Positions 1 to 64,000 of a DNA stretch of 64,000 nt are shown in pieces. Origin of the DNA: Desulfuromonadales bacterium (GTDB lineage Bacteria; Desulfobacterota; Desulfuromonadia; Desulfuromonadales; SZUA-540). The position numbers were made by a program, and so were the translations under genes. Each line of letters starts with the position of its first letter. Positions within the stretch are counted from its first letter, which is position 1. Where the stretch lies: the NCBI GenBank assembly GCA_033549025.1, contig JAWSUS010000002.1, forward strand, positions 224,001 to 288,000. Reading direction: 5' to 3'. The notes beneath the pieces were generated by a model. The model was not told the origin of the DNA. It saw nothing but the letters and a program-made list of their open reading frames with translations, and ran no database searches.

Positions 1-123
1 GGACTTGGGACGGCCGACAAAGAGGGGAACAACCATGTGGGGAAAGACCACCACATCGCGCACCGGCAACAGGGGTAGATCTTCAAAGGTAACTTTATCC
101 TTCTTTTTTACTTTTTTTACCAA
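1..123 (-). CDS. lon: Lon protease (endopeptidase La), 5' end only; runs off the window
   Basis: Hand translation from TTG at 123: [41 protein letters not shown], the typical Lon N-terminus; GGAGG RBS at 129-133; not in the ORF track. Confidence 0.88.
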
Positions 124-261
124 CAGGACCTCCGCGGCCTCACGCCGTTTCACCAGGCTTTTCAACAGGAAACGCCCTGATGCGCCAAGATACAAAATCC
201 ACCGGGCAAAGTCCAGAAACTAACCGCCGGGGCTACCCCGCCGAGCCAAAGGATAAGGTCG

Positions 262-300
262 AAAAAGACGAAGGGCGACCCCTTGAGGTCGCCCTTCGTT
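262..300 (-). terminator. Intrinsic terminator of pckA
   Basis: ACGAAGGGCGACC / GGTCGCCCTTCGT inverted repeat followed by a T-run on the minus strand. Confidence 0.85.
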
Positions 301-324
301 ATATCCGTTGTTTATCAACCAGGC

Positions 325-1914
<1,590 letters not shown>

Positions 1915-2209
1915 GGTTCTGCTCTCCCATTACCTTGGTTCAAAAGGTTTGAAAAGAAAAATCCAACGATTTCAGACAGACGGCACCCTGAAGTTTGGTC
2001 AAAGGTCGCTCGGAAAGGGCACCGCGCCTTCCCATATTTCTTCGAATTTCCCACAAAAGAGACAATGTTATACCCGTAAAAACCCGGTTCTTTTATCAAG
2101 TTTAGCTCAAATAAAAAAGAAAAAATTGCCTTTTACCCTAAATAAAAAAGCAGATCCCCGGCGACAGCGACTTGCCTTCCTGCCACAATCTACAGCTACT
2201 CGCAATTTT

Positions 2210-2632
2210 TCAATCTGACAGAACTTCTGAACGAACCCGCAGGTAGGCGACGATGGACCAGATCTCCTCTTCGCTGAAATGGGCGCCGTAGGCCGGCATA
2301 ACCGAACCCCGGGAAAGATAAGGCTCAACCGTCTTCCCTTTGCGGATCCGCCAGAACAGATAGGCTGGATCGGCCTGACGGTAGGCCGGAGAGGTAAAGT
2401 TTGGGGCGGGAGGATGGAAAAAATCAGCCCGTTGACTGCGCCCTTCCGCCGGCCTGCCGTGGCACTCCGCGCAAAGCTGCCGGAAAAGGCGGCGGCCTTC
2501 CTGCTGGTTTTCCGCCCGCTGCAGATAACCGTCGGGCGGGGTCACCTTGGGGTAGGACGGCCCTCGGTCGCTGCAGGCCACCACCAGCAGAAGGGAGAGC
2601 CCTGAAACGGCGAAACGGCTAACCATGCGCAT
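2210..2632 (-). CDS. Monoheme cytochrome c, probable lipoprotein; last gene of hydrogenase operon
   Basis: CAECH heme motif, lipobox-like VVAC, distal MP; start may be 2626. Confidence 0.82.
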   Translation of the reverse strand: MRMVSRFAVSGLSLLLVVACSDRGPSYPKVTPPDGYLQRAENQQEGRRLFRQLCAECHGRPAEGRSQRADFFHPPAPNFTSPAYRQADPAYLFWRIRKGKTVEPYLSRGSVMPAYGAHFSEEEIWSIVAYLRVRSEVLSD

Positions 2633-2643
2633 CCTTTCTCCCT

Positions 2644-3141
2644 TCAGGCGGCGGCCAGAGAGACTCCCCAGGCAGCCAGCTCGTCGGCGACGGCATCCAC
2701 CACCGGCTCCAAGGCCCGGCCGACCGCCGGACTCAGCTGGAGCCCCGGCTCGATTTCTGCGACCTGCACCCCCCAGACCACGACCTCGGGCGGCAGATGT
2801 CCCTGCAGCTCCGCCACTGCGAGCAGATCCTGCAGTCCCATCTGATGCACGGACAGTTTGCCGGCAAAGGCGCGCGGCACCTCCTCGCCGGTCAGGCGCA
2901 CGATCGTTCCCGCCGCCGTCTGCAGGTCAAGGGCGTCCACAATCAGCAGGCGCTGCACCCCTTCGAGCTGGGGGAGCAGGTCAAGACCCAGGGTTCCGCC
3001 ATCGACCACCTGAACCTCCGCCGGAAAGACGAAGCGCTCCTGCAGTCGCCGCACCACATGCACCCCCAGGGCATCGTCCCCCATCAGCAGGTTGCCCAGG
3101 CCCATCACCAGAATGGCCACCTCAGAGTTCTCCCCGGTCAA
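2644..3141 (-). CDS. hyaD: Hydrogenase maturation protease (HyaD/HybD family)
   Basis: GLGNLLMGDDALG, VDGGT, IVDA, SVHQ motifs; operon context. Confidence 0.93.
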   Translation of the reverse strand: MTGENSEVAILVMGLGNLLMGDDALGVHVVRRLQERFVFPAEVQVVDGGTLGLDLLPQLEGVQRLLIVDALDLQTAAGTIVRLTGEEVPRAFAGKLSVHQMGLQDLLAVAELQGHLPPEVVVWGVQVAEIEPGLQLSPAVGRALEPVVDAVADELAAWGVSLAAA

Positions 3142-3775
3142 TATACTTGTAGCCGCCGAAGATGCTGCTCATGGTGCCGTTCATCTCCTTCATGTCCATG
3201 AGCCAGGCACTGTAGATGTGGTTGATGACGAAACCGGCCAACAGCCACATCACCAGATGATGAACGAGGCGCAGGGACTGATTGTCGATGAGCAGCCAGA
3301 CCCACCCGAACAGGGAATCGTAGAGACCGCCGGGCGCATACTGGCCGTAGAGCGCGAAGCCGCTGAATATCTGCACGACGAACAGGGTAAAAACGCCGGC
3401 GTACGCCAGAGTGGCCAGAGCGTTGTGGCCGATCTCGTAGGGAATGCGCGAACCGGTGAAGGTGTAGTAGCGGAAAAATTCGAAGCCGTTCTTCTGTCCC
3501 TTGCGGGTGACCAGGGGCATGAACATGCGCCAGGAGGACCATTCGTTGCCCAGGAAAAACCAGATCATGCGGGCCAGCACGGAGAAGGCAAAGAGATAGG
3601 CGAAGACAAAATGGATAAAACGCATCCAGCCCATGATATAGGCGGATGTCGTGTGGGCGCCGACAAACGGATGGCCGATGTAGATGCCGGTGCCGGAAAG
3701 AACCACCACGGATACCGCGTTGATCCAGTGCGTCAACCGAACCGGCAACTCCCAAACATATAGGATGCGGATCAT
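3122..3775 (-). CDS. hyaC: Ni/Fe-hydrogenase b-type cytochrome subunit
   Basis: YVWELPVRLTHW, RFIHF, GHNALA, LVHHL...HIY; multiple TM helices. Confidence 0.93.
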   Translation of the reverse strand: MIRILYVWELPVRLTHWINAVSVVVLSGTGIYIGHPFVGAHTTSAYIMGWMRFIHFVFAYLFAFSVLARMIWFFLGNEWSSWRMFMPLVTRKGQKNGFEFFRYYTFTGSRIPYEIGHNALATLAYAGVFTLFVVQIFSGFALYGQYAPGGLYDSLFGWVWLLIDNQSLRLVHHLVMWLLAGFVINHIYSAWLMDMKEMNGTMSSIFGGYKYIDRGEL

Positions 3776-3790
3776 GAGCGGGCCTCCTTG

Positions 3791-5503
3791 TCAGAGAACT
3801 TTCACCTTGACGATCTCGCTGCCGCTCCCGTCGAGCACGTGCACCGCACAGGCCAGGCAGGGATCGAAGGAGTGGATGGTGCGCAGGATTTCCAGCGGCT
3901 GCTCCGGATTGGCAATGGGGGTGCCGATCAGGGCCGCCTCGTAGGGCCCCATCTGCCCGAGGGGATCACGCGGGCCGGCGTTCCAGGTGGAGGGCACCAC
4001 GGCCTGAAAATTGGCGATGGCGCCGTTTTTGATGCGGATCCAGTGGCCCAAGGCGCCGCGGGGCGCCTCATGATAGCCGAAGCCCGCCGCCTCTTTCGGC
4101 CAGGTCGAGGGGTCCCATTTTTCGCCGTTGTGCACCTCGAGGATACCGCGCCCCATGTTGTCGGCGAGCTGGTCGAGCCAGCTCTCGTTCTTCTGGGCCA
4201 GCAGCAGGGTCTCGATCCCGCGGGCGGCGGTGCGGCCCAGGGTGGAAAAGAGCACCTCCGGCCCCACATTCAGCTTGCCGAGCACAAAATCGACCACCTG
4301 CTTTACCTCGGGATGGCCCTTGGCGTAGGCGATGACCATGCGCGCCAGCGGGCCGACTTCCATGGGCTGGTCGAGATAGCGGGGGGATTTGACCCAGGAA
4401 TATTTGGCCTCGGTGTCGAGAAAATCGTAGGGGGGCTTAGGCCCCGTGTACTTGTGCGCGGTTTCACCGTCGTAAGGATGCAGCCCCTTGTCGTCGCCGG
4501 CCTGATAGCTGTACCAGGAATGGGTGACGTATTCGGCGATCTTGGCCTGGTCCATCTCCAGCACATTGGCCAGGTCTTTGCCCAGCACGACGCCGCGCGG
4601 AAACCAGTTGGCCTCCGTGCTGCCACTATTGTCGAGAGGAAAATCCCCATAGGTGAGGAAGTTGCCCACCCCGCCGCCGATGCCGGCCCAGTCCTTGTAG
4701 AAAGAGGCCACGGCCAGCAGATCGGGGATGTAGACCTGCTCGACGAAAGTCCGGGCCTTGCGTAGCAGCTTGCGGATGAAGGCGATCTTGTCTGCGTTGA
4801 GGGCATTCTGGCTGTCGGGATCGACGGGGATGGACATGCCACCCACCAGGAACGTCTGCGGATGGGGGTTTTTGGAGCCGAGAATGGCGTGGATCTTGAT
4901 GATGTCCTTCTGCCATTCCAATGCTTCGAGATAGTGAGCCACCGCCATGAGGTTGGCTTCCGGCGGCAGGCGATAGGCGCTGTGCCCCCAGTAGGCGTTG
5001 GCGAAAGGCCCCAGGCGGCCGGTGCCGACGAAAGCGGCGATGCGCTCCTGGATCGCCTTGAAGTAGGCGGTCCCCGATACCGGCCAGTCGGAGAGGGATT
5101 GGGCCAGCCTGGCGGTCGCGGCCGGGTCGGCTTTGAGGGCGCCGGTAATATCGACCCAGTCGAGGGCATGCAGGTGATAAAAGTGGATCACATGGTCCTG
5201 CACATTCTGGATGCCCATGATCAGGTTCCGGATCAGGCGGGCGTTATCGGGGATCTGAATCCCCAGGGCATCTTCCACGCAGCGAATGCTGGCCATGGAA
5301 TGTACCGTGGTGCAAACGCCGCAAAAGCGCTGGGTAAAATGATGCGCGTCCCGGGGGTCCCGCCCCTTGAGGATGGTTTCGATGCCGCGAAAGGCGGTGG
5401 AGGAGCTCCAGGCATTGGCGATGCGGCCATCCTCCAGTTGGGCCTCGATGCGCAGGTGCCCTTCGATGCGGGTGATCGGATCAACGACGATCTTCTTGGC
5501 CAT
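3791..5503 (-). CDS. hyaB: Group 1 [NiFe]-hydrogenase large subunit
   Basis: DPITRIEGH, L1 QRFCGVCTTVH, L2 SFDPCLACAVH plus cleavable C-terminal tail. Confidence 0.96.
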   Translation of the reverse strand: MAKKIVVDPITRIEGHLRIEAQLEDGRIANAWSSSTAFRGIETILKGRDPRDAHHFTQRFCGVCTTVHSMASIRCVEDALGIQIPDNARLIRNLIMGIQNVQDHVIHFYHLHALDWVDITGALKADPAATARLAQSLSDWPVSGTAYFKAIQERIAAFVGTGRLGPFANAYWGHSAYRLPPEANLMAVAHYLEALEWQKDIIKIHAILGSKNPHPQTFLVGGMSIPVDPDSQNALNADKIAFIRKLLRKARTFVEQVYIPDLLAVASFYKDWAGIGGGVGNFLTYGDFPLDNSGSTEANWFPRGVVLGKDLANVLEMDQAKIAEYVTHSWYSYQAGDDKGLHPYDGETAHKYTGPKPPYDFLDTEAKYSWVKSPRYLDQPMEVGPLARMVIAYAKGHPEVKQVVDFVLGKLNVGPEVLFSTLGRTAARGIETLLLAQKNESWLDQLADNMGRGILEVHNGEKWDPSTWPKEAAGFGYHEAPRGALGHWIRIKNGAIANFQAVVPSTWNAGPRDPLGQMGPYEAALIGTPIANPEQPLEILRTIHSFDPCLACAVHVLDGSGSEIVKVKVL

Positions 5504-5506
5504 GGC

Positions 5507-6634
5507 CTACTCCTCCTTGTCCCTTTGCACGAGGTTGTCCGATTTGAAGGCATGCCCCTTGCGAAAAGCACTGGCCACGCCATGGGCAGCAAAGGCCGCC
5601 GCCGTTCCCACCGCCAGGCCCACACCGATCTGGTCGGCCGTCACCTCGACCCCGAAGCCCGGCACCTGCGGCAGACGACGGTAGAAGGGGGTCATGGTAT
5701 CCCAGAAACCGGGCTCGGCACAGCCGATGCAGCCGTGACCGGCCATGACCGGCCAGCTGGTGCCCTCGTTGTAGCGAATGGTTGGACAGTTGTGAAAAGT
5801 CTCGGGGCCTTTGCACCCGAGCTTGTACAGGCAGAAACCCTTGCGATGCCCCTCGTCACCGAAGGCCTCGGCGTACTGGCCCGCATCGAAATGGCTGCGA
5901 CGCTCACAGTTGTCGTGAATGCGTTTGCCGTAGGCAAAGAGGGGGCGGCCGAGACGGTCGGTGGCCGGCAGGCGGCTGAAGGTCAGGAAATGGACGATGG
6001 TGGCGGTGAGGTTGTCGACATTCAGAGGACAGCCCGGCAGGTTGATGACGGTGGCGCCGGGGACGGCCTCCTGCACCGAGATGGCACCGGTGGGGTTGGG
6101 GGCGGCGGCCGGCAGTCCGCCAAAGGTGGCGCAGTTGCCCACGGCGATGGTGGCCGCGGCATTGCCGCACACCTTGCGGGCGATGTTCAGGGCGCTGTCG
6201 CCGGCGATGGTGCAGTAGACGCCGCCATCCCCGGCGGGAATGGACCCTTCAACCACGGCAATATACTGGCCCTTGTATTTCTCCATGGCCTGGTGCTTGG
6301 CTTCCTCCGCCTGCTGACCCGCAGCGGCCATGATGGTCTCGTGATACTCCACGGAGAGCAGGTCGAGGAGGATCTCCGCCACAGTCGGCTGATTGGCCCG
6401 CAACAGAGCCTCCGTATCCCCGGTGCACCCCTGGAACTCCACCCAGATCACCGGCACCCGCAGATCTTCCAGCGCCTCGGCCACCCGGGGGACAAAGGAC
6501 AACGGCAGCGCCAGCGTCGCCGTCATCCCCGTGCAGAACTTGATAAAATCACGGCGACTGACACCGCGCGTCTCCCACTTCTGCAGGATCTCCTCCGGCA
6601 GAACAACGGCTTCAGAGGAAAAGTCTTCTTTCAT
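5507..6634 (-). CDS. hyaA: Group 1 [NiFe]-hydrogenase small subunit with Tat signal and C-terminal TM anchor
   Basis: SRRDFIK Tat motif; CTGD, HDNCERR, CLYKLGCKGP, GHGCIGC Fe-S ligands. Confidence 0.95.
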   Translation of the reverse strand: MKEDFSSEAVVLPEEILQKWETRGVSRRDFIKFCTGMTATLALPLSFVPRVAEALEDLRVPVIWVEFQGCTGDTEALLRANQPTVAEILLDLLSVEYHETIMAAAGQQAEEAKHQAMEKYKGQYIAVVEGSIPAGDGGVYCTIAGDSALNIARKVCGNAAATIAVGNCATFGGLPAAAPNPTGAISVQEAVPGATVINLPGCPLNVDNLTATIVHFLTFSRLPATDRLGRPLFAYGKRIHDNCERRSHFDAGQYAEAFGDEGHRKGFCLYKLGCKGPETFHNCPTIRYNEGTSWPVMAGHGCIGCAEPGFWDTMTPFYRRLPQVPGFGVEVTADQIGVGLAVGTAAAFAAHGVASAFRKGHAFKSDNLVQRDKEE

Positions 6635-6939
6635 CAGCCCGGCCTCCTCAATTCAAGGTAAAAAAGCAGTGTTCGCATCACCCTAAGCTTCAGACAACAG
6701 CCATCACCCTTTAATCCCAACCCTTCCATTATAGCGGCCCGACCTTCATGTCAAGCTTTCACCGGACATTTGTCTCCCCTCTTCGACCTTCCCATTAAGC
6801 CGTTGATCTTAAATGGTTATTTTTCCCATTTACGGACACCTCGCCGGACAGACTGGCGCCTCAGGCCATCTATACAAGAAAGCCTTTGCTGTTATACTGA
6901 TTTCAGCCTTCACACATGCAGCAGAAAGGGGGAGCGAAC

Positions 6940-7458
6940 ATGCAAAAAGACGTGGGAAAATTCGGCATCAGTGACAAGCGCGGCAGGGTCAAAACGAGTT
7001 CGGATCCTTACATCCCCGAAGAGGGGCGCAAGGAACCATCGCTCTGCAGTGGCTGCAAGGCCGTGTATAAAAACAAGCGGTGGACCTTTGATCCCGACTT
7101 CTACGAAACGGCCAGCAAGGACTCCGGCTCGCACTGGGTCACCTGCCCGGCCTGCCAGAAAATCGAGCAGAAATACGCAGAAGGCGTCGTGACCCTGCGC
7201 GGCAGTTACCTCTGGGAGCATGAAGAGGAAATCCGCAACATTCTCAAGAATGAAGAAACCAGGGCGATGGCCAAAAATCCCCTGGAGCGCATCATCCAGA
7301 TCAGCCGGCAGGACGACGCCCTGGTTGTGGAGACCACCGAGGAGAAGCTGGCGGAACATCTGGGCAGGGCTCTGCACAAGGCCCACCAGGGTGAGATCAA
7401 TGTCTCCTGGACGGAAGACCACGCCAGATGCCGCGTCACCTGGGAACGCGAAGGATAA
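6940..7458 (+). CDS. BCAM0308-family protein (two CxxC pairs)
   Basis: CSGC...CPAC, NPLERII, TTEEKLAEHLGRAL resemble this family; GGAG RBS before ATG 6940. Confidence 0.7.
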   Translation: MQKDVGKFGISDKRGRVKTSSDPYIPEEGRKEPSLCSGCKAVYKNKRWTFDPDFYETASKDSGSHWVTCPACQKIEQKYAEGVVTLRGSYLWEHEEEIRNILKNEETRAMAKNPLERIIQISRQDDALVVETTEEKLAEHLGRALHKAHQGEINVSWTEDHARCRVTWEREG

Positions 7459-7551
7459 AGACTTGGCCAACCGATCCGCGCAAAGCAACCGCTTCCTTTT
7501 CTCTTCGACCCTTCTTTGCGCTTCGCGGCCAGCGGATGGCCAGGGGTGAGC

Positions 7552-7968
7552 ATGTCCTCCTACCGTCTCCTGGAACATACGGCCGACATGGGCATCGAGG
7601 CGACCGCCGCGACCCTGGAGGAGCTCTATGCGCAGGCCGCCAAAGGACTCATCGCCATTATTTTCGGTGACAGCTGCGGCCCGGCGCTGAGTGACCGCGT
7701 CATCGAACTGGACGGCAGCGACCTCGCCGACCTGCTGGTTCGCTGGCTCAATGAGATTCTCTACCTTGTCGAAGTGGAGCACTTCCTTCCCTGCCAGTTC
7801 ACCCTCGACCCCATCCGGAACCATCACCTGCGGGGCCATGTACGGGGCTTCCAATTTGATGTGGAGGGCGTCCAGGCGGAAAGGGAGGTCAAGGCCATCA
7901 CCTATCACCAGCTCGAGGTTCGCCGCCAGGCTGCGGGCTGGCTGGCTCGGGTCTACGTCGACCTGTGA
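7552..7968 (+). CDS. Archease
   Basis: N-terminal EHTAD, C-terminal VKAITYH and VDL; adjacent to rtcB. Confidence 0.93.
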   Translation: MSSYRLLEHTADMGIEATAATLEELYAQAAKGLIAIIFGDSCGPALSDRVIELDGSDLADLLVRWLNEILYLVEVEHFLPCQFTLDPIRNHHLRGHVRGFQFDVEGVQAEREVKAITYHQLEVRRQAAGWLARVYVDL

Positions 7969-7979
7969 GAGATGGAAAG

Positions 7980-9422
7980 ATGAGCGTTAAAATCGAGCGC
8001 ATCGATGCCTGCCGCTGGCGCATTCCCCGGGAAGGAGACATGCGCACCGAGGGGCTGGTCTTCGCCAGCGAGAAGATGATCGATTTCCTGCGCCAGGAGC
8101 AGGCCCTCGAACAGGTACGCAACGTCGCCACCCTGCCCGGCATTGTCGGCCCCTCCATCGCCATGCCGGACATTCACTGGGGCTACGGCTTTCCCATCGG
8201 CGGTGTCGCCGCCTTTTCGGCGGACGAGGGAGTCGTTTCCCCCGGCGGGGTCGGCTACGACATCAACTGCGGCGTACGCCTGTTGCGTAGCAGTCTTACC
8301 GTGGCGGAGATTCGGCCCGTCGCCCAACAACTGGCCGATACGCTCTTTCGCAACATCCCCTCCGGGATCGGCTCCTGCCGCCAGGATCTCAAACTCAACT
8401 CATCCCAGGAGCTCAAGGTTCTGCGCCAGGGGGCCCGCTGGGCCGTGGAGCACGGCTTCGGCAACGAAGAGGATTTGCTCCACATCGAAGAGGGCGGCAC
8501 CCTTGCCGGCGCCGACCCCGAACTGATTTCCGTTCGGGCCCTCGAACGCGGCCGCGCCCAGCTCGGCACTTTGGGCAGCGGCAATCACTTTCTCGAGGTA
8601 CAGGAGGTGGAAACGATCGAGGATCCGGCCGCGGCAGAGGCTCTCGGCCTTTTCCCGGGGCAGATGACCGTCACCATCCACACAGGCAGCCGGGGACTGG
8701 GCTACCAGGTGTGCGACGACTACCTGCGCCTCATGCAGAAGGCCAGCCAGAAATACGGCATCCATCTTCCCGACCGCCAGCTCTGCTGTGCGCCTCTGTC
8801 CAGCCCGGAAGGCAAGCAGTACCTGGCCGCCATGGCCTGCGCCGCCAACTTCGCCTTCGCCAACCGGCAGCTGATTACCGCCTGGGTGCGGGAATCTTTC
8901 GAGCAGGTGACGGGCAAGGGACCGGGCGACTTGCGCCTCTCCGTTATCTATGATGTCTGTCACAACATTGCCAAGTGGGAGAAACATCCCGTCAAGGGCC
9001 GGGAGATAACCCTGTGCGTCCACCGCAAGGGAGCCACCCGCGCTTTTCCGCCTGGCCATCCCGACACTCCGGCGCTCTACCGGCACATCGGTCAGCCGGT
9101 GCTGATCCCCGGCGACATGGGTCGCTATTCCTATGTTCTGGTGGGGACGCAGGCGGGCTTTGAAGAGACTTTCGGGTCGACGTGCCACGGGGCCGGCCGC
9201 CTTATGTCCCGGCATGCCGCCAAACGTGTCGCCCGCGGCCGCAACATCGAGGCGGAACTGGCCAGACAGGGTATCCTCATTCGGGCCGCCGGGCGGGCCA
9301 CAGTGGCGGAAGAGATTCCGGAGGCCTACAAGGATGTCATGGAGGTGGTCGATGTGGTGCAGCAGGCGGGGATCGGTAAAATCGTGGCCCGGCTGCGGCC
9401 TGTCGTCGTCATCAAAGGCTGA
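7980..9422 (+). CDS. rtcB: RtcB RNA ligase (archease-dependent type)
   Basis: MPDIHWGYGFPIGGV, GYDINCG, LGSGNHFLE, IHTGSRG, HRKGATR, STCHGAGR, EEIPEAYKD. Confidence 0.96.
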   Translation: MSVKIERIDACRWRIPREGDMRTEGLVFASEKMIDFLRQEQALEQVRNVATLPGIVGPSIAMPDIHWGYGFPIGGVAAFSADEGVVSPGGVGYDINCGVRLLRSSLTVAEIRPVAQQLADTLFRNIPSGIGSCRQDLKLNSSQELKVLRQGARWAVEHGFGNEEDLLHIEEGGTLAGADPELISVRALERGRAQLGTLGSGNHFLEVQEVETIEDPAAAEALGLFPGQMTVTIHTGSRGLGYQVCDDYLRLMQKASQKYGIHLPDRQLCCAPLSSPEGKQYLAAMACAANFAFANRQLITAWVRESFEQVTGKGPGDLRLSVIYDVCHNIAKWEKHPVKGREITLCVHRKGATRAFPPGHPDTPALYRHIGQPVLIPGDMGRYSYVLVGTQAGFEETFGSTCHGAGRLMSRHAAKRVARGRNIEAELARQGILIRAAGRATVAEEIPEAYKDVMEVVDVVQQAGIGKIVARLRPVVVIKG

Positions 9423-9458
9423 TTTCAGCCTGGAGTGATCTAAAAGAGGGGGATTTTC

Positions 9459-10355
9459 ATGAAAGTATTCGTTACCGGAGGAACGGGATTTGTCGGCACC
9501 GAGATCATCCGCCAGCTCACCGCGGCCGGGCATACGGCCCGCTGTCTGGTCAGGCCGGGGTCGGAACACAAGATGGAGATTCTGAAGGGTGTGGAAATCC
9601 GGCATGGCGACGCCAGCCAACCGGAGACCCTCGTGGACGCCTTAAAAGGCTGTGACGGGGTAATCCACCTCATCGGCATCATTCGCGAATTTCCCCACAA
9701 GGGAATCACTTTCAAAAAACTGCACGTCGAAGCAACCCGCCACATTCTGCAGGCGGCCAGGGAACAGGGCGTCGGCCGTTTCGTGCATATGAGTTCCAAC
9801 GGTACGCGAGAGGGGGCGACCAGCGACTATCACCAAAGCAAATGGGCGGCCGAAGAACTGGTGCGGGATTCCGGCCTCGACTGGACCATCTTCCGCCCCT
9901 CGGTCATCTTCGGTCCCGGTGACCAGTTCATCAACATGCTTGCCGACATGATGCACAAGTTCCCTGTCATGCCCGTCATCGGTGACGGCGCCTACCGCAT
10001 GTCCCCCGTCGCCGTCGAGGATGTGGCCAAGGGCTTCATCCAAAGCCTCAAACTGCCAGAAGCCAGCAGCCAGGTCTACCATTGCTGCGGTCCCCAGGCC
10101 CTTACCTACGATGAGATTCTCGACGAGATCGGGCGGGCTCTCGGCAAAACGTCCGTGGCCAAGCTCCACCATCCCCTCTGCCTCATGAAGCCGGTGGTCG
10201 GCCTACTGGACGGCTTTTCCTGGTTCCCTCTCACCCGCAACCAGTTGGCCATGATGCTTGAGGGCAACGTCTGCGACCCCGAACCCTGGGCCCAAACCTT
10301 CGGAATCAAGCCGACCCCTCTGGCTGAAGGCATCGGCCGCTATCTGTCGTCCTGA
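9459..10355 (+). CDS. NAD(P)-binding atypical SDR (NDUFA9-like epimerase/dehydratase family)
   Basis: TGGTGFVG Rossmann motif, YHQSK, FRPSVIFG. Confidence 0.88.
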   Translation: MKVFVTGGTGFVGTEIIRQLTAAGHTARCLVRPGSEHKMEILKGVEIRHGDASQPETLVDALKGCDGVIHLIGIIREFPHKGITFKKLHVEATRHILQAAREQGVGRFVHMSSNGTREGATSDYHQSKWAAEELVRDSGLDWTIFRPSVIFGPGDQFINMLADMMHKFPVMPVIGDGAYRMSPVAVEDVAKGFIQSLKLPEASSQVYHCCGPQALTYDEILDEIGRALGKTSVAKLHHPLCLMKPVVGLLDGFSWFPLTRNQLAMMLEGNVCDPEPWAQTFGIKPTPLAEGIGRYLSS

Positions 10356-10358
10356 GGT

Positions 10359-10742
10359 TTATTTCGCCTCTTCCTGCCGCCGGGAGTCCAGGTACTGACG
10401 GATCCCGGCCTGCAGGGCACTGGCAATCAGGTTGGAGCAGTGTTCCTTCTCTGCGGGCAATCCGCCGAGGGCCGCAGTCACTTCGGCATCCCCGAGCGCC
10501 AGAGCCTCAGCCAGAGTTTTCCCTTTGACCAGCTCGCTTCCCATGGACGAGGTGGCGATAGCCGCCCCGCAGCCATAAATCTTGTAGCGGATATCGACCA
10601 GGCGGTCGTCCTCGATTTTGAGCGTGAGCAACAGCGAGTCCCCGCACCCAGGGTCGCCCACCTGCACCAGCACGGTGGGGTCGTCGATAATCCCCACATT
10701 GCGTGGATTGTTGAAATGATCCAGCACCGCTTCGGTATACAT
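10359..10742 (-). CDS. NifU/IscU-type Fe-S cluster scaffold protein
   Basis: YTEAVLDHFNNPRNVG, GCGD, GCGAAIA, KEHCS. Confidence 0.9.
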   Translation of the reverse strand: MYTEAVLDHFNNPRNVGIIDDPTVLVQVGDPGCGDSLLLTLKIEDDRLVDIRYKIYGCGAAIATSSMGSELVKGKTLAEALALGDAEVTAALGGLPAEKEHCSNLIASALQAGIRQYLDSRRQEEAK

Positions 10743-10780
10743 ATTCCGGCTCTCCAACCCTTCCCCGTGATGGCCGCCAG

Positions 10781-11092
10781 TTACGGCGACTCTTCTTCTG
10801 CAGGCTCTTCACCGATAACCAGGGCATAGCCTTCGATCAGGGCCTGGGCCGTTTTGCGGCGGGCGCTCGCCACCAGTCGCTGAACGGTGCCACGAGAGAT
10901 TCCCATGCGCCCCCCGGCATCCTCCTGCGTCAGACCGAGCCCGTCACAGAGATGGAGGGCTTCCAGTTCATCGTGGTGTAGAAAGAGCTGCGCCAACTCC
11001 TTCAGCGGAATGCCGGCCGGCTTGAACACCTGACTCACTTCACCCTGAAAAGGGCAGCTGCAGTTACGCGGTTTTTTACTCCGTGGCGACAT
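10781..11092 (-). CDS. DUF134 family DNA-binding protein
   Basis: FKPAGIP, ELEALHLCD, GISRGTVQR HTH. Confidence 0.88.
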   Translation of the reverse strand: MSPRSKKPRNCSCPFQGEVSQVFKPAGIPLKELAQLFLHHDELEALHLCDGLGLTQEDAGGRMGISRGTVQRLVASARRKTAQALIEGYALVIGEEPAEEESP

Positions 11093-11107
11093 GCGGCGTC
11101 CTTCCCC

Positions 11108-12103
11108 TTAGCCGGCGCACTTCTTTGGCTGTTTCTGCGCTGCGGCCGGGCCAAACACCCGGTCGGTATATTTGACGTACCAGGCCGCCGATTTAACCTG
11201 CACCACATAGGCCAGACTGATAACCAGAGCCGCCTCGGAACCCGCCGTCCCAAAGGCGTTGATGGCCACGGCCAGGGCGATGGAGAGGTTGCGCATGACC
11301 GTGCCGTAGACCATGGCGATGGCGTCTTCACGGGGGAGCAGCATCTTCCCAATCACCGTGCTGAGCACATAATTGAACAGGTATAGCAGCAGCAAAGGGA
11401 TAAAGATCGCCACCAACTGTTCGGGGTGGGCCGCCACCGCCCGGGCTTTGAGGGCCAGGGCGATAAAGACGATCCCCAGCACGCCCAGCACCGACAGGGA
11501 CGGGAAGAGCGGTGCCCAGGTGGTCTGAAAACGCTCCTGGCCGTAACGCCGGACGAGGGCGCGTTGGGTGAAATAACCGGCGATCATGGGCAGAAAGACC
11601 ATGAGCCCAATCTGCTTGAGAATACTCAGCAGTTCGACCTCGACCTGCGCTCCCATGAGGCCGCGCACGTAAAAAGGCGTAGCCAGAGAACCGACGATCA
11701 GCCCGACCACCGTCATCTTCACCGCCGCGGCCAAATTCCCCTTCGCCAGACCGGTCCAGGAGATGGTCATGCCGCTGGTCGGCACCAGAGCCGCCAGCAG
11801 CAGACCGAGGGCCAGGTAGGGGCTGTTTGGAAAGAACAGCTGGCCAAAGCCGAAGGCCACAAAAGGGATGATGGCGAAATTAACCACCTGGGTCAGCACC
11901 TGGGCCTTGGTATCCCCCCCCTCAAGCACCTTGCGGATCTTCAGGGTCACCATCATCGGGTAGACCATGAGAAAGGTGAAAGGGAGAATCAACGCCTTCA
12001 GAGGCCCCGCCTCCGCCAGGAGGCCATAGACGAAACCGGCGACCATCATCACCGGAATGGCGATGACCAGATTTTTACTGATCTTGTTCAACAGATTCCA
12101 CAT
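11108..12103 (-). CDS. ACR3 / bile acid:sodium symporter family transporter
   Basis: About 10 TM helices, MVYPMM, PTSGMTISWTGLAKGN, MRNLSIALA. Confidence 0.82.
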   Translation of the reverse strand: MWNLLNKISKNLVIAIPVMMVAGFVYGLLAEAGPLKALILPFTFLMVYPMMVTLKIRKVLEGGDTKAQVLTQVVNFAIIPFVAFGFGQLFFPNSPYLALGLLLAALVPTSGMTISWTGLAKGNLAAAVKMTVVGLIVGSLATPFYVRGLMGAQVEVELLSILKQIGLMVFLPMIAGYFTQRALVRRYGQERFQTTWAPLFPSLSVLGVLGIVFIALALKARAVAAHPEQLVAIFIPLLLLYLFNYVLSTVIGKMLLPREDAIAMVYGTVMRNLSIALAVAINAFGTAGSEAALVISLAYVVQVKSAAWYVKYTDRVFGPAAAQKQPKKCAG

Positions 12104-12124
12104 GAATTGCCACTCTTCCTTCCT

Positions 12125-12538
12125 CTACTTGCGTGCCTCTTCCAGTATTTCCCGTATTTCCCTAAAGCTCTGATCAAGGGAAGTCTAAAACTCGTCATCC
12201 TCGACCAGGGCCGCCACCAGTTCCCGGGCGTAACTGAGAAAGCGGATCTGAGTCTTGCCTTCTTTGGTGAAGGTCATGATGAACTTGGGCATCAGCACCG
12301 CCCGCTCCGGGTTTTTCCGCAGACTCTGAGCGGCCCGCGCCGGCTTGCAGATCTGAATCATGTGCAGATCAAAATCCTCGCCCACCTCCAGCCCATGGGC
12401 ACTGAAGGTATGCGCCATGGCCATTTTATCCTCATTGTGGATGGTAAAACCCCGCCGACCGGCGGCCAGGGCCAGATCCTCCACGAAAAGGGGGAGCTTC
12501 TTGTCCGTTTCCGCTTTGTACAAGGTTGCCTGAGTCAT
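12125..12538 (-). pseudogene. DUF302-like protein interrupted by in-frame TAG at 12185-12187 (nonsense mutation, sequencing error or read-through)
   Basis: IQICKP...ERAVLMP core; after the TAG the frame continues TSLDQSFREIREILEEARK* and ends just before the RBS of the next gene. Confidence 0.6.
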
Positions 12539-12565
12539 GGATTTCGTCACCTTTTGTAATCGATT

Positions 12566-12952
12566 CTAGTGTTCGTGTCCACAGCCGTGACCCTGGCCAT
12601 GGCCACCGCAGGTTCCCTGCAGGGTCAACTCGGGCAGGTTGTCTTCGCGCAGACAGGCGAGGTTGTCGGCCACCGTCACCCCTTGTGCCTGGAAAACCTT
12701 GAGGCCAGCGCGGTTCAGGCCCATGAGAGCACCGCTGCCGATACCGCCGACGACAATGGCGTCCACCTGCTGCCCGCCGAGGGCCCTGAGCGGCCGGCAC
12801 TGACCGTGCACATGATCTTTGTCACCGTTGTCCACGGCCTCCACGGCACGGCTCTCCGTATCGACGACCACGAACAGGGGGGCCGAACCGAAATGGCCAA
12901 AGACCACACTCTCCATCCCTTCATTACTCTCTACCGGAAAACAGATTTTCAT
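12566..12952 (-). CDS. NifB/NifX family (dinitrogenase Fe-Mo cofactor-like) protein with Gly/His/Cys tail
   Basis: MKICFP, GHFGSAPLF, GGIGSGA, C-terminal CGGHGQGHGCGHEH; GGAGG RBS. Confidence 0.88.
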   Translation of the reverse strand: MKICFPVESNEGMESVVFGHFGSAPLFVVVDTESRAVEAVDNGDKDHVHGQCRPLRALGGQQVDAIVVGGIGSGALMGLNRAGLKVFQAQGVTVADNLACLREDNLPELTLQGTCGGHGQGHGCGHEH

Positions 12953-12974
12953 GGCGTACCTCCTTGAGCTGTTT

Positions 12975-12988
12975 TGTGCATATGCACA
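12975..12988. promoter_or_regulatory. Perfect 14-bp palindrome, candidate operator of the NifX-DUF134 operon
   Basis: TGTGCATATGCACA about 22 bp upstream of the first start codon. Confidence 0.6.
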
Positions 12989-13320
12989 TTTAAACCGAGT
13001 CGCCATGATTGTCAACAGCTTTTTCACCTGGATTAGTGTATTTTTGATTAAAAGAATTGCTGCACTTTATACCGTGCTTTAACGTTCGAGGGAATCCTCT
13101 TCGAAAAAACCTATCGCCCGACCCCAAAAAAGACCCTGCCGCATAGACTTATTCTTCCCTATTACTTTTTTTACATAGGTTTTTTCGATAGGTGACATCG
13201 GCTGATGCCTCTGCTTTCTCTTGACGAACAATACCTTTCATGTCAGGATGTGCCGTCGCTCACATTCCATATCACTGCGGGCCTGGCCCGACCTGTCTCA
13301 TTGACGAAAGGAGTATCCTC

Positions 13321-13737
13321 ATGTTCAAACGCCTCACGATGACCCTCGCACTTACCCTGCTCCTGACCGGCACTGCGCTGGCCACCAACATGATGGAAGA
13401 GGACGCGGTGAAAAACCTGCTGGAACAGGATAATGCCTTGATCCTGGTCGACATCCAACCCGCAGACGCCTTTGCCAAGGCGCATATTCGCGGCTCACTG
13501 GAAACCAACGCCTTCCCTGCCAAAACCACTGAAGAAAAGGCCCGGCTGGATCAGGTGCTGCCGGCGATCGAGACCTCCGACCTGCCCGTCGTGATCGTCT
13601 GCCCGCGAGGAAAAAGCGGCGCCAAAAACAGTTACGACTATCTGCTCTCCAAAGGGGTACCGGAAGACCGTCTCTACATCCTGGAGGGCGGCATGGCCGA
13701 CTGGCCCTTTGACGAACTGCTCGTAGAAGGCCGCTAA
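13321..13737 (+). CDS. Exported rhodanese-like domain protein
   Basis: Signal peptide, LVDIQ, HIRGS, VCPRGKSGA active-site loop, LEGGMADW; AAGGAG RBS. Confidence 0.87.
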   Translation: MFKRLTMTLALTLLLTGTALATNMMEEDAVKNLLEQDNALILVDIQPADAFAKAHIRGSLETNAFPAKTTEEKARLDQVLPAIETSDLPVVIVCPRGKSGAKNSYDYLLSKGVPEDRLYILEGGMADWPFDELLVEGR

Positions 13738-13742
13738 CCTTC

Positions 13743-14822
13743 ATGGGGGCGGCTCAACCCGATAATCTGGGGGGTCTGTGGGAAGAGATGGCCATCCTCT
13801 GCACGTCCTGCGGCGTCTGCGTCACCCCCTGTGCTTTTCTGCGGCGCGAGGGGACGCCGGCAGAAATCTGCCGGCGACAACCGCCGGCGGATCAACTGGA
13901 CAAGGCCTACGACTGCTCCCTGTGCGGGCAGTGTGACGCCCTCTGTCCGGAAGGGCTGCGTCCCTCGGCTCTCTTTCTCGCCATGCGCCAGGCCCTGGTA
14001 CGACGCGGGGGTCTTGACACCAAAGCATACGCCGGCTGGCTGCGCTACGAAAGGCTCGGAAGCCACCCGCTCTTCCGTCGGCACCTCATTCCCCCGGGCT
14101 GCACCAGCGTCTTCTTCCCCGGCTGTTCACTCCCCGGCTCACGCCCCGAAGGGGTGCGCGACCTCTATCATCGCCTGCGCCAGCAGGATGCGTCCATCGG
14201 CCTCGTCCTTGACTGCTGCGGCAAAATCTCCCATGATCTCGGCCGCGAGGAGTACTTTACCGCCCTGTTCAACCGACTTGCCAACAGTTTGCTGGCGCGG
14301 GGTGTCCGCCGCGTCCTTACCGCCTGCCCCGGCTGCAGCAAAATATTCCGGCACGCCGACTCACCCTTCGAGGTAAAAAGCGCGTACGAAGTGTTGGCAG
14401 CAGGAGCAGGGGAATCGACGATCAGGGAGACGGCACCGACGGTGGCTATCCACGACCCCTGTCCGGCCCGCTTTGACGCCGCCCAGCAGCAGGCGGTGCG
14501 CACCCTGGTAAGCCAAGCCGGCTGGCGCATCGAGGAATTGCCCGAAAGCGGCCGCACCACCCGCTGCTGCGGCCAGGGGGGAATGGTGGAAGGCAAACGA
14601 CCCGGCACGGTCAGCAGCGAGGCCCACCTCATCGCCGCCCAGGCCCAGGGACGCCCGCTGGTCACGTCCTGTGCTGCCTGCGCCCATGCCCTCGAACAGG
14701 CCGGCCCCGTCGCCCATGTCGCGGACCTCATGGCCGGCGGGACCGACTTTAGTCCCAAGGCGCCACCCTCGGCCGTCCGCTGGCTGAACCGCCTCGGACT
14801 GCGCCTGCGGAGGAGGCTATGA
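13743..14822 (+). CDS. (Fe-S)-binding protein with ferredoxin motifs and CCG domains
   Basis: CTSCGVCVTPC, CSLCGQCDALCP, FFPGC, DCCG, HDPC, CCGQGG. Confidence 0.85.
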   Translation: MGAAQPDNLGGLWEEMAILCTSCGVCVTPCAFLRREGTPAEICRRQPPADQLDKAYDCSLCGQCDALCPEGLRPSALFLAMRQALVRRGGLDTKAYAGWLRYERLGSHPLFRRHLIPPGCTSVFFPGCSLPGSRPEGVRDLYHRLRQQDASIGLVLDCCGKISHDLGREEYFTALFNRLANSLLARGVRRVLTACPGCSKIFRHADSPFEVKSAYEVLAAGAGESTIRETAPTVAIHDPCPARFDAAQQQAVRTLVSQAGWRIEELPESGRTTRCCGQGGMVEGKRPGTVSSEAHLIAAQAQGRPLVTSCAACAHALEQAGPVAHVADLMAGGTDFSPKAPPSAVRWLNRLGLRLRRRL

Positions 14823-15469
14823 AACGTCTTTCCCTGCGCCTGTTTTTGCCTCTCCTGCTCATGCTGAATGTTGCCGGTTCCGCCCTGGCGGCAGACGGAT
14901 CCTATCGCTTCGGCAGCGACGAGATAATCGGCTGGGAAGTCAGGTCCTTTAAGGGAAATACGGATTATCGGCTGGTGGAGGAAGCGGGGCGCCGGGTTCT
15001 GCAGGCCAAGGCCAGGGGCACCGCCTCCGGCCTGGTGCGGAAGATCACCTTCGACCCTCGCGAATACCGCTACCTGCGCTGGTCCTGGAAAATCGAGGGC
15101 ACCGTCGCCGGCGGCGACGCCCGCACCCAAAAAGGGGATGACTACGCCGCCCGGGTCTACGTGGTCTTCCCCGGCCGTTTCTTCTGGCAGACCAAGGCTC
15201 TCAACTACGTCTGGGCCAACCGGTTGCCCCAGGGCGAGTTCACGCCCAACGCCTTCACCGCCAATGCCCGCCTGCTGGCCGTACAGTCCGGCGCCGCCAA
15301 GGCGGGACAGTGGCTTGACGAACGGCGTGACCTCGTGGCCGACTACCGTCGTCTTTTCGGGGAAGAGCCGCCCATGGCCGGAGCGCTGGCCATCATGACC
15401 GACGCCGACAACACCGGCGCCACCGCCACCGCCTGGTATGGCGACATCATCCTGTCGAAGAGCCCATGA
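14819..15469 (+). CDS. DUF3047 domain exported protein
   Basis: LRWSWK, GDDYAARVYVVF, LNYVWA, AIMTDADNT, YGDI. Confidence 0.85.
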   Translation: MKRLSLRLFLPLLLMLNVAGSALAADGSYRFGSDEIIGWEVRSFKGNTDYRLVEEAGRRVLQAKARGTASGLVRKITFDPREYRYLRWSWKIEGTVAGGDARTQKGDDYAARVYVVFPGRFFWQTKALNYVWANRLPQGEFTPNAFTANARLLAVQSGAAKAGQWLDERRDLVADYRRLFGEEPPMAGALAIMTDADNTGATATAWYGDIILSKSP

Positions 15470-16155
15470 AGTCCAGACACCTTCTCCTGCTGCTCGTCGC
15501 CGCCCTCCTCGCCGGCCTCTTTTTCGCCCTGGACCTGGGGCGTTTCCTCACCCTGGAAGCCCTGCAGGACAACCGGCAGCGCCTGCTCGTTGTCTACCGG
15601 GAGCATCCGCTGCTGACCGTCGCCGCTTTCATGGCCCTCTATATCGTGCAAAGCGCGCTCTCCCTGCCCGGCGCCATCATTTTCGCCCTGTCGGCCGGGG
15701 CCATTTTCGGCCCCTGGTGGGGGACCGTCTATGCCGTCACCGCCGCAACCATCGGCGCCACCCTCTGCTTTCTCGCCGTGCGCACTCTCTGGCACCGGCA
15801 GATCAGCGAACGCTTCGGCGCCCGCCTCGAAGGCCTCAACCGCGAACTGGAAGCGAGCGGTCTGGGTTACCTGCTCTTTGTGCGCCTCGTCCCCGTCTTC
15901 CCCTTCTTCCTTATCAACCTGGCGGCCGGGCTCACCCGCCTGCCGCTGCGCACCTTTGTGCTCGGCACGCTGGTGGGGATGCTTCCCGGCGGCTTTGTCT
16001 ACGTCAACGCCGGTGCCGGTCTGGCCTCTATCACCCGTGTGGGCGATATCGCCTCCCCCCGCGTCCTGGTTTCCCTCGCCCTCCTGGGCCTGCTCGCCCT
16101 CGTTCCCACCCTCTACACCCGTTTTAAAAACGGCCGGCGCCGAAACGCTGCTTGA
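15466..16155 (+). CDS. TVP38/TMEM64 (DedA/SNARE-associated) membrane protein
   Basis: SLPGA, GAIFG, RLVPVFPFFLIN, GMLPG. Confidence 0.9.
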   Translation: MKSRHLLLLLVAALLAGLFFALDLGRFLTLEALQDNRQRLLVVYREHPLLTVAAFMALYIVQSALSLPGAIIFALSAGAIFGPWWGTVYAVTAATIGATLCFLAVRTLWHRQISERFGARLEGLNRELEASGLGYLLFVRLVPVFPFFLINLAAGLTRLPLRTFVLGTLVGMLPGGFVYVNAGAGLASITRVGDIASPRVLVSLALLGLLALVPTLYTRFKNGRRRNAA

Positions 16156-16218
16156 CCTCCTGACAGATATCCGCTCTATCCATCCCGTCAGGACCAAGTG
16201 TGTTTTCTCTCCCCCTTC

Positions 16219-16254
16219 AAAAAAAATGGGCGCCCCGGAAGGGACGCCCATTTT
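16219..16254. terminator. Bidirectional intrinsic terminator between convergent genes
   Basis: AAAATGGGCG...CGCCCATTTT stem with A/T runs on both sides. Confidence 0.8.
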
Positions 16255-16272
16255 GACGGACGGTGTTTGCGC

Positions 16273-18198
16273 TTACTGGCACTGATGCGGATAGGGGACG
16301 TTATCCACAAACTGGCTGGCTTCGGGATCACAGGGACCGACCAGGTTCCGCTCGGGGCGGCTGAACGTGTGGCAGAAACTGCAGTCCATGCCGGGGCCTT
16401 TGCTGATATGGCCATGCATCCGCTCATGATTGCTCGGCAGGTTCTTCTCACGGTGGCACTGGCTGCAGATCTGCGCCTTGGGCCCCTTGAGCTGGTACCC
16501 CAGCGTGTCGAGCTTGCTGTCGACCTCGATCCCCCAGGCGCCGCTTTCATGACATTTGGCGCAGGAAACGGAGGTGGCCGGCGCCACGCCATGATTGATC
16601 AGCTGGTAGGTATCGGTGGTCACCCATTCGTAGGGCGTGGTGGCCGCATAGCCCTGATTCTGCAGGCCGCTTTCAATGGCCTCGATAACATCGCCGGTCG
16701 TCCCCAGATACACGAGGGTGTCGAGGGCAATGAGCTTGCGGTCGGCGGAGACCATCGGCTGATCGGCCGTCTTGTACTTGAAGGGATAGAGTTTGCCGTC
16801 ATGGATGTCTCCCAGCGGCCGGGAGGTCGGATAGGCGTTGGTCGTCGGATCCATCACGGCCACATCACCCAGCAGGTAGTTGTCCGAGAGCCTGTTCCAG
16901 AACCGGAGCTCCGGAACCAGGTTGGCAGCCTTCTCGAGATGGGGATGTCCGGGCCCGGTGAGTCCATCCGCCGGGCTGCCGTCATGGTGGAAGCGCCAAT
17001 CACGGTGGAGCTCGGTCTCGACCTTGGCATAGACATCCACGTGACAGGCCTGGCAGGACACCCGGGACACATGGCGGTCGGGCTCGTTGCGATTGCCGCT
17101 GGAGGCGTGGCCACTGCCGCTGTCCATCCCCGGATGGCATTCGGCCGTCGAACACTTGACCTCGGCGGCGAAATCCGTCACGCGCAGATCCGACCCTTTG
17201 CCCGTCACCTTGTGATCGATGAACTTATGGCAGCTCTGGCAGCTCAGGTTGGGCCCGAGCACGTTCATGTGCACATCGAAATTGGCGTCGTTGTTGGCGA
17301 TGGTGGCCATGGAGAGATCCCCGCGCTTGACCGCGTCGCCGCCCCCGGCATTGGCGTGACAGACCAGGCAGTTCTTGCGGGTCGGCTTGCCCAGGTTGCG
17401 CACAAAGCCGTCCAGGGTCGCCTGGGGCGTCTCTTCAGGCGGGGCCAGGGAACCATCGGCCAGCCGGGTGCGCACGGCCGCGTAATCCTCATTATGGCAC
17501 ATGAGGCAGTCGATATTCTCCGTTCCTACGCCGGCCGTATCGGGACGCATGCCGCGGCCAACGTGGCACTTCCCGCAGATTTTCCAGTCGCCGAGGATAT
17601 TGATACAGTAACTGTTCACCGAGTTGGTCAGTTTGCCCTGGGGGGTTCCGGGCTGGTTCACCATGTCAGGGGCCGCGCCAACCCACTGGTAGTGCACCGA
17701 ACCGAACATGCCACTGGCCTGGCTGCTGTGGCAGGAAAGGCAGTTGGCCGGGTAGTCGGACCAGGCCAGATTGGCGTGCGTTCCCCCGCCCGTGGCACAG
17801 GCGGGATCTTCGGCGTCGATCAGGCCGTTGCAGTTGTCATCGATGCCGTTGTCACACACTTCGGACGAACCAGGATTGACCCCGGCCAGAGCATCGTTAC
17901 AGTCGGCCTGAGGGTAGGTGCAGCTGGCGTCGGCCGGAAAACCGTACCCGTCGCCGTCGCTGTCCGTACAGGTCGAATCGGCGCAACCTTCGTCGACTAC
18001 ACCGTCGCAGTTGTTGTCAACGCCATCAAAACAGATTTCCGCCGCGCCGGGATAGCTGAGCGGATCGCTGTCATTGCAATCGACATTGCTCCTGTAGCCG
18101 TCGCCATCGTCGTCCACAGGCTTTCCGGCCAGGACTCCGGTGGCGCCCATACTCAGCACCAGGCAGACAAAAGCCAGCATCAACATGAGTTTCTTCAT
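16273..18198 (-). CDS. Multiheme cytochrome c (octaheme tetrathionate reductase-like core plus 2 extra hemes) with N-terminal Asp/Cys-rich metal-binding repeats
   Basis: Signal peptide; 9 CxxCH plus 1 CX4CH; GGGDAVKRGDL, DVHM, YPFK, INHGVAP; two DxDGDG...DC...PG..E.C.G.DxNCxG..D repeats. Confidence 0.85.
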   Translation of the reverse strand: MKKLMLMLAFVCLVLSMGATGVLAGKPVDDDGDGYRSNVDCNDSDPLSYPGAAEICFDGVDNNCDGVVDEGCADSTCTDSDGDGYGFPADASCTYPQADCNDALAGVNPGSSEVCDNGIDDNCNGLIDAEDPACATGGGTHANLAWSDYPANCLSCHSSQASGMFGSVHYQWVGAAPDMVNQPGTPQGKLTNSVNSYCINILGDWKICGKCHVGRGMRPDTAGVGTENIDCLMCHNEDYAAVRTRLADGSLAPPEETPQATLDGFVRNLGKPTRKNCLVCHANAGGGDAVKRGDLSMATIANNDANFDVHMNVLGPNLSCQSCHKFIDHKVTGKGSDLRVTDFAAEVKCSTAECHPGMDSGSGHASSGNRNEPDRHVSRVSCQACHVDVYAKVETELHRDWRFHHDGSPADGLTGPGHPHLEKAANLVPELRFWNRLSDNYLLGDVAVMDPTTNAYPTSRPLGDIHDGKLYPFKYKTADQPMVSADRKLIALDTLVYLGTTGDVIEAIESGLQNQGYAATTPYEWVTTDTYQLINHGVAPATSVSCAKCHESGAWGIEVDSKLDTLGYQLKGPKAQICSQCHREKNLPSNHERMHGHISKGPGMDCSFCHTFSRPERNLVGPCDPEASQFVDNVPYPHQCQ

Positions 18199-18306
18199 TA
18201 ACCTCTCCTCCATTGTTCATTTGGGGGGAATAATTCCCCGGATAGCGTTGGGCCGGTCGGCATCGCAAACAATCGCCGGCGGCCGGTGAAGTTTCCACCC
18301 GCTAGG

Positions 18307-18323
18307 AGCACTGTTGATGCCAA
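18307..18323 (-). promoter_or_regulatory. Sigma-54 (-24/-12) promoter of the multiheme cytochrome
   Basis: Minus strand TTGGCATCAACAGTGCT with exact GG-N10-GC spacing, about 110 bp upstream of ATG. Confidence 0.75.
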
Positions 18324-18529
18324 AATCGGTGAAGAGGTTTTAACGGCGCTGTTGGCTCACTAAAAAGCCGTCTGATTTACTGGGGTTTGCTGAAGCAGAA
18401 AAAATGATTAAGCCCGTCTAAGTTGCCGAAATTTAGAGCCTTTTAACCCAGGACAGGTTCGATCCCGGCGGGTGTATTCGTCCAAGGTCAAATCACGGGC
18501 ATAACTGCCGCGATTTGACTCTCTCTGAT

Positions 18530-19156
18530 CTATACCTCTTGCCTTCTCCCCGCCTTAAACCGTTTTAAAAGGTAATAGGCTTCGCGATCTCTCTCACCGA
18601 GGCTTTGTGAGATGGTGCGGATGTGCCCGTCAATCTCGGGCATGACCCTTTCCTCCAGCACCCGGATCCGGCGCGTCAGGCGCAGCAGCTCCTCGCCCAG
18701 GCGTTTCAATTTGCCCTCGTAGGAAGCCTGTTCCAGCATTTCCGCCAGGATCGATTCAAACCCGTGAATGGCTTCTTCCAGGTGAACGGTGGTCTGGGAA
18801 TAGTCGTAGGACCGCTGCGGCGGCGACCGGACCGGGGATCGGGTCGCCCGAACCTCCCGGTAGCGCAAGCCCAGGATATTGCCGGGCTCCACGGTCACGC
18901 CGAGATCCTGACGGCTGTCGCCGAGTAGCGAATCCAGCTCACCGGCTTCCTCGTTCCCCAGGCTGAGCCACAGTTCCTGCAACGCGCGCCGGTAGGTCTC
19001 CCGCAGGGCCTGACGGCTCTCCAGCAGCGGCGTGGCCGTGGCCAGGAGCTCGCGGATCAGGGCCTGACGTCGCCCCTTGAGAATGGCGACACTGCCGCCG
19101 ACGGCCCGACGCCTGTCCTTAAGCCGCAGCATCTCGGTCCGGGTAGGGGGGATCAT
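18530..19156 (-). CDS. ntpD: V/A-type ATP synthase subunit D
   Basis: PTRTEMLRLK, LKGRRQAL, TRRIRVLE; operon position. Confidence 0.9.
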   Translation of the reverse strand: MIPPTRTEMLRLKDRRRAVGGSVAILKGRRQALIRELLATATPLLESRQALRETYRRALQELWLSLGNEEAGELDSLLGDSRQDLGVTVEPGNILGLRYREVRATRSPVRSPPQRSYDYSQTTVHLEEAIHGFESILAEMLEQASYEGKLKRLGEELLRLTRRIRVLEERVMPEIDGHIRTISQSLGERDREAYYLLKRFKAGRRQEV

Positions 19157-20478
19157 CCGCCCTCCAGATCGAATTCTTTCAGGAGCGCGGCGCCGATGTC
19201 GAGGGTCTCGGCGATGGTCCGGCGCGCCTCCCCCTGATGAACCAGCCGGCCCTCGAAGGCCTCGGCAAAGGTGAGTACTTGGATATCCGCGCGGCTCATT
19301 CCTTCCCGGCCGACGATGGCCTCAAGCTGCTGGAGCTCCCGCCCCCGTGCATAATGCCGATACAGCGCGTTGGCAAGATCCCGATGATCTTCCCTGGTTC
19401 GCCCCGCGCCAATTCCGCGCTGCATCAGCCGCGAGAGACTCGGCAGCACATCGATGGGTGGGAAAATCCCCCGCTGGTGCAGCTCTCGGGACAGCACCAC
19501 CTGCCCTTCGGTGATATACCCGGTCAAATCGGGGATGGGATGGGTAATGTCATCCTCGGGCATGGTCGCCACCGGCAGCATGGTCACCGAACCGGCCACC
19601 CCCTTCAGACGCCCCGCCCGCTCGTAGAGGGACGCCAGGTCGGAGTAAAGATAGCCCGGGTAGCCGCGCCGGCCGGGAAGCTCTTCCCGTGAGGTGGAAA
19701 TCTCCCTGAGGGCGTCGCAATAATTCACCATGTCCGTCACCAGCACCAGCACATCCATGGCTTTTTCGAAGGCCAGGTACTCGGCCAGGGTCAGGGCGAG
19801 CCGAGGCGCCAGCAGGCGTTCGACCACCGGCTCGTCGGCCAGGTTCACGAAGGCGACGAAGCCGCCCCGCATCGTCTGCAGGACCTCCATGTAGAGGCTG
19901 TACTCGCGATAGGTCAGGCCCAGGGCGGCAAATACGACCACGAAAGGGCCGCCGCCCCCCAGGCGGGCCTGACTCAGAATCCCGGCGGCTATTTCCCGGG
20001 CCGGCAGGCCGGCACAGGAAAAAACCGGCAGTTTCTGTCCGCGGACCAGGGTGTTGAGCCCGTCAATGGCCGAATACCCCGTTTCGATGAACTCTTCCGG
20101 TCGTGCCCGGGCCACGGGGTTGATCGGATAGCCGGTGATCGGCAGCCATTTCTCCGGCACGATGGTACGGCGGCCGTCCACCGGCTGGAACGAACCGTTG
20201 AACACCCGCCCCAGACAGGCCGTGGATACGGGCGCCTTTTTGACCGCGTCGGAGAAGATCACCGTCGAATGCCCCAGGTCCAGGCCCCGGGTCTCGCCGA
20301 AGACCTGCAGCAGGACGGTCTGGCCCTCGATCCTGAGTACTTCGCCCTCCTGTCGCTCCCCCTGGGGGCCGAGAATGGTCACCGTCTCGCCGAGACGTGC
20401 CTCGATGACCCCTTCCACGATCAACAGCGGACTGCGAATGGCGCCGATACTCTGATAGCGGTGCTCGCAAAGTCGCAT
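19153..20478 (-). CDS. ntpB: V/A-type ATP synthase subunit B
   Basis: IDGLNTLVRGQKLPVFS, PGRRGYPGYLYSDLASLYERAG, DDITHPIPDLTGYITEGQ. Confidence 0.95.
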   Translation of the reverse strand: MRLCEHRYQSIGAIRSPLLIVEGVIEARLGETVTILGPQGERQEGEVLRIEGQTVLLQVFGETRGLDLGHSTVIFSDAVKKAPVSTACLGRVFNGSFQPVDGRRTIVPEKWLPITGYPINPVARARPEEFIETGYSAIDGLNTLVRGQKLPVFSCAGLPAREIAAGILSQARLGGGGPFVVVFAALGLTYREYSLYMEVLQTMRGGFVAFVNLADEPVVERLLAPRLALTLAEYLAFEKAMDVLVLVTDMVNYCDALREISTSREELPGRRGYPGYLYSDLASLYERAGRLKGVAGSVTMLPVATMPEDDITHPIPDLTGYITEGQVVLSRELHQRGIFPPIDVLPSLSRLMQRGIGAGRTREDHRDLANALYRHYARGRELQQLEAIVGREGMSRADIQVLTFAEAFEGRLVHQGEARRTIAETLDIGAALLKEFDLEGG

Positions 20479-20481
20479 CGT

Positions 20482-22110
20482 TCACTCCCTGTCCAGTTCC
20501 GCCAGGGCCTCATCGAGCAGGCCGTCGTCCTCAAGTCGCTGCCTGGCCCGGTCGTAGGCCTCCACAATAGCGGAAACTTTCTGCAAGGTCTGCTCCGGCG
20601 TACTGAAGGCCTCGGCCGTGTAGGCATTCTGGCAGAGGAAGTCCCGCCGGAGGCGTTCGGCAACGCGGATGAGCAGACGGTCGGCATCCTGGAGCCCCTC
20701 CAGGCCGACGATCTCGGCCACCTCGCGAACCCCCTGTTCCCGCAGCAGCAGATCGCGGCAGCGGCGCACCAGCTCCGGCCAGCGCGGCGACACCGTCTCG
20801 GCAAAATGCTCCATCAGTCCCGAGGCATAGAGGGAATAGCTCTGCCCCCAGTGAACAGCGGGGAAATGCCGGCTGTGAGCCAGGGCGGTATCGAGCATAT
20901 AGAAGGCGCCCGCCGCCCGCAGGCAGGCCTGGGTGACCGGTTCGGTAAAGTCGCCCCCCGGCGGCGATACCGCCAGCACCATGCTCAGAGAACCCAGGGC
21001 CCCGGAAGCCGTTTCCACCAGCCCGGCCCTTTCAAAAAACCCGGCCAGCCGCGAATTCAGATAGGTCGGATACCCTTCCTCGCCCGGCATCTCCTCAAGG
21101 GAGGAGGAGATTTCCCGCAGCGCCTCCGCCCAGCGCGACACGCTGTCGGCCAGCAACAGCACATGCAGCCCCATGTCCCGGTAATATTCGGCCACGGTCA
21201 CGGCCGTGTAGAGGGAGGCCTCCCGGGCGGCCACCGGCATATTGGAGGTGTTGGCGACAATCAGGGTGCGATCCATCAAGGCGCCCCCGGTCCAGGGATC
21301 TTTCAGGGCGACAATCTCGTCCAGAAGCTCCGCCATCTCGTTCCCCCGCTCCCCGCAGCCGACATAAATGACGACATCGACATCGGCATATTTGGCCAGG
21401 GATTGCTCCAGCACGGTCTTCCCCGTGCCGAACCCGCCGGGAAAGATCGCCGTCCCCCCCCGCACCAGGGGGAACAGAAAGTCGAGACAGCGCTGACCGG
21501 TCATCAGGGGTTGCCCGGGGGCGAGCTTGCGTCCGTAGGGGCGCGGCTTGCGGGCCGGCCATTCCTGCCAGCCGCGCAGCACCGTGCCGTCCTCCAGTTG
21601 CCCGAGGGGCTCCTGCAGGGGCCATTCGCCACGGCGCAACGAAGCGATTCGGCCGGCCGCCGGGGCAAAGAGGAGGTGGCGGAAGGGCCCTTCCGCCACG
21701 GCGGCGAAAGGCTCTCCCGCTGTCACCGTCTCGCCGATCTTCTTGAGAGGCTCACATGGCCAGAGACGATCACAATCGAGAGGAAAGGGGTCATGGCCGC
21801 TGTGGATAAAGGGGCCCGTGGCCTCCCGCAGGGCTTCGAGGGGTCTCTGCAGGCCATCGAAAAGCTTCCCCAGCAGACCCGGTCCAAGCTTGACCGTCAA
21901 GGGGAGTCCCAGCCCCTCGACCGGCTCACCGACGGCCAGTCCCAGCGTGTTTTCATAAACTTGAACCACCGCCTTCTGCCGCTCGAGCAGCACCACCTCG
22001 CCGCAGAGGCGGTTCCGCCCCACCACCACCCGGTCGTAGAGGCGCAGCCCCTCGCAGTCGACGCTGACTGTGGGGCCGGATATGCCGATAATCCGTCCTG
22101 CCCTCTTCAT
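20482..22110 (-). CDS. ntpA: V/A-type ATP synthase subunit A
   Basis: PGGFGTGKT Walker A, GCGERGNE, EMPGEEGYPTYL, SPPGGDFTEPVTQ; true start is MKRAG at 22110. Confidence 0.95.
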   Translation of the reverse strand: MKRAGRIIGISGPTVSVDCEGLRLYDRVVVGRNRLCGEVVLLERQKAVVQVYENTLGLAVGEPVEGLGLPLTVKLGPGLLGKLFDGLQRPLEALREATGPFIHSGHDPFPLDCDRLWPCEPLKKIGETVTAGEPFAAVAEGPFRHLLFAPAAGRIASLRRGEWPLQEPLGQLEDGTVLRGWQEWPARKPRPYGRKLAPGQPLMTGQRCLDFLFPLVRGGTAIFPGGFGTGKTVLEQSLAKYADVDVVIYVGCGERGNEMAELLDEIVALKDPWTGGALMDRTLIVANTSNMPVAAREASLYTAVTVAEYYRDMGLHVLLLADSVSRWAEALREISSSLEEMPGEEGYPTYLNSRLAGFFERAGLVETASGALGSLSMVLAVSPPGGDFTEPVTQACLRAAGAFYMLDTALAHSRHFPAVHWGQSYSLYASGLMEHFAETVSPRWPELVRRCRDLLLREQGVREVAEIVGLEGLQDADRLLIRVAERLRRDFLCQNAYTAEAFSTPEQTLQKVSAIVEAYDRARQRLEDDGLLDEALAELDRE

Positions 22111-22421
22111 GGCGTGACCCTCACCTGGTAACCGAGCACCCGGGCCAGAAGCCGCTGCAGATAGTTCTCCGCCTCGGCCTGCTGCGGCGCCGGCAAAATG
22201 AGCAGCACCCCGAACCAACGGCTCTCCAGCTCCCGCAGCCGTTCCGGTTCGATCTCGCTGAGAAGGCGCTCGTCGATCATCACCACCCCGGCATCCGGCT
22301 CGGAAAGCGCCTCGCGCAGCAACTCCTCCGCCTCTGTCGGCGCCGCCAGCCGCTGCTCCACCCCGGCCAGGGCAAAGCCGTAACGCGCATCCTGCGGGGT
22401 AAGAACCACCACCTTTTTCAC
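22107..22421 (-). CDS. ntpF: V/A-type ATP synthase subunit F
   Basis: GTG start, GFALAGV motif, about 104 aa, overlaps neighbours. Confidence 0.85.
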   Translation of the reverse strand: MKKVVVLTPQDARYGFALAGVEQRLAAPTEAEELLREALSEPDAGVVMIDERLLSEIEPERLRELESRWFGVLLILPAPQQAEAENYLQRLLARVLGYQVRVTP

Positions 22422-23311
22422 GCCACCATCTCCTCTCGGCCGGCCTCTCCGGCACTCGCCAGAAGGCTCAAATTGCGGGCCCGCAGGCGGCAGCGCTCCA
22501 GATAATCCAGCACCACCCCGGCCTGCAGCGGATCCCTTCCCCAGCGCCGCAGCCGCCTCAGCAGACCCCGCTCCAGCACAACCGACAGGGTCCTCCAGTC
22601 CTCCGGCGCCGCCTCCCCCGCCCAAGCGGCCGCGCAACGCAGCGTCATGGTGAGATCCTTTTGTCGCCACAGGGCCTCCAGCTCCGTCCTGACCAGCTCG
22701 CCGCCGGGGAGCAATACCGGGGCCTCGAGCCCCCAGCGCTGATGCTTGGCGAGGCGAAGCAGGTTCCGGCGATCCATAAGGGCCTTGAAATAATCACCGA
22801 CGACCCCCCGCAGCCGCCCACGACAGGGAGCGACCAGAAAGCGGTCCATCAACTCCTCTTCGAAGCGCCGCCCCCCTTCCCGGCGATAGATCGCCTCCAG
22901 CCCCCCGAGGGCCGGCGACTCCTCAGAAAGAGCGGCGGTCACCGCGGTGGCGGCCTCCACACCGTCGCGGCACTCGGACACGGTCCTTTGCCATCGCCCT
23001 GAGACCAGGCTGTCGGGAAACAGCGCCTCTTGTGTTAGCCCTTCTCCCTGACGAATAAAGCGAATCGCCCGGACCAGGCCGGGAAGTTCCCAGTAGGTCA
23101 GCAGCGGGGTAAAATCCTGCCGCCAGCGCGCATCCATCTGCCGGAAGACCCAGGCACATTCCCGGCGAAAGGCTCTCCAGGGTGCCTCCGCCGAGGCCGG
23201 TTCCACCGGGGTTCGCCGGTCGCCCAAAAGCTCCCGACGGCGGGCGCGAAGCCGCGACAGCAGATAGTCCCGCGGATAACCCCCGCCTTCAGGGCTCTGC
23301 AGTAGAGGCAT
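22418..23311 (-). CDS. ntpC: V/A-type ATP synthase subunit C (divergent)
   Basis: YLLSRLRARRRELL N-terminus, DRRNL, ARNL; position between E and F. Confidence 0.7.
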   Translation of the reverse strand: MPLLQSPEGGGYPRDYLLSRLRARRRELLGDRRTPVEPASAEAPWRAFRRECAWVFRQMDARWRQDFTPLLTYWELPGLVRAIRFIRQGEGLTQEALFPDSLVSGRWQRTVSECRDGVEAATAVTAALSEESPALGGLEAIYRREGGRRFEEELMDRFLVAPCRGRLRGVVGDYFKALMDRRNLLRLAKHQRWGLEAPVLLPGGELVRTELEALWRQKDLTMTLRCAAAWAGEAAPEDWRTLSVVLERGLLRRLRRWGRDPLQAGVVLDYLERCRLRARNLSLLASAGEAGREEMVA

Positions 23312-23876
23312 CGCCTTCCACCTCCTTGATGATCGCGGCCGTCAAGACCGGTAGAAGATCCGGCCAGGCTCTGGCCAGCCGGACGGACAGGGTGTTGGCC
23401 ACCTGAAACTGCCCGCCTGCCGCCCAGGCTTCCAGGCCGCCGGCCATGGCTTCGTCGACGGCGATGGCCGCCTGCGGGAACAGCCGCTGCGCCCCTTCCC
23501 GCTCCGCCGGCGCGACCCGCACCCGTTCCCAGGCGATGGGGGGAAGCTCCGCGGCCAGCCGTTCCAGAAGCGCCCCTTCGCTCTGGGCCAGTTCCGGCAG
23601 AAGCTCCCTCGCCAGCACCAGGAGCCGGTCGGCCAAATCCGCCAGTGCCTCCTCCCGCAGGCGTCCCGCCTCCTGCCGAGCCTGGGCCAGGATGTCTTCC
23701 CGTCGGGCCGCATGGCGAGAGGCCAGGGTTCGCGCCTGCTCTTGCCGCAAGGACTCCTCCTGACCTCGCGCCTCGTCGCGCCGCCGGTCGGCCTCCCGGC
23801 GGGCCTCCTCCCAGAGAGCCTCTTCCCGCCGCCTCGCCTCAGCCCGCAGGCTGCTCATCAGCTCTTCATGGCCCAT
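23289..23876 (-). CDS. ntpE: V/A-type ATP synthase subunit E
   Basis: N-terminal coiled coil, AGGL...VANTLSVRL C-terminal motif. Confidence 0.8.
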   Translation of the reverse strand: MGHEELMSSLRAEARRREEALWEEARREADRRRDEARGQEESLRQEQARTLASRHAARREDILAQARQEAGRLREEALADLADRLLVLARELLPELAQSEGALLERLAAELPPIAWERVRVAPAEREGAQRLFPQAAIAVDEAMAGGLEAWAAGGQFQVANTLSVRLARAWPDLLPVLTAAIIKEVEGDASTAEP

Positions 23877-23879
23877 GGG

Positions 23880-24095
23880 CTAGATCATCATGATGATCAT
23901 GGCCGCCACCACGAAGCCGAGGATGACCATGGTCTCGGGAATGGCCACCAGGATGATGACCGTGGCGGTCAATTCCGGCTTCTCCGCCAACGAGCCGGCT
24001 CCGGCGGCGCCAATGCGCGACTGGGCCCAGGCCGTGGCCAGAGCCGGCAGCCCGATAGCGAGCGCGGCGGCAAATGCGAGCCAAACCTTTTCCAT
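23880..24095 (-). CDS. ntpK: V/A-type ATP synthase proteolipid subunit K/c (single hairpin)
   Basis: 71 aa, 2 TM helices, AQSRIGAAGAG...EKPE...AIPET. Confidence 0.92.
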   Translation of the reverse strand: MEKVWLAFAAALAIGLPALATAWAQSRIGAAGAGSLAEKPELTATVIILVAIPETMVILGFVVAAMIIMMI

Positions 24096-24110
24096 AACCT
24101 TCTCCCTTCC

Positions 24111-26000
24111 TTAAGGCTCCCGCTTCTTTCGCAGAGGGGCAAAGGGGCGCCCCCCACCCTCGATAAACTTGCTGAAAAATTCGACATAATGCAGGCGCAG
24201 ACCATGGATGGTCGGCGCGAACACCCCCAGCAGCAGGTTGAAGGCGTGCAGCAGCACAGCCACCAGCGTACCGACCAGGATGTCGCCGCTCATGCCGCCC
24301 AGGCGGTTGGCCACATGGGCCAGCAGCACACTGGATAAGCCGATGGCCATGATGCGCACGTAGGAGATGATGTTGCCGATGCTCTTCAACAGCTCCAGGG
24401 GCGCCAGCAGCCCCCCCGCCAGAAAGAGCAGGGGGATGAGCACGGCCACCGTCACCAGCAGCGGGCGCAGTTCGAGTTCCGTCGAAGTCAACAGCATGGC
24501 GGCCGCCAGCCCCGCCACGCCGACCATGACCCCCGCTGTGAGCAGCTTGAAAAGCGCCTGCCGGGAATGTCGCTGGCGAAAGGCACCCACCGCCCCGAAC
24601 AGCAGGCCCAGGACCACATGCACCAGACCCACGGACAGGGCAAACCAGATGGTCGGCACGATGGCCCTGGCGCGATCGAAGAGAAGGGGCTCCAGGCCCA
24701 GAACCTGCCCGCCCAGCTCGCCCAAGAATTCGCCGTAGAGAAAGCCGAAAAGGATGGTGTAAGCCGCACAGACCCCCAGGATGCGCGCCCCGTCCCGCAC
24801 CAGCGGCCGGTTTTTGACCCGCCACAGCAGCACCAGGGCCAGGAGCAGCAGGACAAGGCCATAGACGACATCCCCCAGGATCATGCCGAAGATCAGCGGG
24901 AAAAAGATGGCCATAAAGGGGGTGGGATCAAAGGAGGCGTAGGCGGGCAGCGGCAAAAGTCGGGAGAAAATCTCGAAGGGAGCAAAATACCGGGGATTTC
25001 GCAACAGGACGGGCACCCGCTCCAGGTCCTCGGCCAGCAAAGCCAGCTCTTCCAGGACCACCTCCCCCTCGAATTCTGCCTGAAGGCGGGCCCGCAGGCT
25101 GTCGACCTGGCGAGCCGGCATCCAGCCGAGCAGCACAAAGCACAGATCCGTCTCATGGACCTGGCTGGTCGCCTGCAGAACGGCCAGACGTTCCTCGACG
25201 AGCTCCAGGCTGCTGGCGTAGATCGGCTTCCACTGCCGCGCGAACTGTTCCAGCGCCGCCTCATACGCATGCTGCCGGGTCGCCAGCTCCTCGAGCCGGT
25301 CGCCCAGAGAGGCTATTTTTCGGGCCAGGGGCAGGCCCGACAGCTCGGCCGGAAAGCTCAGCTCCGCCATCTTGGCCCGTTCAAGGGCCTCACGCAGACG
25401 CGGGGCCTCTTCCGCCTCCGCCACCAGCAGCGCGACCTGGGTACCGTCCTCGGCCACCGCCGTCAGCATATCGAACCTGCTGCCGACCGCCTGGCTCACC
25501 GCCTCCCGCAGAACGTCGAGCAGTTCTGGCCGTCGAACCGTTACTCCAATCAATTCGACCTTGCCGGCGGCATCGACTCCTTCCACCAAAGAGCGCAGAG
25601 CCGGCAGCAGAACGACAAAGCGCCGCAGCTCATCCCGGCTTGTCCGACACTCCTCGAGAAGATTCTGCAGACTGCGGCAACGCTCCATGTGGCGGGGGAG
25701 CAGTTGAGCCAGAAGGGGGAGGAACTTGGCGGGGTCGAAATAGGTCAGTCGAAGGGGGAGGGGGGGCAGCAGGGCAAAGAGATCGTGGACCTTGCGGCTG
25801 AAGTCCTCGTAGAAGAGCTTGGCGGACAGCTCGTTTTCATCCAGAAGCAGCGCCCGGACCCGCCTGGCGTCGTCCTCGGGGACGAGCCCGTGGATGTCGG
25901 TCTCCAGCTGGACGATACCCTCGCGCCGGATCAGCGCCAAAACGTCCAGAAGGCGTCCTTTGGGACCGGCAATTTCAACCTTGGACATCCCGATGATCAT
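24111..26000 (-). CDS. ntpI: V/A-type ATP synthase subunit I
   Basis: DPTP...FGMILGD, SYVRIMAIGL, HGLRLHYVEFFSKF. Confidence 0.93.
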   Translation of the reverse strand: MIIGMSKVEIAGPKGRLLDVLALIRREGIVQLETDIHGLVPEDDARRVRALLLDENELSAKLFYEDFSRKVHDLFALLPPLPLRLTYFDPAKFLPLLAQLLPRHMERCRSLQNLLEECRTSRDELRRFVVLLPALRSLVEGVDAAGKVELIGVTVRRPELLDVLREAVSQAVGSRFDMLTAVAEDGTQVALLVAEAEEAPRLREALERAKMAELSFPAELSGLPLARKIASLGDRLEELATRQHAYEAALEQFARQWKPIYASSLELVEERLAVLQATSQVHETDLCFVLLGWMPARQVDSLRARLQAEFEGEVVLEELALLAEDLERVPVLLRNPRYFAPFEIFSRLLPLPAYASFDPTPFMAIFFPLIFGMILGDVVYGLVLLLLALVLLWRVKNRPLVRDGARILGVCAAYTILFGFLYGEFLGELGGQVLGLEPLLFDRARAIVPTIWFALSVGLVHVVLGLLFGAVGAFRQRHSRQALFKLLTAGVMVGVAGLAAAMLLTSTELELRPLLVTVAVLIPLLFLAGGLLAPLELLKSIGNIISYVRIMAIGLSSVLLAHVANRLGGMSGDILVGTLVAVLLHAFNLLLGVFAPTIHGLRLHYVEFFSKFIEGGGRPFAPLRKKREP

Positions 26001-26319
26001 GCGCTTCCCCTGGCAGGATAAGGGCAAGGTGCTCGCGCAGCAACTGGTTCAGCCGGTCATCTTCCAGACTGGCCAGTCGCCGCGCAAAATCCTCCGCCTG
26101 TTCCCGCCTCTTCATGGCCGCGGCATGGGCCTCGGCCGCCGCTCTATCTTCCGCCTGCTGCGCCTCCTCCTGCAGGCGCGCTTCCAGATCGCGGGCCGCG
26201 GCGGCGAGTTCGTGCCGTACATCCGCCAGCCAGCGATCGACCTCAGCCGCCACCTCCTGGCGCCGGGCCTCCAGCTCCTTCTCCAGAGCGACAATATCCT
26301 GCAGCAAGGGGTCAGCCAC
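25975..26319 (-). CDS. Probable V/A-type ATPase subunit G/H (coiled coil)
   Basis: 114-aa charged helix, first gene of the operon, AGGA RBS. Confidence 0.6.
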   Translation of the reverse strand: MADPLLQDIVALEKELEARRQEVAAEVDRWLADVRHELAAAARDLEARLQEEAQQAEDRAAAEAHAAAMKRREQAEDFARRLASLEDDRLNQLLREHLALILPGEAHDHRDVQG

Positions 26320-26461
26320 GCAATCCTCCTGGCCCGCCGGCAGTGCCTGTCGTCACGGCCATGACGGGCTTTTCAGCTGAGGTGGGCATCCGTGAGGAAA
26401 GTATACCAGACTGTCCCCCGAATTCTGCAGAAAGGTCAAAGACTTAAAGGGCAGGGCGCCA

Positions 26462-27244
26462 TCAGCGCCGCGACGTCAGCGCCATGAAGATCAGCAGATA
26501 GAGGGTCGCGGCCAGAAAGGAGGACAGGGTGCCCCAGGCCACGCCGAAAGAGGGATAGGTGAAAGATACGGACAGGGCGTAGGTGATAAGAGCGCCCAGA
26601 CCGAAGGGATAATTCTTGATGATGGTGTGAACCGGTTCTTTGCCGTAGGTGAGATGAATGATGAGCAGAAAGGGGAAAAGGGTGATGGGAAAGGCCGAGA
26701 GGATGCCGGCGGCATCGGGGCCGATGAGGCGGGCCAGGCCGGTGATCAGCAGCACGATGGAGGCGGCCGCCAACCCGCGCAGCAGCAGCACCCAGCGGGT
26801 AAAGCGCACCGCCGTGGTCACGCGCACGTTCTTCAGGCGCCGGAAGCGCCAGGCGTAAAAAGCCGTCACCGTCAGGGTGAAAAGCAGGCCCGACCCGAGG
26901 GAAAAATTGAAACGGTGCAGCAGCGCCGCCGCCAGCAGAAAGGCGGCCACGGCGGCGACCGCCGAAAAGAGCCGGGCATAACGGCTGAATGACGCCGATA
27001 CGACATAGTAGACATGCACCAGCACGAGGGAGGCACTGAGCCCCGCCACCGTATAGACGGCTCCCTGCGCCGCGAAGTCGCGGCCGTTTTCCAGCCCGAT
27101 AAAAAAGAGGGCGATGGCGGTGCCGAGGGGATAGCCGGAGAGTATCCCCGCCACCCGCGGACTGACCCGCTCGGCCACCAGAGACAGGCCGACCACGGCG
27201 AGGATGGAAACCAGGATTTTGGCAAAAATGAGCAGGGTGGTCAA
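26462..27244 (-). CDS. Hypothetical integral membrane protein (two internal repeats)
   Basis: About 8 TM helices; AGILSGYP and AGILSAFP repeated motif; GGAGG RBS with TTG start. Confidence 0.75.
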   Translation of the reverse strand: MTTLLIFAKILVSILAVVGLSLVAERVSPRVAGILSGYPLGTAIALFFIGLENGRDFAAQGAVYTVAGLSASLVLVHVYYVVSASFSRYARLFSAVAAVAAFLLAAALLHRFNFSLGSGLLFTLTVTAFYAWRFRRLKNVRVTTAVRFTRWVLLLRGLAAASIVLLITGLARLIGPDAAGILSAFPITLFPFLLIIHLTYGKEPVHTIIKNYPFGLGALITYALSVSFTYPSFGVAWGTLSSFLAATLYLLIFMALTSRR

Positions 27245-27440
27245 AGTGGCCTCCGGGTGTCGGCCTGACAGGCTCGTTACAGCGAGGCTGCTTATGGCAA
27301 AGCGCCCAAGGGTCTCATGGACGCCGTGTCACTCTAGCAGATTGGCCTCTCTCTGCCTAGCCGCTGCCGCTGACGGGGGAGGCGCTTCCCTTTTCGCGCC
27401 CCTTTGCCTATAATGCCCCCTTCCCCAAAGGACATCCTCC

Positions 27441-29993
27441 ATGAAACGCACTTTTTCCCCTGAAGTCCGCCTGCTGCTGCGGCAGGCCATTGACGATGCG
27501 CGCGGCAACGAGGTCTTCTTCCTCGGCCGCACCGATGCCGAGCGCCTGGTCGTCAGTGTCGAGGTGCTGGCCCGCGGCAACGCCGAGGCCGTTCCCGCCA
27601 TTCTGCAGGAGTGCGCCTACGGCGACGTGGTCATCCACAACCACCCCTCCGGGCACCTGCAGCCCTCGGCGGCGGATCTGGAAATCGCCTCACGGCTCGG
27701 CTCGCTGGGGGTCGGCTTCCACATTGTGGATAACCCTGTGGACAATGTGTACAAGGTGGTGGAAGCCTTCGCCTCGAAGGACGTGCAGCCCGTCGAGCCC
27801 CAGCGCGTGGACGACCTGCTTGGGCCCGAAGGGATCATCGCCCGCACCCTGCCGGGCTACGAAGACCGCCCAGAACAGCTGCGCATGGCCTTTGCCGTCG
27901 CCGAGGCCTTCAACAAGGGGCGCCTGACGGTCATCGAAGCGGGGACCGGCACCGGCAAAAGCCTCGCCTACCTGACCCCGGCCATCCTCTGGGCCCTGGG
28001 CAACGAAGAACGGGTGGTGATCAGCACCAACACCATCAACCTGCAGGAACAGCTCATCCGCAAGGATATCCCTTTTCTGCAGCGGGTCAGCAACCTGGAA
28101 TTCCGCGCCGTGCTGGTGAAAGGGCGCGCCAACTATCTCTGTCTGCGCCGCAGCGAAAATATCCGGCAGGAGCCGGGGCTCTTCGACGACGAGCTGGCCG
28201 GCGAGCTCACCAGTATTCTCGAATGGGCCGGGCGCACCAGCGACGGCTCCAAGGAGGAGCTCCCCTTCATCCCCCGGGAACAGGTGTGGGAGGAGGTGCG
28301 CTGCGAAATCGACCAGTGCTCGCGGGTGCGCTGCGCCCACTACAACCGCTGTTTTTTCCACAAGGCCCGCCGCCAGGCGGCCCAGGCCGACCTGCTGGTG
28401 GTCAATCACGCCCTGCTGCTCTCCGATCTGGCCCTGCGCCAGCAGACGGACAACTACACCGCCGCCGCCGTGCTGCCCCCTTTCGACCGCATCATTCTCG
28501 ACGAGGCCCACCACCTGGAGGATGTCGCCACCCACTTCTTTGCCAGCCAGGTCACCCGTTTTTCCTTCGCCCGCGTGCTCAACAAGCTGCGCCATCCGCG
28601 CAAGCCGGAGAAGGGCCTGCTCCCCCGCTTCCTCAACACCCTGGCCGCCAAGCTGCCCGACAGCCTGGACGAGCTCTACCGGGCCCTGCACGGCCGCGTC
28701 GAAAACCTCCTCGTCGACCGCCAGACCCTCTTTGACCGCTCGGTGCAGGATCTGGAGGGGATCGGCCAGGATCTCGCCGCCGCTCTCGGCCGCCCTATCC
28801 GCGAACGGGAGGAAATCAAGCAGCGGGTGGTGGCCGACTTCGCCGCCGGCGAGGTCTGGCAAACCCTCTGCGACAGGGTGCGCGCCCTGGCCAAGGAGAC
28901 GGATCGGCTCGGCCAGGGTCTGCGCGCCCTGCTCAAGGACTGCGGCCGCCTGCCCGACGACGTGCATGAGCACCTCGGCTCCAGTCTCACCGACCTGCGC
29001 GGCATCGCCGGCCGCCTGGAAAGCATCGCCGACGACCTGCGCTTCTTTGCCGCCGCCGAAGAGGGCACCTGCGCCTGGTTCGAGATCGTCGAAGGACGCA
29101 TCGGCCGGGGCACCGGTGTCGTCACCCGCCTCTGTACGGCTCCTCTGGAGGTCGCCGGCAACCTCAAGGCCGCCGTCTACGACCGCTTCCGCTCGGTGGT
29201 CATGACCAGCGCCACCCTCTCCGTCGGCGGTCAGTTCAGCTACTTCAAGCACCGGGTCGGCCTCGACCGCGCCGAACCGGCGCGCCTGGCCGAACTGCTG
29301 CTGGCCAGCCCCTTCAATTTCACCCAGCAGGCCCTGGTCGCCATCCCCACCGACATTCCCGAACCGGGACGCCCCGACTACCCGGCCAGCGTACGCGACC
29401 TGGCCGAACGGGCCATCCTCACCGCCGACGGCCGCACCTTCGTCCTCTTCACCGCCTACTCGCTGCTGCGCCAGGTCTACGGCGAAGTCGCCCCGGTGCT
29501 CAGCGCCCGCGGCTATCACTGCCTGCGCCAGGGCGAGGAGAACCGCCATCGCCTGCTGAAAAAATTCGCCGGCGACCCCACCAGCGTCCTTTTCGCCACC
29601 GACTCCTTCTGGGAGGGGGTCGACGTGCCAGGGCGAGCCCTCGAGCAGGTCATCATCACCCGGCTCCCCTTCAAGGTGCCCACCGAACCGGTGCTGGAGG
29701 CCCGGGCCGAGGCCATCGAGCTGGCCGGTGGCGATCCCTTCATGGAATACACGGTGCCGCAGGCCGTCATCAAGTTCAAGCAGGGCTTCGGCCGTCTCAT
29801 CCGCCATCGCGACGACCGCGGCGTCGTACTCATTCTCGACGCCCGCGTGGTCAAAAAGGGCTACGGCCGCATCTTTCTGCGTTCCCTGCCCGAGGCGCGG
29901 GTGGTCGCCGCCCCCACGGCGGAGGTCTTTGCCGCCATGACCGACTTCTTTGCAGCGAGCGAACCTGAACCCACGGCAGAGGACAAACCATGA
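27441..29993 (+). CDS. DinG-family ATP-dependent helicase with N-terminal RadC/JAB-like domain
   Basis: HNHPSG..PS..D; EAGTGTGKS, KGRANYLC, Fe-S Cys, DEAH, TSATL, FWEGVDVPG, QGFGRLIR. Confidence 0.92.
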   Translation: MKRTFSPEVRLLLRQAIDDARGNEVFFLGRTDAERLVVSVEVLARGNAEAVPAILQECAYGDVVIHNHPSGHLQPSAADLEIASRLGSLGVGFHIVDNPVDNVYKVVEAFASKDVQPVEPQRVDDLLGPEGIIARTLPGYEDRPEQLRMAFAVAEAFNKGRLTVIEAGTGTGKSLAYLTPAILWALGNEERVVISTNTINLQEQLIRKDIPFLQRVSNLEFRAVLVKGRANYLCLRRSENIRQEPGLFDDELAGELTSILEWAGRTSDGSKEELPFIPREQVWEEVRCEIDQCSRVRCAHYNRCFFHKARRQAAQADLLVVNHALLLSDLALRQQTDNYTAAAVLPPFDRIILDEAHHLEDVATHFFASQVTRFSFARVLNKLRHPRKPEKGLLPRFLNTLAAKLPDSLDELYRALHGRVENLLVDRQTLFDRSVQDLEGIGQDLAAALGRPIREREEIKQRVVADFAAGEVWQTLCDRVRALAKETDRLGQGLRALLKDCGRLPDDVHEHLGSSLTDLRGIAGRLESIADDLRFFAAAEEGTCAWFEIVEGRIGRGTGVVTRLCTAPLEVAGNLKAAVYDRFRSVVMTSATLSVGGQFSYFKHRVGLDRAEPARLAELLLASPFNFTQQALVAIPTDIPEPGRPDYPASVRDLAERAILTADGRTFVLFTAYSLLRQVYGEVAPVLSARGYHCLRQGEENRHRLLKKFAGDPTSVLFATDSFWEGVDVPGRALEQVIITRLPFKVPTEPVLEARAEAIELAGGDPFMEYTVPQAVIKFKQGFGRLIRHRDDRGVVLILDARVVKKGYGRIFLRSLPEARVVAAPTAEVFAAMTDFFAASEPEPTAEDKP

Positions 29994-30433
29994 ACGAACG
30001 GTCTTGGCCGATCCGTCAGGTCGTCACCGCTTTTCTACGGCACGAAGGCAAGATCCTGCTGCTGAAGCGCAGCGACCGGGTCCGCACCTACCGGGGCCGC
30101 TGGGCGGCGGTCAGCGGCTCTCTCGAGGCGCCGACTCCGCTGGCGCAGGCGCTACGGGAGATTCGGGAGGAGACGGGCCTGGGTGAAGCCGACCTCTGCC
30201 TGGTCGCCGCCGCCCCGTGCCAGGAGGTGGTCGATGCGAACCTGGCGACGCGATGGCTCATTCATCCTTTTCTCTTTGAGGTGAACGGCTCGCCCGGCAT
30301 CCGTCTGGATTGGGAGCATGAGGAAAGCCGCTGGGTCGAAGCGGCGGAGCTGGCCCATTACCGGACCGTGCCTGCCCTGGCCCAGGTTCTCGCCGCCTGC
30401 CTGCAGACGGAAGCCGATAGCCGGGGCGACTGA
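29990..30433 (+). CDS. NUDIX hydrolase
   Basis: SGSLE...ALREIREETGL Nudix box, LDWEH. Confidence 0.88.
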   Translation: MNERSWPIRQVVTAFLRHEGKILLLKRSDRVRTYRGRWAAVSGSLEAPTPLAQALREIREETGLGEADLCLVAAAPCQEVVDANLATRWLIHPFLFEVNGSPGIRLDWEHEESRWVEAAELAHYRTVPALAQVLAACLQTEADSRGD

Positions 30434-30519
30434 ATTCTTTTCTTTCACGTTGGGCAAGTCCTGCTATAATCCAGAAAGTTGTGCATACTGTCACCCTGAA
30501 GTGAGGAAGGAGGCCCGCC

Positions 30520-31122
30520 ATGGCCCGTCTCAAGAAGTGCAGATCCCTGATTCTTTTTTTCAGCCTCTTCTACCTGTTAAGCTCAGCGGCAACCGCCTTT
30601 GCCGGCACCGTTTCCATCAGCCGGGTCGCCCAGGACGACGCCTTCCTCACCGACCTGGCCTACGACAACTTCTATCTCTCCGACAGCCAGCTGGCCCAGA
30701 GATATCCCTCCTACCAGGTGGCCGCCAACCAGGCTACCGCCGGCACCCTGGCCGCTGAACCGGTAGAGAAGAAATCGAGCCTGAGCCTGCACAAGGTTCT
30801 CGGCTACAGTACCGTGCTGCTGGCCGCAGCCGCCGGTGTGGCCAACTCGGATGAGGACACCCACCATGCCCTGGCCTACACGGCCTCGGCCGCGGCGGCC
30901 GGCACCGTGCTGAGCGGTTATCTGCAGCACGGGAACCAGCTTGGCGGCGGGCAAGGGCTTTTCAGCGACCCCAACCTGCATGCCATTTTGGGAACCCTCG
31001 GCGCCGCTGCCCTCATCGCCGGCAGCGCCATGGCCGACGGCGGCAGCGAATCGAGCCACAGCGGCATCGCCGTCACCGGCGCCGGTCTTATGTTTCTTTC
31101 CATCATCGACATCAAGTGGTAA
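30520..31122 (+). CDS. Hypothetical exported/membrane protein with His-containing helices
   Basis: Signal peptide, AAGGAGG RBS, LHKVLG / HHALA / HAILG / HSGIA helices. Confidence 0.65.
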   Translation: MARLKKCRSLILFFSLFYLLSSAATAFAGTVSISRVAQDDAFLTDLAYDNFYLSDSQLAQRYPSYQVAANQATAGTLAAEPVEKKSSLSLHKVLGYSTVLLAAAAGVANSDEDTHHALAYTASAAAAGTVLSGYLQHGNQLGGGQGLFSDPNLHAILGTLGAAALIAGSAMADGGSESSHSGIAVTGAGLMFLSIIDIKW

Positions 31123-31140
31123 AGGCTTCCGATCCGCAGC

Positions 31141-31521
31141 ATGGCAAAGATCCTGATTATCGACGATGACAAGGCGTTTCTCACTTTCATGCAGGGATAT
31201 GTGGCCGAAAACTATCCCTGCCTGGAAGTGGAAACCCGCCTCGACCCTCTGCAGGGGCTGGCCGCCATCACGGCGGATCTCAGCCTGCTGCTCCTCGATC
31301 TGGAGATGCCGGGAATGGATGGCGGCAAGATTCTGGCTTACGCCACCGCCAAAGGCTTAAACAAAAACCGCATCATCATCCTGTCGGGACGCGATGCCGA
31401 TTATCTGCACGATCGTTTCCCCATGGGCTGCTGCCTGGCGGTGCTAAACAAGCACGAAGTCCGGCAGAAAGCCGTGCTCGACATGATCTTCAGTTCGCTG
31501 CAGCAAAAGGGCCAGTCATAG
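31141..31521 (+). CDS. Single-domain response regulator (receiver)
   Basis: KILIIDDD, LLDLEMPGMDG, ILSG. Confidence 0.88.
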   Translation: MAKILIIDDDKAFLTFMQGYVAENYPCLEVETRLDPLQGLAAITADLSLLLLDLEMPGMDGGKILAYATAKGLNKNRIIILSGRDADYLHDRFPMGCCLAVLNKHEVRQKAVLDMIFSSLQQKGQS

Positions 31522-31576
31522 GATACAGACTCTGCAGTCGACCGGCCCGTAGTGCTGCGCGGCACGAGAGGCGACC

Positions 31577-32851
31577 ATGTCCCACCACACCCTCAAAACC
31601 GGCTACGCCAACCTGAGCGAACGGCTCAACCGCTTTCCCCAGGGGGCACCCCCCTCCCAGCTTCTTTACGACATCCTCGCCCTGCTGTTCTCTGCAAAAG
31701 AGGCCGACCTCGTCGCCCGCCTGCCCATTCGGCCCTTTTCCGCCGAAAAAGCCGCCAAGGCCTGGGGGGTTGGACTGGCCGAGGCCGAAACGACCCTGCA
31801 GCGCCTGGCCGATCGCGCCCTGCTCGTCGACATGCAGGTCAAGGGCCGCATGGAATACGTGCTGCCGCCCCCCATGGCCGGCTTTTTCGAGTTCGCCCTC
31901 ATGCGTCTGCGCGACGACATCGACCAGAAGCTCCTCTCCCAGCTCTACGAGCAGTACATCAGCGTGGAAGAGGATTTCATCAGGGCCCTCTTTGTCAACG
32001 GCGACACTCAGCTCGGCCGCGTGCTGGTGCAGGAAGGCGCCCTCACTCCCGAAAGCGCCCTCTATGTGCTCGATTACGAACGGGCCACCGAGGTCATCGA
32101 GACCGCTACCGATATCGGCATCGGCCTGTGCTACTGCCGCCACAAACGCTCCCACCTGGGCACGGCCTGCGACGCCGAGATGGACATCTGCATGACCTTC
32201 AACACCGTGGCCGCCTCGCTCATCCGCCACGGCTACGCCCGCCGGGTGGAGCGCGGGGAGTGCCAGGAACTGCTGCACAAGGCCTGGGAGCAGAACCTGG
32301 CCCAGTTCGGCGAAAACGTGCAGCAGGCGATGAACTTCATCTGCAACTGCTGCCCCTGCTGCTGCGAGGCCATGCTCGCCGCCCAGCGCTTCGGGCACAT
32401 GAACCCGGTACACACCAGCAACTTCATGGCGCACGTCGAGGACAACTGCACCGGCTGCGGTCGCTGCCTGCCGACCTGCCCGGTCAAGATCATCCGCCTG
32501 GAAACGGAGCAGGCAGACGGTCGGGGCCGCAAGACGGCGGTCATCGATGAGGCACTCTGCCTTGGCTGCGGCGTCTGCGTACGCAACTGCCCCCGCGGCG
32601 CCCTTCATCTGCAACCGCGGCAGCCGCGGGTCATCACGCCGGTCAACAGCGTCCACAAGGTGGTACTCATGGCCATCGAGCGCGGCACCCTGCCCCATCT
32701 GCTCTTCGACAACCAGGTACTGTGGAGCCACCGGGCCCTCGCCGCCGTCCTTGGCGTCATCCTCAAACTTCCGCCGGTCAAGCAGCTGCTGGCCAGCGAG
32801 CAGGTGCGCTCCCGCTACCTGGCCTCCCTCTGCCAACGGTTTCCCCTATGA
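31577..32851 (+). CDS. 4Fe-4S binding protein
   Basis: CYCRH, ICNCCPCCC, CTGCGRCLPTCP, CLGCGVCVRNCP. Confidence 0.88.
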   Translation: MSHHTLKTGYANLSERLNRFPQGAPPSQLLYDILALLFSAKEADLVARLPIRPFSAEKAAKAWGVGLAEAETTLQRLADRALLVDMQVKGRMEYVLPPPMAGFFEFALMRLRDDIDQKLLSQLYEQYISVEEDFIRALFVNGDTQLGRVLVQEGALTPESALYVLDYERATEVIETATDIGIGLCYCRHKRSHLGTACDAEMDICMTFNTVAASLIRHGYARRVERGECQELLHKAWEQNLAQFGENVQQAMNFICNCCPCCCEAMLAAQRFGHMNPVHTSNFMAHVEDNCTGCGRCLPTCPVKIIRLETEQADGRGRKTAVIDEALCLGCGVCVRNCPRGALHLQPRQPRVITPVNSVHKVVLMAIERGTLPHLLFDNQVLWSHRALAAVLGVILKLPPVKQLLASEQVRSRYLASLCQRFPL

Positions 32852-33561
32852 GCGCTGCAGGCAGAACCGCTGGGCTCCGCTCCCTTTTCATCCTGGCTCT
32901 TGGGATCATTTGGCTCACGGCCCGGCCCCTGCCGGCAGCGACCTACGAGCCGCCGCCCACCGCCATCCAGGCTCTCTTCGGCGCCGCGGTTTTCCACGAC
33001 GACAGCCTGACTTTTCGGGAAGAGTCCACCATCGACCCCGACACCTCCAAAGAAACGGACCTGTCCCAGATGCCGATGCTCGGCTTCGTCGCCCAGTACG
33101 CTCTGGCCGGGCAGAACAGCCAGGCCGGTTTCGAGGGGGGACTGCTCTTCGGCTGGCGTTCGCGCAGCACCTCCCTCACCAGCAACCTGGAGCAGACCAG
33201 CGTGCGCATCGAAACCTCTCTGTGGCTGCTCGACCTCTCCATGGGGCTCTACGCCAGCCACGTGGTGGCCGACCGCCTGCGACTCTCCCTCGGGGCCGGC
33301 CCCCTGCTGCTCTTCGCCACTTACGACGGTGAGACCGAAGAAACCGATAGTCAGGGCGACACCGCCACCACCGATACCAGCGAAAACGCCTTCGGAATCG
33401 GCGGCTACGCGCGGGCCGCCGTCGAATACCGCCTGCCGGACGGAGCCTTCATGGGCATCGGTCTGCGAGGCGTCACCAGCACCCTCGAATTTGAAAAGGG
33501 GGTTGACAGCTCGGGGCTCGAAGGGGTACAGGGGTTCATCAGCTATACGCGGCCCTTTTAA
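32848..33561 (+). CDS. Probable outer-membrane beta-barrel protein
   Basis: Signal peptide, alternating beta-strand pattern, C-terminal Phe; ATGA overlap with upstream gene. Confidence 0.65.
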   Translation: MSAAGRTAGLRSLFILALGIIWLTARPLPAATYEPPPTAIQALFGAAVFHDDSLTFREESTIDPDTSKETDLSQMPMLGFVAQYALAGQNSQAGFEGGLLFGWRSRSTSLTSNLEQTSVRIETSLWLLDLSMGLYASHVVADRLRLSLGAGPLLLFATYDGETEETDSQGDTATTDTSENAFGIGGYARAAVEYRLPDGAFMGIGLRGVTSTLEFEKGVDSSGLEGVQGFISYTRPF

Positions 33562-33623
33562 GCAAGCGGCCCTTGCTGACCTGCCGGACTCTCCGGACTA
33601 ACTGAAAAAGGAGGACATTCACC

Positions 33624-34145
33624 ATGAAGAAACTCGCAATCTGCCTGGCTCTTTTCACCCTGGCTCTGGCCACCGCCCTGCCCGCCTATTCGGCCGAATA
33701 CATCAGCGGCCGCGCCGGCCTCTACTTTCCCGATGAAAGCGCCTTCGACACCGGCTACAACTTCGGCCTGGCCTACGGCTTCAACTTCACGCAGAATCCT
33801 AATGTCTATGCCGAGTTCGGCACCGGCTTCTACGGCACCGAACTTGAGCGCAACAGCAGCGTCGATCTGACCGTCATCCCCTTTACCGCTTCTCTCATCC
33901 TCAATCACGCGATTACCGGTACCCCCTTCGAACTCTACGCCGGAGCCGGACCTGGCCTCTACCTGGCCATGATCGACGGTCCCCTGGACGATGACAGCGA
34001 ACTCGAACTCGGCGTGCATCTGGTGGGCGGCGGCGCTTTCAATATCGACAGTCAGTTCGCCCTCTTCGCCGAACTGCGCGGCGACCTGGTCACCGATGAC
34101 GTCGGCGGCGCTTTTCTCAACTTCGGTCTGAAATATAAATTCTAG
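33624..34145 (+). CDS. Small outer-membrane beta-barrel (OmpA/OmpW-like)
   Basis: Signal peptide, YAGAGPG, C-terminal GLKYKF; AAGGAGG RBS. Confidence 0.82.
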   Translation: MKKLAICLALFTLALATALPAYSAEYISGRAGLYFPDESAFDTGYNFGLAYGFNFTQNPNVYAEFGTGFYGTELERNSSVDLTVIPFTASLILNHAITGTPFELYAGAGPGLYLAMIDGPLDDDSELELGVHLVGGGAFNIDSQFALFAELRGDLVTDDVGGAFLNFGLKYKF

Positions 34146-34235
34146 GGCTGGAAGAAAACTCAGGTCTGACCTGGAAAGCCAGGCTGGGGCAGGGCCTCGG
34201 CCTGGCTTCGCCATGAAGGGTGCCATCGCCAAGAT

Positions 34236-35291
34236 ATGGATATCGTACTGGGAATATTAGGAGAATGCTGGGAGATCCTGGTGGAATCGGCCGTCTATGT
34301 GCTCTTCGGTTTCTTTGCCGCCGGGGTGCTCAAGGCCCTGATTCCGACGGAAGTCGTGGCCCGGCATCTGGGCCAGAGCAGCGCCGGCTCAGTGCTCAAG
34401 GCCTCGCTGTTCGGCGTTCCCCTGCCCCTGTGTTCCTGCGGGGTCATTCCGGCCGCCATCGGCCTGCGCCAGCAAGGGGCGAGCAAAGGGGCCTCGGCCG
34501 CCTTTCTCGTCTCGGTGCCGGAGACGGGGGTCGATTCCATGGCCATCACCTGGGCCCTGCTCGACCCCCTCATGACCCTCATCCGGCCCCTCGCCGCCTT
34601 TGTCACCGCCACAGTGACGGGACTGGCAATCAATCGGCTACCGGATAAAACTCCTCACACCGAGGACAAGGCCTCTGCTTCGCTGATGGCCGGACAAGAT
34701 GCCGCAGATCGCGACCCTCTGTCCCAACGCCTGCGCGAGGGGATCGCCTACGCCTTCGGCGACCTCCTGGGGGATATCGGCAAGTGGCTGCTGCTGGGTA
34801 TCGGTCTGGCCGGCATCATCGCCTATTTCGTTCCGGACGATTTCTTCGTCCGTTATCTGCACAGCGAACTGCTCTCTTTGCTGATCATGCTGGCCGTGGG
34901 CATTCCCCTCTATATCTGCGCCAGCGCCTCCACCCCCATCGCCGCCGCCCTGGTGCTCAAAGGTCTCTCCCCCGGGGCCGCCCTCGTCTTTCTGCTGGCC
35001 GGCCCAGCCACCAATGCCGCCACCATCACCGTGGTCTTCCGCTATTTCGGCCGCGCCGCCACCCTGGTTTATCTGCTCTCCATCGCCCTATGCTCTCTCG
35101 TCCTCGGTTGGCTGACCAATCGCCTCTACGCCTTCAGCGGCCTCGACATCACCCGCTGGGTCAGCGAACCAGGCGCCGCCACCGAATCTCCGCTGATGGT
35201 GGCCGCCGCCGTTGTACTTCTGCTGCTGCTGGGGCGCTGCTCCCTCCCCCGCCAGAAGAGCTGTAGCGGCAGCCCGCCAGGCGGCACCTGA
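34236..35291 (+). CDS. DUF318 / SO_0444-family metal efflux permease
   Basis: GVPLPLCSCGVIP, PETGVDS, GIPLYICASASTP, LLAGPATN. Confidence 0.88.
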   Translation: MDIVLGILGECWEILVESAVYVLFGFFAAGVLKALIPTEVVARHLGQSSAGSVLKASLFGVPLPLCSCGVIPAAIGLRQQGASKGASAAFLVSVPETGVDSMAITWALLDPLMTLIRPLAAFVTATVTGLAINRLPDKTPHTEDKASASLMAGQDAADRDPLSQRLREGIAYAFGDLLGDIGKWLLLGIGLAGIIAYFVPDDFFVRYLHSELLSLLIMLAVGIPLYICASASTPIAAALVLKGLSPGAALVFLLAGPATNAATITVVFRYFGRAATLVYLLSIALCSLVLGWLTNRLYAFSGLDITRWVSEPGAATESPLMVAAAVVLLLLLGRCSLPRQKSCSGSPPGGT

Positions 35292-35338
35292 GGGCCTACC
35301 TGCTGACCGGCGGTTCGCCGGCCTTCATCTTTCCCTGC

Positions 35339-35374
35339 AAAAAAAGGGGCGCCGCACTTCGCAGCACCCCCTTC
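35339..35374 (-). terminator. Intrinsic terminator of prxU
   Basis: Minus strand AAGGGGTGCTGC...GCGGCGCCCCTT followed by a T-run. Confidence 0.7.
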
Positions 35375-35405
35375 GTGACGATTTACTCTACACGTTGGCG
35401 AGACG

Positions 35406-36119
35406 TTAAAAAGCCATATCCGGCTTCCACTCCTTCCACACCTTGCCGGCCAGTTCAGGACCGGGCTTCAGGGTGGGCTTGCCCGGCTGCCAGCCGGAGG
35501 GGGTGACTTCGCCGGTCTTGCGCACATGCTGGAAGGCCTGGATCTGGCGCATCAGTTCGGAGACGTTGCGGCCGACCTCGGGGGTCAGCACTTCGGAGGC
35601 GCGGATGACGAAATCGGGGTCGATGAGGAAGCGCCCGCGGATATCGACACCAGCCAGTTCTTCATAGACGCCGTAGGCCCGGCCGATAAGACCGCCAGCG
35701 TCGGCAATGAGGGGGAAGGGCACGCCGCCGGGGACCATCTTGCTGAGCTCTTCTTCCTGCCAGATTTTGTGGCTGAAGCGGCTGTCGGTGCTGGCCGCGA
35801 AGACTTCGACGCCCAGCTTTTTCAGTTCGGGATATTTGACGGCAACTGCCGTCAGCTCTGTTGGTCAGACAAAGGTGAAGTCGCCGGGATAAAAGCAGAG
35901 GACAATCCACTTGCCCCGGGAATCGGACAGCTTCATGTTCTTGAAGCCGCCATCCTGAAATACGGTTGCCTCAAAATCCGGGGCCTCCCGGCCTACACGT
36001 GCGGTCATGACGGCTTCCTCCTTTTCCATAGGTTGGGCCGACGGGGAACCTGCTTCAGGCTTCGCGCCTGCGACAGGGCCTCCGGCTGGCTTGACACAGG
36101 ACTCTTGCTGTTTGGGCAT
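35406..36119 (-). CDS. prxU: Selenocysteine-containing peroxiredoxin (AhpC-type, PrxU); in-frame TGA at 35865-35867 is Sec
   Basis: [16 protein letters not shown] aligns with the peroxidatic FTFVCPTE motif; track ORFs 35865..36146 and 35406..35738 are one frame; GRNVSE motif. Confidence 0.92.
35836..35853 (-). promoter_or_regulatory. Putative bacterial SECIS hairpin
   Basis: TGACGGCA-GT-TGCCGTCA inverted repeat beginning 11 nt 3' of the UGA. Confidence 0.65.
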
Positions 36120-36247
36120 GATGAACCTCCTTATCGTCTTGTTCACTCCCTAAGAAAAATCTTAGACTCCGGCGGCGACATTGCAAGGCGGAACCTGATT
36201 TTCCCTTGCAGGGTGCATCCTGACCGTTCAGCGCTATAGTTGAGGAT

Positions 36248-36979
36248 ATGGACCCAACGCTACGGGAGAAGCCCTTGCCTGCTGTTTTTCAGGCCCGCAA
36301 CCTGACCAAAGTCTATGCCATGGGCGAGATGGAGGTGCAGGCGCTGCGCGGTGTCGACTTTGATCTGCACGAAGGGGAGTTCGTGGTACTGCTCGGCCCG
36401 TCGGGCAGCGGCAAATCGACCCTGCTCAACATCCTGGGCGGCCTCGATGTGCCGACGAGCGGGCAGGTGCGCTACCGCGACCATGACCTTACCACCTACG
36501 ACGATGGGGCTCTCACCAGCTACCGGCGCGATCACGTCGGTTTCGTCTTCCAGTTCTACAATCTCATCCCCAGTCTGACCGCGCGGGAAAACGTGGCTCT
36601 CATCACCGAAATCGCGGCGAATCCCATGTCGCCCGAAGAAGCCTTGAAGCTGGTGAACCTGGGGGAGCGCATGGATCACTTTCCGTCTCAGATGTCTGGC
36701 GGCGAACAGCAGCGTGTCGCCATCGCACGGGCCATCGCCAAGCGGCCGGAGGTGCTGCTGTGTGACGAGCCGACGGGAGCCCTCGATGTACAAACGGGCA
36801 TCCTGGTGCTGGAGGTGATCGAAAAGGTCAATCGGGAACTCGGCACCACCACCGCCGTCATTACCCACAACGCCGTCATCGCGTCCATGGCCGACCGCAT
36901 CGTTCACCTCTCCGACGGCCGTATTGTCCGGGAAGAGCACAACCGGGAGCGCGTCGCGGCCCAGCGCCTGCAATGGTGA
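36248..36979 (+). CDS. ABC transporter ATP-binding protein (LolD/MacB-like)
   Basis: [27 protein letters not shown]. Confidence 0.93.
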
Positions 36980-36984
36980 TCGTC

Positions 36985-39348
36985 ATGGGGATTCTGCAGA
37001 CAAAACTACGCCGCGATCTGCTGCAGATGAAAAGTCAGGCCCTGGCCATCGCCCTGGTCATGGCCTGCGGCATCGCCACCTTCGTCATGTCTCTGTCGAC
37101 CCTGCAATCGCTGGAACGCACTCTGGACTCTTATTATGAGCAGTATGGCTTCGCCCAGGTTTTCACTCATCTCAAGCGCGCCCCACAGGCCCTGGCCTCA
37201 CGTCTGGCCCATATCCCGGGAGTGGCCCGGCTGGAGACCCGGGTCGTCGCCCAGGTGACCCTCGACATCGCCGGTCTGAGCGAACCGGCGACCGGACGGC
37301 TGATTTCCCTTCCCGAAGGCAGACAACCTCGGCTCAACCGTCTGCATCTGCGGAAGGGGCGCCTGCCTGTACCGCAACGGCGCGGGGAAGTGCTGGTCAA
37401 CCAGCGCTTCGCCGAGGCCCACGGGCTTGAGCCCGGCGACCAGGTGCAGGCGATCCTCAACGGCCGCCGCCAGGCCTTGGTCATCGTGGGAGTCGCCCTC
37501 TCGCCCGAATACGTCTATCAGATCCGCCCAGGGGAACTCATCCCCGACGATCGGCGCTTTGGCGTCTTCTGGATGGGCTACGATGACCTAGCCGCCGCCT
37601 TTGACCTGGAAGGGGCCTTCAACGACGTCAGTCTCACCCTGGAGCCGGGAACAATGGCAGCGGAGGTGCGGCAGCGGTTGGATGAGGCGACGGCGGAATA
37701 CGGGGGGCAGGGGGCTTACAGCCGGGAGGACCAGATGTCCCACAAACTGGTCTCCAACGAGATGACCCAGCTGCGTGGCATGGCCCTGATTCCACCCACC
37801 ATTTTCCTGACGGTGGCGGCTTTCCTCCTCAACGTGGTGCTCAGCCGCCTGATCAGCATCCAGAGGGAACAGATCGCCGCCCTGAAAGCCTTCGGCTACA
37901 GTCGTCTGGAGGTCGGCCTGCACTACCTGCGCTTCGGCCTGGCCATCTCCGTGGCCGGGGCCGTCCTGGGAACGGCGGCCGGGGCCTGGTTCGGGCGGGG
38001 GATGACACGCATGTATGCCCGCTTTTTCAGTTTCCCCGTTTTCGACTACCACCTGGGCTTCGAAGTGGCCCTGATCGCCCTGCTGGTGAGCGGCGGCACC
38101 GCCGCCCTCGGCGTGTACGGGTCGGTGCGAAAGGCGGCGGAACTGCCCCCGGCCGAGGCCATGCGCCCTGAGCCGCCGGCCGCCTTCCGTCCCACCGTCG
38201 TCGAGCGCTTGGGCTTGCAGCGATTTCTGACTCAGGGCGCCCGGATGATTCTGAGACAACTCGAACGCCGGCCTTTCAAGGCCCTGTTTTCCTGCCTGGG
38301 CATCGCTCTGGCCGTGGCCGTCATGATCCTGGGCAGCTTTTCGGAAGATATTATTGAGCACCTCATCGATTTTCAGTTCTTTCAGGCGCAGAGGCAGGAC
38401 ATGACGGTCACCCTGGTGGAACCTGCCGATGGCCGCGCCCTGACCGCTCTGGCCCACCTGCCGGGTGTACGCCGGGCTGAACCGGTGCGCACCGTTCCCG
38501 TGCGCCTGATCTTCGGCCATCGTTCGCGTCTGCTGGCCATCACCGGACTCCCCCCCGACGCCAGCCTGCTGCGCCCTCTCAACCGCGATGGCCGGCCTGT
38601 TTTTCTGGCGGAACAGGGTCTGGTTCTCTCAGCGGCCCTGGCCGAATTGCTGGGGGTGACTCCCGGACAGAAGGTGCAGGTCGACGTGCTGGAAGGGAAC
38701 AGGCCGGTACGGCAGCTCCCAGTTACGGCCCTGGTCGAAGACTACACCGGCACCTCGGCCTATATGCGCCTGCGCACCCTCCAGCAGCTGATGCGGGAGG
38801 AAGATTCCATCTCCGGGGCCAATCTCCTAGTCGACAGCCGTTTCGAAGAGGAACTGTACCATCGCCTCAAAAACACCCCGGCGGTGGCCGGAGTCACCCT
38901 GAAGCGGGGCGCCCTGGAGAGCTTCCGGAAAACCATGGCGGAAAACCTGCTCCGCATGCGCCTATTCAACATGATTTTCGCCAGCATTATCGCCTTCGGA
39001 GTGGTATACAATAGTATGCGTGTCGCTCTATCCGAACGCAGCCGTGAGCTCGCTACCTTACGGGTGATCGGATTTACCCGGACCGAGATTTCCTGGCTGC
39101 TGCTGGGGGAGGCGGGTTTGCTGACCCTGCTTGCCATCCCCCTGGGGCTGGTGCTCGGCACTGGGTTCGCCGCCCTGGCCACTTGGGCTCTGCAGACGGA
39201 GGTGCTGCGGTTTTCCCTCGTGGTCGACCTGTCCACCTACGGCACGGCCGCCCTCGTGATTCTCCTCGCGGCCGTGGCTTCGGGACTGGTCGTGCGGCGC
39301 AGACTGGACCGACTTGACCTTATTGCCGTCCTCAAAGCCAGGGAGTAG
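36985..39348 (+). CDS. ABC transporter permease (duplicated FtsX/MacB-like)
   Basis: QREQIAALKAFG and ERSRELATLRVIG repeats, two periplasmic domains. Confidence 0.9.
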   Translation: MGILQTKLRRDLLQMKSQALAIALVMACGIATFVMSLSTLQSLERTLDSYYEQYGFAQVFTHLKRAPQALASRLAHIPGVARLETRVVAQVTLDIAGLSEPATGRLISLPEGRQPRLNRLHLRKGRLPVPQRRGEVLVNQRFAEAHGLEPGDQVQAILNGRRQALVIVGVALSPEYVYQIRPGELIPDDRRFGVFWMGYDDLAAAFDLEGAFNDVSLTLEPGTMAAEVRQRLDEATAEYGGQGAYSREDQMSHKLVSNEMTQLRGMALIPPTIFLTVAAFLLNVVLSRLISIQREQIAALKAFGYSRLEVGLHYLRFGLAISVAGAVLGTAAGAWFGRGMTRMYARFFSFPVFDYHLGFEVALIALLVSGGTAALGVYGSVRKAAELPPAEAMRPEPPAAFRPTVVERLGLQRFLTQGARMILRQLERRPFKALFSCLGIALAVAVMILGSFSEDIIEHLIDFQFFQAQRQDMTVTLVEPADGRALTALAHLPGVRRAEPVRTVPVRLIFGHRSRLLAITGLPPDASLLRPLNRDGRPVFLAEQGLVLSAALAELLGVTPGQKVQVDVLEGNRPVRQLPVTALVEDYTGTSAYMRLRTLQQLMREEDSISGANLLVDSRFEEELYHRLKNTPAVAGVTLKRGALESFRKTMAENLLRMRLFNMIFASIIAFGVVYNSMRVALSERSRELATLRVIGFTRTEISWLLLGEAGLLTLLAIPLGLVLGTGFAALATWALQTEVLRFSLVVDLSTYGTAALVILLAAVASGLVVRRRLDRLDLIAVLKARE

Positions 39349-39352
39349 GCTC

Positions 39353-40558
39353 ATGACCCCGACAATCCGCCGGCGCCTCTGGCTGGCCCTTCTTGTCCTG
39401 ATCCTCGTCCTACTGTTCGCCTATGCCTTTGTGCCCCGTCCTGTCGAGGTTGAAATCGTTGAGGCCAAAGAGGGTGCTCTGCAGATCAGCATCGACGAGG
39501 ACGGCAAGACCCGTGTCAAAGAGCGCTACACCCTGGACGCCCCCCTGGCCGGGCGTCTTCTCCGTATCGATCTCGACCCCGGCGATACGGTTCAGGCCGG
39601 CAAGACGATGCTGGCCCTGATCGAGCCCGCTGTTCCCGCCCTGCTCGATGAACGGACCCTGGCCCAGAGCGAGGCCCGGGTCAAAGCGGCGGAAGCGGCC
39701 CTGAACCGCAGCCTGGCGAACCAGAACAGTGCGGATCAACGCCGCCGGCAGGCTGAGGCCAACACCCAGCGCCGCCAGAAACTCTTCGATCAGCAGATGA
39801 TCTCCCGCCAGGAGTTCGATGACGCCTCCTATACCTGGCAGACGGCCCGCGAGGACCATAGGGCCGCTCTTTTTGCCGTGCAGATCGCCCGTTCGGAACT
39901 GACCCAGGCCAAAGCGGCCCTGCTGCGCCTGCGGGAACTCACGCCGGGCGAACCGCAGGACGCCTTCCCTCTGCTGGCGCCCGCCGACGGGCAGGTCCTG
40001 CGGGTGCTGCAGGAAAGCGCCACCGTCGTGGCCCCCGGCACGCCCCTGGTGGAAGTAGGAAACGCCAAAGATCTTGAAGTCGTCATCGATGTCCTCTCCA
40101 GCGATGCCGTGCGCATCCGGCCGGGACAGCGCGTCTTGCTCGAACAGTGGGGGGGTGGCGAAGCGCTGCCGGGACGCGTGCGGCTGGTGGAGCCGGCGGC
40201 CTATACCAAGGTTTCCGCCCTGGGCGTAGAAGAGCAGCGGGTCGACGTCGTGGTCGACCTGGAGACGCCACCTGAGAGCCGCCCCACCCTGGGAGACGGC
40301 TATCGGGTCGAGGCCCGCATCATGGTCTGGGAGAAGGATAAGGTGCTGAAGGTGCCTTCGGGCGCGCTCTTCCGCCGCGAAGGCCAGTGGGCCGCCTTCG
40401 TCGTGGACGGCAACCGCGCCCGCCTGCGCCCCCTCACGACCGGCCAGAGCAACGGCCTGGAGACGGAAATCCTGTCCGGGCTGGATGCCGCCGAGAGGGT
40501 GATCCTGCACCCCGGCGACAAGGTCGCCGACGGGGTCCGTGTGCAGCTGCGACACTGA
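39353..40558 (+). CDS. Efflux periplasmic adaptor (HlyD/RND MFP)
   Basis: N-terminal TM, lipoyl-like APLAG and APADG, alpha-hairpin, KVSALGVEEQRV. Confidence 0.88.
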   Translation: MTPTIRRRLWLALLVLILVLLFAYAFVPRPVEVEIVEAKEGALQISIDEDGKTRVKERYTLDAPLAGRLLRIDLDPGDTVQAGKTMLALIEPAVPALLDERTLAQSEARVKAAEAALNRSLANQNSADQRRRQAEANTQRRQKLFDQQMISRQEFDDASYTWQTAREDHRAALFAVQIARSELTQAKAALLRLRELTPGEPQDAFPLLAPADGQVLRVLQESATVVAPGTPLVEVGNAKDLEVVIDVLSSDAVRIRPGQRVLLEQWGGGEALPGRVRLVEPAAYTKVSALGVEEQRVDVVVDLETPPESRPTLGDGYRVEARIMVWEKDKVLKVPSGALFRREGQWAAFVVDGNRARLRPLTTGQSNGLETEILSGLDAAERVILHPGDKVADGVRVQLRH

Positions 40559-40621
40559 CGCGGGAGTAGGTGGCCCAAAAATAAGACCACGCCTTTTACC
40601 TCGAGAACAGGAGAGACCTTT

Positions 40622-42079
40622 ATGAGCAATCCCCTGCAATTCACCATCGGCGCCGCCGCCGGCGAACCCGTCCGCCAGCTGGCCGCCATGTGCAATCGCC
40701 ACGGCCTCATTACCGGCGCCACTGGCACCGGCAAGACCGTCACCCTGCAGATTCTGGCCGAGAGCTTCTCTCGGCTGGGCGTGCCCGTCTTCGCCGCCGA
40801 CATCAAGGGCGATCTCTCCGGCCTCGCTGCCGCCGGTACGCCCCATCCGAAAATCGACGCGCGGCTGGCCCAGATTCCCCTCGACAGTTATCAGCTGCGC
40901 CCCTGTCCCACCCTCTTCTGGGATATCCACGGGGAAAAGGGGCAGCCGGTGCGCACCACCCTCAGCGAGATGGGGCCGCTGCTGCTGAGCAACCTGCTGG
41001 AGCTGAACGATACCCAGGCTGGCGTCCTCTATGCCGGCTTCAAGATTGCCGACGACGAAGGGCTGTTGCTGCTCGACCTCAAGGATCTGCGCGCCCTGCT
41101 CAGCTGGATGGCCGAGAACGCCGGCACCCTGCGTCAGGAGTACGGCAATCTCTCGCCGGCCAGCATCGGGGCCATCCAGCGCAAACTTCTCGTCCTGGAA
41201 AGTCAGGGGGCCGACCTCTTTTTCGGCGAACCGGCCCTGGTCCTCGGGGACCTCATGCAAACCGATTTTTCCGGGCAGGGCGTCATCAGCCTGCTCGACG
41301 CTACCCGCCTCTACGCCCAGTCCCCTCGCGTCTATACCACCTTTCTGCTCTGGCTGCTCTCCGAACTCTTTGAAAATCTCCCCGAGGTGGGCGATGCCGA
41401 CAAGCCGAAGATGGTCTTCTTTTTCGATGAAGCCCATCTGCTCTTCGACCAGGCCCCCAAGGTCCTGCTCGACAAAATTGAACAGGTCGTCCGTCTCATC
41501 CGCTCCAAGGGGGTAGGCATCTTCTTCATCACGCAAAGCCCTCTCGACATCCCCGAGGACATTCTGGGCCAGTTGGGCCTGAAGATTCAGCACGCCCTGC
41601 GCGCCTTCACCCCCCGCGACCGCAAGGTCATCCGCGCCGTGGCCCAGACCTTTGCCGACAATCCGGCCTTCGACACCGAGGGAGCCATTACCGACCTCGG
41701 CACCGGCGAAGCCCTGGTTTCCACCCTCAGCGCCAAGGGGGCACCGCTACCGGTCCAGCGCACCCTGATCCGTCCGCCCGAATCGCGCATCGGTCCCTTG
41801 AACGAGGAGGAGCGCCGCGAGCGCCTGGAGCGCTCCCCCCTCAAGGGCCGTTACGATGCGCCGGTCGATCGTGAGTCAGCGTACGAAATTCTCAAGCAGC
41901 GCGCCGAAAGACAGCAGGTGGAGACCCCGGCGACACCAGCGTCCAAACCGGCGGGGCGTTCCCGCCAGAGTCTGGGCGAAGCCTTTATGAAAAGCGCCGC
42001 CCGCACCATCGGCAATCAGGTGGGGCGTCAGCTCATCCGCGGCATCCTGGGCACCTGGTTCGGCGGCGGCAAACGCTGA
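40622..42079 (+). CDS. HerA-like ATPase (DUF853/YjgR family)
   Basis: NRHGLITGATGTGKT, FFFDEAHLLF, RLIRSKGVG, QHALRAFTP. Confidence 0.92.
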   Translation: MSNPLQFTIGAAAGEPVRQLAAMCNRHGLITGATGTGKTVTLQILAESFSRLGVPVFAADIKGDLSGLAAAGTPHPKIDARLAQIPLDSYQLRPCPTLFWDIHGEKGQPVRTTLSEMGPLLLSNLLELNDTQAGVLYAGFKIADDEGLLLLDLKDLRALLSWMAENAGTLRQEYGNLSPASIGAIQRKLLVLESQGADLFFGEPALVLGDLMQTDFSGQGVISLLDATRLYAQSPRVYTTFLLWLLSELFENLPEVGDADKPKMVFFFDEAHLLFDQAPKVLLDKIEQVVRLIRSKGVGIFFITQSPLDIPEDILGQLGLKIQHALRAFTPRDRKVIRAVAQTFADNPAFDTEGAITDLGTGEALVSTLSAKGAPLPVQRTLIRPPESRIGPLNEEERRERLERSPLKGRYDAPVDRESAYEILKQRAERQQVETPATPASKPAGRSRQSLGEAFMKSAARTIGNQVGRQLIRGILGTWFGGGKR

Positions 42080-42189
42080 AAATATCTGTTTCCTTTAACT
42101 AAAAGCTTTTTTTGCCGCCGTCACTGTGATAAGAAATCAAGATTATCCGGCGGAAAAAGAGGGACATCAGGAGATGCGGTGGTGAACCC

Positions 42190-43191
42190 ATGAACTATGG
42201 CGGTCTCGATTATCAATCCATCCTCGAACACCTGTATGACGGGGTCTACTTTGTCGATCACGATCGCCGCATCACCTACTGGAACCGGGCAGCGGAGCTG
42301 ATTACCGGGTACACGGCCTGCGAAGTCATGGGCAAACGCTGTTCCGACAACATCCTCATGCATGTCGATGACCAGGGGGTCAACCTCTGCGAGAAGGGCT
42401 GTCCTCTGGCCCTGACCCTGAACGATTCCAACTACCGGGAAGCCAATTTCTATCTTCACCACAAAAAAGGGCACCGGGTGCCCGTAGCCATCCGTATTTC
42501 GCCTCTGAAGGATCTGGACGGGAGACTGCTCGGCGCCGTCGAACTCTTTTCCGATTCGAGCCCGAAAGAAGCGATCATGCAGCAGGTCGTCGAACTGACC
42601 AAGCTGGCCATGCTCGACACGCTGACCCAACTGGCCAACCGCCGCTACCTCGAGATGGAACTGCAATCCCGCCTCGATGAACTCAGGCGCTACCACATGC
42701 CTTTTGCCCTGGTCTTCATGGATATCGACCACTTCAAGAAACTCAACGACACCTACGGCCATAACGCCGGCGACCAGGTGCTGCAGATGGTGGCCAGTAC
42801 GCTGAATATCAACGCCCGCTCTTTCGACCTGGTCGGCCGCTGGGGGGGTGAGGAGTTCGTCGCCATTTTGCGCAACGTCGACGGGGAGGCCATGCAGCAG
42901 ATTGCCGAACGCTTCCGCCATCTTGTGGCCAGGACCAGCCTGGATTATGGCGAGGCGAACCTGCAGGTCACCCTGTCCCTCGGCGGCACCCTGGCCGTTC
43001 CCAGGGATACGATCGAGAGCCTGGTGCAACGGGCTGACGCGCTCATGTATCACAGCAAGAAAAGGGGGAGAAACCGTCTGAGCGTCGACGTGAGCAAGGA
43101 GGGCATCGTCCCGGGCGACGTCGGATCGTGCGGCTGTCAATCACCTTTATGCGGCAACCACAAGGACACCAGCGGGGAGACGGGCCGATGA
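42190..43191 (+). CDS. PAS-domain diguanylate cyclase
   Basis: PAS N-terminus, DTLTQLANRR, DIDHFK, RWGGEEF. Confidence 0.92.
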   Translation: MNYGGLDYQSILEHLYDGVYFVDHDRRITYWNRAAELITGYTACEVMGKRCSDNILMHVDDQGVNLCEKGCPLALTLNDSNYREANFYLHHKKGHRVPVAIRISPLKDLDGRLLGAVELFSDSSPKEAIMQQVVELTKLAMLDTLTQLANRRYLEMELQSRLDELRRYHMPFALVFMDIDHFKKLNDTYGHNAGDQVLQMVASTLNINARSFDLVGRWGGEEFVAILRNVDGEAMQQIAERFRHLVARTSLDYGEANLQVTLSLGGTLAVPRDTIESLVQRADALMYHSKKRGRNRLSVDVSKEGIVPGDVGSCGCQSPLCGNHKDTSGETGR

Positions 43192-43457
43192 GCGAGCGCC
43201 GCAACCACGAGCGATTTGAGGTGAGCATCGATATCAAGGTCATGGAAGAAGGGGGACGCACGACCATCGGCGTCACCCAGAACTTCAGTGACGGCGGCGC
43301 CCTGGTGCGCGTCGACCTGGAGCCGCCCCCGGCCGTCGGCACTGTTATGAGGCTGCAGATCCACGATCCGGGGAGCGCCTTCGAACGCCCCGTTCTCAAG
43401 GCCCGGGTCATTCGTGTTTCTGCCGAGGGCATCGCGTTCGAACTGCTGCACGAATGA
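43188..43457 (+). CDS. Single-domain PilZ protein
   Basis: ERRNHER and NFSDGG motifs; ATGA overlap with the DGC. Confidence 0.85.
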   Translation: MSERRNHERFEVSIDIKVMEEGGRTTIGVTQNFSDGGALVRVDLEPPPAVGTVMRLQIHDPGSAFERPVLKARVIRVSAEGIAFELLHE

Positions 43458-43522
43458 CAGCGACGGTCCATGGCTTTGCCCCCTGTTGACTTGCTCCTTT
43501 TAGCGCCACGGGAACTGTGCGG

Positions 43523-44134
43523 ATGCTGACCAACCTTACCCTGGGCACCCTTTTGGGGTTGGCCGCCGGCTTCGCCCCCGGTCCTCTGCTCTTTCTCGTT
43601 CTGCGTGAAAGTCTGCATCACGGCAGCCCTGCCGGCATCCGTACAGCCCTGGCCCCGCTGATTTCTGACCCCCCCATCATCCTGCTCAGTTTTTTTCTCG
43701 TGGCCGAAATCGCCCGCTACGACCTTATCCTCGGCCTCATCTCCCTCGCCGGCGCCGCCCTGGTCGGCCATCTCGGCTGGGACAGTTTCAAAACGGCCGA
43801 CATCCAGGTCGATCTTAACCAACCGGCGTCTTCCTCCCTGCGCAAGGGAGTTCTCATCAACGTCCTCAGCCCGCATCCCTACATCTTCTGGTTCACTGTC
43901 GGCGCCCCCATTATCCTGCAGGCCCGGGACAGCGGGCCGCTGGCCATCGCCCTTTTTCTCGGCGGGTTTTATTTTTTTCTGGTCGGCTCCAAGATATTTC
44001 TGGCTGTTCTGATCGGCCGCTCCCGGAATTTTCTGGGAAGCCGCGCCTACCTCATCATCATGCGCCTGCTCGGCGTCCTGCTGCTTCTTTTCGCCGGCCG
44101 GCTGCTGCTGGACGCCGTCGCTTTTTTCCGCTGA
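43523..44134 (+). CDS. LysE family translocator
   Basis: APGP, G....NVLSPHPYIFW, about 6 TM helices. Confidence 0.87.
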   Translation: MLTNLTLGTLLGLAAGFAPGPLLFLVLRESLHHGSPAGIRTALAPLISDPPIILLSFFLVAEIARYDLILGLISLAGAALVGHLGWDSFKTADIQVDLNQPASSSLRKGVLINVLSPHPYIFWFTVGAPIILQARDSGPLAIALFLGGFYFFLVGSKIFLAVLIGRSRNFLGSRAYLIIMRLLGVLLLLFAGRLLLDAVAFFR

Positions 44135-44237
44135 AAATTTCTCTCTCCCGTTCTGGACCTTTTCCCCCTTTTTTAATAGACTCTTATCTGCTATTTTGCC
44201 GAAGTTGCTTACCACTCCACGCAGCGGAGAAACTGCC

Positions 44238-45311
44238 ATGGCGAAAATCGACACCCTGTTCAAGGCCTTAAAGGACAAGGGAGCCTCCGACCTGCACCTG
44301 TCGCCGACCAACCCGCCGCTGATGCGGGCGGCCGGCGACCTGGTCCCGGTGATGCCCAAGCCCCTCAGCCATGAGCAGAACAAGATGCTGCTCTACGAAA
44401 TCATGACCGAAGAGCAGCGGCAGAACTTCGAGGCGAATCTCGATATCGACTTCGCCTACGAAGTACCGGCCCTGCAGTCACGCTTTCGCGCCAATATCTT
44501 TTACGGCCGTCTCGGCATCAGCGCCGTCTTCCGCCTGATCCCGACCCATATTCTCACCGCCGAGCAACTCGGGCTGCCCCCCGGCGTCCTCAAGTTCACC
44601 CAGTATAAACGCGGCCTCGTTCTGGTTACCGGCCCCACCGGCAGCGGCAAATCCACCACCCTGGCGGCCATGATCGACCACGTCAACCGCACGCGCCAGG
44701 AGCACATCCTCACCATCGAGGACCCCATCGAATTCGTGCACGTCAGCCAGCAGAGCCTGATCAATCAGCGGGAGGTCCGCCGCCACACCCAGTCCTTCGC
44801 CGCCGCCCTCAAGGCCGCTCTGCGCGAGGACCCCGACATCATTCTCGTCGGTGAAATGCGCGACCTGGAGACCATCGAACTGGCTATCACCGCCGCCGAG
44901 ACCGGCCATCTCGTCTTCGGCACCCTGCACACCAATAGCGCCGCCAAAACTGTCGACCGCATCATCAACGTCTTTCCGACCAACCAGCAGGAGCAGATCC
45001 GCGCCATGCTCGGCGAGTCCCTCAAGGGGGTCATTGCCCAGCAGCTGCTCAAGACCGTGGACGGCAAGCGCTGCGCTGCCCTGGAAATTCTCTCGGTCAC
45101 CCCCGCCGTCGCCAACCTCATCCGCGAGGGCAAGACCTTCCAGATCCCTTCCATCATTCAGACCGGCAAAGGGGAGGGGATGCAGCTGATGGATCAGGCC
45201 CTGCAGACACTGCTGACCGATAAGCGCATCACGATGGAGGAAGCCCATCGTTATGCTGTCAATAAAACCCAGTTCCCACTGCCGACCGGAAAAGGAGCCC
45301 CCCATGGATGA
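44238..45311 (+). CDS. pilT: Type IV pilus retraction ATPase, PilT family
   Basis: ASDLHL, GPTGSGKSTT, TIEDPIE, ALREDPD, GTLHT, NLIRE. Confidence 0.9.
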   Translation: MAKIDTLFKALKDKGASDLHLSPTNPPLMRAAGDLVPVMPKPLSHEQNKMLLYEIMTEEQRQNFEANLDIDFAYEVPALQSRFRANIFYGRLGISAVFRLIPTHILTAEQLGLPPGVLKFTQYKRGLVLVTGPTGSGKSTTLAAMIDHVNRTRQEHILTIEDPIEFVHVSQQSLINQREVRRHTQSFAAALKAALREDPDIILVGEMRDLETIELAITAAETGHLVFGTLHTNSAAKTVDRIINVFPTNQQEQIRAMLGESLKGVIAQQLLKTVDGKRCAALEILSVTPAVANLIREGKTFQIPSIIQTGKGEGMQLMDQALQTLLTDKRITMEEAHRYAVNKTQFPLPTGKGAPHG

Positions 45312-45753
45312 CGTCCGCATTGACAAAAACACCCGCCACATCGAACTGCTGCTGACCGACGGCAGCCGCGTTGAAGGCGAGGTTTTTCTCAGCCTTTACG
45401 GGGCAAGGCACAGCGGCCCCCAGAAAGTCATCGACCTGTTGCAGGAGACGTCCCTCTTTCTCCCCATCAAAACCTCCACGGGCACCATCCTGGTCAACCG
45501 CCAGCAGATCATGACAGTTCGCGTCGCCGCTGACACCGAGCTGGATGAGCTGATGACGCTCGGTCACAAGCGCCACCTCCGTATCCACACCCGGGATCGG
45601 CAGGAGATTGAAGCGGACATTTATGTCGACATGCCCACCGGCTTCGGCCGGGTCATGGACTACCTCAACCAGCCCATGAAGTATTACACCTTTTTCGTAC
45701 CCGACTACGTGCTCTATATCCACCCCCAGTTCATCCTCTCGGTTCAGGACTGA
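45304..45753 (+). CDS. Hypothetical protein with two similar small beta-rich domains
   Basis: AAGGAG RBS, overlaps pilT stop; internal similarity GEVFL..KVIDLLQ vs ADIYV..RVMDYLN. Confidence 0.65.
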   Translation: MDDVRIDKNTRHIELLLTDGSRVEGEVFLSLYGARHSGPQKVIDLLQETSLFLPIKTSTGTILVNRQQIMTVRVAADTELDELMTLGHKRHLRIHTRDRQEIEADIYVDMPTGFGRVMDYLNQPMKYYTFFVPDYVLYIHPQFILSVQD

Positions 45754-45786
45754 CCCGGCCGGAGAACCCAGTCGTCAGGAGGTCTT

Positions 45787-46608
45787 ATGAAAAGCCGCAT
45801 CGCTGAAGCCATCGATCTGCAGCACCAGCCCGTCGCCCTGCTCTGGAGCGACAGCAAGCCTGAAGGGGCCGTGCAGTTCAGCCCCGGCAAGTGGGGGTGT
45901 GTCATGTGGCTGGCGGCCGGGGCGGCCAGGGGAAAAGCCGGGGCCTGCGACCGTCAGACCTTCGGCTGTGTCGGCGGCGGAGTCGGCCTGGGGTTCGGCG
46001 ACCAGTACGTCAACTTCCCCGGCGGCAAAGACTGTTTCTGCCACTTCCTCTCCTCGGGCAATGCCAACTGGGCGCAGGGGAGACAGGCCGCCGAGCAGCT
46101 CAAGCCTTTCATGCGCCCGGAAGCCCACGACGACTTCCTGCACGGCGAACGCTACCTTAAAACCCCCGAACGCGTGGAAAGTTTCATCCAGAACCTCCCC
46201 ATCATCGAGATCCCCGCACCCTACGTCGTCTTCAAGCCCCTGGACAGCGTCGACGAAGCGACCGAAAAACCGGAAGTCGTCATCTTCTTCGTCAACCCCG
46301 ACCAGTTCGCCGCCCTGACCGTACTCGCCAACTACGACCGTCCCGATAACGAGAACGTGCTCATCCCCTTTGCCGCCGGCTGCCAGGCCCTCGGCATCTA
46401 CCCCTACCGTGAAGCGCAGCGACAACGCCCCCGGGCCGTGGCCGGCCTTATTGATCTGTCTGCCCGCCTGCAGGTGCGCAACCAGCTGGGCGACAATCTG
46501 CTCAGTCTGGCTCTGCCCCTGTCCCTCTACCGCGAGATGGAAGACAATATTTCCGGATCCTTCCTGCAGCGGCACACCTGGCAGGCCCTGGCGAAGGAAG
46601 ACGCCTGA
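45787..46608 (+). CDS. DUF169 family protein
   Basis: QPVAL, WGCV, FGCVGG, PEVVIFFVNPDQ, FAAGCQ; AGGAGG RBS. Confidence 0.75.
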   Translation: MKSRIAEAIDLQHQPVALLWSDSKPEGAVQFSPGKWGCVMWLAAGAARGKAGACDRQTFGCVGGGVGLGFGDQYVNFPGGKDCFCHFLSSGNANWAQGRQAAEQLKPFMRPEAHDDFLHGERYLKTPERVESFIQNLPIIEIPAPYVVFKPLDSVDEATEKPEVVIFFVNPDQFAALTVLANYDRPDNENVLIPFAAGCQALGIYPYREAQRQRPRAVAGLIDLSARLQVRNQLGDNLLSLALPLSLYREMEDNISGSFLQRHTWQALAKEDA

Positions 46609-46661
46609 CCCCGCTTTACCCCCCTTTGTTTCTGCGCCAGCCCCTTTCCTAAAAATTAATC

Positions 46662-46710
46662 TTGACAAACCCTTTTGGCCGTCTAAAATTATGACCGATT
46701 TGGTTATAAT
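46662..46710 (+). promoter_or_regulatory. Sigma-70 promoter of the cyd operon with overlapping palindromic operator
   Basis: TTGACA-16bp-TAAAAT; ATTATGACC-N5-GGTTATAAT at 46688-46710. Confidence 0.65.
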
Positions 46711-46819
46711 TCGACAGGCCCATCGGACCTGCCCTTTCACCACCACTGGCAATATGGTGAGAACCCGTTAAAATCTATTCGGTTGTATGCCGAAAATCGC
46801 CCCAGAGGAGAAGGTTTTC

Positions 46820-47035
46820 ATGGTTATCACGCGCGTCTACGCATTCTACCGAGACGGCTTTCGCTCCATGGTGCTGGGTAAAACCCTGTGGAAACTCATG
46901 CTCTTCAAGCTTTTCATCATGTTCGCCATCGTCAAATGGCTCTTTTTCCCCAACTATCTCAACACCCGCTTCGACACCGACGCCGAACGGGCCAACCATG
47001 TCCTGGAAAACCTTACACGCAGTCAGGACCATTAA
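46820..47035 (+). CDS. DUF4492 family small membrane protein
   Basis: FYRDGFRSMVLGKTLW...KLFIMFAIVKWLFFPNYL; directly upstream of cydA. Confidence 0.82.
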   Translation: MVITRVYAFYRDGFRSMVLGKTLWKLMLFKLFIMFAIVKWLFFPNYLNTRFDTDAERANHVLENLTRSQDH

Positions 47036-47056
47036 TTTCACTTCAGGGAGGTTACC

Positions 47057-48592
47057 GTGCTGGAACAAATCGACATGTCCATGGTGAACTGGGCGCGCGG
47101 GCAGTTTGCCCTGACCGCCATGTTCCACTGGATCTTCGTCCCCTTGACCTTGGGGCTCTCTTTTCTGCTGGCTTTTTTCGAGAGCCTCTATGTCAAGACC
47201 GGCGATGAACAGTGGAAGCGCCTCACCAAATTCTGGATGCGGCTCTTCGCCGTCAATTTTGCCATCGGCATCGCCACCGGCATTATTCTCGAATTCGAAT
47301 TCGGGACCAACTGGTCTAACTATTCCTGGATGGTCGGCGACATCTTCGGCGCACCCCTGGCCATCGAAGGCATTTTCGCCTTCTTCATCGAGGCGACCTT
47401 TTTCGCCGTCATGTTTTTCGGCTGGGATCGGGTCTCGAAGAAATTCCATCTCTTTTCCACCTGGATGGTGGCCGTCGGCTCCAACCTGTCGGCCCTGTGG
47501 ATTCTGGTGGCCAACGGCTGGATGCAGAATCCCGTCGGCATGAAGTTCAACCCCGACACCGCCCGTTTCGAGATGGAGAACTTCTGGGAAGTTCTCGGCT
47601 CGCCCGTCGCCATCGGCCACTTCACTCACGCCACCAGCTCCGGCTTTCTGCTCGCTTCCCTCTTTGTGGTCAGTATCTCCAGCTGGTTCCTGCTCAAAAA
47701 GCGGCATGTCGAAATGGCCAAACGCAGCATCATGGTGGCGGCGGTCTTCGGGCTTGTTTCCTCGGCCTACGTCGCCTTTACCGGCGATGAAACCGCCTAT
47801 ACGGCCGCCCAGGTGCAGCCCATGAAACTGGCCGCCATCGAAGGGCTGTACCAGGGGGAGGAAGGGAGTTCGCTGGCGGCGGTCGGTCTGCTGCGGCCGG
47901 ATATGCAGCCGGGGGACGACAAGGATCCCTACATCTTCGCCATCAAGATCCCCTATCTGCTCTCCCTGCTGGCCAACCGGGATCCCAACAGTTTCGTCCC
48001 CGGCATCAACGACCTGGTCTACGGCAACCCGGAGCAGAACATCGTCGGGGTCAATGCGCGCATGATCGAGGGCAAAACCGCCATCGAGCAGCTGGCCCTC
48101 TACAAGGACGCCCGGGGCAACGGGGATGAGGTGGCCGCGGCCGCAGCCCTCTCCCGCTTCGAGGCCGTCAGCGCCAACCTCGGCTACGGCTATCTCAGCC
48201 GCCCCGAGCAGGCCGTCCCCCCCGTGGCTCTCAATTTTTACAGCTTCCGGGTCATGGTGGCGCTGGGCACCTTCTTCCCCCTGCTCTTTCTGGCCACTCT
48301 CTTCTTTACCTATCGTGGCACCATCGCCAACCAGAAATGGCTGCTGATGGCGGGGGTCGTCTCTCTCTTCCTCGGCTACATCGCCCAGGAAGCCGGCTGG
48401 ATCGTGGCGGAAGTCGGCCGTCAGCCCTGGGCCATTCAGGGGCTGCTGCCGGTGCACGTCGCCACCTCCAATCTCACCACGGGTACGGTGCAGACCACCT
48501 TCTTCATGTTCCTGGGTCTTTTCACCCTGCTGCTGATTGCCGAAATCCGCATCATGCTGAAGCAGATTCACATCGGACCGGAGGGGAAATAA
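47057..48592 (+). CDS. cydA: Cytochrome bd quinol oxidase subunit I
   Basis: QFALTAMFHWIFVP, EFEFGTNW, QPMKLAA, EVGRQPW. Confidence 0.96.
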   Translation: MLEQIDMSMVNWARGQFALTAMFHWIFVPLTLGLSFLLAFFESLYVKTGDEQWKRLTKFWMRLFAVNFAIGIATGIILEFEFGTNWSNYSWMVGDIFGAPLAIEGIFAFFIEATFFAVMFFGWDRVSKKFHLFSTWMVAVGSNLSALWILVANGWMQNPVGMKFNPDTARFEMENFWEVLGSPVAIGHFTHATSSGFLLASLFVVSISSWFLLKKRHVEMAKRSIMVAAVFGLVSSAYVAFTGDETAYTAAQVQPMKLAAIEGLYQGEEGSSLAAVGLLRPDMQPGDDKDPYIFAIKIPYLLSLLANRDPNSFVPGINDLVYGNPEQNIVGVNARMIEGKTAIEQLALYKDARGNGDEVAAAAALSRFEAVSANLGYGYLSRPEQAVPPVALNFYSFRVMVALGTFFPLLFLATLFFTYRGTIANQKWLLMAGVVSLFLGYIAQEAGWIVAEVGRQPWAIQGLLPVHVATSNLTTGTVQTTFFMFLGLFTLLLIAEIRIMLKQIHIGPEGK

Positions 48593-48593
48593 T

Positions 48594-49730
48594 ATGTTCG
48601 GAAATCTTGCGCATAGCCAATTGCAGCAGCTCTGGTGGATCATCGTCGCCACCGTGGGCTCCCTATTTCTCTTCATGACCTTCGTGCAGGGGGGACAGAC
48701 CCTGCTGGCCACCGCCGCCAGGACGGAGGAGGAGAAATCCCTGGTCATCAACTCCATCGGCCGCAAATGGGAACTCACCTTCACCACCCTGGTCCTCTTC
48801 GGCGGCGCCTTTTTCGCCGCTTTCCCCCTCTTCTACGCCACCAGCTTCGGGGGTGCCTACTGGGTGTGGATTCTCATCCTCTTTACCTTCATTGTGCAGG
48901 CGGTGAGCTTTGAATACCGTCGCAAGCCGGGCAATCTGCTGGGAACCAAAACCTACGACGCCTTCCTCTTCATCAACGGCAGCGTCGGCCTGCTGCTGAT
49001 CGGAGCCGCCGTTGCCACCTTCTTCAGCGGCTCCAATTTTCAGCTCAGCGCCTACAACTCGGTCACCTGGCAGCACCCCCTGCGCGGTCTGGAAGCGGCC
49101 TTCAGCCTGTTCAATCTCTCCCTCGGCATCTTCCTGGCCTTTTTGGCCCGCATTCTCGGCGCCATGTACCTGCTCAATCATATCCACCACGATTCCCTGG
49201 AGGAGCGTCTCCGCAAAGCCGCCTTCAACAATCTGCTGTGCGCCCTGCCGTTCCTTCTCTATTTTCTCGGCCGCCTCCTGGTCATGGACGGCTATGCTGT
49301 GGAGCCGCAGACAGGGGCCGTCGCGCTGGTCGCCGGCAAATACCTGAGCAATCTGCTGGCCATGCCCCTGGTGCTGATCCTGCTGCTGGCCGGCTTGGTT
49401 CTGGTGGTGGCCGCCGTGGCCCTCACCCGCTTTTCGCCGCGACGCAGCGGCATCTGGCTGGCGGGCCCCGGGACCGTCTTCGTCGGCCTCGCCCTCTTCT
49501 TCCTGGCCGGCTTCAACCACACGGCTTTTTACCCCTCCAAATTTGACCTGCAGAGCAGCCTGACCATCGCCAACGCCTCCAGCAGCCACTACACCCTGAC
49601 GGCCATGAGCTATGTGGCGATCGCCGTTCCCTTCGTGTTGGCCTACATTGCCTATGTCTGGCGACTGATGGACGCCCGCAAACTGACCGTGGACGACCTG
49701 CAGGGCGAAGAAGCCGAAGACCTTTACTAG
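48594..49730 (+). CDS. cydB: Cytochrome bd quinol oxidase subunit II
   Basis: GGAFFAAFP, VSFEYR, SLTIANASSS; follows cydA. Confidence 0.93.
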   Translation: MFGNLAHSQLQQLWWIIVATVGSLFLFMTFVQGGQTLLATAARTEEEKSLVINSIGRKWELTFTTLVLFGGAFFAAFPLFYATSFGGAYWVWILILFTFIVQAVSFEYRRKPGNLLGTKTYDAFLFINGSVGLLLIGAAVATFFSGSNFQLSAYNSVTWQHPLRGLEAAFSLFNLSLGIFLAFLARILGAMYLLNHIHHDSLEERLRKAAFNNLLCALPFLLYFLGRLLVMDGYAVEPQTGAVALVAGKYLSNLLAMPLVLILLLAGLVLVVAAVALTRFSPRRSGIWLAGPGTVFVGLALFFLAGFNHTAFYPSKFDLQSSLTIANASSSHYTLTAMSYVAIAVPFVLAYIAYVWRLMDARKLTVDDLQGEEAEDLY

Positions 49731-49742
49731 GAGGATATCGCT

Positions 49743-49835
49743 ATGATTGCTGTACTCGTTATCGGCTGGTTTGCCGTTATTCTGGTCTCCTACAAAGGGG
49801 CTGAATGGCTGCTGAAAAAGACCGACCTGCTGTAA
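49743..49835 (+). CDS. 30-aa single-TM protein, candidate small cytochrome bd subunit
   Basis: GGAGGA RBS; MIAVLVIGWFAVILVSYKGAEWLLKKTDLL*; followed by a strong hairpin; below ORF-track cutoff. Confidence 0.72.
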   Translation: MIAVLVIGWFAVILVSYKGAEWLLKKTDLL

Positions 49836-49843
49836 GTTGTTTC

Positions 49844-49874
49844 GGCGAAGAGGAGCTTGCCGCTCCTCTTCGCC
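49844..49874 (+). terminator. Stem-loop ending the cyd operon
   Basis: Perfect 13-bp GGCGAAGAGGAGC/GCTCCTCTTCGCC; lacks a clear U-tract. Confidence 0.55.
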
Positions 49875-50042
49875 CCATTCCATCTCACTTGCGCTCCACC
49901 CGTCCCCCAAAGACCCTCCACCTGGCCCTGATTCACCGTATTTTTAAGAGGTTGCAAAAAATCCTCCGGACAGCTAGTCTATGGGGGTTTTTTGCGTGTC
50001 GGTGACAAAGGCCGGCGACTCAGCACCAAGGAGGAAAGTTCT

Positions 50043-50747
50043 ATGCCGTATGTACGTAATGTGGCCGCAATGGCTTTTCTTGTCCTGCTGGCCCTGCCCC
50101 TGGCGGCAGCGGCGGAAACCCGCTACGTGTCCGATCAGCTCGTTGTCACCCTGCGCCAGCAGCCGGCGGATCAGGCCGAGGTGATCACCACGATGCGCAC
50201 GGACACGCCCCTCGAAATCCTGGCCGATCAGGGGCGCTATCTTCAGGTGAGAATCCCGTCCGGGGAAAAAGGCTACGTTCTCAGTCAATATGTTACCACT
50301 GAGCTGCCCAAACCCCTGATTATCGATCGGCTGCAAAATGAGCTGGCCCAGCTTCAGCAGAAGCTGGCTGTGGCGGAAAAAGCCCGCGACGCCGCCATAA
50401 ACGAGCAACAAACGATCCAGGCGACCCTGACGGAAGAAAGCCAGACCACCGAACAGCAGGTGACCGAGCTGCAAACCGCCCTGGACCAGACCCGCGGTGA
50501 ACTTCAGGAGGCCACCGAGCGCTACGATACGCTGCTGGCCAACTCGCGTGAAGTCGTCAACATCACCAACGCCCGCAACCAGCTGGAAGAGGACAACGCC
50601 CGTCTAAGCGCCGAGATCGAGACAATCCGCCAAGAGAACAAGAAGCTGCTGACTACCGGCATGATCCAGTGGTTCCTGGCCGGTGGCGGCGTTTTTCTGA
50701 TCGGCTGGCTGGTCGGAAAACTCTCCCGCAAGAGAAGAAGCTTCTGA
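50043..50747 (+). CDS. SH3-domain coiled-coil membrane protein (TIGR04211/YgiM-like)
   Basis: Signal peptide, RYVSD.L..TLR, GYV, coiled coil, WFLAGGGV C-terminal TM. Confidence 0.87.
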   Translation: MPYVRNVAAMAFLVLLALPLAAAAETRYVSDQLVVTLRQQPADQAEVITTMRTDTPLEILADQGRYLQVRIPSGEKGYVLSQYVTTELPKPLIIDRLQNELAQLQQKLAVAEKARDAAINEQQTIQATLTEESQTTEQQVTELQTALDQTRGELQEATERYDTLLANSREVVNITNARNQLEEDNARLSAEIETIRQENKKLLTTGMIQWFLAGGGVFLIGWLVGKLSRKRRSF

Positions 50748-50850
50748 CGGCCACAGACGGCCGTCCTCCCTGTCTGACGCAGGAAAGCATTGACTTTCCG
50801 CAAACACTGTGTTAACCAAGCAATCCAACGTAAAAGGAGAGCTTCACGTG

Positions 50851-50946
50851 ATGTTTTCCGGCAAAGGGCACAACATGGCAGCGGCGGCAGCCGCGGCGAA
50901 GGCGGCGGCAATCGGCCGCACCTGTGCCCATCTCTTTGCTGGCTGA
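50851..50946 (+). CDS. Ala-rich leader peptide (31 aa)
   Basis: AAGGAG RBS; MFSGKGHNMAAAAAAAKAAAIGRTCAHLFAG*; in-frame GTG at 50848 is an alternative start. Confidence 0.78.
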   Translation: MFSGKGHNMAAAAAAAKAAAIGRTCAHLFAG

Positions 50947-50972
50947 CCGCAAGCGGTCCTTGAAAAGCGAGC

Positions 50973-51010
50973 AGGCCATGGGCGCAGTCGTCCATGGCCT
51001 TTTCATATTT
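50973..51010 (+). terminator. Attenuator terminator in the 5' leader of the aminotransferase
   Basis: AGGCCATGGGCG-CAGT-CGTCCATGGCCT 12-bp stem followed by TTTCATATTT. Confidence 0.82.
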
Positions 51011-51062
51011 AGCTGATTTTTCGCCGCAGGGCGACGCCACTACCAAGACGGGGAGATAGGTT

Positions 51063-52373
51063 ATGCGCAACAATATTGTGCACATCGGCGCCGGAGAACT
51101 GACTTACGAGATCCGGGCTATTGTCGAGATTGCCGAGAAGCTGAACAAGCTCGGCATGAAAACGAACATGGAAAACATTGGCGATCCTATCGCCAAGGGT
51201 GAGAAAATCCCCGACTGGATGAAGAAGATCGTCGCCGATCTGGCCATGAAGGACTGCTCTTACGGCTACTGCCCGACCCGGGGCGTGCTGGAGACCCGTG
51301 AATTTCTGGCCGAGTTGACCAACAAGCGCGGCAAAACGCAGATCAGCGCCGACGACATCCTTTTTTTCAACGGCCTCGGCGACGCCATCCAGAAGGTCTA
51401 CGGCTTCCTGCGCCGCGAGGCCCGCGTCATCGGCCCCTCGCCGACCTACTCCACCCACTCCTCCGGCGAAGCGGCCCACGCCGGGCAAAAGCCGGTCTCC
51501 TACCGGCTTGATCCCGACAACAACTGGTACCCCGACCTGGACGATCTGCGCCTGTCGATCAAATACAATCCGGCCATCGCCGGCATCCTCATCATCAACC
51601 CCGACAACCCCACGGGCGCCGTCTACCCCGAGCGCATTCTCAAGGAGATGATCGCCATCGCCAAAGAGTATGACCTCTTCATCATCTGTGACGAGATCTA
51701 CCACAACATCGTCTACAACGGGCAGTCGACCAAGCCCATCTCCGACCTCATCGGCGACGTTCCCGCCATCGCCATGAAAGGGATCAGCAAGGAAGCACCC
51801 TGGCCGGGGGCACGCTGCGGCTGGATCGAGGTCTATAATGCCGACAAGGATCCCGTCTTCAAACAGTACGTGCAGAGCATCGTCAACTCCAAGATGGTCG
51901 AGGTCTGCTCCACCACGCTGCCGCAGAAGGCCATTCCGCCCATCCTGAGCCACCCCAAGTATCCGGCCTATCTCGAAGAGCGCAAGAGCCGTTACGAGAG
52001 ATACTCCAACATCGCCTACGACCTGCTCAAGGAAGTGCCCGGCATCAAGGTCAACCGTACCAACGGCGCTTTCTACATGAGCATCGTCTTTGAAAAGGGC
52101 CGACTCAACGACCGCCAGAGCCTGCCTATCGAAATTCAGGAAGTCAAAAACCTGGTGGAAGGCCTGGTCGACCAGCCCGGCGTCTCGCTGGATAAGCGCT
52201 TTGTCTATTACCTGCTGGCCTCCACGGGCATCTGCGTCGTCCCCATTTCCTCCTTCTGCACACCGGAAATGGGCTTCCGCATCACCCTGCTCGAACGCAA
52301 TGAAAAAGAATTCACCAGCATTTTCGAACGCATCGGCGCCAGCATTACCGCCTATCTTCAGTCCGCGCCCTAA
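51063..52373 (+). CDS. PLP-dependent class I/II aminotransferase, probably alanine aminotransferase (AlaA-like)
   Basis: YEIR, NIGDP, INPDNPTG, DEIY, GISK..PWPGARCGW; Ala-rich leader supports the substrate guess. Confidence 0.85.
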   Translation: MRNNIVHIGAGELTYEIRAIVEIAEKLNKLGMKTNMENIGDPIAKGEKIPDWMKKIVADLAMKDCSYGYCPTRGVLETREFLAELTNKRGKTQISADDILFFNGLGDAIQKVYGFLRREARVIGPSPTYSTHSSGEAAHAGQKPVSYRLDPDNNWYPDLDDLRLSIKYNPAIAGILIINPDNPTGAVYPERILKEMIAIAKEYDLFIICDEIYHNIVYNGQSTKPISDLIGDVPAIAMKGISKEAPWPGARCGWIEVYNADKDPVFKQYVQSIVNSKMVEVCSTTLPQKAIPPILSHPKYPAYLEERKSRYERYSNIAYDLLKEVPGIKVNRTNGAFYMSIVFEKGRLNDRQSLPIEIQEVKNLVEGLVDQPGVSLDKRFVYYLLASTGICVVPISSFCTPEMGFRITLLERNEKEFTSIFERIGASITAYLQSAP

Positions 52374-52378
52374 TGGAG

Positions 52379-52403
52379 AGCCGGCCCTCGGGCCGGCTTT
52401 TTC
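52379..52403 (+). terminator. Intrinsic terminator after the aminotransferase
   Basis: AGCCGGCCC-TC-GGGCCGGCT followed by TTTT. Confidence 0.75.
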
Positions 52404-52424
52404 GTCGCCGCTGAAAGGGAGTCC

Positions 52425-53783
52425 ATGACGACCTTCATCAAACCCAACCTGGAGCAGAGCATCGACTCTCGACAGGATCTCGTCGCCTACCTTTCCCGCG
52501 GTGCCAAGCCGCGGGAGAGCTGGGGCATCGGCGCCGAAATGGAAAAACTGGTGGTCGACGCCGAAACGGGCCAGGCCGCTTCCTATGACCGTATCAGGGC
52601 CCTGCTTGAATCGCTGCTGGCTGACGGCTCCTGGGTCGGCATTTACGAAGGTCCCCATCTCATCGCCCTGAAAGACGCCTCCTCCTCGGTGACCCTGGAG
52701 CCAGGCGGCCAGCTGGAACTCTCCGGCGCCCTCTGTGCGGACATCCATTGCTGCCAGCAGGGATTTTCCCGTCATATCGACGGCATCATCGGCGCCGGAC
52801 GCACCCTCGGGCTGCGTTTTCTCGGTCTGGGCGTACAGCCCTTCAGTCGCCTGGAAGAGATCGGCTGGGTTCCCAAGGCCCGCTACGATATCATGGGGCC
52901 CTACATGCAGCGCACGGGCGACATGGGGCCGCGCATGATGAAGCAGAGCGCCGGCCTGCAGGTCAACCTCGACTACAGCAGTGAGGCGGACTGTTTCCGC
53001 AAACTGCGTCTGGCCTTTCAGCTCTCCCCGCTCTTCTACGCCCTCTTCGCCAATTCCCCCCTTATGGACGGCAGGCCCAGCGGCTTCCTCTCCACCCGGG
53101 GCGAAATCTGGGCGCGCACCGATGCCGACCGCAGCGGCCTGGTCCCCCGCCTGCTCCTGCCGGGAGCCACCTTCGAGGACTACGCCGACTACGCCCTCGA
53201 GGTACCGATGTATTTCATCATTCGCGATGGGAAGTATGTCGATTTCACCCGGGAGCGCTTCAGCTTTCGTCGTTATCTCGAGGAAGGCTTCGGTCTCCAT
53301 CGTGCCACCCTGGGCGACTGGGATCTGCATCTCTCCACCCTCTTTCCCGAGGCGCGCCTGCGCCCGCAAATCGAGATCCGCACCGCCGACAGCCTTCCTT
53401 CCCGGACGACCCTGGCGGTGGCCGCCCTGGTCAAAGGGCTCTTTTACGATGACCAGGCCTTCGCTGACAGCCAGGCCCTCTTCGACAGGGTGGATTTCGA
53501 CACCCTTACCTCTGCCTACCGCCAGTCCTGGCGTCTCGGGCTGCAGACCCCCTTCGGCGCCGGCACCCTGCAGACCCTGGCCCGCGACATTCTGGCTATT
53601 GCCCGCGACAGCCTACAGCGACAAAAAGCTCTTGATGAAAGCGGTCAGGATGAAACCCTCTACCTGCGGGAAATCGACGAAATCGCCCTTACGGGCAAAA
53701 CCCTGGCCGAGCGCCTGCTCGCGCGCTGGCAGGGCTCTCCTGCCGACAAGCTGCACGCCCTCTATGACCATTGCGGCTTCTGA
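52425..53783 (+). CDS. gshA: Glutamate--cysteine ligase (GCS2 / plant-like type)
   Basis: IGAEMEK, TLEPGGQLELSG, LQVNLD, ALFANSP, HLSTLFPEARL, IEIR. Confidence 0.92.
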   Translation: MTTFIKPNLEQSIDSRQDLVAYLSRGAKPRESWGIGAEMEKLVVDAETGQAASYDRIRALLESLLADGSWVGIYEGPHLIALKDASSSVTLEPGGQLELSGALCADIHCCQQGFSRHIDGIIGAGRTLGLRFLGLGVQPFSRLEEIGWVPKARYDIMGPYMQRTGDMGPRMMKQSAGLQVNLDYSSEADCFRKLRLAFQLSPLFYALFANSPLMDGRPSGFLSTRGEIWARTDADRSGLVPRLLLPGATFEDYADYALEVPMYFIIRDGKYVDFTRERFSFRRYLEEGFGLHRATLGDWDLHLSTLFPEARLRPQIEIRTADSLPSRTTLAVAALVKGLFYDDQAFADSQALFDRVDFDTLTSAYRQSWRLGLQTPFGAGTLQTLARDILAIARDSLQRQKALDESGQDETLYLREIDEIALTGKTLAERLLARWQGSPADKLHALYDHCGF

Positions 53784-53888
53784 CCCGGCCGCCCGACTGT
53801 CCAAGTGCACAGTCCGCTCCTGTTTCCCTGCAAGCCCATCTTTACGCATCGACACGTAGGCATCCCTGGTTAGAAGGGATAGAGTCAG

Positions 53889-54010
53889 AACCATCAAAGG
53901 CTTGTTGTGGCAGGCGAGCCGGCGATACAAACCTCCTTTCGTTACCTCTGTTGGTTATCGGGCCGGTCAAAAGGGATGCCTCCCCCACTTGACCGGCCCG
54001 AAATCTTTTC
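53889..54010 (+). ncRNA. Putative sRNA copy 1
   Basis: -10 TAGAGT at 53880; 5' hairpin; ACCTCCTTTC at 53931; 13-bp terminator stem plus TCTTTTC. Confidence 0.65.
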
Positions 54011-54128
54011 AGCTCCACCTGCGGCGATCGCCCCGACTGCGCAAAAGCACAGTTCACCAGCGTGGCTTCTTGTCCCAAGGTTTACGCAATGGCACGTGGA
54101 AAAGCGTGACGCCACCCGGTATAGTCAT

Positions 54129-54250
54129 AACCATCAAAGGCTTGTTGTGGCAGGCGAGCTGGCGATACAAACCTCCTTTCGTTATCTCTGTTGGTTATCG
54201 GGCCGGTCAAAAGGGATGCCTCCCCCACTTGACCGGCCCGAAATCTTTTC
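54129..54250 (+). ncRNA. Putative sRNA copy 2
   Basis: -10 TATAGT at 54120; nearly identical to copy 1. Confidence 0.65.
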
Positions 54251-54369
54251 AGCCGCCCTCGCGGCGCTTCCCCCCCACTGCACAAAAGCACAGTTCAGCT
54301 GCGTGGCTCCTTATCCCAAGGTTTACGCAATGGCACGTGGAAAAGCGTGACGCCACCCGGTATAGTCAT

Positions 54370-54488
54370 AACCATCAAAGGCTTGTTGTGGCAGGCGAGC
54401 TGGCGATAACTTCTTCATTGAAAACCTCCCGAACGCTCAAGGCCGAATGCAGGGATGCCTCCCCCTGAATTCGGCCTTGCGTCTTTTC
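54370..54488 (+). ncRNA. Putative sRNA copy 3 (diverged 3' half)
   Basis: -10 TATAGT at 54361; same 5' part; AAACCTCC retained; different terminator stem with the same GGGATGCCTCCCC loop. Confidence 0.62.
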
Positions 54489-54533
54489 AGGCTCTGAAAT
54501 TTGCGGCCATCCGAGTTTTCGCTGGCAGATCCC

Positions 54534-54562
54534 TTGAAAACGGGGTGCTTTCCTGCTTCAAT
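54534..54562 (+). promoter_or_regulatory. Putative sigma-70 promoter (native tkt promoter, now upstream of the omegaRNA)
   Basis: TTGAAA-17bp-TTCAAT with TGn extension. Confidence 0.5.
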
Positions 54563-54594
54563 GGAGCAGAACCCGCACCCCGCAAGGAGACGCC

Positions 54595-54860
54595 GTCAAT
54601 CACCCCTGACTGAAGTCAGAGGCTTGTAACAACAAGTCTGGATTGACCAGGCACAGCCACCAGCGAGAGGTCGCTGACGGGGCTACGTTGGAAACGAAAT
54701 AGGCACCTGGAATGCCCTCCCAGTTCCAGGCTCTGCGGTAGCCGGTTAAAAGACGTTCAGGGTAAAGCGTCAGTGCCGTCTACGTTAAACCGTTTCACAA
54801 CCTTGCCGAGGGAGACTTTACCGCCGCAAGGCGAGAAAGCCGGGATAACCCGGTACTTAA
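54595..54860 (+). ncRNA. omegaRNA (HEARO-type) scaffold
   Basis: GTCAA...TTGACCAG, CTACGTT, ATAGGCACC, ATGC..CCCAGT..CTCTGCGG, TTGCCGAGG blocks directly upstream of iscB; 3' boundary approximate. Confidence 0.85.
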
Positions 54861-56229
54861 AAGGTACAACGATGCAGAGAGTCTTTGTACTCGACAATAC
54901 CAAACAACCCCTTTCCCCTTGCTCGCCGGCACGGGCCAGAATGCTCCTGCGAAACGGAAAGGCGGCGGTGTATCGCCGCTACCCGTTCACTATTATTTTG
55001 AAGCACCGCACCGGCGGGGATGTGCAATCGGTCGAACTCAAGCTCGATCCGGGCGGCAAGACCACCGGTGTTGCCCTGGTAGGCAACCACGACTCCGCCA
55101 ATACCGTTCTCTGGTGCGCGGAAGTGCACCACCGAGGCGCAGCCATCAAAAAAGCCCTCGAAAGCCGTCGGGCGATCCGGCGTTCACGGCGTCATCGCAA
55201 GACCCGCTACCGTGCGCCCCGGTTCGATAACCGGACTCGGCCACAAGGCTGGTTGCCACCGTCACTGCAGTCCAGAGTCAACAACGTCCTGACGCTGGCA
55301 AAGCGGCTGCAACGACTCTGCCCGATCACCAGCGTTGCGGTCGAAACGGTGAGGTTTGATTTGCAGAAAGCCGAGAACCCGGAGATTAGTGGCGTGGAAT
55401 ACCAGCAAGGGACGCTATTTGGTTACGAGGTTCGCGAGTATCTGTTGGAAAAATGGCAACGGCGTTGTGCTTATTGTGGGGACGAGAATGTGCCGCTGGA
55501 GATCGAGCATGTCGTTCCCAGAAGCAAAGGTGGCTCCAACCGGATCAGTAATCTTACCCTGTCGTGTCGGGACTGCAACGAACGCAAAGGCAATCGGCCC
55601 GTGCAGGAATTTCTGGCTGACTGGCCGGAACAGCTCCAAAAGATCCTTGGTCAATTAAAGCGACCGCTCAATGATTCCGCTGCCGTCAACGCCACCCGCT
55701 ACGCCATCGGCCATGCGGTTAAAACGCTGGGGCTACCCGTCTCTTTCTGGTCTGGCGGTCGGACCAAGTACAACCGCACTGGGCTGCACTATCCCAAGGC
55801 CCACTGGATTGACGCGGCATGTGTGGGTGAGTCTGGAGATACCGTGCGATTGAAACCCGACCAGGCCCCTTTATCCATCACCGCCACGGGACGGGGCAGC
55901 CGTCAGATGTGCCGTATGGATCGCTTCGGCTTCCCCCGCACCAGCGCCAAGAGTGCTCGCTTCGTGCAGGGGTTTCGCACAGGTGACCAGGTTAAAGCCG
56001 TCGTTCCCTCCGGCAAAAGAGCCGGTCTGCACTTGGGCCGTGTCGCCGTTAGAACCAGCGGCAGATTCAATATCGCGACGGCCTCCGGAACGATCCAGGG
56101 CATATCTTACCGGCACTGCCGGATCGTGCATCAGGCTGACGGCTACACCTATCAACCAAAGCCTTCCGTCTCACGACGGATCGCAATTCCTCCCCCGGTT
56201 GAAACCGGAGGTCTCCTTGTGAGGTTTCT
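54595..56229 (+). mobile_element. Non-autonomous IS200/IS605-superfamily element carrying omegaRNA and iscB (no tnpA)
   Basis: Begins GTCAATCACCCC with hairpin TGAC-TGAA-GTCA; ends with TTCCTCCC-CCGGT-TGAA-ACCGG-AGGTCTCC hairpin; lower GC than neighbours by eye. Confidence 0.88.
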
Positions 56230-56233
56230 ATGA
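54872..56233 (+). CDS. iscB: RNA-guided endonuclease IscB
   Basis: VFVLD...PLSP (PLMP domain), RuvC-I DPG, Arg-rich bridge helix, Ruv[37 protein letters not shown], RuvC-III HWIDA. Confidence 0.95.
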
Positions 56234-58221
56234 AAAACCCCGACTTTAAAAATCCCGTCGTCCAGGCCTCCATCGATACCCTGCGCCTGCTGTCGGCGGA
56301 TATGGTGGAACGGGCCAACTCCGGCCATCCGGGAACCCCCATGGAGGCGGCGCCGCTGGCCTATCTCCTCTTTCAGCGCCACCTGCGCCACAACCCCGCG
56401 AATCCGGCCTGGCCGGGCCGCGACCGTTTCATCCTCTCTTGCGGACATGCTTCGGCCCTGCTCTACAGTCTGCTGCACCTGAGCGGCTACGACCTTTCCC
56501 TCGATGACCTCAAAAACTTCCGCCAGCTCGACAGCCGTACTCCCGGTCATCCCGAGTTCGGCCACACCCCGGGCGTCGAGACGACCACCGGGCCGCTAGG
56601 GCAGGGCTTCGCCGTCGGCGTCGGCATGGCCATGGGCGCTCGCCATCTCGCCGAAAGGATCGACGCCCGCCTCTTCGACACCCGCGTCTACACCCTCTGC
56701 TCCGACGGCGACCTCATGGAAGGGGTGGCGTCCGAGGCGGCGTCCCTGGCCGGGCATCTGCGCCTGGGCAACCTCATCTCTCTCTACCTCGACAACCGCA
56801 TCACCATCGAGGGGGAAACCGACCTGGCTTTCAGCGAAGAGGTCGCCACGCGTTTTCTCGCCTACGGCTGGCAGGTCCTACGGGTGGAAGGGGAAAATCT
56901 GGCGGAAATCGACGCAGCCATCGAGGCGGCCAAGAACGAACCGCGCCCGTCCCTCATCATCGCCCGCACCCATATCGGCTTCGGCGCTCCCACCAAGCAG
57001 GACACCGCCGACGCCCACGGCGCCCCCCTCGGCGCCGACGAACTGGCGCAGACCAAGCGGGCCTTCGGCCGCAAGCCCGACGAGCACTTTGGCATCCCCG
57101 CCAGTGTGCGCCAGCACATGGGTCAGGCCGTTCGCCGCGGCCGCGCCCTGGAGCGCCAGTGGACGCGCCGCTTCGACCGCCTGAACCAGTCCCTGCATTC
57201 CCCCCTGACGGCCTGGCTGCAGAGCCGCGGAGGCGGCCTGCCCGATGGCTGGGGGGAGGAGCTGCCGACTTTTGATCCCGCCGACGGCCCCATGGCCACC
57301 CGCAAGGCGAGCGGTATCGTCCTCAACGCCATGGCCGCCCGGCTCCCTCTGCTGTTGGGCGGCTCGGCCGACCTGGCCCCTTCCAACAACACCGAACTCA
57401 AGGGTGAAGCCGCCTTTCGTCCCGGCCACAGCGGCCGCAATATTCACTTCGGCGTCCGGGAGCACGCCATGGGCGCCATCCTCAACGGCCTATCCCACAC
57501 CGACGGCCTCATCCCCTTCGGCGGCACCTTTCTCATCTTCTCCGAATACATGCGCCCGCCCATGCGGCTGGCCGCCATGATGGGGCTGGCCCCCGTCTAC
57601 GTCTTTACCCACGATTCCATCGGCCTTGGCGAAGACGGCCCCACCCACCAGCCGGTGGAACAGCTTGCCGCCCTGCGCGCCGTGCCCAATCTCCGGGTCA
57701 TCCGTCCCGGCGACGCCAACGAAACGGCAGTCGCCTGGCACGAGGCCATCGCGCACCGAAGCGGTCCCACCGCCCTCATCCTCTCCCGCCAGAACCTGCC
57801 CATTCTGGACCGCAGCACACTCGCCTCAGCCGAGGGTCTGCGGCGCGGCGGCTATGTGCTGGCCCGGGAAGACAGCGACCTGGACATCCTGCTGCTGGCC
57901 AGCGGCTCGGAAGTCCCTCTCGCCCTGCAGGCCCGCGATATCCTGCAGCAGCAGGGGAAGGGGACCCGGGTCGTTTCTCTGCCCTGCTGGGAGCTCTTCG
58001 AGGCCCAGGATGAAACCTACCGCCGGCAGGTGCTGCCGCCTTCCTGTCAGCGGCGTCTCGCCGTGGAAGCAGCCAGCCCCTTCGGCTGGGAGCGCTACGT
58101 CGGCCTGCAGGGTGCCGTCATCGGCCTCGACGGCTACGGCGCCAGCGCCCCGGCTGACCAGCTTTTTGAGCGCTTCGGCTTCACGGCGGCCCAAATCGCC
58201 GCCCGCGCCCTGGCCCTGTAA
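56230..58221 (+). CDS. tkt: Transketolase
   Basis: [46 protein letters not shown]. Confidence 0.97.
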
Positions 58222-58245
58222 ACCTTTTCGCGGCGACAGCGTCTA
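58218..58245 (+). promoter_or_regulatory. Putative ECF-type autoregulatory promoter
   Basis: GTAAAC-N16-CGTCTA upstream of the ECF sigma gene. Confidence 0.55.
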
Positions 58246-58338
58246 ATGAAACAAAATCACCGTGGCTGCAGCCGCCGGTCTTTAAACGACGAGCGCCGCC
58301 GCGTTGACAGTTGAAGACCCTGGGGATACTCTCTGCGC

Positions 58339-58926
58339 ATGGATGAAGGTACGGAAAAAATTCTCCTCGAGCAGATACGCCAGGGCAATGATCGCGCTTT
58401 TGAACAGCTGGTTCAGGGCCATGCCGCGCAGATACTGTCCCTGGCCACCCGTCTCATCGGTGACCGCGACGAGGCCGAGGATATTGCCCAGGAAGCCTTC
58501 CTGCGATTGCACCGCTCGCTGGGAACCTTTCGCGGCGACAGCAAAATATCGACCTGGCTCTACCGCACCGTCAGCCGCCTGGCCATCGACCACCTGCGAA
58601 GGGAGCAGAGGCGACGGAAGCTGTTCTTTTTCCGTAAAAGCGACGACGAAGAGCAGCCCGATCCGGTTGAAAGCGCCGCGGCACCCGATCCTTCGCCACG
58701 GGAGGCGCTGCTGGCGCAAGAGACGCAGCGACGCCTCAACACCGTGCTGAAAAAACTCTCGCCCCGTCAGCGGGCCGTCTTCATCCTGCGTCACCAGGAG
58801 GAGCTGCCGCTGAAGGAGATTGCCCGGATACTTGAATTGGAAGAGGGAACGGTCAAGGCCCATCTGCACCGCGCCGTCACCGTCCTGCGCCACGAACTGC
58901 ACGATCTGAAGGAAGGTTCGCCATGA
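58339..58926 (+). CDS. ECF sigma-70 factor
   Basis: AEDIAQEAF, STWLYR, LSPRQRAVF, GTVKAHLHRA. Confidence 0.93.
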   Translation: MDEGTEKILLEQIRQGNDRAFEQLVQGHAAQILSLATRLIGDRDEAEDIAQEAFLRLHRSLGTFRGDSKISTWLYRTVSRLAIDHLRREQRRRKLFFFRKSDDEEQPDPVESAAAPDPSPREALLAQETQRRLNTVLKKLSPRQRAVFILRHQEELPLKEIARILELEEGTVKAHLHRAVTVLRHELHDLKEGSP

Positions 58927-59393
58927 CCAGAGACGACACAGGGCGCTGCCCGGAAGAGGAACTCACCCTCTATTATTATGGGGAGCTGGAACCGGCCGAG
59001 CGCGGCGCCATCGACAAACACCTGGAAGGCTGTGCCGCCTGTCGCCAGCAGCTGGCCGCCCTGGAACCGCTGCTTGGCGCGCTGCCGAAGCCGGTCATCG
59101 AACTGAGTACCGAAGAAAAACAACGCTTCAGCGCCCAGGTCATGGAATGCCTCGACCGGCGGCAAAAGCGGCGCTTTTTACCCCTCTTCGGCGGCGGCCT
59201 CGCCACGGCGGCGGCCGTGCTCCTGCTCCTGCTCAATACCGGCTCGCCCCCCGATTTGGCCCCACCGGCCGGCAGCAACGGCCTGGTCGCCGAATTGGAG
59301 GGACTGCCGGAGATGGAGCTTCTGCGCAACCTGGAGATTCTGGAGGAATTCGAGCTGCTGCAGGAACTGGGGGACATGAATGACCATGCCTGA
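58923..59393 (+). CDS. Zinc-finger (zf-HC2) anti-sigma factor
   Basis: HLEGCAAC, single TM, coupled to the sigma gene. Confidence 0.88.
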   Translation: MTRDDTGRCPEEELTLYYYGELEPAERGAIDKHLEGCAACRQQLAALEPLLGALPKPVIELSTEEKQRFSAQVMECLDRRQKRRFLPLFGGGLATAAAVLLLLLNTGSPPDLAPPAGSNGLVAELEGLPEMELLRNLEILEEFELLQELGDMNDHA

Positions 59394-59607
59394 ACGGACG
59401 CTCACTTTTCTTCTGCTGCTGGCGTCCCTGCTGCTCTTCCCCGGCGCCTTGCCGGCGGCAGAGACCGTTACCAGAGATAAAAAGCCGGCCGAGGAAGAAC
59501 CTCTGAACGCTACGGATCGTGATATCGTCGAGATGCTTGAGCTACTGCAAATGCTCGAACTGCTACAGAATATGGAAGTGCTGGCCATGGTGGAGGAGAG
59601 CGAATGA
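59380..59607 (+). CDS. Small exported hypothetical protein
   Basis: Signal peptide, acidic EMLELL repeats; overlaps both neighbours. Confidence 0.65.
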   Translation: MTMPERTLTFLLLLASLLLFPGALPAAETVTRDKKPAEEEPLNATDRDIVEMLELLQMLELLQNMEVLAMVEESE

Positions 59608-60122
59608 AACGTATAGGAATGGCCCTTTTGCTGCTGATGGCTATGCTTGGGCTGGCCGGGCCGGTTCTGGCCGACTCGCCGCCCCCGGCGGCCGCACCGA
59701 CCACCGAGCGCCAGCAGGCCCTGGAGCGCTGGCAGAATCTTTCGGACGCCGAACGCCAGCAACTGCGCGAACGTTACCAGCAGTTTCAGGCTCTGCCCGC
59801 CGAGGAGCAGGAGCTGCTGCGCCAGCGTCTGCAACAGTTCCGTCAGGCGCCGCCCGAAAAAAAGCAGCTGCTGCGCGAACGCTTTCAGCGCTGGCAGCAG
59901 CTCTCCGCCGAGCAGCGTGAGCAGCTGCGCGCCACCTACCAGCGGTTCCAGTCGCTGCCCTCCGAAGAGCGCCAGCAGCTGCGGCAGGAGATGGAGGAAT
60001 TGCGCTCCCTGCCCACCAATCAGCGCCCGCAGCGCCGACAGGAAATCCGCCAGCGCTACTTCGGTAGCCCGGCGATACGCTCCGGCGGCGGCTCCCGCCA
60101 TAACGGCGGCATGCACCGATGA
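59604..60122 (+). CDS. DUF3106-like periplasmic helical repeat protein
   Basis: Signal peptide, about 5 repeats of (W/F)QxL(S/P)xE(E/Q)RQQLR. Confidence 0.8.
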   Translation: MKRIGMALLLLMAMLGLAGPVLADSPPPAAAPTTERQQALERWQNLSDAERQQLRERYQQFQALPAEEQELLRQRLQQFRQAPPEKKQLLRERFQRWQQLSAEQREQLRATYQRFQSLPSEERQQLRQEMEELRSLPTNQRPQRRQEIRQRYFGSPAIRSGGGSRHNGGMHR

Positions 60123-61108
60123 CGGGGCCGACCCGTCCCGCCCCCAAAGCCATGGCCCCCCGTTATGCGGTGCAGGGGGGCTTTTTGCTGTTCTACCTGT
60201 GGATCGGCTGGCGCTTCGCTCTCTGGGCCGCCGCCATGGCCGGCAGCCAGACGCCCGCCATGGCCCGTCCCGCCGCCGTTGACGGTTTTTTGCCCATCAG
60301 CGGCCTCATGGGACTGCGGCACTGGGCGCAGACCGGCGAACTGCACCCCGTCCACCCCGCCGCCGCCCTCATTCTGCTGGCCGCCATCCTCAGCGCCCTC
60401 CTGCTCAAGCGCGGCTTCTGCTCCTGGGTCTGCCCCATCTTCCCGCTGTCGGAAGGGCTATGGCGCCTGGGAAAACGCCTGACCGGACGGACTTTCGCTC
60501 CCCCCTTCTGGCTCGACCTGCCCCTGCGCAGCCTCAAATACCTGCTTCTCGGTTTTTTCGTCTATCAGATCCTCTGGATGATGCCTCTGCCCGCCCTGCG
60601 GGCGTTTTTGTCCTCCCCCTACCACAAGATCGCCGACGTGCGCCTGCTGCACTTCTTCCAGGATCCGTCCCTGACCTTTCTCGCTTTTCTCACCCTCATG
60701 GCTCTGCTCAGCCTCTTCGTGCAGATGCCCTGGTGCCGCTACCTCTGCCCCTACGGCGCTCTCCTCGGCCTCTTCTCCCTGCTGTCCCTCAGCAAGATTC
60801 GCCGCAACGAGCGCCATTGCATCCGCTGCGGCCTCTGCTCCTCCCGCTGCACCGCCTGGCTGCCGGTCATGCACAAGCGCACCATCCGCTCGGCCGAGTG
60901 CTATGGCTGCTACCGCTGCGTGCAAGGCTGCCCAGCCCCGGGCGCCCTGCAAATGCAGGCCGGCGGACGACCCATCCCTTCCGTCTTTTTCGGCCTGGCC
61001 GTCGTTGCCCTATTCGTCGTCGTCTGCCTAGCTGGACGTTTCAGCGGCCACTGGCACAGCCAGGTTCCGCTGCAGGAAATCTCCCACTGGCTGCAGCTCC
61101 CCCGCTGA
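60119..61108 (+). CDS. Membrane 4Fe-4S protein (NapH/YccM-like)
   Basis: FCSWVCP, WCRYLCPYG, CIRCGLC, CYGCYRCVQGCP. Confidence 0.87.
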   Translation: MTGPTRPAPKAMAPRYAVQGGFLLFYLWIGWRFALWAAAMAGSQTPAMARPAAVDGFLPISGLMGLRHWAQTGELHPVHPAAALILLAAILSALLLKRGFCSWVCPIFPLSEGLWRLGKRLTGRTFAPPFWLDLPLRSLKYLLLGFFVYQILWMMPLPALRAFLSSPYHKIADVRLLHFFQDPSLTFLAFLTLMALLSLFVQMPWCRYLCPYGALLGLFSLLSLSKIRRNERHCIRCGLCSSRCTAWLPVMHKRTIRSAECYGCYRCVQGCPAPGALQMQAGGRPIPSVFFGLAVVALFVVVCLAGRFSGHWHSQVPLQEISHWLQLPR

Positions 61109-61147
61109 ATCGTGCCCTACTTCGGCCGCGTACGTCATTTTCATCCC

Positions 61148-61176
61148 TTGACATACGCCAAACTTACGCCTATAAC
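61148..61176 (+). promoter_or_regulatory. Sigma-70 promoter of the lexA cassette with a direct repeat in the spacer
   Basis: TTGACA-TACGCC-AAACT-TACGCC-TATAAC (17-bp spacer). Confidence 0.75.
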
Positions 61177-61206
61177 TAGGGGCATCCCCAGCAGAAAGGA
61201 GGCCCC

Positions 61207-61809
61207 ATGAGTCCGCTGACGCCGAAGCAGAAACAGATATTCGACTACATCCGCAGCCACCTCGACCAGCACGGCTACGCCCCCACCCAACAGGAAATCG
61301 CCCGCGCCTTCGGCTTCTCGTCTCTGGGCACGGTGCAGAACTACCTCAGGCGCCTGGAACGGGACGGCTATCTGGCCCGCGACTGGAACGCCCGCCGCGG
61401 CGCCCGCCCCCTGGCCCAGCGGCGCGACAGCTGGGAACTCCCTCTCGCCGGCTGGGTGGCCGCCGGCAAGCCCATCGAGGCGGTGGAACAGCAGGAGAGT
61501 ATTGAGGTGCCCCCAGCCATGCTCGGCCCCGGTGAACATTTCGTCCTGCGCGTCAAGGGGGATTCCATGATCGGCGACGGCATCCTCGACGGCGATTACG
61601 TCATCGTGCGCAAGCAGACCGAGGCCGTCAGCGGCCAGACCGTCGTCGCCCTCATCGACAACGAGGCGACGGTCAAGCGCCTCTACCGCAAGGGAACCGC
61701 CATCGAACTGCACCCGGCCAACCCGGCCATGGCTCCCATCCCGGTCGACCCCACGGACGATTTTCGCCTCGAAGGGGTGGTGGTCGGCGTCATCCGCCAC
61801 TGCGCCTGA
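61207..61809 (+). CDS. lexA: LexA repressor
   Basis: LTPKQ..IF wHTH, VAAG cleavage site, GDSM, ATVK. Confidence 0.95.
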   Translation: MSPLTPKQKQIFDYIRSHLDQHGYAPTQQEIARAFGFSSLGTVQNYLRRLERDGYLARDWNARRGARPLAQRRDSWELPLAGWVAAGKPIEAVEQQESIEVPPAMLGPGEHFVLRVKGDSMIGDGILDGDYVIVRKQTEAVSGQTVVALIDNEATVKRLYRKGTAIELHPANPAMAPIPVDPTDDFRLEGVVVGVIRHCA

Positions 61810-61837
61810 AGACCGGGGCCGACTTCGCCCCGCCAAT

Positions 61838-63022
61838 ATGTCCCGCGATATCCTGCACCTGCATATTCCCGACTTTGCCGTCGCCGTCGCCCGTGTCATC
61901 GACCCGGCGCTGCGGCAACGCCCCGTCGCTCTCGCCCCCGGCGCCTCGGAGCGCGCCTTGCTGCAATGCGTCTCCGCCGAGGGACGCGCCGAAGGCCTCG
62001 CCCCCGGCATGGCCGTCCGGATGGCCAGACGGCTGTGCCCGCGTCTCATCCTCATCCCGCCCGACCCGGCCGCCCTGTTCCGGGCCGAGGCGGCCCTCTG
62101 CCGCCTCGGCGCCGAGGTCTCCCCGCTTATCGAACCGGAAGTGGCCGGCCGCCTCTACCTCGACATCTCAGGGAGCGGCCGCCTGCTCGGGCCCGGCCGC
62201 GATGTCGCTGCCCGTCTGGAAGGGGAAATCGACCGGCAGCTGCGCCTGAGCGGGGCCGTTGGCCTGGCCGGCAACAAGCTGGTGGCCCGTATCGCCGCCG
62301 GCTATCTGGAACGTCCCGGCGTCTGCGACGTCCTGCGCGGCAGCGAGGCGCCCTTCATCAGCTCCCTGCCCGTCAGTGTTCTGCCCGGCGTGGGACAGGC
62401 CCGCGCCACCCTGCTGCTGCGCGAACTCGACCTGCGCCGCGTGGGGGATTTGGCTGAGCTTTCCCTGGACGAGCTGCGCCTGCTCTTCGGCGGCTTCGCC
62501 CCTCTGCTGCGCCAGCGCGCCTGCGGCATCGACCCCTCGCCGGTGAGCCCGCCGGCCCGGACGCCGGAGATCAGAGAGCAGGCCTTTCTGCCCCAGGCCG
62601 ACAACAACGACGAAGCCCTGCTCGCCGCTCTCGCCCGTCTGGTGGAACGCTGCGCCTATCGTCTGCGTCAGCGCGGGCAAGGGGCCGGCGTCCTGGTGCT
62701 GACCCTCTATTACGAGGACGGCGTCACCGCCCGCCGCAGCCGCCGCCTGCCCAACCCTGCCGCCGCCGACAGCGTCCTCATGGAAGCGGCGGAAGCCCTC
62801 TTCTACGCCACCAGCCAGCGTCGCGTGCGTCTCAAGGGGATGCGCCTGGCCTGCCGGGAGCTGGGTACGGCCCGGCAGCTCGACCTTTTCGCGCCGGCCG
62901 GCGGAGAGCCTTCACGGCAGGAAAGCACCTTACTGCAGGCCCTCGACCAGCTGCGCCAGCGCCACGGCGTGGACGTCGTCCGGCGCGGCCGCACACTGCT
63001 CGCTCCCCACCTGGAGGGCTGA
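61838..63022 (+). CDS. imuB: Y-family polymerase homologue lacking catalytic acids (ImuB-like)
   Basis: ILHLHIPDF and AGRLYLD in place of HxDMDAF and SIDEAYLD; QLDLF clamp-binding motif; lies between lexA and dnaE2. Confidence 0.8.
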   Translation: MSRDILHLHIPDFAVAVARVIDPALRQRPVALAPGASERALLQCVSAEGRAEGLAPGMAVRMARRLCPRLILIPPDPAALFRAEAALCRLGAEVSPLIEPEVAGRLYLDISGSGRLLGPGRDVAARLEGEIDRQLRLSGAVGLAGNKLVARIAAGYLERPGVCDVLRGSEAPFISSLPVSVLPGVGQARATLLLRELDLRRVGDLAELSLDELRLLFGGFAPLLRQRACGIDPSPVSPPARTPEIREQAFLPQADNNDEALLAALARLVERCAYRLRQRGQGAGVLVLTLYYEDGVTARRSRRLPNPAAADSVLMEAAEALFYATSQRRVRLKGMRLACRELGTARQLDLFAPAGGEPSRQESTLLQALDQLRQRHGVDVVRRGRTLLAPHLEG

Positions 63023-63026
63023 AATC

Positions 63027-64000
63027 ATGCCCTTCGTCCATCTCCACTGCCAGTCGTCCTTCTCCCCCGGCTGGGGCGTCCACACGCCCGCCGCCCTCTG
63101 CGAACGCGCCGCCGCCCTCGGCCTGACGCACCTGGCCCTGACGGATCGCAACGGCCTGTATGGCATCCCCCATTTTCTCGAACAGGCCAGGACACGTGGT
63201 CTCAAACCCATCATCGGCGCCGAAGCGGTCAGCGGCCGCCACCGCGCCGTCCTGCTGGTCCGCACCACCGAGGGATACGCCAACCTCTGCCAGCTCCTCT
63301 CCGATTTGCATACCCAGGCCGGATTCTCCTTGCCCGAAGCTCTTCTATGCCGCCGCCAGGGCCTCACCGTCCTCAGTGACGACGGCGATCTGCTGACCGC
63401 TCTGGCCGCGCAGGACCGCCACCACCTCTATGTAGAGATCTCCCCCGGCCACGCCATGGAGGCGACCCTGGCCCGCGCCCGCCACCTGCGCCTGCCGCCG
63501 GTGGCCACGGCCCGGACCCTGCTGCTGGAGGCGGCTGACTTCCCCCTCCACCGCGTGTTGCGGGCCATCGCCCTCAACCGTACCCTGTCGCGCCTGCGTC
63601 CTGAAGAGACGGCCTGCCAACGCGACCGGCTCTACAGCGCGCCGGAGATGGCGAGCCTCTTCCCCCACTGTCCGCTGGCCGTGGAGAACAGCCAGAAAAT
63701 CGCCGCCGACTGCTACACGGACTGGGACTTCTCCACCACCGTCTTCCCCCGCTTTCGCGACCTCGACGACGGCGCCGCCGCGCTGGAACTGCGCCGTCGC
63801 GCTCACCGGGGGGCACGGCGTCGCTACGGCGAACTGACGGAGGTGGTTCACCAGCGCCTGCACAAAGAGCTGGCCATCATCGAGGCCAAGGGCTTCGCCC
63901 ACTACTTTCTGGTGGTGGAAGAACTGGCCCGCCTGTCGCCGCGCACCTGCGGACGCGGCAGCGCCGCCGCCTCTCTGGTCGCCTACTGCCTGCAGATCAC
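63027..64000 (+). CDS. dnaE2: Error-prone DNA polymerase III alpha subunit, 5' part; runs off the window
   Basis: Hand translation: MPFVHLHCQSSFS...LALTDRNGLYG...ELAIIEAKGFAHYFLVV...CGRGSAAASLVAYCL. Confidence 0.9.
   Translation, partial: MPFVHLHCQSSFSPGWGVHTPAALCERAAALGLTHLALTDRNGLYGIPHFLEQARTRGLKPIIGAEAVSGRHRAVLLVRTTEGYANLCQLLSDLHTQAGFSLPEALLCRRQGLTVLSDDGDLLTALAAQDRHHLYVEISPGHAMEATLARARHLRLPPVATARTLLLEAADFPLHRVLRAIALNRTLSRLRPEETACQRDRLYSAPEMASLFPHCPLAVENSQKIAADCYTDWDFSTTVFPRFRDLDDGAAALELRRRAHRGARRRYGELTEVVHQRLHKELAIIEAKGFAHYFLVVEELARLSPRTCGRGSAAASLVAYCLQI

Follow-up and report, generated by a model that had tools for sequence, protein, structure and literature searches.

In this study, we describe a leader region in a Desulfuromonadales genome which, with a probability of roughly seven in ten, is an alanine-tuned transcription attenuator of the ribosome-mediated, leader-peptide type that controls a single AlaA-like aminotransferase gene. 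The region lies in a window of 64,000 nucleotides, the whole stretch of DNA that was analysed; positions are those of this window and all features are on the forward (+) strand. Attenuators of this kind are known as such. What is probably new is the variant, in which a run of alanine codons is placed directly on an aminotransferase gene. Few amino acids are as abundant as alanine, which also supplies cell-wall synthesis, and its control is poorly known. To our knowledge, textbooks do not name it among the amino acids sensed by leader-peptide attenuators. If our reading is correct, these attenuators extend from Trp, His, Phe, Leu, Thr and Ile/Val to alanine, and a direct, order-wide alanine gauge would provide a testable answer to alanine balance in these anaerobes.

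Layout and conservation of the leader

The leader begins with a promoter-like site (50790..50818) consisting of TTGACT (50790-50795), a spacer of 17 bp and TAACCA (50813-50818). A TG at 50810-50811 ahead of TAACCA makes this an extended -10 (TGnTAACCA). The putative promoter is supported by conservation and not by the simple promoter scan, which lists none in 50400-51400: TTGAC, a spacer of 17-18 bp and TGnTAnnn[A/T] are present in 51 of the 88 distinct leaders pooled for our comparisons, placed 40-86 nt upstream of the Ala window, and the motif is retained at three orthologue loci without leader. The Shine-Dalgarno sequence AAGGAG (50834..50839) lies 11 nt from the ATG at 50851 and 8 nt from an in-frame GTG at 50848, which precedes this ATG. 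A start codon was assigned in 39/39 leaders, with an SD-like word ahead of it in most, some of the automatic starts being uncertain. The leader ORF (50851..50946) comprises 31 codons and a TGA at 50944-50946 (MFSGKGHNMAAAAAAAKAAAIGRTCAHLFAG). Its putative regulatory codons (50878..50910) are ten Ala codons in 11, namely GCA three times, GCG six times and GCC once, together with one AAG.

The ORF is followed by an intrinsic terminator (50973..51010), made of a 12-bp stem (50973-51000) and the tail UUUCAUAUUU (51001-51010). Segment 3, its 5' arm, covers 50973-84, the loop 50985-88 and segment 4, its 3' arm, 50989-51000. The terminator, with its tail TTTCATATTT, is separated from the gene by 52 nt. 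It folds at -24.6 kcal/mol (z -6.3), and equally good folds were obtained in 0/200 shuffles. Across the 88 leaders, 97.0% of 1052 cells of the stem are paired and both sides change in 10 of the 12 pairs; on each of five measures, the observed covariation is unmatched by 500 shuffles. Metatranscriptome contigs cross the terminator into the gene in 4/4 runs from 2 studies; such bridging contigs stem either from read-through RNA or from contaminating DNA, and premature 3' ends are not visible in them. An earlier note on this DNA, made from the sequence, had marked out the parts described so far, and all of them are found where it placed them: the promoter-like site, although unlisted by the simple scan, the ribosome-binding site, the 31-codon ORF with its mixed-codon run of 10 Ala in 11, and the 12-bp terminator with its U-rich tail 52 nt before the gene.

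The gene itself encodes a PLP-dependent, AlaA-like aminotransferase of 436 aa (51063..52373) of family NF005334 (PRK06855), which it matches with 755.8 bits at a cut-off of 443. Among solved structures, E. coli AlaA comes closest (4cvq, E 1.7e-46), followed by 1xi9 (E 6.3e-46), an archaeal homologue deposited as putative transaminase. The AlaA-like identity that had been proposed agrees with this result, E. coli AlaA being named glutamate-pyruvate aminotransferase. Against the curated model PRK08363, 'alanine aminotransferase', the protein scores 201 bits (cut-off 534). The matched family NF005334 has a generic name only, and a search for recorded names of the protein found none. Judged by these relatives, we infer that the enzyme makes alanine; an alanine dehydrogenase is also encoded in the genome. 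The finding would give a functional label to a large aminotransferase family that is now generically named. Because a terminator-like hairpin with a U5 run (52378..52402; -22.6 kcal/mol, z -2.9; unlisted by a simple scan) directly follows on the 3' side, the aminotransferase gene is suggested to be a one-gene unit.

The layout is shared throughout an order of bacteria living in sediments. An orthologous aminotransferase was found in 41/41 relatives. Within the order, an Ala-rich ORF and a terminator lie upstream of the orthologue at 30 of the 30 loci examined, and of 28 loci from more distant members of the phylum, 9 show the same layout. The presence of Ala-rich uORFs in orthologue leaders had been named beforehand as a test of the attenuator, and with 30/30 in the order sample and 88 distinct leaders altogether the result is in its favour. 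Concerning named orthologue loci, the layout is found at 59 of 76, Desulfuromonadales for the most part; it is absent at 17, three of them Desulfuromonas MAGs. Desulfuromusa kysingii DSM 7343, which is in culture, is among the carriers of the leader. A terminator hairpin of this sequence type occurs once per genome as a rule, and in this genome at this locus alone. A genome-wide scan of short Ala-rich frames found no second convincing alanine leader in the same genome.

Competing helices and the proposed switch

The 3' part of the leader ORF contains segment 2 (50922..50942), which is separated from segment 3 by the stop codon. It pairs with segment 3 through CUGUGCCCAU and with segment 1 through UGUGCCC together with UUUGCUGG. 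Segment 2 is conserved as UGYCCRU-N-GCCU, which is a copy of the terminator 3' arm. As soon as segment 3 has been transcribed, the 2:3 antiterminator helix (50922-31 with 50978-87) gives the state of lowest energy. Across leaders, 79.5% of its 1134 cells are paired as compared to 32-45% in slid controls, and its 60 double-change cells were not reached in 500 shuffles.

Segment 1 (50858..50872), composed of CCGGCAAA and GGGCACA, pairs with segment 2 as an anti-antiterminator. In the minimum-energy fold of 50860-50935 (-40.2 kcal/mol, z -3.25), this 1:2 helix (50866-72 with 50923-29) forms the closing stem, which is lengthened by pairing of 50858-65 with 50935-42. The pairing of segment 1 belongs to the minimum-energy fold of transcripts ending before segment 3. 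When the 88 leaders were compared with shuffled segment 2, the mean z was -0.62, with 29 leaders below -1 and 29 above 0. The 1:2 helix is clear at this locus and only weakly supported across leaders. Of the three mutually exclusive helices of the earlier note, the terminator and the antiterminator are found at the positions given and covary as it had expected, whereas the 1:2 helix holds for this locus and is weak among the relatives. A small hairpin, GACCGCAAGCGGUC (50945..50958), is predicted to begin within the stop codon; a helix enclosing the stop codon can be drawn in 73/88 leaders, with energies no better than those of shuffles (mean z -0.35).

At this locus, the energies of the competing states were calculated for two transcript lengths. 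In a transcript reaching 50990, -71.9 kcal/mol was obtained for the 2:3 state and -70.9 kcal/mol for the 1:2 state; in one reaching 51006, the combined 1:2 and 3:4 state has -87.0 kcal/mol and a forced 2:3 state -81.9 kcal/mol. Folding under ribosome-footprint constraints had been put forward as a check of the switch, and at equilibrium no switch appeared. With footprints blocked in full transcripts, the terminator persists in almost every leader, and in transcripts cut before the 3' arm the 5' arm is paired alike with and without a stalled ribosome (means 0.69 and 0.71). These folds of full and shortened transcripts rule out a thermodynamic switch; any switch would need to operate kinetically or sterically.

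We propose the following course of events. Transcription would start at about 50825, and a ribosome would then translate the 31-codon leader. When alanine is plentiful, the ribosome would pass the Ala codons and segment 2 and reach the stop codon between segments 2 and 3, so that segment 2 would be occupied or held apart from segment 3; the 12-bp terminator would form and RNA polymerase would halt near 51005. When alanine is scarce, a ribosome stalled in 50878-50910 would mask or separate segment 1. Segment 2, thereby freed, would pair with the emerging 5' arm of the terminator, no terminator would form and the aminotransferase gene would be transcribed. Without translation, segment 1 would take segment 2 first, and hence the terminator would form. 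In this scheme, the parts, their conservation and geometry and the covariation of two helices are observed, whereas ribosome stalling at Ala codons, the sequence of folding events and the role of alanine, or of Ala-tRNA charging, as the signal are inferred. A leader of this type would be a natural alanine-responsive switch usable as a reporter.

Alanine codons and alternative readings

The codons open to sensing were taken as a window of 14 codons ending at the last stall position that leaves segment 2 free. In 39 leaders, Ala accounts for 294 of the 546 codons in this sensing window (54%); its share in the long ORFs of the genome is about 9.8% of codons. All four Ala codons occur in it (GCG 112, GCA 81, GCC 60, GCT 41). 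Among the codons at which stalling would keep the 5' arm paired, Ala has a share of 44%, as compared to 15% in the tail, and at least four Ala codons of this kind are present in 83/88 leaders.

Could such a leader-peptide attenuator, like the whiB7 uORF and leaders responsive to antibiotics, read general translation speed or stress, its Ala richness being a side effect of a GC-rich hairpin made of GCN codons? The Ala run (50878-50910) doubles as a GC-rich palindromic hairpin, and because of this RNA structure alone would favour GCN repeats. Moreover, the sensing window also holds, besides a near-invariant codon for Arg, codons for Ile, Thr, Ser and Met that vary, and the uORF of mycobacterial whiB7 is described, in the part of its report available to us, as reacting to starvation for many amino acids (PMC10274678). 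Yet the gene behind the leader is an AlaA-like aminotransferase and no stress or resistance gene, and Ala keeps its 54% of the window codons despite changing third positions, as in leader L010, whose run reads GCG GCU GCA GCA GCA GCC GCA GCA. A GC-rich helix is also readable as Arg or Gly off-frame, yet the Ala frame is used in 88/88 related leaders, a count which, owing to their shared ancestry, does not stand for 88 independent events. We regard sensing of general speed or stress as unlikely and favour attenuation tuned to alanine.

As a second alternative, the leader might be a structured RNA with a metabolite or protein as its ligand, acting like a riboswitch or by protein-dependent antitermination, and the small ORF would be an incidental feature. 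Nucleotide-level invariance is strong at CGAGC and at the GGCCAUGGGC core and points to constraints beyond coding: CGAGC is near-invariant, and the conserved Arg codon is CGA in 69/72 leaders, whereas genome-wide CGA usage is about 8%. Furthermore, an 'aspC motif' found before putative amino-acid aminotransferases is filed as a riboswitch candidate in the accessible part of a published survey (PMC11109978). Translation of the ORF is nevertheless indicated by several features. Besides the Shine-Dalgarno sequence and start codon, the in-frame leader stop is found 20-48 nt upstream of the terminator stem in 88/88 leaders, a distance that our pipeline had pre-bounded to 0-95 nt, whereas stops 15-50 nt before the stem occur in the other two frames in merely 12/69 and 26/69. 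The distance between the anchors CGAGC and GYCCRT varies from 33 to 99 nt and is divisible by 3 in 32/42 leaders. Third positions of the Ala codons vary freely, and CGAGC is missing throughout the genus to which the window belongs, where ORF, segment 2 and terminator all persist. Finally, Rfam release 15 (4227 models, leader and T-box families included) gave no relevant match in 50300-51500 at E up to 10, and none at gathering score at 20 orthologue loci. A structured RNA with an incidental ORF is very improbable in view of these features. The idea that CGA might be slow through decoding by an inosine-only tRNA is weakened, since the genome also encodes a tRNA-Arg(UCG).

A chance pairing of a GC-rich open frame with the ordinary terminator of the upstream gene is refuted for practical purposes: the genome does hold 111 short frames from stop to stop in which 11 codons include 7 or more Ala, 12 of them, this locus among these, with a terminator-like hairpin within 110 nt downstream, and the upstream SH3-domain gene, ending at 50747, would need a terminator, but the layout tracks the aminotransferase, with an SH3 gene upstream in only 10/88 leader-bearing loci, the leader is kept across many families with covarying helices, and the conservation of the whole layout in relatives excludes chance.

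Starting from an alanine-tuned attenuator, a bolder and distinctly tentative extension can be formulated. Direct alanine attenuators on AlaA-like genes might constitute a widespread, undescribed class across Desulfuromonadales, in which the near-invariant pair of codons CGA-GCN in the middle of the run might be a built-in slow site setting sensitivity, and PRK06855 might supply the principal transaminase by which these anaerobes make alanine. We consider this extension possible and rather doubtful.

Comparison with known attenuators

The classical enterobacterial attenuators trpL, hisL, leuL, thrL, pheL and ilvL have a short leader ORF that encodes the amino acid under control in a run of codons, and a terminator before the gene; termination is the default, and a stalled ribosome leads to read-through. 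The 5' arm of their terminator alternatively pairs with an upstream segment, which itself is able to pair near the regulatory codons. At this locus, the same short ORF, codon run, terminator and competing segments are present, and termination would again be the default, with read-through on stalling. In contrast to the classical systems, its codon run is for alanine and its target is a single aminotransferase gene and no pathway operon. Furthermore, segment 2 lies within the ORF and the stop codon falls between segments 2 and 3, and the hosts are Desulfuromonadales and some other Desulfobacterota instead of enterobacteria.

Our literature search found no published account of this leader element, and an alanine leader is not mentioned in PMC4833913, PMC2965389, PMC8632094 or PMC3543383. 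A candidate by position is the aspC motif, which is reported, in the part of the source available, directly upstream of putative amino-acid aminotransferase genes with more than 1000 representatives, mostly environmental (PMC11109978). The drawing given there shows a junction of three stems in which few nucleotides are conserved; the likeness of the motif to the leader is one of description. The same source, as far as accessible, provides a precedent for reclassification: the ilvB motif, at first read as a riboswitch, was later seen to be a uORF-based attenuator that forms terminator and antiterminator stems (PMC11109978). That motif senses branched-chain amino acids, whereas the leader described here is Ala-rich.

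Charging of tRNA-Ala also governs the choice between terminator and antiterminator in the alaS T-box riboswitch of Gram-positive bacteria. According to the available part of its description, this element binds the tRNA directly, without ribosome or leader peptide (PMC4695836). The leader described here shows no match to a T-box model.

The nearest published parallel is found in mycobacteria. The earlier note knew of no characterised alanine example; one does exist, acting via a transcription factor, in the uORF of whiB7, which its authors name 'Ala leader' (PMC10274678). In the accessible part of that report, the uORF controls the transcription factor WhiB7, which in turn activates aspC (alanine aminotransferase) and resistance genes, and antibiotics as well as starvation for other amino acids elicit a response (PMC10274678). 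As far as this account goes, the two systems have in common an enrichment in Ala, a proposed stall that exchanges a rho-independent terminator for an antiterminator, and an output that includes an alanine aminotransferase. The whiB7 uORF is longer and of mixed composition there, whereas the leader described here is a compact Ala run set directly on the aminotransferase gene. Its downstream gene is an aminotransferase and no WhiB-family gene, which sets it apart from the whiB7 type. The two belong to different phyla and, to the extent that the mycobacterial system is described in this source, show no sign of common descent. An unrelated phylum would thus use the logic of the mycobacterial 'Ala leader' in a simpler form that acts directly.

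Layout of the leader and its probable target gene

Judged by its sequence and its distribution, the element at 50790-51062 is a real, conserved leader-peptide attenuator. An earlier note had described it as a candidate alanine-sensing attenuator, and this description matches the sequence exactly, every part lying where it had been placed. A promoter-like site consists of TTGACT (50790-95), a 17-bp spacer and TAACCA (50813-18), with an extended -10 from TG at 50810-11. A simple promoter scan lists no promoter at the leader, so the promoter call rests on conservation: a motif of TTGAC, a 17-18 bp spacer and TGnTAnnn[A/T] is found 40-86 nt ahead of the alanine window in 51 of 88 leaders. These 88 distinct leaders remained from 98 entries once identical sequences had been removed; they are related, and counts over them are not independent events. 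AAGGAG (50834-39) precedes a leader ORF of 31 codons, MFSGKGHNMAAAAAAAKAAAIGRTCAHLFAG, from ATG at 50851 to TGA at 50944-46. Its regulatory codons (50878-50910) comprise ten Ala among eleven (GCA three times, GCG six times, GCC once). In minimum-energy folds the leader Shine-Dalgarno sequence and start codon lie inside a weak hairpin, GGAGAGC...GUUUUCC (50836-50859), which could limit leader translation. The terminator, a 12-bp hairpin (50973-51000) followed by the tail UUUCAUAUUU, folds with -24.6 kcal/mol (z -6.3; equally good folds in 0 of 200 shuffles), and the aminotransferase gene starts 52 nt downstream of it. An Rfam search of the leader returned no relevant family, even at E up to 10.

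The gene (51063-52373) encodes a product of 436 amino acids, which belongs to NCBIfam NF005334 (PRK06855; 755.8 bits, cut-off 443), a family named only 'pyridoxal phosphate-dependent aminotransferase'. Its closest solved relatives are E. coli glutamate-pyruvate aminotransferase AlaA (4cvq, E 1.7e-46) and 1xi9 (E 6.3e-46). The latter, the Pyrococcus alanine aminotransferase, was deposited under 'putative transaminase'. Two tyrosine aminotransferases come next, making four solved sequences with an E of 1e-20 or better. Against the curated alanine aminotransferase model PRK08363 the product reaches 201 bits, where the cut-off is 534. 'AlaA-like' is a fair label for this putative alanine aminotransferase. 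The genome holds one member of NF005334, besides three distant aminotransferase matches. Elsewhere (G000:C15:62439-63536) it encodes an alanine dehydrogenase (TIGR00518, 538.8 bits, above cut-off), a second route between pyruvate and alanine.

The gene is followed at once by another terminator-like hairpin (52378-52402), which has a U5 run and which a simple terminator scan did not list. Given this hairpin, the regulated unit is probably the aminotransferase gene alone. The next gene downstream (52425-53783) resembles plant-type glutamate-cysteine ligases, scoring 405 bits, below the family cut-off of 463. It follows the aminotransferase gene in 64 of the 88 leader-bearing loci, and in the window the hairpin parts the two genes despite this conserved adjacency. 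Directly 3' of the ligase-like gene, a tandem repeat (53883-54408; 240-bp period, 2.2 copies, 94% matches) gives rise to the mirrored small ORFs predicted in the window. On the upstream side (47057-50747) are genes for cytochrome bd oxidase (subunits I and II) and for a protein with a TIGR04211 SH3 domain; this last gene is upstream in only 10 of the 88 loci.

Distribution and probable translation of the leader

All 41 genomes searched encode an orthologue of the aminotransferase, with 73-100% identity; they are the window's own, three from the same genus and 37 more from the order. The conserved alanine runs that the earlier note proposed to look for in orthologous leaders are present: an Ala-rich small ORF lies upstream in 30 of 30 loci of the order, with a strong hairpin and U-run between it and the gene in 30 of 30. 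An even sampling of the phylum turned up orthologues at E 1e-100 or better in 31 of 201 genomes, and 28 new loci divide into 9 with and 19 without the leader. Named genomes contributed 80 loci, 76 with usable upstream sequence and 59 of these with the leader. According to record titles, the carriers are Desulfuromonas, Trichloromonas, Geoalkalibacter, Desulfuromusa kysingii DSM 7343, Pelobacter, Malonomonas, Geothermobacter, Pelovirga, Geopsychrobacteraceae and Geobacteraceae.

The leader is absent from the other 17 of the 76 named loci. Most of these are Desulfobulbia-type orthologues (69-72% identity); the rest include a MAG labelled as Myxococcota and three Desulfuromonas-type MAGs of high AT content, which retain the promoter motif ahead of a plain 5' UTR. 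The leader-less Desulfuromonas-type loci L077, L082 and L101 have in common a palindrome with ACTGTATACA in it, some 150 nt upstream of the promoter motif; this palindrome may bind a protein and have taken over from the attenuator. A distant orthologue (L037, 72% identity) has a GCCAUGGG-type hairpin with a U-rich tail about 90-55 nt before the gene and no Ala-rich ORF. One relative carries a c-di-GMP-I-GGC riboswitch aptamer (RF03167, L014:224-300, minus strand; 61 bits, gathering score 59) about 1.2 kb upstream of its orthologue.

Several features of the small ORF are those of a translated frame. In 88 of 88 leaders an in-frame stop precedes the terminator stem by 20-48 nt (interquartile range 25-32), whereas the first stop in the other two frames falls 15-50 nt before the stem in only 12 and 26 of 69. 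The pipeline required a terminator at most 95 nt from the stop, a rule that bounds frame 0 without accounting for so narrow a spread. All three stop codons occur (TGA 60, TAA 16, TAG 12). Two anchors located irrespective of reading frame, CGAGC and the final GYCCRT ahead of the terminator, are spaced by a whole number of triplets in 32 of 42 leaders, with distances including 33, 36, 39, 42, 45 and 99 nt. Ala positions make free use of all four codons across leaders.

The proposed switch and its probable signal

Segment 2 (consensus UGYCCRU-N-GCCU) lies within the 3' end of the leader ORF and is a copy of the terminator's 3' arm. Covariation, a check suggested by the earlier note, bears out both the terminator and the antiterminator. 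For the terminator, 97.0% of 1052 cells are paired across the 88 sequences (slid controls 21-55%), 10 of 12 pairs change on both sides, and 0 of 500 shuffles reach the observed value on any of five measures. For the antiterminator 2:3, 79.5% of 1134 cells are paired, as against 32-45% in slid controls. Here 10 of 13 pairs change on both sides, a figure equalled by 13 of 500 shuffles; none of the 500 reaches either the count of 60 double-change cells or the covariation score, 0.259 (versus 0.215). A smaller alignment points in the same direction. The putative anti-antiterminator 1:2 makes a convincing helix in the window and also in several relatives, closing off a domain that surrounds the Ala hairpin. 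Across the 88 leaders the effect against shuffled segment 2 is slight (mean z -0.62; below -2 in 11, above 0 in 29), and its partners differ between lineages.

Before segment 3 exists, the window transcript folds into 1:2. With segment 3 and the loop made, 2:3 and 1:2 are near equal (-71.9 versus -70.9 kcal/mol), and with the 3' arm made, 1:2 plus 3:4 (-87.0 kcal/mol) beats a forced 2:3 (-81.9). In these models the energy profile is that of a balanced, order-of-folding switch. Equilibrium folding with ribosome footprints blocked gave no ribosome dependence, so regulation would have to be kinetic and steric, as classical attenuation systems are generally held to be. The stop codon is located between segments 2 and 3; a terminating ribosome would thus leave the core of segment 2 uncovered and would keep it apart from segment 3.

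Alanine dominates the codons at which stalling would matter. In a sensing window of 14 codons, ending at the last stall position whose footprint still frees segment 2, Ala accounts for 294 of 546 codons in 39 leaders (Arg 52, Ser 33, Ile 28); its share of codons in the genome's long ORFs is about 9.8%. In a steric model that folds only RNA downstream of the stalled ribosome, stalling at four or more of the Ala codons keeps the terminator 5' arm at least 60% paired ahead of synthesis of the 3' arm in 83 of 88 leaders, pairing with any partner being counted. Ala makes up 44% of such stall codons versus 15% of tail codons. Although GCC leads among the Ala codons of long ORFs (57%), it supplies one of the window's ten. 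We infer, with good motivation, that alanine is the signal and alanine synthesis the output.

In 72 of 88 leaders an Arg-Ala pair breaks the Ala run, the Arg codon being CGA in 69 of the 72 and the Ala codon after it GCU, GCG or GCA; leaders of the window's own genus do not have this motif and carry Lys (AAG) in its place. In the long ORFs of the genome, CGA represents about 8% of Arg codons, and no helix accounting for the conservation of this codon was found. It is possibly a programmed slow codon, a reading against which stands a tRNA-Arg(UCG) encoded in the genome as well as tRNA-Arg(ACG).

Expression, regulon and known systems

Seven RNA-labelled public runs contain parts of the stretch. 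In four runs (two studies) assembled contigs span leader, terminator and gene; such contigs cannot show 3' ends and may contain DNA, and they neither support nor contradict termination. The terminator type occurs once in the window's genome. A strict pattern for it matches 34 of the order's 81 genomes, with a single site in 30 of those 34, and the site adjoins the aminotransferase gene wherever coordinates are comparable. A crude scan of the window's genome revealed no other convincing alanine leader.

In the open full-text literature we found no paper on a leader of this alanine type, either from Desulfuromonadales or immediately upstream of an aminotransferase gene. A 50-genome ncRNA survey reports an 'aspC motif' before putative amino-acid aminotransferases, filed as a riboswitch candidate (PMC11109978). 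Both it and the present leader precede aminotransferase genes; the two may overlap. The closest published system found is the whiB7 uORF of mycobacteria, called 'Ala leader' by its authors (PMC10274678). This uORF is Ala-enriched, stalling on it leads to antitermination, and the WhiB7 so produced increases the alanine aminotransferase aspC. The element described here is a known kind of system, a leader-peptide attenuator, and is new in its variant form.

Follow-up and report, generated by a model that had tools for sequence, protein, structure and literature searches.

How dozens of unrelated, scattered multiheme cytochrome genes are co-ordinated in metal-reducing bacteria is, to our knowledge, an open question. 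It is raised here by a triplicated intergenic cassette in a Desulfuromonadales genome, lying in a stretch of 64,000 nucleotides that was analysed as a whole (hereafter the window). What do the three units encode, on what could they act, and under which signal? We think it fairly probable that they specify sibling small RNAs, activated by a regulator, which pair with the codons of the CxxCH heme-binding motif and lower multiheme cytochrome mRNAs as a class. The features on which the argument draws are as follows.

52425..53783, plus strand: gshA-like glutamate-cysteine ligase gene, conserved upstream neighbour of the array
53796..53813, unstranded: copy 1 operator 1, palindrome of consensus CTGTGCA-WW-TGCACAG, centre near -85; likely NarL-type regulator site
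53841..53857, plus strand: copy 1 operator 2, TTTACG-N6-CACGT, centre near -41, at the -35 region
53880..53885, plus strand: copy 1 -10 hexamer TAGAGT
53890..54010, plus strand: copy 1 predicted sRNA body, start placed from the -10 box
53899..53920, plus strand: copy 1 5' hairpin, 7-bp covarying stem, loop UGUGGCAG at 53906-53913
53931..53940, plus strand: copy 1 anti-Shine-Dalgarno linker ACCUCCUUUC, predicted single-stranded
53958..54009, plus strand: copy 1 terminator hairpin, CCUCC-bearing loop and U tract
54036..54053, unstranded: copy 2 operator 1
54081..54097, plus strand: copy 2 operator 2
54120..54125, plus strand: copy 2 -10 hexamer TATAGT
54130..54250, plus strand: copy 2 predicted sRNA body, loop 54146-54153, anti-Shine-Dalgarno element 54171-54180, terminator 54198-54249
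54277..54294, unstranded: copy 3 operator 1
54322..54338, plus strand: copy 3 operator 2
54361..54366, plus strand: copy 3 -10 hexamer TATAGT
54371..54488, plus strand: copy 3 predicted sRNA body, loop 54387-54394, linker 54410-54429, terminator 54438-54487
54595..56229, plus strand: IscB element, HEARO RNA 54595-54821, IscB ORF from 54872
16273..18198, minus strand: nine-heme cytochrome gene, an example of a predicted target within the window

The layout is largely as the sequence-only reading of this locus had described it: three units with a 240/241-bp period between the gshA-like gene (best model TIGR01436, 405 bits, below its cut-off of 463) and the IscB element, each with a -10 hexamer (at 53880, 54120 and 54361) and with a 5' block close to invariant across the three. 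The ACCTCCTTTC motif reported for copies 1-2 is present, copy 3 having AAACCTCC instead, and the arms of the copy-3 terminator diverge, with GGGATGCCTCCCC and TCTTTTCAG nevertheless retained. A promoter scan recovers the -10 boxes of copies 2 and 3 (2 sites vs 0.4 expected). Two points had to be amended. One operator per unit was claimed and there are two, each 240-bp unit comprising two operators, a -10 box and a structured RNA body of ~120 nt with its terminator. The terminator "loop" does bear CCUCC, but its GGG/CCC is predicted to be paired and only AUGCCUCC is left open.

The array is not an artefact of assembly, an objection that the same reading had anticipated, because two genomes of the same genus, one of them assembled as a single contig, have an array of two copies at this site, and the junction found only in the middle copy is matched over 187 nt, with zero mismatches, by a 193-nt contig from the metatranscriptome run X1. 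This middle copy is a chimera, with a promoter of copy-3 type and a body of copy-1 type, which likely arose through unequal crossover. A fourth copy lies on another contig of the genome (G000:C13:56211-56418). Parts of the stretch are present, promoters as well as bodies, in four metatranscriptome runs as contigs only, from which depth, ends and strand cannot be read. The HEARO-IscB element sits just before tkt and is missing in the two same-genus genomes and in the X1 contigs; this empty site fixes both ends of the insertion, and hence IscB is a late arrival unrelated to the array. Elsewhere in the window, positions 61207-63022 hold lexA followed by a DNA polymerase IV/ImuB-like gene, likely an SOS mutagenesis cassette, and at positions 58339-60122, as judged from the list of open reading frames, an ECF-sigma-like gene precedes an anti-sigma-like gene and two genes for small exported proteins.

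Several observations indicate that the units specify structured RNAs. Folding z-scores against shuffles are -3.5, -4.5 and -2.7 for copies 1, 2 and 3. The loop UGUGGCAG is the most conserved stretch of the family alignment, identical in 40/40 aligned RNAs, and around it the stem of the 5' hairpin shows two-sided changes at four of its seven pairs. The terminator stem does so at eight of nine, giving 12 of 16 for both stems, which none of 500 shuffles reaches, and stem pairing stands at 95% vs 26-51% in slid controls. Selection on RNA structure, proposed earlier from the altered stem of copy 3, is supported by covarying stems across the family. Among 120 distinct cassettes collected with a promoter profile, a set biased towards loop-bearing loci, we counted 110 exact loops in 61 different stems, 88 of them with all seven pairs. 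Two loops in separate stems occur within one cassette in 7/120, and tandem double UGUGGCAG hairpins, each with its own stem, were seen in L037, L061, L082, L099, L113, L114 and L115. A competing fold register, which is the predicted fold for copy 2 taken alone, would hide half of the loop; it is 92.9% pairable and has zero covariation. Pyrimidines dominate the linker, which varies between RNAs; CCUCC is found there and again in the terminator loop. A promoter-only search of the order gave 119 places, of which 111 were kept (-10 box, CCUCC and full body) and 8 dropped. Going by sequence, a -10 box, two operators and a hairpin with U tract stand together in intergenic DNA at 111 of the 119 promoter-pattern places. 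No ORF is conserved across the family, as had been claimed, and the conserved small toxin ORF, overlapping or adjacent, that marks the antitoxins of type I toxin-antitoxin systems was not found. Together, these features support the predicted sibling non-coding RNAs of ~120 nt on the plus strand.

With what would such RNAs pair? The anti-Shine-Dalgarno element had been put forward as the main feature, and one could imagine a family of generic anti-Shine-Dalgarno sibling sRNAs in which CCUCC does the work, the loop binding a protein or one other target and its likeness to heme codons being chance or a relic of descent from a cytochrome gene. We consider this unlikely: the invariant part is the 5' loop, and it matches heme codons within coding sequences. 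The complement of UGUGGCAG is C-UGC-CAC-A, i.e., the Cys-His codons that close the CxxCH motif. The loop itself, as U-GUG-GCA-G, places the anticodons for His and Cys one after the other. Since G residues of the loop stand opposite both wobble positions, all four Cys-His codon pairs can pair with it. Loop variants were seen in L163, L237 and L326: GGUGGCAG and CGUGGCAG leave the anticodon core intact and fit other frequent contexts of the motif, and one variant, UUUGGCAG, disrupts the core.

The match to heme codons was first spotted by eye and the tests are post hoc, yet they are exhaustive over seeds. They rest on 3,030 genes called by script in this genome, 43 with at least two CxxCH and 2,932 with none. 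The exact complement CTGCCACA is the top enriched 8-mer in the multiheme vs the heme-free genes (37 sites vs 32 in a 56-fold larger heme-free sequence). Once G-U pairs are allowed, no 8-mer seed among 65,536 outranks the loop for multiheme cytochrome coding sequences, and the 10-mer GUUGUGGCAG ranks 1 of 1,048,576. At ten consecutive positions no other base would pair with more of the motifs; at the next two this no longer holds. Windows slid along the RNA show cytochrome enrichment only over the loop. These three results speak against the generic anti-Shine-Dalgarno family, in which a relic would decay. The rarer loop variants GGUGUGGCAG and GCUGUGGCAG rank 41 and 497. In none of nine other motif classes does the loop rank better than 639, and none of them yields an equally discriminating seed. 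In an annotation-free test of clumping over 50,751 8-mers, a register shifted by one base ranks 1 and the loop itself 64.

At the level of genes, the loop pairs at 8/8 positions with 155 of the 275 CxxCH motifs, in 42 of the 43 multiheme genes (G-U allowed). Three or more sites per gene are found in 27/43 multiheme vs 3/2,932 heme-free genes; if sites are filtered at -12 kcal/mol, 27 genes have at least three, and 25 of these are multiheme. The nine-heme cytochrome gene of the window has nine CxxCH sites, with predicted duplexes of -11.6 to -22.8 kcal/mol, accessibility being ignored. In a replicate on family f18 (13 multiheme ORFs, five genomes), 48/79 motifs pair, and the loop ranks 4 and the shifted register 1, against the background of the present genome. 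In favor of a generic anti-Shine-Dalgarno role, heme-free genes show no avoidance of sites: the exact site is seen 31 times vs 21.8 expected and the wobble set 360 times vs 418 expected, and a loop site is present in 346/2,932 of these genes.

The CCUCC elements deserve attention in their own right. They are predicted to be unpaired, as had been claimed, they occur in all 111 kept cassettes, and they are retained in all families, loop-less cassettes included, which is what one would expect if CCUCC did the work. The anti-Shine-Dalgarno linker is the variable region of the RNA, at odds with its proposed place as the main functional part, and has no preference for the start regions of multiheme genes (2-3 of 43 in the top 5%). 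This indifference suggests that the anti-Shine-Dalgarno module likely acts on other mRNAs. The copy-3 linker (54410-54429) is antisense to GGAGG-N7-AUG-AAG-AAG and shows only a slight bias for signal-peptide genes (p 1.5e-4 in a rank test, p 0.13 in a test on the top 5%). An anti-Met-Lys-Lys role, with CUUCUUCAU pairing to signal-peptide starts, was dropped and kept only as a weak lead: the exact start is rare (3/450 signal-peptide-like genes vs 5/2,430 others), and the full motif occurs in 11/111 RNAs.

A likeness to sibling sRNAs with CCUCC loops in other bacteria had been drawn from the sequence; for the cuckoo RNAs it holds for the terminator loop and fails for the first loop. According to the available text of PMC8034643, the Cuckoo, CcsR and NfeR RNAs of Alphaproteobacteria form tandem sibling copies with a CCUCC anti-Shine-Dalgarno motif in a hairpin loop, and Cuckoo/CcsR members are defined by CCUCCUCCC in every hairpin loop, with an adjacent DUF1127 gene in the CIN1 subgroup. 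The array resembles them in its tandem sibling copies with CCUCC. Unlike Cuckoo/CcsR, its RNAs carry this motif, as far as hairpin loops go, in the terminator only, the first loop being UGUGGCAG throughout; unlike in Cuckoo, each copy has its own promoter, the host belongs to another phylum, and Rfam gives no match. A DUF1127 neighbour was not found at the window locus, where the neighbours are the gshA-like gene and IscB/tkt.

How far does the family extend? No named family had been recognised in the sequence-only reading, and an Rfam scan agrees, with zero match at the gathering score (the best weak match is a microRNA hairpin, E 0.14; the rest are HEARO, chance hairpins and, in a flank only, an FMN riboswitch). 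BLAST finds matches in 40/61 relatives at E 0.1 or better, weak ones counted. The covariance search proposed earlier succeeds within the order but not beyond it: a model built from 40 RNAs matches 63/76 genomes of the order, 1-8 times per genome, and in the sister orders of the class only 3/75 genomes have matches, all weak and without loop, hairpin and promoter. Ten weak matches in other phylum genomes (150 searched), without hairpin and promoter, were rejected as non-members. In a pattern scan of named genomes we found at least 121 loci. Operator 1 is where expected in 60/126 among the matches listed, including Geoalkalibacter, Desulfuromonas, Trichloromonas, Geopsychrobacter, Malonomonas and similar; the 66 others among those listed are mostly chance matches in other phyla, with some divergent true members. 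In at least 11 families, arrays of 1-4 copies are flanked by gshA and tkt, the loci compared having mostly been fetched because they bear a cassette. In G102 a cassette promoter after gshA is truncated by the contig end (L341, G102:C4:1-65), which is why this genome is scored as lacking the RNA.

The distribution of the loop within the order follows heme content at one point. We counted CxxCH-coding DNA in 151 genomes against a reversed control. The nine CxxCH-poorest of the 76 genomes of the order (eight f5, one f10) have zero loop-bearing matches; of the other 67, 62 have a match to the model, the loop being checked in part of these matches. The loop core GUGGCAG is found in 0/17 f5 cassettes vs 72/94 elsewhere. 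Since the f5 cassettes retain promoter, anti-Shine-Dalgarno element, terminator and even tandem arrays, only the loop is missing there, in all 17, which counts against a role carried by CCUCC alone. Three of the 8 dropped promoter places are in f5, all loop-less. The 22/94 loop-less paralogues outside f5 point the other way, towards CCUCC; the loop is present in 1/7 cassettes of f2 and 0/2 of f4. Family f5 is one lineage and hence counts as one event. Quick RpoB trees place it nested among loop-bearing groups, with a support of 84 only, and a basal position is compatible with an AU test (p 0.385); the tree thus suggests a loss of the loop in f5, short of being decisive. Among the RpoB matches, that of L445 (G065) is split in two inside one long open frame by an insertion, and that of L430 (G041) has one internal stop. 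Where the heme loop would stand, several f5 RNAs (L231, L221, L349, L352) share a different conserved 5' motif, GAACGGUUGG, and the cassettes L233 and L234 are entirely without the 5' hairpin. Family f5 may, at a guess, be the Pelobacter carbinolicus type of lineage. P. carbinolicus is described, in the available text of PMC3543383, as having lost ancestral multiheme cytochromes. In the 75 sister-order genomes, mostly richer in CxxCH DNA, no family member was found.

The operators point to a regulator. Operators 1 and 2 keep an almost fixed spacing across 42 instances, and the best other operator-1 site in the genome precedes an operon of a HAMP/HisKA_3 kinase and a response regulator, at G000:C10:58605-59351, whose nearest solved relatives are VraR and NarL. 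Operator 1 is upstream of the kinase start in 32/32 distinct loci, at 33-35 bp in 31 and at 40 bp in one. The regulator is present once per genome in 75/76 genomes of the order and in 0/75 of other orders, so its range is that of the RNA, the same order. In five f20 genomes the RNA gene stands head to head with the kinase-regulator operon, in a position where both could use one palindrome. Regulator and cassette are both missing from G012, which branches basally in the tree. In G072, which is cytochrome-rich and assembled in a single contig, no cassette was found, and a kinase match is missing in the 5-kb stretch around a regulator remnant (L400, G072:C1:2973834-2974130; residues 147-227 only, with stops); this genome seems to have lost the regulator-RNA system. 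From position and co-occurrence, operator 1 is likely the binding site of the NarL-type regulator. The periplasmic part of the kinase resembles four-helix-bundle sensors (score 0.91, a lead only), and its homologues carry generic names only. Comparison by eye with consensus sequences led us to drop a reading of the operators as LexA, sigma-54 or CRP/Fnr sites. Six further intergenic operator-1-like sites (window 12973-12990; G000:C17:11455; C3:55921; C32:4809; C25:27813; C13:79555), with scores of 13.8-18.6, could form a wider regulon. Their contexts are between NifB/NifX-family and rhodanese/Fe-S operons, inside a multiheme cytochrome cluster, before an exported-protein gene, between rpoH and crcB, beside an nlpE-like gene and ahead of a chemoreceptor gene.

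How could these parts work together? The order-wide NarL-type two-component system would switch on the sibling sRNAs, activation being suggested by the operator positions. The invariant loop would then start pairing at several Cys-His codon sites per mRNA, probably assisted by Hfq, whose gene is encoded in the genome. Many sites per mRNA may confer selectivity for the class, and members with two loops could add avidity. RNase E cleavage inside the coding sequence might follow and lead to mRNA decay, by analogy with MicC-ompD, where seed pairing within the coding region results in such cleavage (PMC11347162 and PMC3469820, in their available text). MicC-ompD involves one site in one mRNA; the array RNA would target a repeated codon pair of a protein motif throughout a gene class. 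The anti-Shine-Dalgarno linker and the terminator loop would form a second, separable module, likely blocking ribosome binding on other mRNAs.

The direction of the effect could be different. The loop might pair with heme codons without causing decay, protecting multiheme mRNAs or slowing ribosomes and thus pacing export and heme attachment. Complementarity and co-loss are silent on direction, and genomes with many cytochromes tend, if anything, to have more copies (outside f5/f10 its relation to CxxCH density is weak, rho 0.19, p 0.12). Yet the same RNA bears anti-Shine-Dalgarno elements, which usually repress, and the MicC precedent is one of cleavage after pairing within a coding sequence; we therefore regard pairing without decay as rather improbable.

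A sponge of the CsrB/RsmY kind, titrating CsrA or another RNA-binding protein through repeated loops under a two-component system, would share the layout of the array: a palindromic upstream site, a two-component activator, several copies, some of them with repeated loops. A CsrA-like gene is found in the genome (by pattern match only). In GacA-RsmY/Z and LuxO-Qrr1-5 a two-component output is routed through several sibling sRNA genes with a common upstream activator site. The array RNAs differ from both systems in lacking GGA arrays, in their regulator site and in having no sequence match. The many loop GGA motifs typical of CsrB, RsmY and RsmZ are not there (0 or 1 GGA in 96/111 bodies), the loop contains GGC instead of GGA, and the Rfam Csr/Rsm models are unmatched, which makes this explanation very improbable. 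That the units are no sRNA genes at all is scarcely credible: copy 3 does show GGAGG-N7-ATG and a 31-codon frame on its minus strand, but a minus-strand peptide gene is rejected by 66 distinct loop cassettes, of which 33 are without a GGAGG-N7-ATG-type start, the others splitting over three frames (14/11/8) and each frame being stopped in 24-52; a MITE, also envisaged earlier, or a REP element is contradicted by the absence of inverted repeats at the unit ends, the conserved gshA-tkt position in at least 11 families and the four copies in this genome; and a plasmid search gave no match, a viral search gave four matches, all without the cassette, and arrays recur in single-contig genomes, which speaks against an assembly artefact.

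The preferred reading, of regulator-activated sRNAs pairing with heme codons, differs from known cases of cytochrome control. RyhB is Fur-controlled. In Shewanella oneidensis it is an Hfq-dependent sRNA that lowers the c-type cytochrome mRNAs cctA, scyA and nrfA, and CXXCH goes unmentioned in the available text of that source (PMC5826389). RyhB acts on gene-specific regions; the predicted site of the array RNA is the shared heme motif, and its control is likely by an activating two-component system. The array RNAs are unmatched by the RyhB and PrrF models of Rfam and, unlike these iron-sparing sRNAs, have an operator 1 that tracks the kinase-regulator operon. Closer parallels to the targeting come from eukaryotes. 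Plant miRNAs target the codons of NBS-LRR motifs (PMC5026261, available text), and miR-23/181/188/199 target C2H2 zinc-finger coding regions (as cited in the available text of PMC5159803). In these cases, too, regulation of a gene family by a small RNA rests on the codons that encode a conserved protein motif, and wobble positions matter. The miRNAs work through the eukaryotic Argonaute pathway on paralogous families, whereas the array loop would address unrelated proteins that share a cofactor motif, with wobble absorbed by G-U pairs.

In the open-access literature searched, subscription papers and preprint supplements lying outside it, neither this RNA family nor a bacterial sRNA directed at CxxCH codons was found. 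Supplements on multicopy sequences of P. carbinolicus left three family motifs unmatched, a fourth matching only an unrelated repeat, and gaps in their PDF alignments could hide a match. We conclude that the sRNA family, with its likely regulator, is new, and that the case for targeting of a cofactor motif is strong as a prediction from sequence.

For the Desulfuromonadales, our analysis offers a model made up of a single kinase-regulator pair, the operator that goes with it and an RNA seed whose sites are predicted. It seems to us rather probable that these define a regulon by cofactor, in which a wobble-proof His-Cys anticodon loop and one two-component signal set the multiheme cytochrome load. 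If true, bacteria would provide an example of targeting by way of protein-motif codons, for which the open-access literature searched gave parallels only among eukaryotic miRNAs. It could also provide a tool, a single RNA to dial down cytochrome content in electroactive strains. Along with its cytochrome load, this order, whose members reduce metals and sulfur, would have its extracellular electron transfer set by the same signal.
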